DNA of 64,000 bases, from assembly GCF_048593235.1 (NCBI RefSeq), contig NC_133621.1, forward strand, positions 229,297,238 through 229,361,237, given 5' to 3'. The stretch's first letter is position 1, and each line of letters opens with the position of its first letter. The notes beneath the pieces were generated by a model that saw only the letters and a program-made list of their open reading frames with translations, ran no database searches and was not told the DNA's origin. This document shows, piece after piece, positions 1 to 64,000 of the stretch. The stretch comes from Sminthopsis crassicaudata. Lineage: Eukaryota. The translations under genes were made by a program, and so were the position numbers.

Positions 1-684
1 AAAATAATAAAAAAATTTCAGACTCAAAGTGCAATGATCCCTTTCCCGTTTGGGCTATTTAAGCAAGGCAGGACCATCATCTTGAGTAGAAAAAACAGGG
101 TTAGCAAATAAACACACACACGCTATATTCCATTGTTGAAAGGTTAGGTGGTTGCTGAGAATTCAAAGCAGCCGATTCTGTGTAATCAACCTGGAGTTCT
201 GACTTTCGCTCCCAGACAAAAAAGTACAGGTCAATAATCCCTCGAGCTCAGACAAAATCTTCATCTCTAAGGCAAAACCCCTTTGAATCGATTATTCCTT
301 AAATTAATACTATTTGGGGATTTCAATGGCGCCTCTACAAGCCGAAGGGCTTCACAAAGAAGGGAGAGTGTGGCTGAAACCTGTCCGTCTCCCGGAGAGT
401 CGGACGGCACGTCAGACGGGAAGGTTAAGGTTGCTCGGGGTAGAAGGTAAGTTTTTGTTTGTTCGTTTTTTCTTTGGGGAGGAGGAGAGAAATCTTGGCC
501 AAGGGCAGAGGGAGAACTTCCTCCCCTAGGATCTTTATGTAATCTTGGAGGCTAAAGGTAGATCTTAGATTTTTATCAAGATTTCGCATAAAGGCAGCTA
601 CTCGGTAATTAAAGGAATAGGGCCCCTGTCATTCGTTTCCCGGGGGTGAGAAGCATTAATCCGTTTCCAGTCCCAGGGCTGCCT

Positions 685-897
685 NNNNNNNNNNNNNNNN
701 NNNNNNNNNNNNNNNNNNNNNNNNNNNNNNNNNNNNNNNNNNNNNNNNNNNNNNNNNNNNNNNNNNNNNNNNNNNNNNNNNNNNNNNNNNNNNNNNNNNN
801 NNNNNNNNNNNNNNNNNNNNNNNNNNNNNNNNNNNNNNNNNNNNNNNNNNNNNNNNNNNNNNNNNNNNNNNNNNNNNNNNNNNNNNNNNNNNNNNNN
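685..897. other. Assembly gap (N) inside the CpG island / ACVR1B intron 1
   Basis: Run of N. Other gaps: 12701-12935, 14720-15437, 20720-21046, 23052-23402 (with a 6-nt island at 23251-23256) and 46627-46764. Confidence 0.99.
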
Positions 898-1205
898 TGG
901 GGGGAGGGGTCGGGGCTGTTTCCCTCCCCAGGACGTGGGCAGGTAGGAGATCGGGGAGACCCCGGTCCCGGAATACGCAGGGGAGGAGGGAGGGCTGGCG
1001 CCTCTTCCTCAGGCCCGGAGGGCGGCGACCACGCCTCGCCGGGCAGGCGGAGAAGGGATCCCCGGAGCGCCGGGGCCGAGCCGAGGCGAGCCGAGCCCGC
1101 GGACGGCCCGGCGGCGGAGGGAGGGAGGGGGTGCCTGGGTTCAGGCCTCGCCCCGAATCCCGCCCGCTCTCGCCACTCTCCTTCCCCACTCTCCCCGGGA
1201 CTCAC

Positions 1206-1296
1206 CCTGGGTCCCCCGAGGTCCGGCGCCGCCGCCGCCCTCCAGCAGGAGGAAGACCAGGAGGAGGAAGGAGGAGGCTCCGAACGACTCCGCCAT
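1206..1296 (-). CDS. ACVR1B: Activin receptor type-1B (ALK4), coding part of exon 1 (signal peptide)
   Basis: Minus strand reads MAESFGASSFLLLVFLLLEGGGGAGPRGTQ+G, matching recalled human MAESAGASSFFPLVVLLLAGSGGSGPRGVQ at 22/30 positions. ATG at 1296 has strong Kozak context (ACTATGG). The 91-nt exon ends at donor CAGG|GTGAGT (GT at 1205-1204). It lies in a CpG island. The rest of the gene is beyond position 1. Confidence 0.96.
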
Positions 1297-1308
1297 AGTA
1301 ACAGTCGC

Positions 1309-1312
<4 letters not shown>

Positions 1313-1354
<42 letters not shown>
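1313..1354 (-). repeat. (GGC)14 trinucleotide repeat in the ACVR1B 5'UTR
   Basis: 14 uninterrupted GCC units on the plus strand, ending 16 nt upstream of the ATG. Confidence 0.95.
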
Positions 1355-1356
<2 letters not shown>

Positions 1357-2154
1357 AGCCCAGCAGCTCCCGGCGCGCGCCCGCGCCCGCCCGCCCCGAG
1401 CGCGCGCCCGCCGCCGCCTCCGCCTCCTCCCCGCACGTGCTGTCCCGGACGCCGCGCGGGACCCCCCCGCAGCGCGCGTGCGCGAGGAGTCAGCTAGAGT
1501 CCCCCTCGAAGGAAGGGGCGAGAGATGCGCAGGATTGCCCCTTGCTTAAAGAAGGGGCGCGCAGCTCCGCGCTAGGCAGCGGCGGAGAAGAGAGCGCGCA
1601 CGCGCCCCGCTGAGGGCTCTCCCTCTCCAGGAAACCGGCGAGGAGCGCGAGCAGGGAAGGCGGTGCCTCTGTACGTGCGTATGTGCGCGCGCGCGCGCCG
1701 GGGCGAGGGGCGGTGCGCCGGGGAGCGCGCACCTTGGGGACCGGTCACCTGTGGGACCTTGGCTGCCCGGAACGATAATAGCCATGCTACTCTAAAAGGG
1801 TTTGTAGAGGGAGCTGCCTAAAGGTCAACTAGTATCCTGGGGAGGCGAGATTTTCCCTTTCCCAGTCCCTAGGGAGGGTCCAAAGGCAATGAGGGGGCCC
1901 TGTGGTATGGATAGGGAGGTGAGAACGGTCACGGTGTCGGGTCCGGTCCCAGCGGTTTCTGCAGGCTTGGAGCCAGTGGTCCCCGGCCCTCCGTGCTCCC
2001 AGAGGGGCACTTCGTGCACACCTTAATCTCCGCCGCCCTTCACCTCCGAAGGAGGACTCCCACTCACTCTGAACTTAACCTTAGAGCAGTGCAACCTTGG
2101 CAGCGGACTGCTAGCCCGAGCTTTTTACCAGGTTTGCCACGAGACTGCCCGGAT

Positions 2155-2285
2155 TCATTCCAATGAAGCCTTCATTAAGCACCTCCTATGGGGCAGACCG
2201 CTGGGCTGGCCTCGAGTGGGATCTAAAAATTAAGGGAGACAAGATCCACTGCCATTGAATTCGGGATCCAGTCACACAAGTTCAT
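2155..2285 (-). mobile_element. L2 LINE 3' end fragment
   Basis: ttcattcc...ttcattaagcacctcctatg... resembles the reverse-complement L2 3' terminus. Confidence 0.55.
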
Positions 2286-3439
2286 TAGCCAATGGTTTCA
2301 ATGTGGCTTTTTAGGTCTAAAGAGAGAAAAGACCATTGTGGGTTAGGGAGGATGAGGAGGATGGGGAAATCTCGGAAGACTTCGTGAAGGAAGTAGCATT
2401 AGTCCACAACTAAGATTTCATGTTAATTAATAACTGCATTTATATGGTGTTTGCAAAGTACTCCTGTCAGCTCTCAGGCACCTACCTGATCATCGCTACT
2501 AAGCGTCGGAGGCAAGGGTCAAACTCCCGAAGCTCGGTCCTCTCTCCTCCCTGCTGCACGGACAGAGAGAATCTCCAAAGGCTTCCCAATGAATAAGTAG
2601 AAGCACTCACTCCTTTCTATCTGACTCTCACTGTTTTAACACAACAATGTAAGCAGATTATGCATACATAATTGTTGTGTTAAAGCCGGAGAGAGTCAGG
2701 TCATTCTTGTAGCTCACCGGCGTGCCCCGCAGCCCCAGTTCCCAAAGCTGCCTGGGATTCAAGGTGTTCTGTGGTTCTGCATTTATTCAGAACCATTATC
2801 ATGAGCCCCCACTAATGTGCTTACTGTTACAGCCGCTCAAGGCAGAATTAGTTCAAAGCCAAGGCATTTCATGAAATCACACAGTAAGAAAAAGGATACT
2901 TTGTTATTCTTGGTTACAAGGGGAGGCTCAGTTGGTGGGGGTAGAGGTATGGAGAAATGATTGAGTGGGGAAGTGAAGGAAGGAAAAAGAAAGAGGGGAC
3001 GGGAAAGAAAAGAAACTATCGGTAGAATATTTTCCCCATAAATCTGGGACACATTCTCCTGCACAGACCATCAGTGGAAAGAGGGAGGAGGGACACACTT
3101 AGGGCACAGGTGTTTCAGGGGCCCTGGTGACTCGGATGCTTCAGTGTCCTATGTTCCTTGGTGACATCACTTTCTGCTCTTGTTGAGCTGGTTCTTCGCT
3201 GGGTGTGGCTTTCAGTCTGGCATCCTCCCCACTGGGTAATGCATTTAGTCTTTGAGTTGCCTGCTGCTCCCTGTACCCCACTGGGATGTTCTCACTGCTG
3301 CCACCTACTGGGTCTCACCAGGAATCTTTACCTAAGTGTTACCTCTTCCCCCTAAGAAAATGCTTTTCCATCTCAGAGAAGCAAAAACAGAGACAGAGAG
3401 ATGGATAAAGCATTTGTTAAGTACTTATCTCGAATGAGA

Positions 3440-3750
3440 TGCTACTTCTTCATCTCTGCCACCGAGTTTTCCCAGCTTCATTCAAGTTTTGGCCAAAGTC
3501 CAACCTTCATCAAGAAGCCATTCCTGATCCCCTTAACTTTAATGCCTTCCCTCAGAGATTGTCTCCAATTAATTCAGTCTATTGCTTGTTTGTATCTACT
3601 TGAGTATATGTTTTCTCCTCCCATTAGACTCTTGTCTCCTTCACAGCAGAGGCTATTTTTTGGCCTTTTTTGGTATCCCCCAGCATTTAGCAGAGTACCT
3701 GGCCCATAAAAGGTACTTAATTAATGCTTATTGACTTATTGACTTGACAT
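3440..3750 (+). mobile_element. L2 LINE 3' fragment
   Basis: ...cccagcatttagcagagtacctggcccataaaaggtacttaattaatgcttattgact is a typical marsupial L2 3' end. Confidence 0.7.
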
Positions 3751-3869
3751 GTTTCAACATCTAATTGACCCTTCTGCCAATCTCTCTTGATACCAGTTCA
3801 GACCATTGCCAATATTAGTTATCCTGAACCACTATCTTCTTGATGATGTCTTGTTCAAGAATCTATAGT

Positions 3870-3990
3870 GGGGGGATAGAGCACCTGTCCTTGAGGCAAG
3901 AAGACCTGAGTTCAAATCAAGACTCAGATACTTGACACTTACTAGGTATGTGATCTTTGGCAAATTACTTAACCTTGCCAAAAAAAAAAA
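3870..3990 (+). mobile_element. 5'-truncated tRNA-derived CORE-SINE with A tail
   Basis: B box GAGTTCAAATC, core ...caaattacttaacc, A13 tail, degenerate TSD aatctatagtgg / aatctagagtgg. Confidence 0.8.
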
Positions 3991-4477
3991 ATCTAGAGTG
4001 GTCTCTATTGTCCACAACTAGTTCATCTTTGAGACTCTCAACATACCATTCAAAATGTCCTCTGGGAATACTCCTTAGCTGACATCTTTATTAGTACCTT
4101 ATCAGACATTGATTCTGCCTAAAAATCTAAACTAGTCATATGATATATGTAGAGGATGAGAGGAGAGGCAGATCAGATTAAATAGAGTACAAAGGGAGAG
4201 AGCTATGATGAAGGTGGTAGAAAATACCAGAAACAGATAACCCAGTTCATAGGTTTGTCTGTTGCCATTCAAAGGCATCTTTTCTATTGAATTCAGATCA
4301 TTCCCTCCATAACCACAGTGGTTTTTTTTTTCTTGTTATCCATTTCCAACTATGTTTCATGAATTAATAATTTTCATTAAACATTTCAAAAAGAAACCAG
4401 TACTATTGAATATAGGCCCATTTCAAGGCCAAGCTCATTTGCCTGTCCTTCAAGGCCTCAATAATTAGTCCTCATTT

Positions 4478-4713
4478 GCTTGCATTTATGTAATTTTTAA
4501 AATACTTTATAAGTATTGTCTCATTTTTCCTCACAACAACTCTAGGAGGTAGGTGATAATATTATCTCCATTTTACAGATGATTAAACTGAAGCAGACAA
4601 AAATTAAGTGACTTGCCCAGCATCAGGCAGCTAGTAGATGTCTGAAACCATATTCAAATTCAGGTCTTCCTGACTACAACTCCTATGTTCTATCCACTAT
4701 GCACTTAGCTATC
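4478..4713 (-). mobile_element. MIR SINE
   Basis: Core ccattttacagatgattaaactgaagc...aagtgacttgcccagcatc, plus reverse B and A boxes. Confidence 0.85.
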
Positions 4714-4734
4714 CTTTATTATACATGACAATCC

Positions 4735-5160
4735 AAAAATATTTGTAAATTATCTTCTGAATACATTTATAAATTATCTGCTGTGCTAGGTCTGAGGATA
4801 CAAAGATAAAACTACCTTATTTATCTTAAGAAGTTGATAGTCTATTAGTGGTGGTGATAAAACACATCAAACTATATATAAATTGAAGAGAAAGAAAGCA
4901 CTCATAATGATGGGTAAGGATAGGAGGAGAATCAAAGAGGCGAGGACACCTGAGGTAGGCCTTTAAATAAGATGAGGAATCTTCTGAAAGCAGAAAGAGG
5001 GAGAACATTTCAAGTCAGTGCTAATGTATTTTGCAAGCAGATGGAATGTTGAATTTGGGAATAGCTAGTGATCCAGGTTGGTTGAACACAGGGTCCTGGA
5101 AAGAATTTATATAAAATAAGATTAGGAAAGTAGATTGGAATCAGTGTGTGGAGGGCCTTA
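4735..5160 (-). mobile_element. L2 LINE fragment
   Basis: tgtgctaggtctgaggatacaaag...gtggagggccttaaa follows the antisense L2 consensus. Confidence 0.65.
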
Positions 5161-5209
5161 AACATCTATTCAAACATTTATAAGGAAAGAAGAAAACCAA
5201 ATTACCAAT

Positions 5210-5673
5210 TGTTAGGATTACTAAGTGAGAACTCAGGTTGTCTGGACAGTGACAAGGTGAGAATTCAGGTTTTCTGGACAATTACAAGGTGAGAACTCAG
5301 GTTGACTTGATAGAGGGGGCAAGCTCATTGGCTGGGGTGGTTCTTCCCAGAAGCCCTTGCATTATCCCACGCCCATTCTCTGGGAGAATAAAAGAGACAG
5401 CACTGGGCCCAGAGAGCAGATCGGCCTGGAGAAGGATAAGAGCTGGAGGAGATTCAGAGCCAGGATTCAAGAAGAGGGTCTCTGCATTACATCAGGCCTG
5501 ATGGGGCTCTCTGCAGGAAGGGAAGTCACTTCTCTGGACAAGAGTTAACAGCAACTGCCTGGAGACAACGGTTCACTACAGGAAGAAGAATCTGTCTGAG
5601 AGATTTGAGTAGACACAGCAGATCTCTTCCCAGAGAGTGATCCGGCAGCTTCTAGAGACGACAGCTCGCTACA
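5210..5673 (+). mobile_element. 5' LTR of an endogenous retrovirus (probably ERV2/betaretrovirus-like)
   Basis: Starts TGTTAGG and ends ...GCTACA. Has a 32-bp U3 tandem repeat (~2.5 copies, 5226-5305), ATTGG near 5327 and AATAAAA near 5387. After a 2-nt spacer comes a perfect 18-nt PBS. Confidence 0.88.
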
Positions 5674-5675
5674 AT

Positions 5676-5693
5676 TGGCGCCCAACGTGGGGC
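5676..5693 (+). other. Primer-binding site for tRNA-Lys(CUU) (Lys1,2)
   Basis: TGGCGCCCAACGTGGGGC is the 18/18 complement of the 3' end of mammalian tRNA-Lys1,2. Confidence 0.93.
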
Positions 5694-5744
5694 AAGGACT
5701 TTTGCTTATCTTGACAAGAGGAGCTAGACCAGACCTTCGCAATT

Positions 5745-5760
5745 TGGCGCCCGAACAGGG
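5745..5760 (+). other. Second primer-binding site for tRNA-Lys(UUU) (Lys3), 3'-truncated
   Basis: TGGCGCCCGAACAGGG matches the first 16 nt of the Lys3 PBS (TGGCGCCCGAACAGGGAC). L1 sequence follows. Confidence 0.88.
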
Positions 5761-5761
5761 C

Positions 5762-5965
5762 GAAAATGAAAAGGGTAAACTTACTACTAATGAAGAGAAA
5801 ATTATAGCAATAATTAGGAACCATTTTGCTTAATTGTATGCCAATAAATCTGACAATCTAAGTGAAACACATAAATATTTACAAAAATATAGGTTGCCCA
5901 GGTTAACGAAAGAGAAAATAAAATACTTAAACAGCCCCATTTTAGAAAAAGAAATTGAACAAATA
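5762..5965 (+). mobile_element. L1 ORF2 internal fragment
   Basis: aaaatgaaaaggg...ttgtatgccaataaatctgacaatcta...ccattttagaaaaagaaattgaacaa matches the marsupial L1 ORF2 region just upstream of the RT domain. Confidence 0.85.
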
Positions 5966-5979
5966 TTTATTAAGAACTT

Positions 5980-7555
5980 ACCAAGATGGTGGAGATGACA
6001 CACATTTCTTTTTGACCTTCTCCTCTTTCTGCTTCTAGACTCTCAGACTAATTAGCAAATCCAGTCTCTGAATTAATTCTGGATAGGCAGAACCCACAAA
6101 TATTGGGAGTGCAACAAATTACAAGCAAAAGATAATTTCAAAGATCCCCAGGAAAGGTCTGTTTCAATTGGAAATTGGAGTTTGGCAGCCAGCACAAGCA
6201 GCTGAGCACAGATGACAGTGCAGACAGCACAGAGTCCTGGGTGGTACAGACTCCACAAAGTGGTACAGATTCTGTGGGGCAGAGAATCTACAATGAGGAA
6301 TCTACAGCAGCAGTGTTGGCTATTCTGCCCTGGCTGTAAGCCATTAGATCAGCAGAGAAGTTATAAAATATCCAACACAAACACAAAAGGTAAATAGTGA
6401 ATTGCAAAGCGCCAGAATCTCACAGGACCTGGCCACGCCCACCCAGAATTGGGAATGAGTCAGCACTGATCCAGCGCAGCTATGGCTGCTTATAGAGGAA
6501 GCTGCTGCTTGTAGAGAAAGCTTGGAAAACCTTTCCTGCCTAAAAGCAGACCTTAATTTTTTTTTGAAAAATGAGTAAAAAAGTAGAGAATTCTGACAAT
6601 AGACAGCTTCTATAGTGAAAGAGAAGAACAGATCTCAAACCCTGGATTGTCACCAGAAGAATCCCCCAAAAGGTGATATAACCTGGTCCCTATCATACAA
6701 GGCTCTCCTGGAAGAAATTAAAAAGGATCTTAAAAGAGAGCTAGAAGAAAAATGGGGAAAGGAAATGAAAACTTTGCAAGAGGGTTTGGAAAGGCATATA
6801 ACTCATTAAAAGATAGATTTGATAAAATGGAAAAAGAAAACAACTCCTTAAAAAACGGAATTTTTGAAATGGAAAAAAATTCCATAGAACAAAAGAACTC
6901 ATTTAAAAATTCAATTGGAGGGGCAGTTAGGTGGTGCAGTGGATAGAGCACCAGCCTTGAATTCAGGAGGACCTGAGTTCAAATCTGGCCTCAGACACTT
7001 AATGCTTCCTAGCTGTGTGACCCTGGGCAAGTCACTTAACCCCAGCCTCCAAAAAAAATAAAAAAAAAAAAGAAATTGAAAAAAGAAAAAAAAGTAAATG
7101 AAGAAAATAATTCACTAAAATTCAGAACTGAACAAATGGAAATGAATGATTCAATGAGACAACAAGAATCAGTCAAGCAAAACCCAAAATAATGAAAAAA
7201 TAGAAAAAAAGTGTAAAAAACCTAATTGGGAAAACAATTACCCTGAAAAATAGATATAGGAGAGACAATACATGATAAAAAAAAAAAAAAGCCTAGACAC
7301 GATTCAAAGAGAACTGCTTGGATGTCATAGAATCAGAAAATAAAATGACCATTGAAAGAATTCACTGAACACCTCCTGAAAGAGACCCCAAAATTAAAAC
7401 GCCAAGGAATATCATGGCTAAATTCAAGAACTATTGGACCAAGAAAAAAATACTACAAGCATCCAGAAAGAAACAATTCAAATACCAAGGAACAACAATA
7501 AGGATTACTCAAGACCTAGCAGCTTCCTCTTTAAAGGATCGAAGGGCCTGGAATC
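5980..7555 (+). mobile_element. L1 5'UTR and disrupted ORF1
   Basis: Starts ccaagatggtggag (L1 5' end motif). ORF1 coiled-coil remnants (LLEEIKKDLKRELEEKWGKE) and C-terminal domain remnant (ILQASRKKQFKYQGTTIRITQDLA). Interrupted by a SINE at 6920. Confidence 0.88.
6920..7071 (+). mobile_element. WSINE1-type SINE inserted in L1 ORF1
   Basis: GGGGCAG start, A box, B box GAGTTCAAATC, core, ...AACCCCAGCCTC and an A tail. Confidence 0.93.
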
Positions 7556-7559
7556 TCAT

Positions 7560-7892
7560 GTCTGGTGAATTCACCAGTTTCATTGAATGTCCATCTTCTT
7601 CCCTGAAAGAAAATGCTCAGTTTAGCAGGATGATTTATCCTTAGCTGTGTTCCAAGTTCCTTTGCCTTTTGGAATATTAGATATTACTTTTTTTACTTCA
7701 CCTGAAGCATAATAGATTCTGCTCCAGCTTTTTACCTTTACTCTGTATATAATGCTCTGCTTTAAATGTGTTTCTTGTAAACAAAATATTGTAGAATTCT
7801 GGCTTTTAATCCAGTCTACTATCTGCTCACACTTTATGGGAGAGTTCACCCCATTCACATTTACAGTCAAAACTACTAAGTCTACTATTTCC
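7560..7892 (-). mobile_element. Inverted L1 pieces: ORF1 3' continuation (7560-7685) and ORF2 endonuclease N-terminus (7686-7892)
   Basis: Minus strand gives atctaatattccaaaaggcaaaggaac..., the direct continuation of the plus-strand ORF1. It also encodes VNVNGVNSPIK...IFCLQETHLK...WSRIYYAS (APE endonuclease motif). Confidence 0.85.
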
Positions 7893-7934
7893 TGCCATCT
7901 TATTAATCCCAAATTAATACAAGATATAAATATC

Positions 7935-9523
7935 ACCAAACATTTAAAGAACAATTAACTCCAATACTATATAAACTATTTGAAAAAAATAAGGAAGGAA
8001 GGACTCCTACCAAATTCCTTTTATGACACAGACATGATACTGATTCCTAAAACAGGTAGGACAAAAACAGAGAAAGAAAATTATGGACCAATCTCCCTAA
8101 TGAATTTTGATGCAAAAATCTTAAATAAAATATTAGCAAAGAGAATACAGAAAATCATCCCCAGAATAATACACCATAACCAAGTAGGATTTATACCAGG
8201 AATGCAGGGCTGGTTCAATATTAGGAAAACTATTAGCACCATTGACTATATCAATAACCAAATTAACAAAAACTATATGATTATCCCAATAGATGCAGAA
8301 AAAGCATTTGATAAAATCCAACACTCGTTCCTATTAAAAACATTAGAGGATATAGGAATAAATGGAATTTTCCTTAAAAAGTCAGTAGCATCAATTTTAA
8401 AGCTATCAGCAAGCATCATATGTAATGGGGATAAACTGGAACCATTTCCAATAAGATCAGGGGTGAAACAAGGTTTCCCACTATCACCATTACTATTCAA
8501 TATTGTATTAGAAACACTAGCCTCAGCAATAAGAGTCGAGATAGAGATTAAAGAAATTAGAGTAGGTAATGAGAAAACCAAATTATCACTCTTTGCAGAT
8601 GATATGATGGTATAGTTAGAGAACCCTAGAGAATCAACTAAAAACTATTAGAAATAATTCACAACTTTAGCAAAGTTGCAGCATACAAAATAAATCTACA
8701 TAAATCATTAGCATTCTTTTACATCACTAACAAAATCCAGCAGTAAGAGATACAAAGAGAAATTCAATTTAAAATAACTGTTAAAAGGAAAAAAAAATGT
8801 TTGGGAATCAATATACCAAGGGAGGGTTAGGAATTATATGAGCAAAACTACAAAACACTTTCCACACAAATAAAGTCAGAACTAAGCAACTGGAAAAATA
8901 TCAAGTGCTCTTGGATAGCTCAAGTGAATATAACAAAGATGAAAATACTCCTCAAAGAGTATAACCAATCAAATTCCCAAGTTCTGTAAGAAATGACCAA
9001 TAGGATGATTTCAGAGAGGACTGGACAAGCTTATATGAACTGATGCTCAGTCAAATGAGCAGAACCAGGAGATCTTTATACAAGGCAACAAGAAGACTAT
9101 ATGATGATTAATTCTGATGGACATGTGGCTCTCTTCAACAATGAGAGGTTTCAAACTAGTTCCACTTGTTCAGTGATGAAGAAAGCTATCTACACCCAGA
9201 GAGAGGATCGTGGGAACAGAGTGTGGAACATAGCATAGCATTCTCATTCTTTCTTATGTTATTTGCTTGCATTTTGCTTTCTTTCTCAGTTTTTATTTTC
9301 CTTCCTTCTTTATCTGATTTGTCTTGTGCAGCAAGATAATTATATAAATATGTATCGTATATTGGATTTATCATGTATTTCAACATATTTGACATGGATT
9401 ACCTGCCAGCTGGGGAGGGGGTGGAGGGGAAGGAGGGGAAAATTTGGAACAAAAGATTTTGAAAGGGTCAGTGTTGGAAAAATTACCCATGCATATGTTT
9501 TGTAAATAAATAAAGAAAGAAAG
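7935..9523 (+). mobile_element. L1 ORF2 reverse-transcriptase remnant plus 3'UTR and A-rich tail (internally deleted)
   Basis: ORF 7980-8615 contains [38 protein letters not shown] and SLFADDM. Sequence jumps to the 3'UTR near 8980 and ends gtaaataaataaagaaagaaag. Confidence 0.95.
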
Positions 9524-10204
9524 AACTGAGCTTTGGAACTCCCACTTTGGGTTATGCTGCCCTATTTGTAAGTCAATGAATACAAACTTAGGTAGTTCAT
9601 TGTATTTATTGGATTCTCAACTACCAAATCATGCTGCTAGCCAACCATCTTGGTTATCTTCTCACCAGCTGTACTGTAGAGGGCTGAAACTTTAGAGAAG
9701 TATACTTGAAACAAGGTGTTAACAATGGAATTGATGAGATGATGGTTCTCTGGTATACATATATTTAGTACTTATCATTGAAATGGACCCTGTCCCTAAC
9801 CTGCTTATGCACTCCTGAGACCATGAGAAGATTATTTCAGTTTCAGCTCTGTCTGCAGTCATAATGCAGGTTGTATTTTCTGTTTCCAATTGCAGGCACA
9901 TACAGCCCCCAGATGTGCCATCTTAAGACCTTGACAACTTGGCAAATATAAAACTTAAAGAAATATTGTCTTCTTATTAACCCTTTGCCTCCTGTCTGGG
10001 AATGGAATTTTTAGTGTGATAAATGTTTCACAGCATTTTTTGTGGGGGTCTTTTTTCCTTTAAATATGTGTCTCTGAAACTACTCCATGCTGATTCCCCT
10101 AATTTGGTTCTGGGGTTACTGGCCAGCTAGCAATAAGCACTCTTAAATTTACATTATTTTATCTGTCCTGTATTTTCTCTCGCTCGGGTATTTCAGCATG
10201 GTGA

Positions 10205-10498
10205 TGTAATGGTTCTCTAGTTCACACATACTCAGTATACTGTAATGATGTAATTACAATAGGGTATTTAGACTGGGGACAAAGTTAGACTCAGAGGGAG
10301 ACTGGTTGAGACCATCAGACTGTCAGACTGCCGGAGGAGACTGGGTCAGATTGAGACTGGGTCAGACTATGACAGACACAGATTGTGTAAGAGACAATAA
10401 AGACTTTGGACTCTATTCTTGTCCATTCTTGTGATGTCTATCCTGCTGAGATCAAGACCCTTCTGGAGGACTTTCAGAAAGCTAGCCCAAACATTACA
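10205..10498 (+). mobile_element. Solo LTR
   Basis: Inverted termini TGTAAT...ATTACA, internal gagactgggtcaga repeats, AATAAA in gagacaataaagactttggact. No clear TSD. Confidence 0.75.
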
Positions 10499-11145
10499 AT
10501 ATATACCCTCTCTTTCTACTTTTTGCTCTAGGAACTATAATGAAATCAATCTTCCCATTGTTTTTGAAGGAGCAGACATTTCTTTGCTTCGGTCTACTAT
10601 ACTTTATGACTTCCCAGTATAAAAACCATGTTTCTTGGACATGGGTATTCTAAGTATGTTGTCTTCCTCATTAAGATTTAAGTTCCTTCTAATAAGGGTA
10701 TTTTTTGCTATGTGTACTTTGTATTCCATTTGAGATGACACTAATTCTATTTCTAACTAATTCCATTTCTCTAATCTTGAATATCTTATATATGCAGTTG
10801 TGTTTTCACTTTTCTTTTTATTTTCAACACTCAAAATGGTGCATTATACATGGATAGCATTTATTAAATTCTTATTGACTATTTGACTCCCTAGCACTTA
10901 ACACTAAAGCTTAGAATGTAGAAAACACTAATAAATGCTTTTCATTCATTCATTTACAATGTGCATTGTATATGGTGTGTCTATGTATGGATGGGTGTGG
11001 TAAGCACAAAAGTTAATTTGGAATGATCAATGGAATTATACACATTATAAATCATTACTTTTATAACTAGAAGAGACATTAGAAATCATTTAATCTAACT
11101 TCATTTTACAGAGGAGGAAACTGAGGTTAAGAAAAGCTAAATAAG

Positions 11146-11290
11146 GGGGCAGCTAGGTGGCTCAGTGGATAGAGCACCAGCCTTGAATTCAGGAGTTCAA
11201 ATCTGGTCTCAGACACTTAACACTTCCTAGCTGTGTGACCCTGGGCAAGTCACTTAACCCCAGCCTCAGAAAAAGAAAAAAAGAAAGAAA
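11146..11290 (+). mobile_element. WSINE1-type SINE inserted in a MIR (~11055-11385)
   Basis: A box and core present; 14-bp TSD aagaaaagctaaat on both sides; 8-nt deletion just before the B box. Confidence 0.93.
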
Positions 11291-12935
11291 GAAAAGCTAA
11301 ATGATTTCTATGATTACAGAGTTATTAGCTGTCAGAGACTGGATATCTTCCAGGTCCAAGGTCTTATCCATTATAATATGACATCAAGGAGCTTATTCTT
11401 ATAAGATGGAGACAACAATCACATAAAATAACTACTTTTCTCTACTTCCAACATATACTCTCTGCTTCAAGCAAACTAGTTTCACTTTCCACAGAAATAA
11501 GTAATACTATATCTTCCTTCCTTGCCTTTGTATATGTAGCACCTCTTAAGATCTCCTTCATGCAACTTTAACTATCACTAGCTAGATCCTCAGAGAGGTG
11601 GCTATTACTACTCCCAGGATTCTAGGGACAACCTTATGGATAGCCACTAGATCATGATGCCCCCCCAATATGTGCTTTCTCTTAACAATCAATCAGAACA
11701 CTCAAAGAAATATTTAGTAAAGACAATTTGTTCAAATGACATAGCAAGAGCAACAAGACAAATACAAATAATTTCTCCTAGCAGCAAGGATAATCTTTAC
11801 TAAAATATATATATTTAGATTTCAGAGAGAGAAATTGTAGGCAAGAACTCAAAGTACAAAATAGTGAGTGAGGCACATGAATAGAAGATGCATGTGGCCA
11901 AGGCATCTCACAACTCTAGAACTACAGGACCTCAATGTTGTTTTTCTCTCCAGAGGGTCCTCATGAAATTTTAAATTAGTCTATCTTTATTCAGCAGGTC
12001 TAATTCCTAGAGGATGTTGCTGATGTACAAGTGGCTTAGGTGCACTTGCTAATCCTAGAATATAATGTCTTATTACAGACTAGCTCCTGACTAGCTGCTG
12101 TAGAACTGGCCTAGATAACTACTTGAGGTGGCTTCTGGTTGGAGCCAAACAGGGTATTTTGTCAGTGAACAGTGGCTACTGAACTGGAGCAAGTAGCTCT
12201 GTTGCTGGACAGCTGCTGCTAGGCTGAGTGAGACAGAATGCTCTCCCTCTGATCTCTTCTCAGGATGTGGCATCTCTTCTAGATGGATCAATCCTGTGAT
12301 CTATGGGATGGGTAGTTGAAATAATATGCCACTCTAGCCATTGACTAGACTTTGGAGGCATTATGCTTTCCTCAGCTAAAATGTAAGTCATCTTTTCCTA
12401 CAGAGTGCTACAAAAAATTTTGGCTAGAGTAATGACTCTGATCTGATGATCATTCTTTTTCCCTCTCCCATACTCTTTGGGAATCTGAAGAAGATAATGG
12501 TTAGGAACAACTGAGTCCAGTTTATGCCTTGTGTTTTTATTTATCTTGCTGGCCTCTTCATATGCAGTTAAGGTATTATAAGCCTTTCTAGACTAGGAAA
12601 TCTTTTATTTTGCTTCCTAAGACTTTTCTCTTTATCTTCCAATATCTCTGTCTTTTAGCCTCTACAAGTATATAGCTTTTGCTAAAGTTTCATTGGGACA
12701 NNNNNNNNNNNNNNNNNNNNNNNNNNNNNNNNNNNNNNNNNNNNNNNNNNNNNNNNNNNNNNNNNNNNNNNNNNNNNNNNNNNNNNNNNNNNNNNNNNNN
12801 NNNNNNNNNNNNNNNNNNNNNNNNNNNNNNNNNNNNNNNNNNNNNNNNNNNNNNNNNNNNNNNNNNNNNNNNNNNNNNNNNNNNNNNNNNNNNNNNNNNN
12901 NNNNNNNNNNNNNNNNNNNNNNNNNNNNNNNNNNN

Positions 12936-13170
12936 TTCAGTTAGGTGATGCAGTAAACAGAGTGCTTGACTTGGTGTGGGAAGATTTGAGTTCAAATCTG
13001 AACTTAGGTGTAGGCCATCTAACCTCTGTTTGCCTCAGTTTCCTTATCTGTAAAAGAGGGATAATAACATTTACCTCCAAGTTCAACCCAGGTGAGGATC
13101 AAATGAAGTAATAATTGCAAAATGCTTAGCACAGTGTCTGACACATAGTTAATACTATTGAAATGTTAGC
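12936..13170 (+). mobile_element. MIR-type CORE-SINE
   Basis: gagttcaaatc, core aacctctgtttgcctcagtttccttatctgtaaaa, and an L2-like tail. Confidence 0.8.
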
Positions 13171-14224
13171 TACTATTGTCATTATTATATAAAGTGATAA
13201 CACAATAAAAAAGACAAAACCAAGAGAACAATACATATATATATATATATAAACTATAATAATGTAAATGACATAACCCTAAAAAGCAGTCAGATTCTGA
13301 TAACATCATATGGAAAATCTCAGTCCTGGAGAATTGATAAAGAAAGATACCTTCCATCCATAGTGGAGACTACAGATAAAAAACAGTTTACACAGTCAAA
13401 AGATATAGATACATCTGCTAACTTTTGTTTCTTTATTTATTATAAAACATGGAACAAGCATATGGATGGCCATTTCTTATATTGTTCCTGGAGCTCCTTT
13501 TTGGCTATTGCTTGATAGATATGTGGTTCAGTAATGAATGGATCAGCATTTTGGGGGTTACATAGAAAACCCTATGAAAGTGACAGATAATATGATATTG
13601 CATCATTTAGAAATGAAAGAAATCTTTTCATTTCTCTTTTTTTGTTCCATCCTTTGGAACATATGACAAGTAGTCTCTTTGCCCAGGCATACCCACAAAT
13701 GGGTTAGGGTGATAACCTTGTTCTACTCCAATAGCATGGAAGCTGTAATCATATATAAAAGACATTTTAATTTAGGCAAACCTAGGGCTGAACTTTGGAC
13801 TTGTGGCTTCCTCTTCTGTTTTTTGTTTCATCACTGAACAGAGATTCATTGAACAAATCCACAATGGAAATATGCAGCTGTGGAAGTAACCTTGTGAGTT
13901 CTAGAGGTCTGGAGCTCCCAGATCCATCTGTTAGAACTAATTGAGAGTGGGGAAAGTATTCTATAACTATACCTTTCTGAATATGACTATCAATGAGAGG
14001 ATGAGCTCAAGTCCTGGTCTGGCTTGCCAAAATACATGTTATTAGATGTAATTGTTGGGACAGTACAGAGTAAAGGTGAAATGTGAATTGCTCAATCAGC
14101 AGTCCCTAAACCTATTTCATATTTTTATATTTAAATTTCAACTTCTTAGAAGAACATGATCATAGTGTAAAAATCACTTTGTCAACTTAGATTTATTCAT
14201 TTCTTGTGTTAAGCATTTTTAATG

Positions 14225-14719
14225 GAGTCTGTCAGTCAACACTATATTAAAGCTTATTATGTGCTAAATGCTAGGGATGTAAAGAAAAGCAAAAACAGCA
14301 TCTGTTTTCTAGGAGCCTACATTCTATTTATGCAAATAATTAAGTACACACAATATTATACATATAGGGTCAGCTATGAAGATGAAGAAAGGCTTTCTTC
14401 AGAAGGTAGGGTTTAACTGAACCATGAAAGAAGTTAAAGAAACTAAGAGGTAGGGATAAGAGGACAAGTATTCTAGGCAGAAGGGACAAAGGCATGGAGA
14501 TGGAAGGTGGAGTATCATATTGGTGGAATAGAGAGTGGGCCAGTGTCTCTGGAATGTATAATATATGGAAGAGTTGTGTGAGAAGATTTGAAAGGTAGGA
14601 AGAGGCCAGATTATGAAGAGCTTTAAATACCAAACAGAGTGGAGGATAACTTAGAGTAGGTAGACATTTAAGGCAGGAGACTACTTAGAAGACTATTGTA
14701 ATAGTAATAGGTGAGATGG
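14225..14719 (-). mobile_element. L2 LINE
   Basis: gtcagtcaacactatattaaagcttattatgtgctaaatgctaggg... follows the antisense L2 consensus. Confidence 0.75.
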
Positions 14720-15589
14720 NNNNNNNNNNNNNNNNNNNNNNNNNNNNNNNNNNNNNNNNNNNNNNNNNNNNNNNNNNNNNNNNNNNNNNNNNNNNNNNNN
14801 NNNNNNNNNNNNNNNNNNNNNNNNNNNNNNNNNNNNNNNNNNNNNNNNNNNNNNNNNNNNNNNNNNNNNNNNNNNNNNNNNNNNNNNNNNNNNNNNNNNN
14901 NNNNNNNNNNNNNNNNNNNNNNNNNNNNNNNNNNNNNNNNNNNNNNNNNNNNNNNNNNNNNNNNNNNNNNNNNNNNNNNNNNNNNNNNNNNNNNNNNNNN
15001 NNNNNNNNNNNNNNNNNNNNNNNNNNNNNNNNNNNNNNNNNNNNNNNNNNNNNNNNNNNNNNNNNNNNNNNNNNNNNNNNNNNNNNNNNNNNNNNNNNNN
15101 NNNNNNNNNNNNNNNNNNNNNNNNNNNNNNNNNNNNNNNNNNNNNNNNNNNNNNNNNNNNNNNNNNNNNNNNNNNNNNNNNNNNNNNNNNNNNNNNNNNN
15201 NNNNNNNNNNNNNNNNNNNNNNNNNNNNNNNNNNNNNNNNNNNNNNNNNNNNNNNNNNNNNNNNNNNNNNNNNNNNNNNNNNNNNNNNNNNNNNNNNNNN
15301 NNNNNNNNNNNNNNNNNNNNNNNNNNNNNNNNNNNNNNNNNNNNNNNNNNNNNNNNNNNNNNNNNNNNNNNNNNNNNNNNNNNNNNNNNNNNNNNNNNNN
15401 NNNNNNNNNNNNNNNNNNNNNNNNNNNNNNNNNNNNNAAGATTTAACAATGAACTGTATATGTGGGGTGATGGAAGAGGGAAAGGTTTAGGATAATTCTA
15501 TAATTGCAAGCTGGAGTGACTGGAGAGGATGGTAGGTGCCCTTAACAATAATAGGGAAGTTTGGAGGAGATGTAGTTCAATTGGGAATT

Positions 15590-16290
15590 CCAGACTAGAA
15601 CTTAAGAAAGAAATAAGGTTGAACATATAAATGCAAAATCTTACACTTGGATTAAAAATATAGGATAGGGTGGGTAGGATGGAGGAGACATGGTTAAATA
15701 ACTGTTCATCCGAAAAAGGTCTGAAGGATTATTGGATTGTAAATTCAATATGAATTAGTAGTATGATGTAGAAGTAAAAAAAAAAAAAAAAAAAAAGCTA
15801 ATGTCATCTTGGGCTGCATTTAAAAAGCATAACTTTTAGGACTAAAGAGGTTATTTAAATATGAATCCTTTTCATCCTGCCCTGATCATTCTTCATCTAG
15901 AGTATTGTGTTCACTTCTGGACAGCCTCAAAGGGGACCTAAGAAGGATGGAGGAGGGGTAGGAAAGTGTTGAAGAACTAGATAATACATATTATATGTTA
16001 TGAGGAAATTAGGGATCTTTAACCTGGAGGAGAAAAGACTTGGGGGGAACAAATGCTCCTGAGTACTTAAAAGGACTATCATCTGATGTATATATTGGGA
16101 AGAAACCAATTTAGGGTCAATATCCAGCAGAAGTTCTTAACGATTAAGGAGTGTAGCACAAAGTCTGTTTGTACAGATAATGAGATCCTCCTTCATTTGG
16201 ATTTTCATGAGACTGAATGACAGCTTGTTGGGTATGATATAGAGCATATTCATTTCATGTACAGGAATTACCTCCCAAGTCTTAACTTAT
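15590..16290 (+). mobile_element. L3/CR1 LINE 3' region
   Basis: aagctaatgtcatcttgggctgcatt, gagtattgtgttcacttctgg and tagggatctttaacctggaggagaaaagact are CR1 signatures. Confidence 0.8.
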
Positions 16291-16846
16291 GTGTGAAAAT
16301 AACTATAGCTGTCATTAAGAGTCCCTTCTAGTTATATTGCTCAACTGGCCTAAATCACAAGGCTAATCCATGCCTCTGTTGGCACCAGGTCATTGTCTGA
16401 ATCCTATGATCCTGTTACATGAATGCAAGTCCATCCTGTTTTCTATCATGGGCTCTATTTTGTTTAGTCCAAAGTTGAGGATTTAGTAACTGATTTCCAA
16501 GTGACTTCTTTTCAGTATATCTTTTTGGAGACCTTAAACCCCTGAGGATGCCAGGAGGAACTTAAAGAAAGCATTGACTCTCTTCCATGCCTGGAATCTA
16601 CTTTCTCTCACTTCTGCCTCTTACTCCCTTAGAATTCAGTTCAAATACCTCTTTCTACATGAAGCTTTTCTTGATCTCCTCAACTCTGCCAAATATAAGT
16701 GACTGCCTCGTGCCTTATATTTCTCTTACAAATGCTTGTATAGGAGCATATCATCTTCCCCTGAGAGAATATAAGCTCTTTGGGGGTAGAGATTGGTTAA
16801 GTTTTGTCTTAGCATGTAGCATATCTGGCACATAATAGGTGCTTTT

Positions 16847-17081
16847 ATTATTCAATTGTTTTGCAGTTGTACCTGACTCATTTTGACCCCATTTGGGGTT
16901 TTCTTGACAAAGACACTGGAATGGTTTGTAATTTCCTTCTCTCACTGTTACACAGATGAACAAACAGGGCAAACAAAGTTAAGTGACTTGCTCAGGGTCA
17001 TCCAGCTCTGAGGACAGATTTCATCTTGGGAAGATAGATCTTTTTCTTTCTCTAGCCAGCCTCTATCCATTGTACCACCTT
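16847..17081 (-). mobile_element. MAR1-type SINE (CORE plus RTE-like tail)
   Basis: gaccccatttggggttttcttgacaaagacactggaatggtttgtaatttccttctc followed by the core. Confidence 0.85.
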
Positions 17082-18487
17082 TGGTGTTCAGTAGGTATGT
17101 GATTAATACTTAATTGCTGCTTCTCTGTGGTATTTATTGAAATAGACTCTAAGAAGTCCTGTAACTTTTGCTAGAATCCCACAGCACTGGTACACTGAAA
17201 AAGGAATACAAACTCAGAATGTATTGTCAAGGGAGATAACCAAAGTCATCAGCTTCTAACTCACAGCAAAACCTAATTATAAAGCCTCCCTAGTGGCCCA
17301 AGTACCACGAAGTACAGGGACGTGTTAAGAAAGCTACCCAGTTATAGTAATCCCTGAAGATGTCCTGCTTTGAGTAGAAACCCCCGTGGTTTCTGGCTCT
17401 CCCTCCTGGTGCACAGCTCTGCAAGTCTGATATCATGGACTAAAAACTAATGTTGGTACTCTCTGCCTTTTCATGTTGCTATTACATGTTTTGAGATAGC
17501 TTCAGAATAAAAGGAAATCTATTTTTCTCCTTAAATTGTTATTTTCCTATCTGATAATGTAACTGCTCTAGCTCATTCTGGTTAAAGTGTCAAGTGCTGC
17601 TGGTAAATATTTGTAATAAAAATGTCAAAAAAAAATAAAGTATGCACAACATACTAGTTCTGATTTGTAGTTATTTGCTGATTAGAGAGATGTTAATACT
17701 TACACTGACAATTTAACAATTAGTTCTTGCAGGTTCAAACTGGCTCTAGCATACCCTTAAACAGTATTTCCCCCTCTAAGTCCTGTTCTCTACTAATTCA
17801 TTCCCAGAGAAGGGGAGCCCCTCTGAGGGAGTCATCCTTGGATGTGGGGTTGGGGAGGGCGGCTAATTTTTACAAAATATTTCTCCCTGCTTACTGCAGT
17901 GCCATGTTCTTCTTCCCTTTGATAAGTTGGCTCTATATCCCTTTGTAAAATATCATCATGACCTTGTCTCAGTGTGTCTCTAGACCAACATGTGGCCTTT
18001 TCTTTTTGACTAGTCTTCCTGCCTTTCTAAAAAGGTTAGCAAAACCAAGGACTATTCCATTCACTTCCTCTCTTCTAGCTGTATCTTTAGTTTTTGGTTT
18101 GTTTTGTTTTCAAGAGAGAAAAGCTGGCTCTCATATCTTTTCTTTCTATGTGTCTCCATCTGAAGGGCCTAAACTTAGAAAGGTTTAACCCTCAGAGGCC
18201 TTTTCCAGTCTCGTGACTCAAAACCACTTCACTCAAACCTGTTTATAGCCAAGAGAATGGTTGTCAGTAATATCTGACCTCATGACATCTCTGGCAAGAC
18301 CAAGAAGACTCTTGGTCTTTTGATCAGACCTCCTGATTTATGGGGAGGGATAAAGGAAGAATTAAGAATTTATTCTATTCATTTTGGTCAGGACCACTAC
18401 ATAAATAAACCAGTTTTAAGAACTGGGTGAACAAATTAAGAAGCTGGGTAAATCCATGGTATATATATATAAATAATTAACTCTTAT

Positions 18488-18489
<2 letters not shown>

Positions 18490-18535
<46 letters not shown>
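18490..18535. repeat. (TG)n microsatellite, ~22 units
   Basis: Read directly. Confidence 0.97.
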
Positions 18536-18538
<3 letters not shown>

Positions 18539-18539
18539 A

Positions 18540-19900
18540 AACTGAAAACCATTTTCCAATAGATAAGTGGTCAAAAAAATATGAACAAAGAATTCTTAAA
18601 ACAATTGCAAACTATTAAGAATCATATGAAAAAAATGTTATGAATCACTAATAATAAGAGAAATGTAAATCAAAATAACCCTGAGGTTTTATCTTACACC
18701 CTGCAAAATGGCAAAGATGGCAAAAGATGTAATAGGCAAGATTGTAGGGACCGTGAGAAAGAGAGATGCCTATTGGTACGTTATTGGTGGGATTGTAAAT
18801 TAATACAATTATATGGAAAGCAATGAGGAATTATGCAAATAAAGTAATTGAAATATCCATAGTCTTTGTCCCAAAGATTTCACTAGTAGACCTATACCCC
18901 AAGAAGACCATCAATAAGAAGAAAGCCCCCACACACTCCAAAACATTTAGGATAGTACTTCTTTTTTAGATTGCTTTTTTTCAATAGCATTTTATTTTTC
19001 CAAGTACATATAAAGATAGTTTTCAACATTCATTTTTCTAAAATTTTGTGTTCTAATTTTTCTTTCTCCCTCTTCCCCAAGATAGCAAGCAATGTAATAT
19101 AGGTTAAATACATGCAATTTTAAAAACATATTTCCATATTTGTAATGTTTTACAAAAATATCAGGTCATAAAAGAAAAAAAGAATGAGAGCAAAAAAAAA
19201 AAGCAAGCAAATAACAACAACAACAAAAGATGAAAATATTATGCTTTGATCCACTTTCAGTCTCCATAGTTCTTTCTCTGGATGCAGATAAAAGTTTCCA
19301 TCCAAGTCTATTGGAATTGCATTGAATCATTGCATTGTTGAAAAGAGCCAAGTGCCTCATAATTAATCATCACATAATCTTGTTACTATGTACAATGTTC
19401 TCTTGTTTCTGCTCACTTCACTTAGCATCAGTTCATGGTAAGTCTTTCGGAAAACTTTTCTAAAATCATCCTGCTGATCATTTCTTAGAACAAGGATATT
19501 CCATTACATTCATATACCATAACTTATTCAGCCATTCTCCAACTAATGGACATCCACTCAATTTCCAGTTTCTTGCCACTACAAAAAGAGCAGATATAAA
19601 CATATTTGCATGTGTGGATTCTTTTCCCTCTTTTATGATCTCTTTGGGATATAGACCCAGTAGTGATACTGTTGAATCAAAGGGTATGCATAGTTTTATA
19701 GCCATTTGGGCATAGTTTCAATTTGCTCTCCAGAATGATTAGATACATTCACAGTTCTATAGAATAGTATTTTTTTGTGATTGGAAACAAAAATAAATAT
19801 GGATTAATTGCGGAATGGTTAAAAAAATCAGGATTCATGAATACAATGGAATATTACTGTGCTGTTAAGAAATAACAAATATGATAGAGAGAAATGTGAA
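18540..19900. mobile_element. Old plus-strand L1 fragment interrupted by a minus-strand L1 3' fragment (~18966-19760)
   Basis: Degenerate TSD aggatagtacttcttt (18949) / agaatagtattttttt (19761). The minus ORF 19478-19705 resembles the L1 ORF2 C-terminus. Confidence 0.8.
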
Positions 19901-21047
19901 AAAACTGAACTGAACTGACTCCTTTCTATTGTTCCAGCCCCTGGCCTTCCAGTAGTACCATCTTAGATAATTGCAGGCACTACACTTGAAACTCAGTATA
20001 GTCAGTTCCAAGAACCCAGCCATTATCCACCAACCCCCAGCTGTATAGTTTAAGAGTTTGTTGTCCTATCCATTGTCATCTACTGCTTTTCACAATCCTG
20101 AGTTCCTCTATCTTGGTTTTATAAGGACTCATGAAATTGGATAAAAACATCTGTCAGCTATGTCAGTCTATATGGAAAAGCATCTTATCCTCTTCCTCCT
20201 CCCTCTCCCCCCACTGCTGGTCACTCAGTCCTTGTCACTTGGAGGTCCTCATTTAATCTTTTCTGGTAAAGTTTCCACCAAGCCCACCTCCTCCTATACC
20301 AAGATGGATCAGGTGGAAAAATGGTTGATCAAATTTCTTCAGTCTTTTAAAAATTGTTTGTATTTCAAATATTGATATTAGAGTACAGACTTCTCTTGTT
20401 CTTCTCACTTCCCTCTACATCAGTTCATACAAATTGAAATCATCCTCTTCAGCATTTCTTCTAACAACAGTATTCTATTACATCTATATACTATGATTTG
20501 TTTAATCATTCTATGATTAATTCCTTTAGTTTTCAGATCTTTGCCACTACTAAAAGAGCTGCTATAAACATTTTGATACATATGGGCCCTTCTCTTCCTT
20601 TCTCTTTGGGGTATAGGTTTAAGACTGATATATCCATGTATCTAGTACTAGGACCTCTAACTATAAGGGTCCTATAACCTCTGACATGGGTGTTTCTGAG
20701 AGAATAGAGACTCTCTCAGNNNNNNNNNNNNNNNNNNNNNNNNNNNNNNNNNNNNNNNNNNNNNNNNNNNNNNNNNNNNNNNNNNNNNNNNNNNNNNNNN
20801 NNNNNNNNNNNNNNNNNNNNNNNNNNNNNNNNNNNNNNNNNNNNNNNNNNNNNNNNNNNNNNNNNNNNNNNNNNNNNNNNNNNNNNNNNNNNNNNNNNNN
20901 NNNNNNNNNNNNNNNNNNNNNNNNNNNNNNNNNNNNNNNNNNNNNNNNNNNNNNNNNNNNNNNNNNNNNNNNNNNNNNNNNNNNNNNNNNNNNNNNNNNN
21001 NNNNNNNNNNNNNNNNNNNNNNNNNNNNNNNNNNNNNNNNNNNNNNT

Positions 21048-23051
21048 ATGTCTAGTCAAGCAAAACAAATTCCCACTTGGCCATGTCCAGAGACATATGC
21101 TTAATTCTGCATCTTGAGTCTATCACCTCTCTTTCAGGAGCTGAGATGCATAATTACCCCCTGGAAGCATGATGGCTTTTATGTTGATTAGAATTCTTAA
21201 GTCTTTCAAAGTTGTTTGTGTTTATTATTATTAAGGATATCACTGAGACCGACCTTGAGATAACAATGCTTCAAAATTCTTTGTGCTGAAGAGCTTAGGA
21301 AACTTAGAGCTCAGATCTTTATGTGCAGAAGCATATAAAACTCCATGGACATTTATGCCAGGAATGCAAACACACAAAGAAAGCAATTCAGAAACCTACT
21401 GTATCACCAAAAGGTCTTACTTACCTTATTTGTTCTCTCCATCTCTAATACACAGTGGGTTTCATGAATGATTGTTCCTTCCCTTGAAACTTCTGGGTCA
21501 GAGATCCTTAAGCTGAGGCCCAAGGGTGAGTAGATTTCAGAAACTTCTATGAAAAAAAAATCCATTTTTATTATGTTATGCTTTAAAAAATTTGATTCTG
21601 AAGCAGTATATATAAGCTTCACCAGAGAGCCTAAGGGAAGCATGATACCATAGAGATTAAGAACTGTTGCTTTGGAATGTGATAGGACCCCACTCTTTAC
21701 CTATTTTCTATCCAACTTATTAGCTCCATTTTCTCCATGATGCTGAGTCTACTTACCTATTATCTCTTCAAGACAGTGATATGTGTATGTCCTCTTTCCA
21801 TTTACTTTTTTGTGTCTACATATGAGGGGTACATATTCTCTTGAAGAAAGGTGGCAAGAATGGCAAGGATTTTGGTGAGATATCAAAGTAGATCTCTGGC
21901 GGATGGGACTTTTGCACAAGACTATCTGACTAGTAAGTCTTTTCCTTTTGATTGTTTGTCAATAATATATTCCTTGGGGCAGCTAGGTGGTGCAGTGGAT
22001 GGTCTCAGACACTTATCACTGCCTAGCTATGTGACCCCAGGCAAGTCACTTAAAACTCAATTGCCCTAAAAACAAAAACAAAAAACAAACAAATAATACA
22101 TTTCTTGAAGATAAATGCTTTATATTTCTCCTGTACTTTCCCTAGGACTTAGGACATAATAGAGATTCAACAAATACTTGTGGCTTGTTTGAAGATACAA
22201 GCTAATTCTTTTTTTTTTTCTCTTGTGCTTGTCCCTGGCAAGACTTGGTTATCCCAATAAATAAAAGCCTTCTAACACTATTTATAGAGAGAGTTACAAT
22301 ATAGGGCATCAGACATTCACAAGGTTAGGTACTTAAACATATCATCACCTACACCCCTATTATCACAGGCATAGGGCAAATTCATTGATTCCTTTATTTT
22401 GGGGGGCCTCCTCACCTTACTCCAAGCTGCTATTACTGGATTCCTTCTTCTTCCACCCTTCCTGTTGAAAGGGTGATATTTCTGAACCAAGAGATCACTC
22501 TGAGAGATCATTTAAGTTGTTATGTATAACAAGAACCATTTATATGTTCCTATTTCTCTAGTTGCTTGAGGTTTACAAAATGCTTCTTGACACAACTTAT
22601 GAAGTCAATTTCTATTATCCCCATTTTACAACTAAGGGAACAGCCTCAGAGACAGAAAATATCTTTACTATAGTCAAATAGCATCCAAGTAAACGTCCAA
22701 GACAAGATGTAGTGGATAAAGCTCTGGCCTGGATCCAGGAAGTCCTGGTTCTGTGACACTGGAAAACAAAGACCTTATCATTAAAATGAGGGGATTGTGG
22801 GAAGATTTGTATGAATGGATGCAGAATCAAGTGAGTACAACCAGAAAAACAATTTATACAATGATAACAACATAATAAATATAAACAACTTTGAAAGACT
22901 TAAGAATTCTAATCAACATAAAAGCCAACATGCTTCCAGGGGTAATTATGCATCTCAGCTCCTGAAAGAGAGGTGATAGACTCAAGATGCAAAATTAAGC
23001 ATATGTCTTTGGACATGGCCAAGTGGGAATTTGTTTTGCTTGACTAGACAT
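21048..23051. repeat. Inverted repeat pair of L1-like 3' sequence: arm A 21048-21217, arm B 22883-23051
   Basis: By manual alignment the reverse complement of arm B matches arm A with 3 substitutions and 1 indel over 170 bp. Confidence 0.95.
21976..22090 (+). mobile_element. Internally deleted WSINE1-like SINE
   Basis: GGGGCAGCTAGG start, B-box region missing, (A4-5C)n tail, degenerate TSD aataatatattccttg / aataatacatttcttg. Confidence 0.85.
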
Positions 23052-25292
23052 NNNNNNNNNNNNNNNNNNNNNNNNNNNNNNNNNNNNNNNNNNNNNNNNN
23101 NNNNNNNNNNNNNNNNNNNNNNNNNNNNNNNNNNNNNNNNNNNNNNNNNNNNNNNNNNNNNNNNNNNNNNNNNNNNNNNNNNNNNNNNNNNNNNNNNNNN
23201 NNNNNNNNNNNNNNNNNNNNNNNNNNNNNNNNNNNNNNNNNNNNNNNNNTCCTTTCNNNNNNNNNNNNNNNNNNNNNNNNNNNNNNNNNNNNNNNNNNNN
23301 NNNNNNNNNNNNNNNNNNNNNNNNNNNNNNNNNNNNNNNNNNNNNNNNNNNNNNNNNNNNNNNNNNNNNNNNNNNNNNNNNNNNNNNNNNNNNNNNNNNN
23401 NNATCTCTTTCTTTTTTTCTTCTAATGGGAGGATATAGGAAAAAGAGAAAGTAAATGCTTATTAATTGGAAACAAAAAGAAAAATTATCTTTAAAAATTA
23501 AGTAGTTGGACTCAATTACTTATAAAGTTCTTTCTGCTTTAAAGCTACATAAAAAGCCAGGTTCAAACTCAAGTCTCCTTACAGCAGACTTATGAGGTTA
23601 CCTACTCCACCCATTTTTCTTCCTCATATCCTACCATGATTCTCATAGGTGTCTACCTCTACAAAATGGCCTTAGGGGAACTGGGTGTGTTTGTGAGCCT
23701 GTGTGTACAGGCCTGTGTTCTTCTAAGACCCCAGCACTTTACAAAACATCTGATCCAGGAGACTAACAAAGGAACTGAGTTGGGGGAGGTGTAGTCTAAG
23801 CAACCCGAGCCAGGGACAGGCTGTCTTTAGAGCTCATGTCACCTGCATCTAGTAAAAGGGCTTTTTACTTGCCTGGTGTCAATATAAACTGCTTGGGATC
23901 TGTGTTGGTCTCCATTTGCAACCCAAGCCCCCACCCCCATCCCCCTTCACTCTAAGGGTTGCTTAAGCTTCTGCAGTCATCATGTAGAAGTCGTTTGTGT
24001 TTCTGGAAACACACACAAGCATGCACATAAGCCCTTAAATTCTTGTTGGAATAGCTCCAGTGATTTATTTATGAAATTCCCGGGGGGAGGTAGAGACAGA
24101 AGTCTGGACTTTGCAGACAAAGTACTGCGTTGTAATCTCATCGTGATTGCCATCATTTCAAGCAGGCATTTATTGAGTGCCCACAGTGTGCATGGTGCAG
24201 GAGCCAGGGGACCTAGAGGTCCCAGGTCCTCCCAATGGAGGAGGAATGGGATCACAGAGGAAAGGGAATAGGGACACAGTGGAGTGATGATTTATCAGAG
24301 AAGCTGAGGCTCAAATCCAGACTCTGCTACTTAATACATATATAATGACCTTGGGAAAAAGCATTCTATTTCTTTGGGTGAAGATTGGGGTGAAGAAACC
24401 CCAGATATGACAGGTTTGAAGTAGGTGATATCTACATTTCCTTCCTAGTCTAACATTCTATAACTTGGTCTCTATGTTCTTGAAGGTTATAATCAAAAGC
24501 ATAGGTGGGAGACAAGATCATTTGCTGGTTATTTCTTCCCAGCCTATTACCTCTCCCACCAACCCCACTCCCCAGCTCCTACCTTCTTGCCACACGTTCC
24601 CTATTCTACTGACCCACGATTTCTTTTAGGTACATGTTCTCCTGTTCTCACTTACTTTTGGGAATCTTTGTATGGGGGAATTTGGTGTTCCTTATGAAAA
24701 GGTCCCAGGTTAATTATTTTAGGACTGAAAAAGTATCAGATGAAAAAAGATCGGTGAAATTGAATTTTAAATCACCTAACAGAAAGAAACATGGCTTGTG
24801 CTAATTTAGGCCAGGATGGATGATAACAGTAGGCTGGCTGGAAGAGACTGAAACATTTAGTCCACTGAGATCATATTCCATGTTAAAGAGCTTAGAAAAG
24901 TCCTTCCCCAAAATAAAGAAGTTGTATGGGGCTTTTTGGTCCTAACTGGTAGGCTAAAGGTAGCACAGATGGTCTATCTGCTTCTTGGGCCACCATTGCC
25001 CTAGCCTACCATTTTGGAGAGTCAACAGAATGCCAATCTCATCATTATTACTTTGGGAAAGAGGCCTGAGTGCTCCCTAGAGTTGTCTCCTGGCAACTGC
25101 TCTCCTACAGGGTGTCTGTGAGGAGTGTGTAGGTGGGGTGTGCATGCTTGTAGGTCTGTGCTCTTTGCCAATAATTCTCTCTTTAAAAAAAAAAAATCCA
25201 ATTCAACAAGCATTTATCAAGTGCCAATTATGTGCAGGGCATTGATCTAGGCTCTGAAGATATAATGATATTACCCAGGCCACCCTCATGTC

Positions 25293-25442
25293 TTTTTTTT
25301 TTTTTTCCTAAGGCAATTGGGGTTAAATGACTTGCCCAGGGTCACACAGCTAGGAAGTGTTAAGTGTCTGAGAGCAGATTTGAACTCCGGTCCTCCTGAA
25401 TTCAAGGCTGGTGCTCTATCCACTTCACCACCTAGCTGCCCC
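25293..25442 (-). mobile_element. WSINE1-type SINE
   Basis: Full head, core and T run on the plus strand. No TSD seen. Confidence 0.93.
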
Positions 25443-26305
25443 GAAAAGAAAATCAATGTAGCGTCTCACAACTAATTAAATTAACTAGAAAATAAACTTG
25501 GGAAGGACAAAAAGTACTATGTCTAGTAAAGACATCAAGGTACTACAATGCCGGCTCATCCCAGAACCTAGTTCCTGAGGGAGAATGTCTAAGAAAGTAG
25601 ACTAAAAAAATTCCCCTAGAGTTTCCAGTGACTCAGGTCTCCCTCCCTTACCTCTGAGTAAGAAGTACAGGATATCCATTAGATATACTTTCTTTTCTGG
25701 GGGCCTTAGACTAGTGAGTTGCAATAGTGAGCAACCTCTGGCCCAGCTCTCCCTAGCAAGGAGGATGATTGTGTGAGTAGACATAAAGATGAGTCTACCC
25801 AGGGCAGGCATAAGATGGGCATAACTGGGAGAGTGGCCTCTGCTATATAGCTTGTGGGAGAACTTGATTATCTGGGCAAAGGAAAAGTCCATGATAGAGA
25901 CATTAACCCAAGGAAAGGAGAAACTTGTCAGAAGCTTTGCTTCCTTGAACCTCTTCCTCTCTTATAGCTGGACAGATAGAACTTTTCATAAGCCCCATTA
26001 CTTTGGTTCATATGCATCTACTGGGCTTAGCCTTGTTTCCCCTCCTACTTCTACAGCTCCTCCCTGCTCCACCCCATTCCTGACCCCACTCATGTCCTCT
26101 GTTCTGGCTTTGGCTTGGGGCCAAGTTCTCCTGACAGTAAAAGCTCTATTTCTCCCTGCTGGCCCTTCCCAGGCACAGTGTTGTCATGGGAAACCATGGG
26201 GGCCACCTGAGAGGGGGGCTGGATTAGAGCCAGACAGACTCAACCCACCCACCCCTTTAGGCAACTCCCTTCCCCCATCCCACATAATGAGTCCCCTGAC
26301 AGCAG

Positions 26306-26307
<2 letters not shown>

Positions 26308-26350
<43 letters not shown>
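26308..26350. repeat. (CA)n microsatellite, ~21 units
   Basis: Read directly. Confidence 0.97.
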
Positions 26351-26352
<2 letters not shown>

Positions 26353-27104
26353 ACTGGTCTAAGGAAGAAGGGGGAAAAGAGATTAGAGGAATGTTTTCTG
26401 CCTCCCCTGTATACTTGTCCTCTGGCCTTCAATTTGCTCCTTGCTTAAATAAGCTGAAATGCTGGGCTTGTCCTAGGGCCACTTCTCTGCCCAATCCTGA
26501 CTGAATCAATGAAGCTTCTTGCTTATAATCCAAGACATCCTTTCTGCCTTCTGTTTCTCTATTTTCAGAAAACAGGGAATGGTACTAAATGCTGTCATAT
26601 CCCTGTGGTTTTGGGAGCAGAGAGGAAAGGGGAAGCTAATATGGAAGAGGGATTAGGGAAAGGTTAAGGCTGGTTCCCACAGTTCATATGGAGACATTTC
26701 ATTGATTTCTCTCCTGAGGGATGGGGAGGCAAATTAAGTTATCTTCTTTCCCCTAAAAGAAAGAAAATTCTATCCCATTTACTTTTCTCTATTCATTCAA
26801 GGAAAAATTATTAAGTGTCAGCACTATGGCAAGCATACTGGGAGCTACAAAGCAAGTTGTGGCTGCCATCTTTCCTTTCTCCTCCCCACCCCATCCCCAA
26901 TACATATATCTATGAATATTTATGACTTAGATAGCAAAAACAACTAGAGAACTATTCCAAATCCACTTGGAAGAAACAGTGATAGGTCATATTTTGATAT
27001 TACTTTAATGTTTGATAATTTCGGGAGATGGATTGACAGAGTTTTCAATACCTACTTAATGAATGAGGAAATGAGATAGTATGGAATCCTGAATGGAGAC
27101 AGTA

Positions 27105-27330
27105 CAGCTGGGTGAATTTAGGCAATATGACTGGCCTTACTGCCAAGTCAAGACATTAAATCCTTCTTCTGATACATGATAGCTTCATAACCATGGAAAA
27201 GTCACTTACCCACTCAATGCCCTAGGCATCTCTCTAATACTATAAATTAAAGAGGAATTGATGTGCTTCATTAGTTGAGATTGTTTCCCAATCGGGAATT
27301 CCCCACTATAATGAAATCATAGGGTGGTGA
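27105..27330 (+). mobile_element. Old marsupial CORE-SINE (Mar3-like); a related copy lies on the minus strand at ~50940-51110
   Basis: Core aagtcacttacc plus tail gggaattccccactataatgaaatcataggg. Confidence 0.55.
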
Positions 27331-27787
27331 AGCTAAGGTTCAGAGATAAATGACATGGCTAGGGTTAATAGATTTATAATTAATATAATAAATTGATAAT
27401 TTATCATGGTTAATAGGTGACAAATTTGAACCCAGGTAAATTGATTTTAAATCTAGTGCTCTTGCCTCTGAAAGATACCTTCATAAGTCCTGGGTTAAAA
27501 AGTTCCTTTGGGATGTGAATTCATCACTATCACTAAGAACAACAATAATAACAAACATTCATTAAAAACTTATGGCTCCCCATGCATAGTTAAACTTTCT
27601 TGGAAGAAGTGGGCCTTAGAGGAAATGCAGGATTTGGGTTGACAAAGAGAGGAAAGGCATTATAGACAAAGAAATAGTATAAATAAATATTGAAATGAGC
27701 AAGATCTGTATAGGGTAGCCAGAATGATCATAGAGGGGAAAAGAAGAAACAATGAGAGGCAGGACATACTAAAAGTAGTAAAAGAAT

Positions 27788-27924
27788 GGGGGCAGCTAGG
27801 CGGCACAGTGGATAGAGCAATCAGGAGGACCGGAGTTCAAATCTGGTCTCAGACACTTACACTTCCTAGCTGTGTGACCCTGGGCAAGTCACTTAACCCC
27901 AGGCTCAAAAAAAAAAAAAAAAAA
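27788..27924 (+). mobile_element. WSINE1-type SINE
   Basis: Head, B box, core and A18 tail; TSD-like gt(a/g)aaagaatgg; ~11-nt internal deletion. Confidence 0.92.
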
Positions 27925-29791
27925 GTAAAGTGAAAGAATGGAAAAAATGAACAGTGGAAAGGACTGTGAAAGGTCTAGATGCTGGAAGGAATAGTGAAAT
28001 TAAGGGAGGGTTTAAGAAGAGTAGAGTAATTAGAGAAGTGTATCTTTAAATGTAGAACATGAGGAGACAAATGTGTGTGTTGTAGTCAGTCAGTCTGTTG
28101 ATAGACATTTATTAAGCACCTTCTATGCACCAGGCACTGTGCCACATGGATTGTCAGATGTTTAGGAGAGAGAAACAGTGATGAGTATAGCCATAGAGAG
28201 GGCCTGACCTAGAGATGGGGTGGACAAGGGGTGAAAGGGAAATGAGTGAAGGATTCAACCCTTGAAGGTTAGACTTCCCTGAATCTGCCAGTGTTCTGGA
28301 ACATTAGCTCCTCTACTTGGAAGTCATTCAGGGAACCTTTGCCTTTGACCTTAGGACTTTCACTTTTTTAAAAAAACAAAAACCCTTTCACCTAAAAAAA
28401 AGATTTTTTAAAATATTTTTTATGTCTCCATTCCTTTCCCTTCACTATATCCTTCTCACAGGTGTTCTCAGTGAATCAGCTCTTATAATAAAGAATTTAA
28501 AAAGAAAAAAAAGAGAAAGGAGAAAAAAAATTTAGCAAAACTGATCAAAACATTGAAAAAAAACTATTACAGACAGTTCTTGCTTTATATAAATTCATAT
28601 TACACAAATTCAACTATATGTAAAGAATTCTGAAAAGTAATATTGCTTGCTATTGTTAGATATATGAGGAAAAAAGGAGAGACACTATCTAAATATCTTT
28701 GGATAGCTTCATTAAAAAAAAAAAAAAAAGCCAACCACCCATAATAAAAGCTGGGTAATTTGAGTGGGGAAAGGGCAACACAGTATATACATCTATGTTA
28801 CCTTTGCTGTATAGTACTGCACATACTTTAATATTAACTTTCCATTTCATTTCATAATGCTGTTTATCAGGTACAGTATTTTATGTCTCATATTTTAGTG
28901 CATTTTATGACTTGCATAAAGGTATTATTTTGTGTATATTTTGTTATATAGGCTAAGTGAGTGGGTAGAGGCAAATCCTCATTATGTAAAAACCACTTGA
29001 CATAAAGGTCTATAGAATGGTTTATTATATAAAGTAAGAATTACCTTCAGATGTAATACTCTATACCCAGAGGAGTCCTCCCCCCACCCCCCACCTTATC
29101 CAACTCTACAAAGAAGTGGGGAAAGGTAGATGTTTTCTCATGTTTCTTCTTTGTAATCAACCTTGACCTTTAACATTTTGTAACATTCACTTAGATTGTG
29201 ATGATTCTTTCCATTTACATCATTACAGTCATTTCCTGTATTGTTTTCCTGGCTCATCTTATTTCACTTTGCATTCATTCATGTAAGCAATTCCATGTTT
29301 CTCTGAATTTATCTTGTTCATTTTTTCCCCTTATATCACCATTTTATTCCATTGTGCCTGTGGACCACAACTGAGTTAGCCATTCTCCATTCCATGTGAG
29401 CATCTACTTTGTTTCCAGTTCTTTGATACAATTTTTTAAAAAGTCACTATAAATATTTTGTTACATATGCAATCTCTTTTTTGTCAATGGCTTCCTTAGA
29501 TTTAGAGCTAGGAAAGACCTTAGAGGATCCTGGTGAAGAAACTGAGGCTGAGAGGAGTTAAGTAAAACTTGACCAGGTTATATTTGGCACAAAAGGAATG
29601 TTCACTTTAGCCACTTTATATGTATAATTCTATATTGCTTTCCAGAAAGTCCCTTTGGCTCAGGAACTTTCACCCTCTATTACTTTCTAAATGTTCCAGG
29701 ATCACTGAACCTTAGGCAGCACACTCCCTCATTTCTAAGTCCAGTTGGGTTGTTACCAGTGCCAAGAAATCAAATCTATACCATCTCTTGG

Positions 29792-29825
<34 letters not shown>

Positions 29826-30889
29826 ATCGATAGCAGTCCAAAAATCCTCCTGTTCCCAGGTCACTTCTACTCCTAAGAATTCTAGGGGTCAGTTCTGGTT
29901 CAATCTCCTAAAATCCCTAGTATGCCCAGAATTCGATTTTGGCCACCTTTGGATAACTCTGTCTCTAAACAATGAAAGCCTCATGACCATGACCATTGTC
30001 ATGACATTGCTTCAAGACTAGGGCTGCCTCGGGGCCAGCTAAGACCCCCTTCCATAAGAGGAGATTCCAGAACCAGTCTTCTTGCTACTAGGGACCTGGG
30101 TTTGGTGACAAATAAAGATACCATTGTCCTGATTTTAAAGGGAAAGTTTGGTAGTAGAAAACAGACTATGTTTGGAATTGGAGGGGCTAGTTTGAATCTT
30201 GCCTCTTATTACACGGTCTCTGTGTGACATTGGACCAGTCTCTTTATCAAGCTGATTTTCAGGTTCTTCATTTGTACTAATGAGGAAATTGGATTAGATG
30301 GTCTCCAAGAGTTCTCACCCTCAATACTACAATCCTAATTAGGCTTTGTCATATACCCAACTTCCTTTTTCTTCCTTCTATTGGGAAGGAGATTATAATT
30401 TGTAAATTTTGAGGATCACCTCTGAGTCTGATTGAATTATCCCTGCCCTTATCATCTTTCACAGTGGTCCTTCCTCCACATGGCCTTTCTTGTTCAGGGG
30501 CACACAGCTAATAAGTGTCTGAAGTTAGATTTGAACTCAGATCTTCCTGCCTTTTATCCACTATACCACCTACCTACCCTTGCAACACCTAATTTCCCAG
30601 TCTGTATCCAGGGAGGTTAAATTACATAGATTTACTCATGGATCATTCACGCCATTCAAGGCGTTGGCTCTGTGTGACATTGGACAAGTAACTTTGCCTC
30701 TGTCTACCTCTGTTTCCTCAACTTTAAACCTCACAGAACTGTTTTGAGGATCAAATGAGAAAATATACATAAAGTGCACAGTACTAGAATATAGTAAGTA
30801 TTTAATAAATGCTAGTTTCCTTTTTTCCATCTTATTCAACAAACATTTATTAGGCACCCATTGCTATGAAATATCCAGTTCTAGCTACA

Positions 30890-30891
<2 letters not shown>

Positions 30892-30959
<68 letters not shown>
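30892..30959. repeat. (AT)n microsatellite, ~34 units
   Basis: Read directly. Confidence 0.97.
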
Positions 30960-30962
<3 letters not shown>

Positions 30963-32379
30963 AAGCAAAAACAGTTCCTGCCTTCAAGGATTAAATTGAA
31001 AGAATATAATACATACCCAGAAAAGTGAATTCAAAAATATTTGGAAAATGAGGCAAAGTCATTTCAGGAAAGGAACACTAACAACTGGTGGAGGAGGAGG
31101 GGAGGGGAATCAGGTACACCTCAAGCTGTGTTTTGAAGAAAATTGGGGATTCTAAGAGGAGGAACTATGTTCCAGTCATGGGGAATGAATTATACAAAGA
31201 CAAGGAGTTGGAAAACAGAATGCTATGTGTATGGAACCACAAATATGTCAATTAAACAGGAACAGAGTAAGTATTAAGAACTACAACATAAGTTTTAAAT
31301 TCCAGTCTGAAGATTTTTAAATTTCATTTTAGAAGCAATTGGGAGCCACTGAAGATTTTTGAGGAAAGGAGTGGCAAAGCCCACTATAGGAATATCATTT
31401 TGCCAGCTACAGGAAGATGAATTGGAAAGAAGTGAGACTGGAATCACTAAAATGTGATGAAACACCAAACACTTCCTATTCAAATCAGGAGATTTCCTGA
31501 TTACCTTAAAATGGACTTGGGGTGATAGAATGGGAAAATGAGCTTGATCCAGCAAGCTCATTTGGAATACAAAATGTATCTGAGGGGGTTGCTATACTAT
31601 GGAGGAAGTCACAAGGGACATACCAGCAGCATGTTCAGATTCTAGATAACCTTCAGTCTAAAACTGAGAGATTTTAGTTAAAAATTTAAGCATCATTGTA
31701 TGTTTGTGTGAGTTGGTGGATGGGGGTGGTTGTTTGGTTTTAGTAAGAAAATGTCTGTTGTGTCCAAACAAAATGTACCATCCTTTCTCCCTGAAATAAT
31801 AAATGAAAAAAGTGAATCAATAACAAAATAAAGACAAGTGTGAGACTGAAGTGAGAAAAAGTCTTTAAATTAGCAGTCATGGATCTGGATTTGAAATCTG
31901 TTTCAATCAGTTGTTCCTATGTGACCTTACACATGTCTCCTTTTTCTCATCTGGAAAAGGAAGGATTTAACTGTAATACTGTTATTGCATTTATAATAAT
32001 ACCTGATATATACAAATATGTATGTGGGTACTTATAGATACACAAAGGTATATGATCATAAACATCTATATTGTATGATTACATGATACATGTAAAGGTA
32101 TAGATATGTCTGTGCACACATATATATATTTTTTTCATATATCTTTATACATATATATACATGCCTGTATATCCATTATAATTAATATAATGACATTATT
32201 ACATCTAAACCTCTCCTTTTAGAGATAAGGAGAATGAGATCCAAGAGAAATGGCATGATTTTTCTTAAGGTGACTTGCCTAAGTCACTGTGTACATATGT
32301 GTCTATACATACATGCATGCATATATACATATACAAATACAATATAATAATATATTTACATGTGCATATATATGTATTT

Positions 32380-32605
32380 GTTTTTATGTTGTTCAGTCAT
32401 TTTTCAGTTGTGTCTAACTCTTTATTATCCCATCTGGGGTTTTCTTGGCAAAGATAGTGCAGTGGTTTGCCATTTTCTTCTCCAGCACATTTTACAGATG
32501 AAGAAACCGAGGCAAACAGAGTTAAGTGATATGCCCAGAGTCACATAGCTAGTAAGCGTTTGAGGTTAGAGCCTAGCATTCTATCCACTGTGCCACCTAG
32601 CTGCC
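32380..32605 (-). mobile_element. MAR1-type SINE
   Basis: tggggttttcttggcaaagatagtgcagtggtttgccattttcttctccagc, core, and reverse head ccacctagctgcc. Confidence 0.88.
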
Positions 32606-32866
32606 TGTTTGTGTATATAACTATGTATACACACATATGTGTATATAAATGCACATATACATATGCACTTATACACACACACACACACACACATACATAC
32701 ACCACATTTTTTATCTCATCTGAGCTTCATAGCCAACTCTATGGGTATAGATAGGTACTGCAGGTATTAGTATACTAATTTTATTGGTGAAGAAAATAGA
32801 ACATTGTTTCTAAAGTTTATAAACAAACCCTAGAAAATGCAGCTTTGTTTGCTGGAGCGTGTAGAG

Positions 32867-33041
32867 CAGTGGTCCTCAAACTTTTTAAATATGGGGCGAG
32901 TTCACTGTCCCTCAGTGGAGGGCCGGACTATAGTAAAAACAAAACCTCACACTCTGTCTTTGCCCCTCAGCCCATTTGCCATAACTCTGCGGCTGCATAA
33001 ACGTCCTCAGTGGCCTACGGGCCATAGTTTGAGGACCCCTG
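32867..33041 (+). mobile_element. Non-autonomous hAT MITE, OC1 (OposCharlie1)-like
   Basis: 16-bp TIRs CAGTGGTCCTCAAACT / AGTTTGAGGACCCCTG (1 mismatch). 8-bp TSD gtgtagag, seen on the right as gt(t)gtagag, fitting the hAT nTnTAGAn preference. Internal gggccggactatagtaaaaacaaaa matches the recalled OC1 MITE. Confidence 0.85.
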
Positions 33042-34019
33042 GTTGTAGAGATATGGAGAAGATAGGAGAAGAGAAAAAAATAGATATTGGGAACTAGACA
33101 CTGAGTGAGATATAATTGTCATGGCAGGACAAGAAGATGAGATAAGTTAGGAAGTTAGCTCTCTTACAATACCCAGGAGGCCAGAGGATGACAATAGAGA
33201 GACCAGGAAAGCCAAGGTCAATAGAAGTAAAATTTGTCCCAGATGTAGAGAAACAGAGGAACCAGATAGAGAGAGTCAGAAAAAAATCAATAATTATTTT
33301 AAGGCTAGGCAGCTCCATTTGGTCAACAAACAAATATTTCTTTAGCACTTAGCATGTGCACTGGGCTAAGTTCTCTGCAGGATACTAAGCAGTGCAGAGT
33401 ATAGAGGCCTTGGGATAGGTCCTGCCTTTATGAGTTATAGATCCTGCCTGGGGCTGCTGGACCCCTGAAATCTTCAGTTTTGAATGCCTGTGCCTTTTTT
33501 TGTTGTCATAGTTTCATCACAGTGGAGTGTCTATTGCTATGGAGATGAGAGACTCAAGCAGATGCTATCCCAGAATTCACCAGTTGGTAACATATTTGGA
33601 ACCTGGATTTCTGGAACTATGTGTGTATTCTGGAGGGTTTTAGAGAGGAAAAAGTGGAAGTTACAACAAACAGTCATTCTTCCCTTTATTCACCATGTAA
33701 AAAGAAAGGACCACTCTTAACTCTGGGTGCTGGCTTTTCTTTCCTTTCAGACCTCATTCCTCATACATATGCCATGGATACTGCATGCTTGGGAGCACAG
33801 AGCACCTTTCCCTATTCAAAAATCAATGAGCACATAATAGTAGGAGGTTAAAAGGAACTTAGCTAGAAGGCATCTAGGGGTATCTCTATTAAACTGATGA
33901 ATAATGCCTTTTCCCATTGTGTCTCAGTTTTCAATAGCACAAGACTGGCTGATTGTTATTCAAACACAGTTTCCCCCTGCTCACTTCTCCTTTCCTGTTT
34001 CACATATATGTATGTAATA

Positions 34020-34360
34020 TATGTTTATAGGTACATAGACAGATGGACAGACAATTAAAAGGACAGATTGAAAGACAGACAGATAAATAAAGAGATAGAT
34101 GGATAGATAGAGAGACAAAGAAAAATAGATGGACAGAGAGAAAGAGAGGGAGAGAGAGAGAAAGAGAGGGAGGGAAGGAAGAAGGGAAAGGGAGAGAAGA
34201 AGGAAGAAAGAAACAAAGGAAGGAATGAACAAACGAATGAAGAAACAAAGGAAAGTAGACAAATAAAGAGGTAAACAGATAAAAAGACTAACAGACAGAC
34301 ATAGATAGAGAGAAAGATAGATGAACAGATAAATAGATAGATAGATACATGATAGATAGA
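34020..34360 (+). repeat. Compound purine-rich simple repeat (GACA/GATA/GA/GGAA units)
   Basis: Strongly strand-asymmetric low-complexity tract. Confidence 0.9.
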
Positions 34361-37300
34361 ATACCTATTTCAATTGCTGCTTCCTCAGAGATCAGGGTTA
34401 CTGTTAAATAGACTTTTCTTGTAGAAAAGTCAATTTGTGTTGTCAGGAGTACAGCTGAAAGTGCCTTATTATGAAATACTTCTCCTTAGGGAGAGTGGGT
34501 TTAGGTTTTAAGAATCTATGAGGAATCTGTAGAAAAGATAAAAAGAAAGAAGGTGAGAAGAAACTACAGTCTTGTTCATACTGTTAACTTATTTTTTATA
34601 AAAGAAGAGAATTGGATCTGTAATTCCATTAGTACGGGGAACTCCTACATGAGGAAACTCCCCCTGTCAATCCTGGTTGACTGCAAATTATCTTGGAGAA
34701 CTGGCAGGATTCACACAGTCTGGTATGTGGGAGAGGCAGGGCTCCTTTCTTCCTGGGTCCATGGTCAGCTCTCTCTCTGCTCTACCAAGCTGATTCTCAT
34801 TTTATAAGGAAACATTGTAAAGAAAATTCCTGTATCAGCCTGGGGTGCTTGAATGAAGGAACAGAGAGTAACATTATTCAGAAGTCAACAAATGCAATGG
34901 AGGTACACCGTACCCTAAGCTAGCACATATTTCTGTACATAGGAGAGTCATAATCATAACAAGATTATTAAGTGTAAATTGATTCCTAAACCTAGTAGAA
35001 ATGAGTCTTTGAGGCAAATATCAATCAGTTGTGCTGGATTTAATTCCAGCTCTGGCACTTAGAGGTGTGACTGTTAGCAAGTCATTTTCCCTCCTAAGGA
35101 AATCATAGGAATAACAACTCTTGGACTACTTCACATGATTGTTGTGAGCCAAGCACTTTGTAAGCTTTAATGTGCCATAGAAATGGGAGTTATCTGGTCT
35201 GGAAAAGCTCAAAGGCTCCCTGCTCAGTTTTTTTCTAGGCCCTGTATTAGCTGGTGGGAAGCTGTCCTTCCTACAACCCCTTTAGCCCCTTCCACGCTTT
35301 CCCCTTCATTTTCACTCAAAAAGCCCAGGCAGGAACAAATGTAATGCTACTAGCTAGAGCAGCCTGTGAGGGATCTTTCCCCATCCAGATCCTCACTGCA
35401 TCCCAAACCCCACCAGACACATACTTTCCAGATTATAATGATGGCAAAAAGCAAAAGACACCTCTCCAATTTGTACCCAAGCTGCCTCCCTCAAATATTG
35501 TCAGACACCACCCTAATCAAGGGACTCTGCTTTAAATGATAAAGAGAATTATTTGTAATTAGCATATAAATTGTTTGAGTGTAAATGAGTGTTCCAGGAA
35601 AACACTTGAGAGTGTTTAAAAATAGTTTCTCAAGAATTTTAAACATTCTCATCTGCTGAAATGACTTTGCACACTGTTTTAAAACCCTGTTAAATTCTAC
35701 GTAAATGTTGTTTTAATTTTTTTCTTCTTCCTGGAAGAGATATTGGTCTTTCTAGACGAGAGTTTTGGTATTAGCTGAGATTTTGTAATACGAAGCAAGT
35801 TCTCCAGGAAGGTCTTTTGTATCAGAAAGCAGATGTATCTGATTGTGCTTGACGGTTGCTGAGGCAACCATGTCACGTAAATTTCACTTCACAGGCCATC
35901 AGACTAAAGCATTGATCAGAAGAGTGACAAAGCTTTGGGAGAAATTAGGAAAGACTAGGAAACCATCTTCTGATGGGGATTGGGGGGTGGGACAGGGAAG
36001 AAAGGAAATCATAATGACCAGTCTCAGCCCCAGAGAGTAGATAATGAAACTCCCTCTTCTCAGCAGCCAGTACTCAGACTATGAGGCCATGTGTTACATG
36101 CACTGCCAGACAAAACCACTCCATTACTTAACTTTGTTTGTTATATGGCAGGCTTCAAGGATAGGCAGGGATCTGGTGTATTTGTAAATAACTGTGATAA
36201 AAAACATAAGACACCACCAACAACAACAATAAAAAAGCCCCACAACTTAATCCTTATTTTATAAAATAGGAAAGGGAAAACCAAAAAACATTTTAAAAGA
36301 GGTTAAAAAGGGTGGGGAGACATGCAAAGGTTTCATTAACATGAGCAGTGTCACCCTTCCTTTGGGAACAGTGATTGTATAGCTAGAAAGGTAGGAAAGC
36401 TAGGAGCCGAAGTTGACTTTCTTTTCCTCACACAAACTGAGATTGGGAAAGCAGGGAAGTGAGAAAGATCAGCTCACTGCTGGCAGGAACAAAGGGAGAA
36501 AAAGACAAGCTAAAAAGACTAGCTAATGTCCGCCTTTTGATGAGATGTAAACAGGCAGCTGGATCTCTCTCCCTTCAGGAAGAGCACTTTTGATGCCCAA
36601 TTCCCTGGTAGACTGTCAGCCCTCATTCCTTAACAATCCTAAGAAACAGCTTTTGATTTGAAATGTGATTATCCTTTAATTTATATATAGAATCCTGGGC
36701 CCTGCTCACACTTAAGCCGCTAGAAAAGAAGTTCTGTATTTGGTAGGTCAGCACTCACTTAAAAACATAGTTTTGAGTCCTTACTAATGTGTTTTATTAG
36801 TCAAACATAGGTTATATTAGTTAAAAGGAAAAGACATTTAATTGAACAACATAGAAAATAAAGTAATAAAAAAAGGATACACTATCTCACCCCCTCCTTC
36901 CCAACTGACTATGAATCTATAAAGTATAATATCCTACTTGGTACTATCAGTTGGAAAAGGCATATATTTAGCAAACATATGTGACTGTTGACATGAACGA
37001 AAGAACATGCGCCAGCAGCCTATAAGGACACAGGGCATGTGCATGGTTGGGAAAATTTGTTATACTCCTCTCTTCTTCAAGTTTTTGTTCTCCCTTGCAA
37101 CATTTCTGCTGGTCTTTGACACTGTTCTTTGCTAGAATCCGCCTGCTCTTACTCAGCACTGAGTTTTTTCAAGGATCGTCTTTTATTCTCTATGTTCTGT
37201 TGTAGTGCAGTGCCTAGAAAGCCTCTCCTTGGCAGGAAAAAAATACATTATTTTAATGAATAGTTGAGGCCAAGAATCACCACACCCAATCAAAAAGACA

Positions 37301-38407
37301 AATCTTACAGACCAGGGTTAATTAATTTAAAAAAAAAATCTTTCCTGCCTCCCTTCCTAGTGACTACTTAAAGATAACTTTCTTGAGAGTGGAAAATTTC
37401 TTTTAACTGTTAAATCTTCACTGTGAGTCTCCATGTCTCAAATACTGGTTGACGACTCTAAAACTCTCTAGAGCAGCTGTACTAAAGGGAATTTTCCTTC
37501 CTGATAGGCATGTGAAATAGCTACAGCAGGAATAAAAGTCTAGGTCTCACTGGCAGGATCACTGCCTGTACCTCAATCCTCACTCCCACCTCCAGACATA
37601 TACTCCATCCACCTTTTTACCAGTGAGTTTTATGATGAATTTTTAGAACAAACCTAGATATTATTTACAACATATATATTTATATATACATAAACCTGTA
37701 CATCCCTTACATACAAATAGTCACTGTAGAAGAATTATTTCATTTAGCCCCACAATAACTGAATTACCCTTCTATCCTTATTGCTAACACTTAAGATTTC
37801 CTACTTTGTACATTACAAAGTGCTCGATATATGAACTAATGTGCACAGTGGTTACATGAAGGCTGCAAAATAGCCACATGCAAAGGAGAACTGAAGCTAA
37901 ACTTGTCATCAAAGAAAGATAAAAGCAAAAAGGATGGCTTCATCACAGTGAAAATGAAGTCAATCAATAGAGAGACAATATGCTTCAGTGGAATCCTTGT
38001 GACACTAAAAGGAAATAAGTATGACTGTCTCTGATACCCCATCCAGTGAGTTGACTCCCAATGCAAATTTATGGGAGAACAAGAAAAAGGGATCCTAGGA
38101 TGGGCAGGCACAGATGGGTTTCAGTGGATGAAGTCACAGATCCATTGAAGTATTACAGAATGTGAGTATGTGTGTTAGAGAAATTGAGGAGGAGTAGCTC
38201 CCTTCCAGTTCCTCATGCCAAAGTCCCTGTCCCTTAACATTCCCTTAGAGAGTTAGCACCCCATTCCCTTTCAGTTGCTCTATACTGGATCTGCTATACT
38301 GGATACTAGGCCATGACCTTGAAGCTGGGGAAGTCCTTATTCCTAGATGAGTAGAAAGAAGTATCTTTCTATTGTCCCAAGTGGAAACTTTGTATTTTTC
38401 CATAAAA

Positions 38408-38638
38408 GGGCAGCTCAGGTGGTGCAGTGGATAAAGGGCCAGGCCTCCAGTAAGAAAGACACATCTTCCTAAGTACAAATATGGCATGACCATGAGCAAG
38501 TCACTTAAGCCTTTTTGCCTCTGTTTCTTCATCTGCAAAATGAACTGGAGAAGGAAATGACAAACCACTCCAGGATCTTTGCCAAGAAAACCCCAAAAGA
38601 GTCAGGAAAAGTCAAACACAACCAAAAAACAACTGAAA
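38408..38638 (+). mobile_element. MAR1-type SINE
   Basis: Head gggcagctcaggtggtgcagtgg, core, and tail ggagaaggaaatgacaaaccactccaggatctttgccaagaaaacccca. Confidence 0.88.
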
Positions 38639-38886
38639 AAATTCCACAGAATTTCCACAGAGGTTCTAAAATACTATTCCTAAAGTATTAAACACTAGCC
38701 CTTAGGTACTTATTTATATAGGAAGGTCAGAATATCTAGTTCATTGGGAGACAAAATGATTTAGCAGAAAGTGTGCAGAATATGGAGGCTGAGCTCCTAT
38801 GTTCAAATGATGACTTTACCACTTTAGGGAAGCTACTTACCCATTCTGGGCCTCTTCATTCCCTCATTTGCAAAAGGAAGGTTTTG

Positions 38887-39819
38887 CCATTCTGGAGAGC
38901 AATTTAAAACTATGCCCAAAGGGGTATCAAAATGTGGATGTCCTTTGATCCAGCAGTGTTTCTATTGGGCTTTTATCCCAAAGATATCATAAAGGAGGGA
39001 AAGGGACCCATATGTGCAAGAATGTGTGTGGCAGCCCTTTTTGTAGTGGCCAGAAACTGGAAACTGAGTGGATGCCCATCAGTTGGAGAATGGCTGAATA
39101 AATTACAGCATATGGATGTTATGGAATATTATCGTTCTGTAAGAAACAAAAATCAGGATGATTTCAGAAAGGCCTGGAGAGACTTATGTGAACTGATGCT
39201 GAGTGAAATGAGCAGGACCAGGAGATCATTTGCATATGGCAATAAGATTATATGATCAATTCTGATGGACATGGCTCTTTTCAACAATGAGATGATTCAG
39301 ATCAATTCCAATGATCTTGTGATGAAGAGAGCCAAATACACCCAGAGAGATGATTGTGGGAACCAAGGGTGGATCATAACATAGCATTTTCATTCTTTTT
39401 GTTGTTGTTTGCATTTTTTCTCATTTTTTTCTTTTTTGATCTGATCTTTCTTGTGCAGCAAGACAACTGTATAAATATGTATGCATATATTGAATTTAAC
39501 ATATATTTTAACATGTTTAACATATATTGGATTATTTGCTATCTAGGGGAGGGGTGGGGAGAAGGGAAAAAATTAGAACACAAGATTTTGCAAGGTTTAA
39601 TGTTGGAAAATTATCCATGCATATCTTTTATTTATTTATTTATTTTTTTATTTTTTCTGAGGCTGGGGTTAAGTGACTTGCCCAGGGTCACATAGCTAGG
39701 AAGTTTTAAGCGTCTGAGATCACATTTGAACTCTGGTCCTCCTGAATTCAGGGCTCTATCTACTGCGCCACCTAGCTGCCCCCATGCATATCTTTTGAAA
39801 ATTAAAAAGCTTTCATTAA
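38887..39819 (+). mobile_element. 5'-truncated L1 (ORF2 C-terminus plus 3'UTR) inserted in a MIR
   Basis: ORF 38932-39255 is L1 ORF2 C-terminal-like. Perfect 15-bp TSD aaaaggaaggttttg at 38872-38886 and 39820-39834. Confidence 0.93.
39630..39782 (-). mobile_element. WSINE1-type SINE inserted in the L1 3'UTR
   Basis: 14-bp TSD catgcatatctttt at 39616-39629 and 39783-39796. Confidence 0.94.
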
Positions 39820-40225
39820 AAAAGGAAGGTTTTGGACTAGATAATATTGAAAATTCTTTCCAACTCTAAATCTATGATCTTGTGGGTCACAAGCCTATCT
39901 CCTCAAGGAGGAATCTTTAGTAGGGCATCTAATAAAAGTGATAGATATGGCCTTCACATCAGATAAAATGGTTCCTTACATTACTGAGACAGATCACTCA
40001 GACATATACAAGCACACTCCAAAACATTTATTTAATAGTAAGCTGGGTCATGAAGTGAGCAGACAATTAGGGGGATAAAGAATTAGTATAACAATTGGTC
40101 TAGTCATCCACCCAAGTCTCAAGATATCCAAGCTATTTTTCTTGAAGTCTCCCAGCTTGGCTCTATCAACTAGCAATAGGCAGCATCTCAGGAACCAGTT
40201 GTGTGATTGGACAACCCAGTTTCAT

Positions 40226-40371
40226 TTTTTTTTTCCCCCTGAGGCTGGGGTTAAGTGACTTGCTCAGGGTCACACAGCTAGGAAGTGTTAAGTGTCTTAA
40301 GACCAAATTTGAAATCGGGTCCTCCTGAATTCAGGGCTGGTGCTCTATCCACTGCGCCACCTAGCTGCCCC
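40226..40371 (-). mobile_element. Young WSINE1-type SINE
   Basis: Near-consensus with CpGs retained; 13-bp TSD aacccagtttcat at 40213-40225 and 40373-40385. Confidence 0.95.
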
Positions 40372-42519
40372 CTAACCCAGTTTCATCTTATGGAGGATGA
40401 TCCTGCTGGGAAGTCTCTCATGATGCTTGTGGTCAGAAAGCCTTCGAAGATAATTGGTGAAGCTTGAGAATGAGGGGATTTAAATAATGTGACTTGGATA
40501 CTAAAGAAATTTTGTCACTACTATAGTGAGGCTGGGAAGCTGCTAAAACTGTGGTTCCAAATCTTGCAAGAAACTGCCAGCTGCTGTTACTCAGAAGCCT
40601 TTGAAGATGAAGGGAACATTTCGTGAGGGGAGAAATTGGAAGGTGATAGTTGGCATCTGTCCTTTCCCTGACACTTAAGAAGCAAGAGAGAGTATGAACA
40701 GCAGCAGAGGATTGAATCATCCACCACTGATACTAGATCCCATAAGAAACTTCGTGAGGACTCCATGAATAGGAGGGAAAAAGATTTCCAAGGCCAAAAC
40801 TCAGAGGGTACCCCTTTGCCATATTTATTCTTTTCTTGTGTTCCTCATTACCATTGTGCTTAAAATTTGAACCTTCTATTTACAGGGCCTTGACTGTGTA
40901 AGGGGAAAAATATATCACCTGGTTGGAGAGATGTTTTGTACCAACCATTCTTTTCCATTCTTTATTGGTAAATCCCTTTCCTAAAAACTAATGAAGTTAA
41001 TTGGCTGATTGATAATTGGGAGCACACCTAAGGGGGCTCATAATTGCAGTACTAGAGACTCTAGTACCTATTTGGTTACCTTAAAACCTAAGGGAAATGT
41101 TAGTTAGCTGCCCTCTGGGTTCTCCAAACTTTTGAATGTGAGTATAGAGTGGAATCATCATAGATGGAGTACTATGTAACATAGTCTTTAACTTGATAGT
41201 TGATCTTGATGGATCACAAATTCTGATTGAGTACAAATTAACGAGGTTTTTGTGTAATGGCACTGAAGCCAAAATGATCCAAAGTCTAAACTTCTTATAG
41301 GAAATCAACTAATTAGAAAACATCTGGCTACTCATTCACAACTTGGCTCTGGGCCTCTGGGAAAAAGCAATAACTAATCAGAGTGAAGGATGGTGGGTGG
41401 GGGGAAGACCACAGAGCCAGACCTAAGCTGACCTTTTCTTTCCTTCCTTTTGCTGTTCCTGACATTTCCCCTAGACTTGGTGATCCCATGGCACTTGAAG
41501 CTTCCTGACCATTTGCCCTCCTCAGTCCTCTCCCTCTTCTCCCCAGCACCAACTCAGGCAGCTGCTGAACCTCCCTCTCCCATTCCCAGTCTCAGATCTA
41601 AAGGCTTTAAAAAACCTGCCATTTTCCAGGAAAGTAGAAAACAGTGCCCTGAGAAGGCAGGGGACTTATCTGGTTCTATGGGGGGAGGGCCTAGAAAAAT
41701 ACCCATTTAAACCCAAGCCCACCTATTTCCTCTTTCATCTCTCTATCTATGTTTGTGACTTTGCCCTGTTATCAGCAGGAAACTCCTGCCTCAAAGATCA
41801 GGCTGATCCAGGAAGATTGGAGGCTAAGGAGCGCTGAGTGCTGGGTAGTACAGAGTTCACAGCCAGCTAGAACTGAGTTGTTTGTGTAATTTCAGGACAG
41901 GGCAGTTTATGAGACTCTTTGTAAAGGATTCTCAGATTCTGACGTCTTGGAAAGTGAATTCCTGGATGCACAGAAAAAGACAACATGTCTAGAAGTCTAA
42001 GGAATATGTTTCAGAAAAGAGATAATTAGATCTCACCCTGAGAACATGGGAGCTCTCTTTTAACTCATTTTGTGGTCCAAGAAAAACCAGTGAGCATCTC
42101 TGAACCTCAGTTTCCCTAATTAAAAAATTCAGAGAATGATTCTTGCTCTTATACTTCCCTTAGACATGATACTTAGACTAGTAAAATTTGGGAAGGGACT
42201 TTAGAAATAATAATTGTCATAGGCATTCGGTGTTAAGAAAAGACTTGCTTTCCCCATAATTCTGTGGATCTGATGTCCATGAACATGTCCAGAAGCAATG
42301 ACTTCTGAGGGAGAGCAGCATGAAAATGTCTAGGATTCAGCTTCTGGTCTTCAGAGTACCATGGTCCAGCAAGGGTTACAGCACCAGGAGAACAAGGCAG
42401 TGACTAGGGCACTTGGGCAAGGGCTGGGGATTCATGACAAATGTGAGCGCTGATATTCCATGGAGTGGAAAGAGCCAGGAACTAAGAAAGATAAAATTCA
42501 AACTATTTGGATACTGACA

Positions 42520-42610
42520 TGGCCTGCCTCAAGTCTCTCCCCATTGTAGTTTATCCTTAGCCACTAACGTGATTTTCCTAAAATGTAGGTCCCTTGTCAC
42601 CATCTCTTCC

Positions 42611-42669
<59 letters not shown>

Positions 42670-43150
42670 TCACACACTCACACACTCACACATACACTTC
42701 AGTGGTTTCCTATTATCTCCAGGAACAAAAATTCTGGCATTCATAGCCCTTCATAAAGGGCTTACATCTTATTTCCCAATACATACTCTTAGATCCAGTA
42801 CATTGGTCTCCTGGATGTCCCAGGAGCAAGACATTCCATCTTTTGGTTCTGAGCATTTTCTACAACTTTCTCCCATTTCCAGGATTCTCTCTTCTACTCC
42901 AACTGCTGATCTCCCTGACTTCATTTAAATACCAATTAAAACCTTACCTTTTTATAGGAAATCTCCCCCAAAGCTCCTTAATTCCAGTGCCTTCTCTCTG
43001 TTAATTATTTCTTCTTTATTCTGCTTTGCTTGGTGTGTATTTGTATGTTGTCTCTCCTATTAGATAGTAAACTCCTTAAAGACAAGGACTGTCTATGCCT
43101 CTTTTTGTATCTCCAGAATTTCAAATAGTAGTTCATATTTAATAAATGTT
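42520..43150 (+). mobile_element. L2 LINE 3' part containing a (CA)n microsatellite (~42614-42690)
   Basis: ttcagtggtttcctattatctccagg, tagatagtaaactccttaaagacaagg, and terminal taataaatgtttg. Confidence 0.8.
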
Positions 43151-43169
43151 TGTCTATAGATTGAGGCAA

Positions 43170-43830
43170 CTATCACATCCCCCAAGTATTCTCTTCTTGA
43201 ACTTAAACTTCCTCATTTCTTTCAATCAAATCTTGTATGACATGCAATTAAGCCCCTTCTCCATCCTGGGAGTTCTCTGGTCACTTTTTAAATCATAATT
43301 GCTCTTTTAACAATGGCAACCATAATTGAACAAATTGTTCTTGATGAGGTTTGTGGAGTGAAGGTCCAGTGGGACCATCAGCTCCTTATTCCTGGAAGTT
43401 CTGTTTCTCTGAAGGTAGCTCAATTTTGCAATGACTTTTGTGGGATTGCTGCACCATACTATGACATCATAGTGAGTTTGCAGTCCACTAAAACCCCCAG
43501 ATAATTTTCAGAATTAAGTGCTCTCTAATTGGTCTCCCTGCCTCAAGTTTCTCCTTCTCCAGGTTTTTCCTTCTCCATCAGCATTTTTCTCAAGCATAGC
43601 TCTCACCATGATAGTTTCCTACTAAGTCAACTTCAGTGGCTCCCTTAGCTTTTAGAATCAAAGAAAATCTTCCCTCCTTAGATTTTTAAGATCTTTGCAA
43701 CCTGAACCAAACCTATCTGCATCCTCAATAGGCATTACCACCCAGTTTGATATTCTACATTTGTCCTTACTGAATTTCATCTTATTAGATTTAATCCCAT
43801 GGTTGGTCAGCTTCCTAGAGAAGAAAGTAA
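43170..43830 (-). mobile_element. L3/CR1 LINE fragment
   Basis: ctacatttgtccttactgaatttcatcttattag and related antisense CR1 motifs. Confidence 0.7.
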
Positions 43831-44244
43831 AGGATCTGGAAGAATGCCCTTCCGAGGTACAGATTGAAAAACACAATAAAGTGTTTCTGAAAAGAACATA
43901 AACTTGAATGTGAATGATAAGATCAGGTTAACAAGTAGCTGCCTTGGTACCTCTAAACCTAGAGTCATTAATCACTTCCTGTTCTTCTCTTCTTCCTCAG
44001 ACCCAGATGAGATGATGTTTCATGAACAGGATTTCAATAAGGGGAGAAGAAAAAATCCAGAGTGGCAGAGGGAAAAATCTCACACTTGACCAGGAGGCTG
44101 GAGAGTAGAGGAAAGTCTCATAGAAGAGGAGGGAAAGGAAAGAGATGACTGTCATTTGAAACTAAAAACAAACAAAGAAACAAGCATGTTTGAGGCTTTT
44201 CCTGAAAAGGAAGGAGATAGATGCTTTGAGAAAGAAGCAGCTGC

Positions 44245-44520
44245 TTGTTTTTGCTGTTGTTGTTGTTGTTTTATAGCTTTTTATTTACAAAACACATGCA
44301 TGGATAATTTTTCATCACTGATCCTTGCGGAAACCTTTCTTTCCAACTTTTTCCCTCCTTCTCCCCCACCTCCTCCCTTAGATGGCAAGCAGTTCAATAC
44401 ATGTTAAAGTATATGTTAAATACAATATATGTATACATATTTGTACAGTTATCTTGCTGCACAAGAAAAATCAGATTTAGAAAGAATGTAAAAATAACCT
44501 GAGAAGAAAAATAAATGCTT
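44245..44520 (-). mobile_element. L1 3'UTR fragment
   Basis: (TTG)n tail, then tttatttacaaaacacatgcatggataatt...gttatcttgctgcacaagaaaaatcaga. Confidence 0.85.
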
Positions 44521-44914
44521 TAAAATAATATAATTTTTAAAAGATCTGGAAGGAAGAAAGCTTCCCATATGTGTCCACTGAGCTATATACCAAAGGGCAT
44601 AAATATCATAAAATAAGAAAAATGCAATTAAGAAATTTACAGAAGGCAAAATCCAAGGAGACAGTGGTAATTCTGATCACCTGGACTGGAAGAATTAGAT
44701 AGGTTCAGGGAAAGGATCACAAGTGTGGTAAAGAGGCATGCTATAATTATAATGGGAAGCTTCAATTATCCAGATATATGCTGGAGCCCTCTCTCTGCAA
44801 AAACAGGATAGGCAACAACTTCTCCACTTACCTTAATGATTTCTTTAATTTTTTTTTTTTAATAATGAACCCTTCCCCCCTTTTTTAATGAACCCTTTCA
44901 CCTGACAAAAATGG

Positions 44915-45235
44915 AAATATGTTTAAAGAGATTGTATAACCTATGTCACATTACTTGCTGTCTTGAGGAGGAGAGGAGAAGGGAGGAAGAAAAATTTGGA
45001 ACACAAAATCTTACAAAAATGAATGTGGAAGGGGCAGCTAGGTGGTGCAGTGGATAGAGCACCAGCCCTGAAGTCAGGAGGACCTAAGTTCAAATCTGAT
45101 CTCAGACACTTAACATTTCCTAGTTGTGTGAGTCACCTAACCCCAATTGTCTCAGAAAAAAAAAAAAAGGGGAAAAAAATGAATGTTGACAACTAGATGT
45201 CATTGGAAAAATAAAATGCTGTTAAGAAAAAAAAC
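44915..45235 (+). mobile_element. L1 3' end carrying a WSINE1-type SINE (45031-45174)
   Basis: SINE flanked by aaaaatgaatgt(g/t)ga on both sides. The SINE has GAAGTC and CCCCAATTG diagnostics and a 10-nt core deletion. Confidence 0.88.
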
Positions 45236-45479
45236 TAAATTATAAAGCTTGTCTGTCTGAATAGAGAGAAGAAACTGGAAGAAACTACCATCTGGTAGTA
45301 TAGTAGCTTGTATGGTGAGCTTGAAGTTAGGAAGAAGTGAATGCAGATTCTGCCTTAGACCTTTACTGTCAATATGATCCTGGGCAGGCCACTTAACAGC
45401 TCTCATTCTCAGTTGAGGGGATTGAGCTTAATGGCTTCTAAGGTTCCTTTGAACTCCAAACCTATGATTCCATGAGTCT

Positions 45480-47170
45480 ATCATCATTTCTATATACAAA
45501 GAGAAAAAGAAAAACAGAAGTGTACATGAAACCATGAATTTCTATTATATACAATTTGCTTTTATTTTAAAGTATATAATAAATAAATATATATCCTGAC
45601 CCCAATATTGTCCTGTTTGTCTGTTTTTTCCCCTGAATATCTTTCTTTGTTTATTTTTGTTTATATATATTTTTTTCAAATGTTTCACTGATGTTCTTTC
45701 ACTCTTTTGGGGAGGAATAGAAAGACATTATTATCATTTCCTCTGACTTGCTCCAATAGGTAGTTATGTAAAAAAATAAATAAATAAATAGAATCAAGAA
45801 AGCAATTCTATATATTGACCACGTTTGAAAATATAAATCTGCTTATGTACCTCTGGTCTATCACCTCTCTGCCAACAAGTGAGAAACATAGTTCAGCATA
45901 AGTCTTCTATAGTTGTGAATGCACATGATTCAGAGTTCTTCAAACTTTTCTAGTTGTTTTTCTTTCCAGTATAGTAATCACATATAAATTGTTCTTCTGA
46001 TTCCACTCATTTCATTCTATATCAGTTCATATAAGTCTTCTCAGAATTCTCTGAATCTGAACCTTTTATAGGTTCTGATGGCACAATAATATTCTATTAT
46101 ATTCATATGGTATATCTGCCTAGCTATTAACCAAATTAATGGACACTCACTTTATTTCTAGTCCATTATTATAACAAAAAAAAGTACTATTATAAATATT
46201 TTTGTACATATGCGTTCTTTCCTTCTGGTTTTGATCACTTTGGTATATAAAATCATGGTGTTGCTAATTAAAAGGATGCAAGTTTAGTGACTTGGTGGAG
46301 GGTGATAAATAATTTCAGTATGCTTTCTAGATGGTTGGATTAATTCACAACTACCAACAATGCATATGTGTGTTCATCCTCCTATAGCCCTTCCAACATT
46401 TGTAATTTTCTTCTTTTGTCATTTTTGCTAGTCTAAGAGATGTGAAATGGAACCATGGGGTTGTTTTAATGTGATTTTTTCTTATTATTAGTGATTTGTA
46501 GCATTTTTAATATGGTTATTAACTTGGATTTTTTTCCTTTGAAAACTAATTGTTTGGAGCAGCAAGATGGCCCAGTGGATAGAGCACTGGTCCTGAAGGA
46601 GGACTTGATTTCAAATCCCTCCTAAANNNNNNNNNNNNNNNNNNNNNNNNNNNNNNNNNNNNNNNNNNNNNNNNNNNNNNNNNNNNNNNNNNNNNNNNNN
46701 NNNNNNNNNNNNNNNNNNNNNNNNNNNNNNNNNNNNNNNNNNNNNNNNNNNNNNNNNNNNNNNNCTGATCTACAGAAGGAACAAATCTTGTTCTTATACA
46801 TTTGCATCAATTTATTATACATTTTGGACACTAGATCTTATGCTGGAAAGATTTTTATTTCCTTTATAGTTCTAGCTGCAGTAGTTTTGTTTGTGTAGAA
46901 ATATGAATTTTATGTAATCACAATTGGATATTTTTCTTATGTGATTATCTCTTTCTCTTGTTGGGCCAAAGATTCTTCTGCTTCTTAGAGTAGTAAAAAG
47001 CTCTCTCCTTCCCTGCTTCTATAATTTGTGATATGCCCTTTTAAATCTAGGTCAAATATCCATTTGGAACTTTTCTTTAAGTCAATATGTAATATACCTG
47101 TGGTGTGAAGTGTTGGTCTAAACCTATTTTCTGTCACAGTATTTTTCAGTTTTTCCTCAGCAGATTTTCT
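45480..47170 (-). mobile_element. Old L1-like element with a SINE head at ~46556-46626 next to a gap
   Basis: Antisense L1 ORF2/3'UTR motifs such as cacaataatattctattatattcatatgg and tattataaatatttttgtacat. Confidence 0.7.
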
Positions 47171-49254
47171 TGAATCTTTACCATGTGTAGGAATCAGAGT
47201 CTAAAGGGGAATTCTATCCATTCCCTTTGTTAATATCAGGAAAGGGAGGAGAAATAGGCAAAAATGGGGAGCAGGAGAAAAAAAGAAAAGTCAGACAGAC
47301 TAAATAGTAAAAACTATATGTGTTTCAGTGAAGTAGCTAGATAACTTTGACTGAAATTGAATTGCCATAGCAATATAATAATGCTACCAGTGCTTGAATT
47401 CACTCATGAGCTCACCCTTGTGGTTGGATGTTTGACTTCTAATCAGTCAGCCTCAAATGGTGAACACTCCAGAAGTGAGAATAATGAAGGGGCAGCATGT
47501 AATGAAAAGAGCCTTGAGTTTATAGTCAGAGAACCTGAATTTAAATATCAATTCAGCTATTTATTAACGGTATCTCTGGGACACTTTGAAAAACAAAAAG
47601 AAGCTAGACTTTGGTCTGGGCCAATTCAAGCTCAGGATTAGAAAAAAAAATACTCATAGGTCATATAATATTTTACAAAAAGAATATAATAATATAGCAT
47701 GGGAAAGATATTCAACAAGGACCCAACCTTGTAGACAACCCAACCAAGGTGTTGGTTTTCATGGATCAGGGAGTCCTTCAAACCTGGGGAGCATTGACCA
47801 TTCTACCTAAGTTAATGGTCTGGTCATTTGTTCCCTGGACCAATTAAATCCTAAGGATGCATTCATCATACTGACCGACAGATTCAGGAACTCCAGAGAT
47901 TTCTTGAACTCATGAAGTTAACACTAAGACATCCACATCAAATTTACTTTTCATTTATCTGTGCTTAGGAAAGTTGACACAAAACTCAGGAAGCAGTTAG
48001 AAAGTTGAAGTTCAGTCTCAGGCTTGTTAAAGCCAATGTGTGTACTCTAGTTACACATATATATATGAACAATCACTATTTCTGGTAGGGTGTAGGGTAA
48101 GGGAGGGTCATCCCAGGAAGATAGAAATCAAACCATATATTGGAGAGGAAGAATAAAGGCTATTTCTTTTTTTATATTGACACAGTCCTCTTTCCTTCCT
48201 CCTTTGACATGCTGGGAAACAGAAGGGATGACCCAGTGTAACCCAGGGTAATGGGATACATCATTTCACAGCTGGCAAGCCAAGGAATCACAAATATTCT
48301 CAATACAAACTTAACCAAATTTAAATCATTAATATCATCTTCATAACATTGTTCTTAAACAACTAGTATACATTCATATCGCTCTCTAATTGCTTAATGC
48401 ATGAGGACATTTTGCTTTCTAATCCTACCAGATCAAGTGGGGGTCTCTTCCCTGTTCCCATACTGAGAGGTATGGTGGCCACAGGGACCAAGACCTCCTA
48501 TATTAATCTAAGAGATCTGGGATTCCCTTCTTTCCCCACCTTTAGTCATGAGGTCATTCCAATCCAATCCTGACAATTATGCTAAATATATTGGGCCAGA
48601 CCAGTACAAACTCCATTGTGTCTGGTGGTTCAAGCTTGGAATTGATGCAAAAAAAGACATTCTTAGACTATGTAACATCTTTCAAAAAGAAGTTTGTTTA
48701 ACAATAGCACAGGGATGATACAATAGCAACAAGGATATAACATGGTTTCAAATGGATAGAACTTAAGAGAATTTGGAGTGGGAAGTCAACCCTTCAAGCC
48801 TCCAGACTCTAGACCAGAGTTTAGAGTAATTTAACCCTTAATTCTCTAGACTATTAAGTCTCAAGAATGTTTTCATTGCTTTTTTAAAATTTCCTTTATA
48901 CAATTGCAGATATTTAATTTATATCAGATTGATTGCTGTCTTGGGAAAGGGGAAGATCAAGAAAGGAAGAGAAAAGTTTGAAAGACAAAGTCTTACAATA
49001 ATGAATGTGGAAAACTATCTTTATGCCTATGTCAGTGGATGCAGACCAACATGGAGGCATTCTTTCATTTGAGAAACATTGCTTGACCATCACATATGGG
49101 TAGATTAATATGATTGGTACTATGAAGCATATGAAGAAGAGTAGGCAATTTTCTGCAAGAACTTACTAGAGAGTGGATGTGCATGATGAAGGCTTCTTAA
49201 CAATAGCAATTATGGTGAGCTTGGATGGGCTATTTAACTGAGATCCTGGGGGGG

Positions 49255-49672
49255 GGGAGGGAATAACAACCATACTATGCTTTGATCCATATTCAGTCTC
49301 CATAGTTCTCTCTGGTTGTGGATGGCACATTCCCTCTCAAATCTATTGGAATTGCTTTTAATCACTTGCCAAGAGCCAAGTTGATCACAGTTGATTATCA
49401 CATAATCTTCTTGTTACTGAATACTATGTTCTCTTGGTTCTGCTCACTTCACTTAGTATCCCACTCATCCTGACCTAGAAGTAATCTTTCCACGATTTTC
49501 TGAAATCGGCCTGCTCATCATATCAGGTAGAACAATAACATGAGAAAGGGAAAAAAACCAAAACATTACATTCATATACCATAAGTTATCTAGCCCAACT
49601 GATGGGCATCCACTCAATTTCCAGTTCCTCACCACTACAAAAAGAGCTGCTACAAACGTGTTTTGCACATGT
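49255..49672 (-). mobile_element. L1 3' fragment
   Basis: gatgggcatccactcaatttccagttcctcaccactacaaaaagagctgc; ORF 49465-49668 is L1 ORF2 C-terminal-like. Confidence 0.85.
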
Positions 49673-52169
49673 AAGTGAATGAGTATTATTCAGTAACCAT
49701 AGCTGGAATTTCTATAAGGCTTACAAAACATTCTCTTCACAATAACCCTAAAGTATTAAAGTATTCTTGTCTTCACTTTGCAGATGGAGAAACTGAGACT
49801 CACTGAAGTTAAGAATCTTGGTTGGGGACCATAGTTAACAAATGTCAATATCAGGATTTAAATTCTTGTCTTCTTACTCTACATTGTTCTTTTCACTGCA
49901 TCACAATGCCTAGGCAAACAAGGAAACCACTGGGCAAGCAGGTTTAGACCCCCGGGCTCAGCCACTTTCATCATAATTGCACTCTTTGAGTGGCCACTGC
50001 TTCTGTGCTGGTAGACTGTGGGTGTGGGGAAGGATATGGTGGAAGTTCCACAGAGAGGGAGCCTGTCTTCTCTCTTTCTCCTCCCATATGTCTCTTGCAA
50101 GATAGCTGGGCTCTGTTGGTTGATTTGGGGGGAGGGTTTTCCTCCCATTTCCTACAGACTATTTTCCTCCCTGCTTTCCATTTCTCTGAGTTCTGTGGAT
50201 CTGCGTATCCTTCTTGCTTCCTTCTCCTTCCTATTCACATCTACTGTTGGGGATCTAGGTCAGGATGAGTGGGTGGGTGAGAAAGAACAGAGAAGTGAAT
50301 CTAGGCACGACACCCTGCAGGGCAGCAGTGACAACATTTTAACCTGAAAACTGCCTGAAAATAGACTGCATGTCTATGACATTATGCAAATTATATGCAA
50401 AATCAAGAGGCCTTCCGGCTCTATTTCAAGCATCTAGATTCTGGCCCCCCAGAAAATCCTGGTGGAACAGGGAGTTCAAAGAAAAGCTTCAGTTTCTGTT
50501 CCCAGTCTTTCCAGATTGGTTGCAAGATTTTCTACTGTCATCCCTGCCTCAGAAGCCTGTGGGTGATTGGCATGGGAAGCTCAAGGTCTGATGGTAGTTT
50601 CCTTGCTCTAAATCTAATAAGGGATCTGGAGAAGTAGGACTGGGCAAAATAGAGCTGCTGTGAGCACCAAGGAAGCCAGGGGCATATCTTTTCTTAAAAA
50701 ATCGGAATACCTTGAACTCTCAGTGGATCTCCTCCCAGATCTTGCTGAGCTAAGCAGGCTCAAAGCTATTTGGTTCAATGCCTAGTTGTTATATTGCCAA
50801 CTCTCTGCCCAATCATTATGTTTTCTCCCAGGTATTATAGTAAACTTAAACTGCTGGCTTCTCAAGGTGTAACCCACTAACCTTCTCACAGTGTTTTATA
50901 TTGGTGTGCCCACAGTCCTTATAATAGGGATAGAGGACTGGTATTAGACCTGTGATTTCATCAGGGAATTCCCAGATGAGGGAACTCTCTCTGATGGCAG
51001 ATTTATTTCAAGTACTGATAAATTAAGTGACTTGACCAGGGTCATACTGACTCTGTGACATAGGTCACACAGAATTTGAATCTAGATCTTCCTGGTTCTG
51101 TGGCCAACTCTCTGGTTATTCTCTCTAGTGAGAATGTTTTCTATAATTTCATGGTAGACTCTCTGCAAAGTGGACTATTTAAAAATATGTATGTCATGGT
51201 CATTTTGTACATGGCCATTTTATTTATGTGTACATTTGTACATGGCCAGAAAGTTGAAGTTAATTATTAATTAATATTTAATTGTTAATGGCTTTAAGGA
51301 CTATAGACCCAAAGAGAATTGTTTCGTATATTTGGAGATGTTTGCTATAAGTCAGTCAATGAACATTTATTAAATGTTCACTGTGCATTAGGCATTAAGC
51401 ACTGAAGATATAAAGAAAGACAAAAGCACAGTCCTTCCTTTCAAAGATAGCATGTAAACAGTTATGAACATACAATTCAGAGGAAAAGCTCTAGTAATTA
51501 GATGTAGAAGGGCTGGGAATGGAAGAGAAAGGTCTCTTTAAAAGGTGGGATTTGAGTTGAATCTTGAAGGAGGCCAGAGAAGTCAAGAGATAGAAGGGAG
51601 AAGAGAGAACATTTCAGGCATGAAACTTCCAACAAGTGAAAATCTACCCAGTCAAGAAATGGAGTGTCTCCTGCAAAGAAAGGAAAGAGGACCAGTGTCA
51701 GTCACCAGATCACAGAGTGTGCATAAGAGATGGTGAGAGATGAAGAGTCCAGATTATGAAGGGCTTTAAACTCAGGGAATAATTGCAAGCCTAGATGAGT
51801 GGGAATATGGTAGCATTTTTTATACTAATGGACAAGTTGGAAAGAGGGGAGGATTTGGGGAGGAAAGATAGAGTTTTGTTTCAGACATGTTGCATTTGAG
51901 ATATCTTCCTGCTTAAAACATTTACAAATGGGAAAAACAAGCCAAAAAATGGTATGTCAATACTTAGAAAATAAAAGAATGATCATTAGGAACCATCATG
52001 GGTTCATATCACTTGGAATCTGAATCCCTGGATCCTCACCTCGACTATACCATTAAATCATAATAACTTGAAGACTCAGTTTTTTTTTTTAAATTTCTAA
52101 AAGGAAGATAATCTTAATTACTAGATTATTGTAAGAAAAGCACTTTGTAAACCTTAAATTGTTATGTAA

Positions 52170-53215
52170 ATGTGATATTTGTTATGTTCCAATTTTTTAT
52201 TATTTTAAATATTTTATTAATATATTGTCTTTATATTTCAATCATTTCTTATCTTCCTTTCCCACCACCTTTTCTGGCACAGAAAATATATTAAAAGCAA
52301 CTAATATATAAACTTTATGGAATATTATAGAATATTCTGTCTTACTATCGCCCACCTGTCTGTTGTGGGAGAAAAGATGTTTTGTTATCTCTTTTCCAAG
52401 GCCTTCATAGATTTCTCCATCATTCATAGAATACTTTCTTTTTAGTGATCTTTTCACTAACATTATTGTAGTTATTGCATATATTGTTCTCCTTATTTCA
52501 ATCTGCTTTAGTTTTTGTCATTTCTGGTTGCACAGTAATTGTTCATTGCATTCATAAACCATGAATTTTTCAAACATTTCCTAATCAATGAACATCATTT
52601 TTTCCAGTTCTCTGCTACCACAAAGAATGATGTTATGAATGTTTTTAATCTACTAAATCTTTGTTTCTAGCTTTGAATTCCTTGGCATATGTGTCCAGAA
52701 ATAGGACTTCTGGGTAAAAGGGAGTGGAAAGTTTGGAAACTTTTCTTGTAGAATTCCAAATTTAAATCCCTGGAGGTTTGACAATTACACATCTTTAATG
52801 ACAATAGATCACTGTGCCATTCTTTTTCCATGCCTTCAAATATTGTTTCCATCTATTTTTCTCAGTGCCAATTTGTATAGAATAAGGTGAAACCTTAGAG
52901 TTTTAAAAATGTGCACTTCTCTTATTACTAAAGATTTAGCTAACCACTTGGGTGAAAGCAGATTATTAAATTTATAGATGACCTGAATCTGAGAATAATA
53001 GTTAATATGCTATGTACCAGGCCTTGATGGGCTAAAACACTTAAACAATTTTCTAAAACCAACAAAATGAAATTGAATATGAATAAATGTAAAGTAATGC
53101 TTTCAACTTCAAAAAAATCCATTTCCAAAAGGTAGGATTGGGGGAAACCACTGAAGAACACTTTTTGTGAAAACAAACAAAAATAGGATTTTTAGTTGAC
53201 TTCAAGTTCAATTTT
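52170..53215. mobile_element. Old minus-strand L1-like fragment (~52170-52940) followed by a plus-strand L3/CR1 fragment (~52940-53215)
   Basis: Antisense L1 motifs, then caacaaaatgaaattgaatatgaataaatgtaaagt (CR1). Confidence 0.6.
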
Positions 53216-54344
53216 AAGTTTTGTTTTCCCCTAAATCTCTCTTTTTCTTTCTTTCTCTCTCTCTATCTCACACACACATAGACACAAGCACACTTATGCA
53301 CACATACCCCTAATAAAATACAGATAGCACAAAGTATTATATCAAGAATGGGCTAAGTTATTTTCAGGACTAAGCCCACTATGAGCTTACTCCCTCTCAC
53401 GGTGTCTTTCTCTAATGGCATCTTTCTCCTTACTCTGGCTAACTCTGGTTATGCTCTCCCAAATCTATTTCATATTTACCATTCCTAGTGTCTATTGTAT
53501 CCCTTCATTTTGCCTGTAATCTATTCCCCTAAATAAATATACCTTTTGACAAAGAGAATGGCCATTGTGAATTTGTCATACATTTATTTCAAACTAAGAA
53601 CTGTAACCACGACCCCATCACTAAATAGTTAGGAATAATACGGAATGAAATGAGAATAATCAGGAGAACAAGGCACACAAGGAAAAGAACATTGTAAGGA
53701 GAACAATTTGGAAAAACTTAAGGACTTTGATCAGTACAATAAGCTCCATATTTCCAAAGGTCTTAAAATGTTAAGCTTGACCCAGAGATCATGGACACAA
53801 GTTGCTCAAACACATATTTGTGTATTGGCCACTATATAGGCTTTATTTCTTTGTTACAAAGATTTTTTTCTCTTTCTTTTGCTTGGTTTGGTAGTGAGTG
53901 GATGGGTCAGAAATAAGGGAAGTTAAGCAATAACAAAAATAATAGTTCACTGAAACATTTTCAGAATGCACAGTCCTTTAGAAGGTAGAAAAGCAGAAAT
54001 TTCTAAGATTACATGTAGAATTTAATTGCATACTTAAAAAAAAACTAATGATGCAAAAGGGAGATTGTCAGTTCATATTAGAATCTTCTTTTGAGTGTTC
54101 TACTGTATACATGAAAATGTTCTCTCTTTTTTTTGGCATTCAAATTTAGAATTTTGAAACATTTCTTTAAAATGCATAGAAAAGAATAAAAGGAAAAGCA
54201 GAAAGCACAATAGCTTTGAAAATTATATATTGATGAATAATCTATATGAAATTGCTTATGGTCTCAGGGAATCTGGGGGAAGAAAGGAAAAGCAGAAAGG
54301 AAGGGAGGGAGAGAATGAGGAACTCAAAAATGAATTTTAAAAAT

Positions 54345-55640
54345 TATTTTTATGTGAAACTAGAAAAAAATAAAATCTTTATAAAAAGAATGCACATTTA
54401 AAGGGTGGAGCACTAATAAGGCAGATGGGAAGTAAAAATCAGAAGCAAAACACTTTTGACAAGGTGAAAGGATAGAGAATAAGATAAATGGGGGAAATAC
54501 ATGGTTGGTAATCATTGCTGTGAAAAAAATTTTTATAGTAAGTTTCTCTGACAAAAATCTCATTTCTCAAACATAGAAAAAAACGGAGTCAAATTTATAC
54601 AAATAGAACTATTTTTCAATTGCTAAGTGGTCAAAGGATGTAAACAGTCAGTTGTCAGATAAAGTAATGAAAGGTATTTATAAAGTCTATAGTCTGTTCA
54701 CATGGACTGTAGTCATTCAAATATATGCTCTAACTCATTATTGATTGGAGAAATGCAAATCAAAACAACTCTGAGCCACTTATACACACCTTTTAAATTA
54801 GCTAATATGACAGAAAATAAAAATGACAAATATTGGAGAAGATGTGAGAAAATTAAAACACCTAATGTACTGTTAGTCAAGTTGTATACTGATTCAACCA
54901 TTCTGAAGAGCAATTTGGAACTATGCCTAAAAGGCCATGCATTGTGTCTGGCCAAGCAATATCACTACAAGGTCTATATCCCAAAGAGATTTTTTAAAAA
55001 GGAAAAGGAAAAGATCCTCTATGTATATTTATAGCAGCTCTTTTAGTGTTGGCAAAGAATTGGAAATTGAGGGTATATCCATCAACTGGGGAATAGCTGA
55101 ACAAGTTGTATATGATTGAGATGGAATATCAATGTGATATAAGAAATGATGAACAGGATGCTCTCTGAAAAACCTGGAAAGATTTACATGAACTGAGGTA
55201 ATGAACTGAAGAAAGTGAAATGAGCAGAACCAGGAGAACATCATATACAGTAACAGCAATATTTTATGAAAATTTTCTATAAATAATTTAGCTATTCTCA
55301 GCAATACAATGATACAAGACAATTCTGAAGGACTTATGTGAAGGGAGCTGCATATCTCTAGAGAATAAACAAAAGAAAACAAAAAAAGAAGCCTAAATGA
55401 AGATTGAAAATACTTTTTTCTTTACTGATTTTTCAGGAGGGAGGAGAGTTATCTCTTTTTTGTTGTTTTGTTTTTTGTTTTTACAGTATGACTTTCACAG
55501 AAATATATTTTATATGACTATTCATTTATTTATAACCTATGTTAAATTGCTTGACTTCTCAATGGGGGAAGGGAGAGAATTTAAAACTCAAAATTTGAAA
55601 AAAGAATGTTAAAATTGTTTTTACATGTAATTGAGAAATA
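54345..55640 (+). mobile_element. L1 ORF2 C-terminal region plus 3'UTR
   Basis: ORF 54702-55034 (LLIGEMQIKTTLSHLYTP...KYWRRCEK) followed by a typical 3'UTR. Confidence 0.85.
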
Positions 55641-56349
55641 CTTTTTAAAATTAAAAAAAATGCACATTTAATGTAGCAGCAATTAAATTAATGTTTGTGG
55701 ACATTCTAAATCCCAAATAGGTCACAAAAAGTCGGATCTGACTGAAAACAACTGAACAAAATTTTAAAAAGACATTCTAACAATTATGAAACCTCTATTC
55801 CCTTTCTTCCATTCTACTGCTATCATCATTAAAGCAGAAAGTGCTGGATTGATGACCATTTGTATTTTTATATGATTTGGGTTGCTCTGGTCAAAAAAAA
55901 AAAAAAAATCATCACCTAGTGGTGATAAGCCTTTTCACACTTAGCCAGGCAGGTCTTTGGGAAGCAGACACAGACTATCACTGGAAGCATTCTCATCTTT
56001 CCAATGAAAAGACAATTCCAGTGAAGGGATAATATTTTTTTTCACTTTCAGTTCAACTCTTTCACCAACCAGTGAATCAACCAATGAACAAATTACAATA
56101 ATAGATACTAAAAGTTGTACTCTGCTGATGTAGTAAAGAAGCTTAGCATCCATAGAGTTAAAATAAAATGGCTAAAGAACATAGATTGTTCACATTTTGA
56201 CCAGCAGTTTAATGAGCAGTCTATTTTAGTAACTTGAAAGGCACTATGGATAAATAATGAGTTGGGGTCAGATTTTCCAACCACATCATTCAGTTGAAAT
56301 TGCTCATTCCAAAGTTACCAATGATTAGTCAAATCCAATGGTATTTCTT

Positions 56350-56678
56350 TTTTTTTTTAAGTACAATAGTATTTTATTTTTCCAATTACATATAAAGATA
56401 GTTTTCAACATTCATTTTTATAAGATTTTGAGTTCCAAATTTTTTTTTTGCCTACTTCTCTTAAATTCCACTCTCCCCCAGATAGCAAGTAATCTGATAT
56501 GTTATAAACATACAATCATTTTAAACATATTTCTATTAATCATGTCATGAAAGAAAAATCAAAACACAAGGGGAAAACCATGAGAAAGAAAAAGCAAACA
56601 AAAAAGGTGAAAATAGTGTGCTTCAATTGGCATTCAGTCTCTCTCTGGAGGCAGATGGCATTTTTCATCCCAAATCTA
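56350..56678 (-). mobile_element. 5'-truncated L1 3'UTR inserted in an L2
   Basis: 16-bp TSD tcca(a/g)tggtatttctt at 56334-56349 and 56679-56694. Confidence 0.88.
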
Positions 56679-57184
56679 TCCAGTGGTATTTCTTAGCCTT
56701 TATTCTTCTTGAAATTTCTACAGCATCTATAATTGTTGTGCATACTCTTCTCCTGGCTATTAACTCCTCTCTAAGTTTCTGTGACTCTGCTCTCATTTGG
56801 TTTTTATCCTGTTTGTCTTATTTGATGGATCATTCATATCTTACCCTCTGACTTTGGGTCTTCTCTAAGGTTCTGCTCTAGGTTCCCTTTTCTTCTCTCT
56901 CAGTAATCTTTCTTTTGCTTATCTGATTAGTTTCTATGAGTTCAACGACCATATTTTGGAAATAACTCCCCTATCTATCTATCTATATATATGAGATAAT
57001 GGATATAAAGCACTTTGTAAACCTGAAAGCACTATCTAAAGGTACTTTTTATTGTTGTCATTGTTGATGTTGGTCTGCAGTGTTGTGATAAGTTCACCCC
57101 TTTTACTTCACTTCTTTTATTTCAAGCATATTCCTCAAGAAATACAAGGGAGTTGAACTGGGCTCTTTAAAAAATTATGTACAT

Positions 57185-57362
57185 GCTTTTAAGTGTAATC
57201 TGCATTATTAAGACTATCTTAATCTAAGCAATTAAAAAATAATAAAAATCATAAATCAAGGCCTGCTTTTGTAGCAATTCCTATTTCTGAGGTTTAAATT
57301 TTCACACTGAAAATTTAATAACCAGTTCTCACAAGCTGGTTAAAGCTGGATCGAGTACCCAC
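57185..57362. mobile_element. Degraded hAT-like non-autonomous DNA transposon end
   Basis: cacactgaaaatttaataaccagttctcacaagctggttaaagctggatcgagtaccc resembles a recalled marsupial hAT-Tip100-type terminus. Confidence 0.45.
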
Positions 57363-57970
57363 TTACTTGTATTCCTTCCTAGTCTCTCCTAAACTCATCA
57401 AATGCCTGTTGCCTTGATCACATCCATGCCTCATTACCAGTGTACTCTAGATATCTTCCCATTGTTTCTCTGAGACTATGTATATTTGTGGGAAAATATG
57501 CTCCAGGTTTGCAGTGGGGAATGTTTTGTAGCTACTGTTTTTTTTTTACCATGACATCTCAGGTAATAATTTTGCTTCAAGCTGTCTACTGGCTGAATAT
57601 GAAAGATAAGTGAACTAATGGGGGCTTCTTGAGGTATTTAGATACACAAAGTATCATTCAGTCTGAGGAGAGCCACATTATTATTCTCTATATACTTATT
57701 TATATCCTTGTCATTTCAATATAGCAATCACCTTGAAAATAATGATTGTTTCCTTCTGTTATCTTTATGTCCCTAGGAGTTAGCAATTGGCACACTTTTG
57801 TTAGTTGCTTCATCCAGTTTTCAATCTGTGAGAGCAAATTGGGGAGGTTTCTCCAGGAGGGGGTAAATGTTTCAATTCTGATAGTCTGGATAGTCCAGGG
57901 GATAAAGAGCTCAAAGTTGCATGGCAACTTACTCCTTCCGAAGGTTAGATTACTTTGTAGCAATCATATA

Positions 57971-58982
57971 CTGGCATACTTTGCTTTATGTGCTGTACTT
58001 TATTGCATTTTTTACAAATTGAAGGCTGCTGGCAACCCTACATCAAACTAGTCTATCAGTGCCATTTTCCCAACAGCATGTACTCACATTGTGTGTCTAT
58101 ATCACATTTTAGTAATTCTTGCAATATTTCAAACTTTTCCATTATTATTATATTTGTCATGGTAATCTGTGATCGGTGATTCAATTATCTTGGAACACCA
58201 ATAACTTTGCCCATAAACCATGGCAAATTTAACCGATTAATGTATGTATTCTGACTGTTCTACTGATGGAGATTCCTCCATCTTTCTTCCTTTCCTCCAG
58301 TTCCATATATCCTGAGACACAATATTGAAATAAAGCCAATTAATAACCCTATAATGACCTCTGAGTGTCCAAGTGAAAGGAAAAATCAAACAATAAGGCA
58401 AACTTTGATGTTGTCTTATTTTTAAAATTGCCACAGCCACCCCAGCCTTCAGCAACCCTGATCGGTCAGCAACCACCAACACTGGAACAAGACCCTCCAG
58501 CAGCAAATAAACAAACAAATAAATAAATAAATAAAATTATTCTCTTAAGGTTCAGATAATGGTTAGTTATGGGCCAGAATTTGAAACAAGGTACTAAGTG
58601 ATTGTGTACTTAGTACTTATTAGAGTTCACACCTTTAAGAGAGCCTATATAAGGAGGAGTTCCCACAAGCCCACAGGAACCCAGAAGCCCACTCTTGCAG
58701 GCGGAGTCTAGATCATTCCAACTTGTGCCTCTGGGCTGGGTGGAGACATTCCCAGGGAGCTCTTGGAACCAAGGATAGAGAAAAGCCTCTATTAAAGCTA
58801 ACCAGGCCCCAGGAAAAGATTCAAGACTTTGAAGGAGACAATAAAGGATCTGGACTTTAACTCTTGGCTGCATTTGGGATTATCGAACTGAACTGAAACT
58901 AAGGCTGCCTCCAGAAGTTCCCCAAGAAACCTGCTCCCAGAGAAGAAGCATTTTTTGCAATAAAGTATTTTAAATTAAAGTA
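57971..58982 (+). mobile_element. Internally deleted Tigger1-like (Tc1/mariner-pogo) element split by an LTR
   Basis: TA then C(T)GGCATAC TIR start; ttacaaattgaaggctgctggcaaccct; ccaattaataaccctataatgacctctgagtgtccaagtgaaagg; jump to 3' part attgccacagccaccccagccttcagcaacc; resumes after the LTR as cattttttgcaataaagtatttt. Confidence 0.88.
58565..58947 (+). mobile_element. Solo LTR inserted in the Tigger1-like element
   Basis: Starts (a)gttatgggccagaa; TATATAA at 58646-58652; AATAAA at 58840-58845 in gagacaataaaggatctggact, a motif similar to that in the LTR at 10205. Confidence 0.8.
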
Positions 58983-60569
58983 AGGATGGAATGGAAGGAG
59001 AGTGGAAATAATAAAGATGTCTCTATCCTCAAGGAGTTTGTATTCTAATTGGGGCACCGAATGGGGCAAAACTTCAATAGAACCAACTTTTCCACTTTCC
59101 CTATTCTAAAAATTTGAATCATCTATATGAACAAAGAAAGCTAATGGTTCTGCTTCTGCTTCTCCTATTCCTCTAGTTTTTTTTTTTAGTTCTGAGAGAT
59201 TTCACAAAGATTGAAGTAAAACAATCCCCTGAGGTTCCTTCAAGTTCTGGGCAATCCTAAATCCATTATCTCCTGTTTTCTTACTCAATACCAACCTAAA
59301 GAGTGTTTCTCCAGCTCTCCTAATTTCAATGTTGTAACACCTAATGTGAGATCAGAGAGCCTTCAGACCTGGAGAAGGATAAACTTTTGGGGAAGCATCA
59401 GGAATGAAGAAGGAGTTGCAGAGCTCCAGGATAGAGCAGAGGTCTTTTGGGATGGGGACAGTAGTTCCTCTAACTGGGATACAACTGCATAGTTGCACAT
59501 CCTTTCCTTATAAAGGATCATAGAATTATAGGGCAGAAAGAGAAAGAATGGGGAGGAGAGGAAGATCTCATCATATTATAAAGAGACTTTTTTTTTTTTT
59601 TTTTTTTTTTTTTGAGGAATGGGAGAAGTGACTCAAGGAAATAGGAAGCACCCTCTTCCTTACACACTCCAGCTTTTACAGCTGTACTCCTTAACCCAAT
59701 TTTTTTATTCATCCCCCATTCCACATACCTTCTTTCTGATGTAACCCTATGATATATAGGGTAGGATTTCTGAGCATTAACTTTCCCAAGGCTTACCTTC
59801 ATCAGAAGTGAATCTGAGTCTTTCGAGGATGTTCTTTAGGAAAAAGCTTCTTCTACCGGAAACAGGGATGGCCATTTTCATCTCTGAAACCTTTTGACCA
59901 CAAGTTTGCTAATTCTAGGCATTACCTAAGCCTATGTAATACTAGCTTTGAGTAAGTTCAAGCCTAGAAAGTACAGTGAATAGTTCAAACCCAGCTTCAG
60001 ACTTTTAACTAGTGGCTCTCTACCTCATTTTCCTCATCTATTAAAAGGAGGTTAAAAATAGCATCTATATCACCAAACTGTTGAAATCAAATGAGTCCTT
60101 TTTGTAAAGTGCCTGACATAAAATAGGTACTTAATGAATGCATATTTTCTTTCCAATTTGAGATATTAGAGTGATTTATAGGATTAAGAAATCAGAGATT
60201 ATGAAATATACTTTAAAAGTCGCATGGTCACCTATTTTATAAGTGAGGACACTGGTTTGAGAGAAGGCAAATGAACCACCCAAGAACACAAAACAAGTTA
60301 GTGGTAGAGTCAGGGTGTGAGTCAGGGTCTCCTAATTCTTGCTTCAGCATTCTTGATCCTGCTTTAAGATGATTTACTGTATAGTTTAAAACTCCCTGTT
60401 TTAAACTTGGAAGTTTCTTGGAAGAGGAAGCAATATCTAACCCCATTCTAAGGAGATTAGAAGTATTCCCTAACTAAAGGGAACCAGCTTAAGGAAGTTA
60501 AGGGCAATGACCTTGATCAGATTTAGAACAAACTGAACTCTGTTACTTTCCAGCTGTGTGACCCCAGGC

Positions 60570-61335
60570 TTACAGTGTAAGATCTTACCATATCATTCTC
60601 CTACTCAATGAACTCCATTGGTTCCCTCTAATTTCTAGGATATGTCAGTTCCTTTCTTTAATTTTTAAAACCTTAACAACATTTCCCAATCTATTTTTCC
60701 AGCCTCATTCATAGAACATCACTCTCTCTCATCCCTCCAGTGATCCAGGCAAGCTAGCTTTCTTTCTGTCTCATACGCATTACATTTATCTCTTGTGTTT
60801 ACAGTAGTCATCCCCATTCCTGAAGGCATTATCTCTTCACCACTTCCTTATAAAATGCCTCTCTTCTTTCAGGATGCACTACCTTCCACTTGAAGCCTTT
60901 TTTTCATCTATCCAATGACTAGCTCCTTCCCTTTGAAACTAGTAGGTGACACTGTGGAGAGAGCTCCAGACTCAAGAATATAATCCTATCTCAAAAATGT
61001 ATTAGTTGTGTGATATGGGCAAGTTACTTGATTTCTATTTGCCTCAGTTTTTTTTTAATCTGTAAAAGAAAAAAACCTTCTAGGGTTGTTGTAAAAATCA
61101 AATGAGATAATATAAGTAAAGTGCTTCATAAATCTTAAAGCACTATAAAAAGTCCAGTTATTATCAGTATTATATTTATTTTTTAATTATTTATTCTGTG
61201 TACTTATACATGTGCTTCTTTTCTCTATTGGAATGTAGGCTACTTGTGAATAGCAACTATTTCATTCATTGTATTTGTACTTCCACTGCTTAGCATAGTG
61301 CCTAGAACATAGAAGAAGCTTAATAAAAGCCTGTT
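60570..61335 (+). mobile_element. L2 fragments with an intervening MIR (~60945-61165)
   Basis: L2 body, MIR core aagttacttgatttctatttgcctcagttt, and L2 3' end gcttagcatagtgcctagaacatagaagaagcttaataaa. Confidence 0.75.
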
Positions 61336-62227
61336 GATGGGATTGATTTGCCTCTCCTTCCCTTGAGTGAACTTCCTCAAGGAACAAGGGCAATCTTCAC
61401 GTTCCCCTCCAGCTTTAGATCTCACAATGCTATTAAAGAAGAGAAGGATGCAGTTTTTCAAGGACATGGGAAACCTTCCAAGGACAGATACAAGAAACAT
61501 TTGCCAATGTATCCTGAACTCTGGACCTGGGATTTCTGGAGCCTGAGTTTGGCTTAAAGTTTCTAATAAACTCCATCTGCCACATTCTCCCCTCACCCTA
61601 CACTCCCAGGTTCTACTCAGCCTCACACATCAGCCTAGTCAGATTTCCTGGTGTTAGCACTCCATCCCATGGTGCCAAGGGCATTAGGGAATATTGAGCC
61701 AAAGTTTCATCATGTGTAAAAATAAGGTCGCTTCTGACTTCATGTCTCTGATTCTATGCTTCCTCTAAGCTCAGGAGAGTTTAAGCTGAATACTTGGGGG
61801 TCTTGCCAAGGATGTGGCTACTAACACTAGAGCTGAAGAAGGTCAGGGATTTATCATGGACCGTTTGAACTAGAGGGGAGCTTTGAGATTATTTAATTCA
61901 ATCTCTTCATTTTATAATTCACTGGGGAGTGTAGGCACTACTTTTCTAAATCAGGATATTATTGGCATTAAATACAGTGGTGAATTTATGAACTAAAAGG
62001 TTTTAGGATGGTACCCCAAGTGGCAGGGAATAAATGCCAAGTCAGCCCCAGCTGACTATTAAAAAGCAGTCAATTTCCTTTTTTGGGTCTTCTCTCAGAC
62101 TCTGATAGAATCAGCTATTAGCTATTAGTGGGGGTATGTTGGCAAAAGACAAGGGAAGGAGATGAATTTGTATTGGGGATGGATGGAACCTTAGGCAATC
62201 TCAGAAAGTGCTAAGTATAGCCTTATA

Positions 62228-62233
62228 TTTATT
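62228..62233 (-). terminator. Candidate ACVRL1 polyadenylation signal (AATAAA)
   Basis: First canonical AATAAA I found on the minus strand after the stop, ~1.05 kb downstream. Further copies at 61190-61195 and 61175-61180. No transcript evidence. Confidence 0.35.
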
Positions 62234-63283
62234 TTGGAAGCCCAGTCAGACTGAATGCTAGCCTTTTCTGACCTTTCAATATCATCACCACCTTTCTGTG
62301 ACTTGCTAACAAATGCACCAGTCTCACTCTTGCTCAGTATTGACCTGGGAAAGACTTGAAAATTTGTGGTTTAATTCCAGGTTAAGTGGTTTGGGGCAGA
62401 GGTTGCTCCTTGGTCAAGGATATTTGATTTGGGCAGGATTTAGTAACCCAAAGTGGCTTCCCACATAATTGTTATTCCATGTCCAGTGAGGACATCTGGG
62501 AGAGAGCAAGGACATAATGGGGTCCCTTGGCATTGAGTCTACCAGGTCCTTTGGGCAGAGACATGGGGGCTCTAATCCAGTCCTTGATTCAGTCAGTGAT
62601 AGAGTCTACATGTTGTACTTAGTGTCAGTCCTCTTGGCATAGGGGGCATATGATGTGGTGCTGTTCACAAGAAGGTTTACTCTGGAAAAGTGCCACCTGG
62701 AAGGGACTAGGGACCTTGCACCCTCTCTGCTGACCCTGGGAAATTGGGGCTGGGCATGGCAAAGGGCACAAGCAGGTGAGGCAGAGAAGAATGGGGTTTC
62801 TGTCTCTGTTTTGGTGTGACCACTTGTGCACAAGGAGAAGTGGGTGGCAGGGTGAATAGGAATTCCCTGCCCCTTACCCCAGTTGGTGGGGTTAGCTGGT
62901 AGCTACGCTATGATCATGTCTTACGGCATAGTTGTCCTGCAGCTGGGGCCAGCTGGGATCTAAGCTTCCTGAGGAAGGAGGGGTCAGTGTGGGTGTGTTG
63001 GGGGTGGGGGAAAGCCAGGCGTCAGGGAGACTGTTCCTTCAGACTGGGCTAGATGCCCTGGCATCAGATTACAGGCCCAGCAATATTTTTGGCTGGGAGA
63101 GCCAGGGGCTGGAGGCGTGGAGTTCAGCAGCCGTAGCTGCCCTCTCAGGGGACCACACTCCCCATTCCTCTCCTCCTGAGATCGTGGATAATAAGAGAAG
63201 CAGACTCTGTAATTTCAAGAGGTCCAAGCCAGACAGTTCCATACAGCCCTCCCCAGGTCAAAAGGGGTATGGGCACCAGACGC

Positions 63284-63418
63284 CTAGTGTATCACTTTAG
63301 GCTTCTCTAGGTTTGCACACAGTTTCTGTAGAGTCTTTTTGATACGCAGGGCTGTGAGGCGAGCTGAAGGGTTGGGGTACCAACATTCCCGCATCATTTG
63401 TGCCAGACCTGAAAGAAA
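63284..63418 (-). CDS. ACVRL1: Activin receptor-like kinase 1 (ALK1), last coding exon (kinase C-terminus, NANDOR box)
   Basis: Acceptor ctgccctccag| then [44 protein letters not shown], 135 nt including TAG. Matches recalled human [51 protein letters not shown] and the KPKVI tail distinguish it from ACVR1B and TGFBR1. Confidence 0.97.
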
Positions 63419-64000
63419 CTGGAGGGCAGAAAGAGAGAGGAAGAGGGATTGAAAGAGGGAAATAGGAAGCATTGGAAATGAGAATTACAGAGAGAAATGT
63501 AGGAAGAGGGAAGAAGTATGCAATGGAGGAGGGAAAAACAGAAAGAAGAAGAGAGGAATAAAAATGGAAAAAGAAATTGGAGAGAGGGAGAAAAAACAGC
63601 ATTAGGAGAGAAAAGAAAGGGGGGTTAAGAAGAAAAATAGAGAGACAACAGGAGAAGCATTATTTCATCTCCATATACTATTCGGATCCTGCTCCCTCTA
63701 TCCCTCTACAGTCCCCTCTGAGAGATAGACACAGAAGGAAGACAGAAGTCCCGACCAAAAATTCCCCATTGTAATTCTCCTCTATTCTTGGGAATTCTGA
63801 TCTTTCCAGGATGACCCCTCAACAGGCAAACATGCCACAACAAGATTTTGGAGAAAAGCACAGAGCAGGGTTCACTAAAGGTCTTATAGGCTCAGTAGAG
63901 GTAGCCCAAGCTTTCCACCCCTGCCACAGACCTTGACCTGTGAGGAGTTGGGATGGGCAGAGTTCAATACTTATTTAGGGAAACATATTAGGGCTAGGAG

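What the first reader, a model, noticed from the sequence alone, without database searches (positions are those of the whole stretch)
5674..5765. Endogenous retrovirus leader with two different tRNA-Lys primer-binding sites in tandem
Seen: an LTR ending in CA is followed by AT and a perfect Lys1,2 PBS (5676-5693). 51 nt later the context repeats: ...cgCA, then ATT, then TGGCGCCCGAACAGGG, a 16-nt Lys3 PBS (5745-5760). Known: retroviruses normally carry one PBS; Lys1,2 is used by type-D/HERV-K-like viruses and Lys3 by MMTV and HIV, and PBS-Lys is a target of KRAB zinc-finger proteins and 3' tRNA fragments. Inference: the parent virus may have had a dual-primer leader (primer choice or escape from PBS-directed silencing), or this is a U5-PBS recombinant of two co-packaged viruses.
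Basis: partly seen in the sequence, partly recalled or inferred. Interest (0 to 1): 0.72.

Follow-up and report, generated by a model that had tools for sequence, protein, structure and literature searches.

The report
Retrovirus family using two primer sites
A young, very abundant retrovirus-like element in this marsupial-type genome carries two different tRNA primer sites in a row, and its inserted copies come with two end lengths that match the two sites, so it most likely starts copying itself from either primer, an arrangement I found described only for laboratory viruses.

Summary
Confirmed, and family-wide. LTR-CA-AT-PBS(Lys-CTT)-48 nt-CA-ATT-PBS(Lys-TTT) is the normal leader of a young, env-less beta-like ERV family (at least 1,599 exact copies). 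Both sites most likely prime. Of 65 TSD-matched elements, 59 have a 3' LTR ending before PBS1. Six have a 68-69-nt longer LTR that contains PBS1 and ends before PBS2. Long ends also occur as 41 solo LTRs with 6-bp TSDs among 90 read. Long and short LTRs are unsorted on a tree. Read-through copies of tRNA-Lys-CTT sit at the first end and of tRNA-Lys-TTT at the second. Single-PBS derivatives exist but are rare. Older subfamilies show one U5-end motif before both sites, suggesting duplication. The window copy is a stub in L1 with no gag and no TSD. Escape from silencing is unshown. Ten paper searches found dual PBSs of this kind only in laboratory HIV; Dfam/Repbase were unavailable. The scan noted a related case (former primer sites inside LTRs, e1-9523320) in another genome.

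The parts
5182..5209 (+). L1 ORF2 fragment, left flank of the insertion
   Evidence: blastn to L1 pieces in L029 and L141; L1 copies run on across the joint with 0-2 nt missing and no duplication
5210..5673 (+). Short LTR (TG...CA#1, 464 bp): the right end made when PBS1 primes (inferred)
   Evidence: solo and 3' LTRs end here with 6-bp TSDs
5210..5741 (+). Long LTR (TG...CA#2, 532 bp), holding PBS1 and the spacer: the right end made when PBS2 primes (inferred)
   Evidence: solo and 3' LTRs end here with 6-bp TSDs
5549..5580 (+). Internal diverged copy of the U5 terminal motif (like 5643-5673); no PBS behind it
   Evidence: read from the sequence
5676..5693 (+). PBS1, 18 of 18 complementary to tRNA-Lys(CTT) (Lys1,2)
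   Evidence: tRNA read-through copies at this site
5694..5741 (+). Spacer, 48 nt, ending in a second CA attachment end; shortened form of a longer spacer in older subfamilies
5745..5760 (+). PBS2, first 16 of 18 nt complementary to tRNA-Lys(TTT) (Lys3); cut here in this copy
   Evidence: tRNA read-through copies at this site
5761..5962 (+). L1 ORF2 fragment, right flank; no gag and no 3' LTR in the window

Best explanation
This is the leader of a young, env-less class II (beta-like) endogenous retrovirus family that carries two tandem primer-binding sites and most likely primes reverse transcription from either one: mostly tRNA-Lys(CTT) at PBS1, about one time in ten tRNA-Lys(TTT) at PBS2. The primer position sets the U5 end (established retrovirology). 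Priming at PBS1 gives short LTRs with spacer and PBS2 left in the leader. Priming at PBS2 copies PBS1 and the spacer into both LTRs. Each end has its own CA and is integrated with a 6-bp duplication (shown). Both provirus forms would be transcribed into the same RNA, since the RNA ends in R, so either form regenerates both and the arrangement perpetuates itself (inferred). It probably arose by duplication of a U5-end/PBS unit, with the two sites then holding different Lys tRNA sequences (inferred). The window copy is probably an aberrant one-ended insertion of a PBS2-primed plus-strand product into an L1 (inferred, about 0.6).
For: Family: spacer 24-mer 2,651 exact hits, 1,599 followed by ATT and the start of PBS2; in 30 of 30 position-ordered hits PBS1 lies upstream. 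Ends: of 80 dual-PBS 5' ends, 65 had a TSD-matched 3' LTR, 59 short and 6 long (95% CI 3-19%); 12 lacked a 3' LTR or a 5' start; 3 had no TSD. In 5 of the 6 long pairs PBS1+spacer is identical in both LTRs. 230 spacer ends are followed by C or G; of 90 read, 41 are solo LTRs with a 6-bp TSD (up to 1 mismatch), 1 has a 5-bp TSD, 38 are 3' LTRs behind the polypurine tract, 1 is a 5' end, 9 unresolved. One population: 78 long and 57 short LTRs need 43 changes on the tree against 43.5 shuffled; the nearest neighbour is of the same class for 66 of 135; L114 (short) and L267 (long) are identical up to CA#1. Primer footprints: among the first 30 of 114 tRNA-3'-end hits, 10 are Lys-CTT copies fused at CA#1, 4 are Lys-TTT copies at CA#2 and 5 more at older spacers, 2 are Lys-CTT at CA#2, 3 are true tRNA genes, 6 belong to other elements. 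Of 3 copies whose site 2 reads Lys1,2 and that have a 3' LTR, 2 have the long LTR. Origin: in older L338 the same 11-nt motif precedes both sites. Youth: 46 of 67 LTR pairs differ at 0-1 positions.
Against: All evidence is from integrated DNA; no priming was assayed. The 6-of-65 share comes from one chromosome and from copies chosen for an exact spacer motif; a second small sample gave 4 of 23, and the genome-wide estimate (about 8%) is unstable. Shares among insertions mix priming with integration efficiency and later loss. A mismatched PBS1 variant is as frequent in short copies (24 of 58) as in long ones (32 of 76, p = 1.0), whereas 50:50 overwriting by the tRNA in PBS1-primed cycles predicts a deficit in short copies; this is unexplained. 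One site-2-overwritten copy has a short LTR (L372). The origin by duplication rests on an 11-nt motif in a few old copies.
Confidence: 0.9

Rival explanations
1. Two subfamilies: a Lys3-primed long-LTR lineage in which PBS1 is a fossil, and a Lys1,2-primed lineage in which PBS2 is a fossil, with no ongoing switching.
For: Both end types exist; PBS1 carries a mismatched variant in about 42% of copies; LTRs holding former primer sites were noted in another genome (e1-9523320, unchecked).
Against: Long and short LTRs are unsorted on the tree and include an identical pair. Frequent recombination in this family weakens tree signal (one search shows little linkage even over 20 nt), but PBS2 stays near-perfect in short-LTR copies and variant PBS1 occurs in 24 of 58 short copies.
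Confidence: 0.04
2. Only one site primes; the other end class is made afterwards, by internal cutting at CA#1, or by deletion, recombination or gene conversion in the genome.
For: Solo LTRs do arise by recombination, and deletions starting right behind PBS2 are seen (L094, L108, L115, L121).
Against: Long 3' LTRs sit behind the polypurine tract, end exactly at CA#2 and match the left TSD, which needs minus-strand initiation downstream of the spacer. Each tRNA has left read-through copies at its own site.
Confidence: 0.03
3. On why it persists (compatible with the best explanation): the second site is a passenger. The spacer is kept for packaging, dimerisation or RNA folding, or the dual form simply descends from the most active source copies, and primer choice gives no advantage.
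For: PBS1 accounts for about nine in ten insertions. Single-PBS derivatives integrate normally (12 of 13 collapsed copies with a 3' LTR have a TSD). ZFP961 and ZNF417 bind both Lys sites (PMC8931336, passages).
Against: Collapse to one site recurs (20 Lys3-only hits; 31 hits of Lys1,2 joined to the leader, 15 of 20 read being collapsed) yet stays at a few per cent of 1,599 or more dual leaders, and the arrangement persists through older subfamilies with other U5 and spacer versions (2,039 hits). That shows retention, not its cause. The leader shows no unusual folding stability (z 0.48).
Confidence: 0.5

Closest known systems
Laboratory HIV-1 with two PBSs: Li et al. 1997 (stable dual PBS, tRNA-Gly and tRNA-His) and Voronin & Pathak 2004 (dual initiation in two-PBS vectors). 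Titles seen only in reference lists of PMC11181671 and PMC4227088; texts not held.
   Same: Two PBSs in tandem in one leader; initiation at both is possible, going by the titles.
   Different: Those are engineered or culture-derived viruses. Here the arrangement is natural, in thousands of germ-line copies, uses two Lys isoacceptors and yields two integrated LTR lengths.
Mouse ETn/MusD PBS variation (Cullen & Schorn 2020, PMC7472051, passages)
   Same: Beta-like env-less ERVs with non-autonomous partners; mismatched PBS variants scattered over the tree; switching between Lys3 and Lys1,2.
   Different: One PBS per element, switched in place; no second site and no LTR length change mentioned in the passages ('two PBS' 0 occurrences).
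MEBrv 3, env-less class II ERVs of Dasyuridae (Harding et al. 2024, PMC11334065; sections 7 and 10 read, term search, supplement search)
   Same: Abundant, env-less, beta-like, identical LTRs, LTR about 469 nt.
   Different: Given as about 7.3 kb, against about 6.4-6.5 kb for the longest class sampled here. The paper's main text has no occurrence of 'PBS', 'primer binding' or 'tRNA'. Sequence identity could not be tested.
Drosophila gypsy, two tRNA-Lys,2 binding sites (PMC1635307, search listing only)
   Same: Two primer-binding sites in one natural LTR element, going by the title.
   Different: One tRNA species; recalled as a bipartite 5'/3' site rather than tandem alternative starts (not read here).

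Membership tests
Class II (beta-like) ERV | Reverse transcriptase closest to betaretroviruses | tested here: met
   best PDB hit 7SR6 'Polymerase' (recalled as HERV-K RT) E 4e-71, against 6e-40 for HIV-2 RT; Pfam RVT_1. One copy, no tree.
Class II (beta-like) ERV | tRNA-Lys PBS | tested here: met
   Both sites match tRNA-Lys genes of this genome; Lys PBS typical of betaretroviruses per PMC3621094 (passages).
Class II (beta-like) ERV | TG...CA LTRs, polypurine tract, 6-bp TSD | tested here: met
   63 of 65 TSDs are 6 bp, 2 are 5 bp; polypurine tract before 3' LTRs. The 6-bp rule is recalled.
Class II (beta-like) ERV | dUTPase domain in pro | not tested
   Not examined.
MEBrv 3 (Harding 2024) | No env ORF | tested here: met
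   In 11 of 11 copies of the 6-kb class the integrase core motif lies about 1.0 kb from the 3' LTR, leaving no room for env.
MEBrv 3 (Harding 2024) | Length about 7.3 kb, LTR about 469 nt | tested here: inconclusive
   Short LTRs mostly 373-485 nt; longest class 5.9-6.1 kb from LTR start to LTR start, shorter than the published representative.
MEBrv 3 (Harding 2024) | RT clusters with the published representatives | not testable with these tools
   No sequences found in the supplement text; that search also missed the clade name, so it is uninformative. Not filed as a member, only as a likely relative.
Single-PBS retroviral leader (canonical) | One PBS 2-4 nt behind one U5 end | tested here: not met
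   Two sites, each behind a CA end used in integration.

The most novel reading that the evidence does not exclude
A natural retroelement has kept two working primer sites under selection as a hedge. The upstream Lys1,2 site is often mismatched, which would blunt tRNA-fragment targeting, and a perfect Lys3 site downstream serves as a fallback. Each fallback cycle moves a primer site into the LTR, so the family records LTR growth by primer shift as it happens, with primer use readable from every insertion.
Probability: 0.3. Interest if true: 0.87.

Novelty: new variant of a known kind. Interest (0 to 1): 0.72.

Why it matters
Retroviruses are taken to have one PBS and one U5 end. Here one natural family has two of each, and the choice is written into every insertion as LTR length. 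That gives thousands of in-vivo readouts of primer selection, cross-priming, tRNA read-through, plus-strand mis-transfer and PBS inheritance, questions otherwise studied with engineered vectors. The long class is a built-in control for PBS overwriting, and it already conflicts with simple 50:50 reversion. It shows a direct route by which LTRs lengthen and take up a PBS: an estimated several hundred long LTR ends, about half of them solo LTRs, carry a Lys PBS, a potential silencing target that ordinary solo LTRs lack. It also matters for repeat annotation, which assumes one LTR boundary per family.

Tried and rejected
A tRNA gene matching the variant PBS1: none with a standard T-loop (0 hits); the 4 hits are mutated PBS copies; rejected, within the limits of one assembly. 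Variant PBS1 as an inherited lineage mark: unsorted on the tree (22 changes against 19.1 shuffled, 57 rows) and unlinked to 8 flanking sites (96 copies); but other nearby sites are also unlinked, so this test is weak. All-variant source copies with 50% reversion: rejected by equal shares in long and short copies. Genome-wide long:short estimate: point value 7.7%, unstable at the lower bound of its input; not relied on. Leader folding: nothing unusual. Sequencing runs: 21 holders in 7 studies, all one organism code; no RNA holder listed, so nothing on expression or on other species. Contigs of 4 runs show the C>T of the variant at 5681 in all four but no piece spans both sites. A possible match of the spacer to the T-arm side of tRNA-Lys3 was seen by eye and not tested. 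Papers: searches found no natural tandem dual PBS with two LTR lengths; one search was mostly noise; PMC3185550, PMC6407205 and PMC4408412 (term searches) held nothing relevant. Most subscription papers, Repbase and Dfam could not be seen, so absence from print is not established.

Full report
Observation. The sites are complementary to tRNA-Lys(ctt) and tRNA-Lys(ttt) genes found in this genome. The window holds no gag and no second LTR; L1 ORF2 lies on both sides, continuous but for 0-2 nt and without a duplication. The genome has 8 contigs and 3.24 Gb, which fits a dasyurid (recalled karyotype); I did not identify it further.

The family. The 30 best genomic matches carry both sites, 28 with exact first 12 nt of each, mostly followed by a common leader and gag. 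The spacer 24-mer has 2,651 exact hits, 1,599 of them followed by ATT and the start of PBS2. In 30 of 30 position-ordered hits PBS1 is upstream; 22 run into PBS2 and 8 end at the second CA. The RT of one copy is closest to PDB 7SR6 (recalled as HERV-K RT). TSD-matched copies fall mainly into a 3-kb class and a 6-kb class (11 of 65) without room for env. 46 of 67 LTR pairs differ at 0-1 positions, so the family is very young.

Test of primer use. The primer position fixes the U5 end, so the right end of 3' and solo LTRs records which site primed. I fetched entries 16-95 of the 100 places listed (all on C1). 65 of 80 had a TSD-matched 3' LTR: 59 end at CA#1 and 6 end at CA#2 with PBS1 and spacer inside both LTRs (identical in 5 of 6 pairs); 12 had no 3' LTR or no 5' start, 3 no TSD. 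Among 30 position-ordered U5-end hits, 19 are short ends, 4 long ends, 6 5' ends, 1 truncated. Spacer ends followed by C or G number 230. Of 90 read, 41 are solo LTRs with a 6-bp TSD, 1 with a 5-bp TSD, 38 are 3' LTRs behind the polypurine tract, 1 is a 5' end and 9 are unresolved. Long and short LTRs do not sort on a tree: 43 changes against 43.5 shuffled for 135 rows, four short pairs without a TSD or with badly diverged LTRs being left out.

Footprints of the primers. A search for tRNA-Lys 3' ends gave 114 hits. Of the first 30, 3 are genes; 10 are Lys-CTT copies read past 18 nt and fused at CA#1, several rejoining the spacer or PBS2 afterwards; 4 are Lys-TTT copies fused at CA#2 and 5 at older spacer versions; 2 are Lys-CTT at CA#2; 6 belong to other elements. 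Each tRNA is thus seen mainly at its own site, with some cross-priming. Of 4 copies whose site 2 reads Lys1,2, 2 have long 3' LTRs, 1 a short one and 1 none.

Single-site derivatives. CA#1 joined directly to a Lys3 site gave 20 hits. A Lys1,2 site joined directly to the leader gave 31 hits; 15 of the 20 read are collapsed (five are one segmental cluster), and of 15 collapsed copies read all carry the perfect tRNA sequence, 13 have a short 3' LTR and 12 a TSD. These fit mis-transfer through the shared first 8 nt (inferred). They remain a few per cent of the dual form; the patterns differ in match rate, so this is rough.

Origin. Older subfamilies with a longer spacer give 2,039 more exact hits. 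Among 30 read, both sites and TSD-flanked long solo LTRs again occur. In L338 one 11-nt motif precedes both sites, and L337 is similar. A duplicated U5-end/PBS unit, or recombination with a close relative, is the simplest origin (inferred).

Variant PBS1. About 42% of copies carry one substitution plus one inserted base in PBS1. No tRNA gene or read-through copy matches it. It is unsorted on the tree and equally common in short (24 of 58) and long (32 of 76) copies. Mismatched PBSs scattered over trees are known from ETn/MusD and read there as escape from tRNA fragments (PMC7472051, passages). The equal shares do not fit 50:50 overwriting and stay unexplained.

The window copy. A precise left end, a right end within PBS2, no TSD and almost no target loss point to one-ended integration of a PBS2-primed plus-strand product (inferred). 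L153/L201 shows a similar Lys3 read-through end with a TSD a few bases away. A later deletion cannot be excluded.

Comparison and novelty. Harding et al. 2024 describe env-less MEBrv 3 in dasyurids without any mention of a PBS; membership could not be tested, and the supplement search was uninformative. Dual PBSs appeared only as titles on laboratory HIV and on gypsy. KRAB-ZFP escape is doubtful. Ten searches found no natural case with two LTR lengths; Repbase, Dfam and most subscription papers were out of reach, so a consensus may already hold both sites unremarked. Earlier notes of this scan: e1-9523320 (former primer modules in LTRs, another genome), e1-7806816 (pointed me to ETn switching, checked), e1-9002883 (LTRs fused at primer sites; a similar joint is seen in L341). 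They are leads, not support.

Verdict. Real, family-wide, and both sites most likely functional (0.9). New variant of a known kind. Interest 0.72. Why the second site is kept is open: passenger 0.5, selected hedge about 0.3.

Noticed in passing
L204, L215, L217, L222, L223: Whole or nearly whole tRNA-Lys(CTT) copies fused to LTR ends, called as tRNA genes by ARAGORN: ERV reverse transcriptase makes tRNA pseudogenes. Two Lys-CTT isodecoders appear.
   Followed up: partly
L195, L200, L205, L221, L224: Lys-TTT read-through copies stop just 3' of the anticodon, near position 37-38, where a bulky modification is recalled to block RT; Lys-CTT copies often run further.
   Followed up: no
L094, L108, L115, L121; L011, L017, L024: Internal deletions that begin right behind PBS2, suggesting mis-transfer of plus-strand strong-stop DNA.
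   Followed up: no
   Followed up: no
L324, L327, L330, L332, L334, L338: Older subfamilies carry related mismatched PBS1 forms with a 2-nt insertion, so mismatched PBS1 is long-lived.
   Followed up: partly
(e.g. L097, L117 against L093, L095): Two very different 5' gag types share the same LTRs and dual-PBS leader; the 6 long pairs all fall in the commoner type (6 of 39 against 0 of 18).
   Followed up: no
G000:C5:136.28 Mb (L187-L189); G000:C3:286.0-286.8 Mb (L360-L364); L130/L131: Tandem elements sharing LTRs, and a segmental cluster of seven single-PBS copies.
   Followed up: no
window 5549-5580 and 5643-5673; 5225-5305: The LTR holds an internal copy of its U5 terminal motif and short tandem repeats in U3; LTR length varies from about 373 to 485 nt among copies.
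   Followed up: no
window about 600-1600: GC-rich island with triplet repeats, probably a gene start, about 3.7 kb from the LTR.
   Followed up: no
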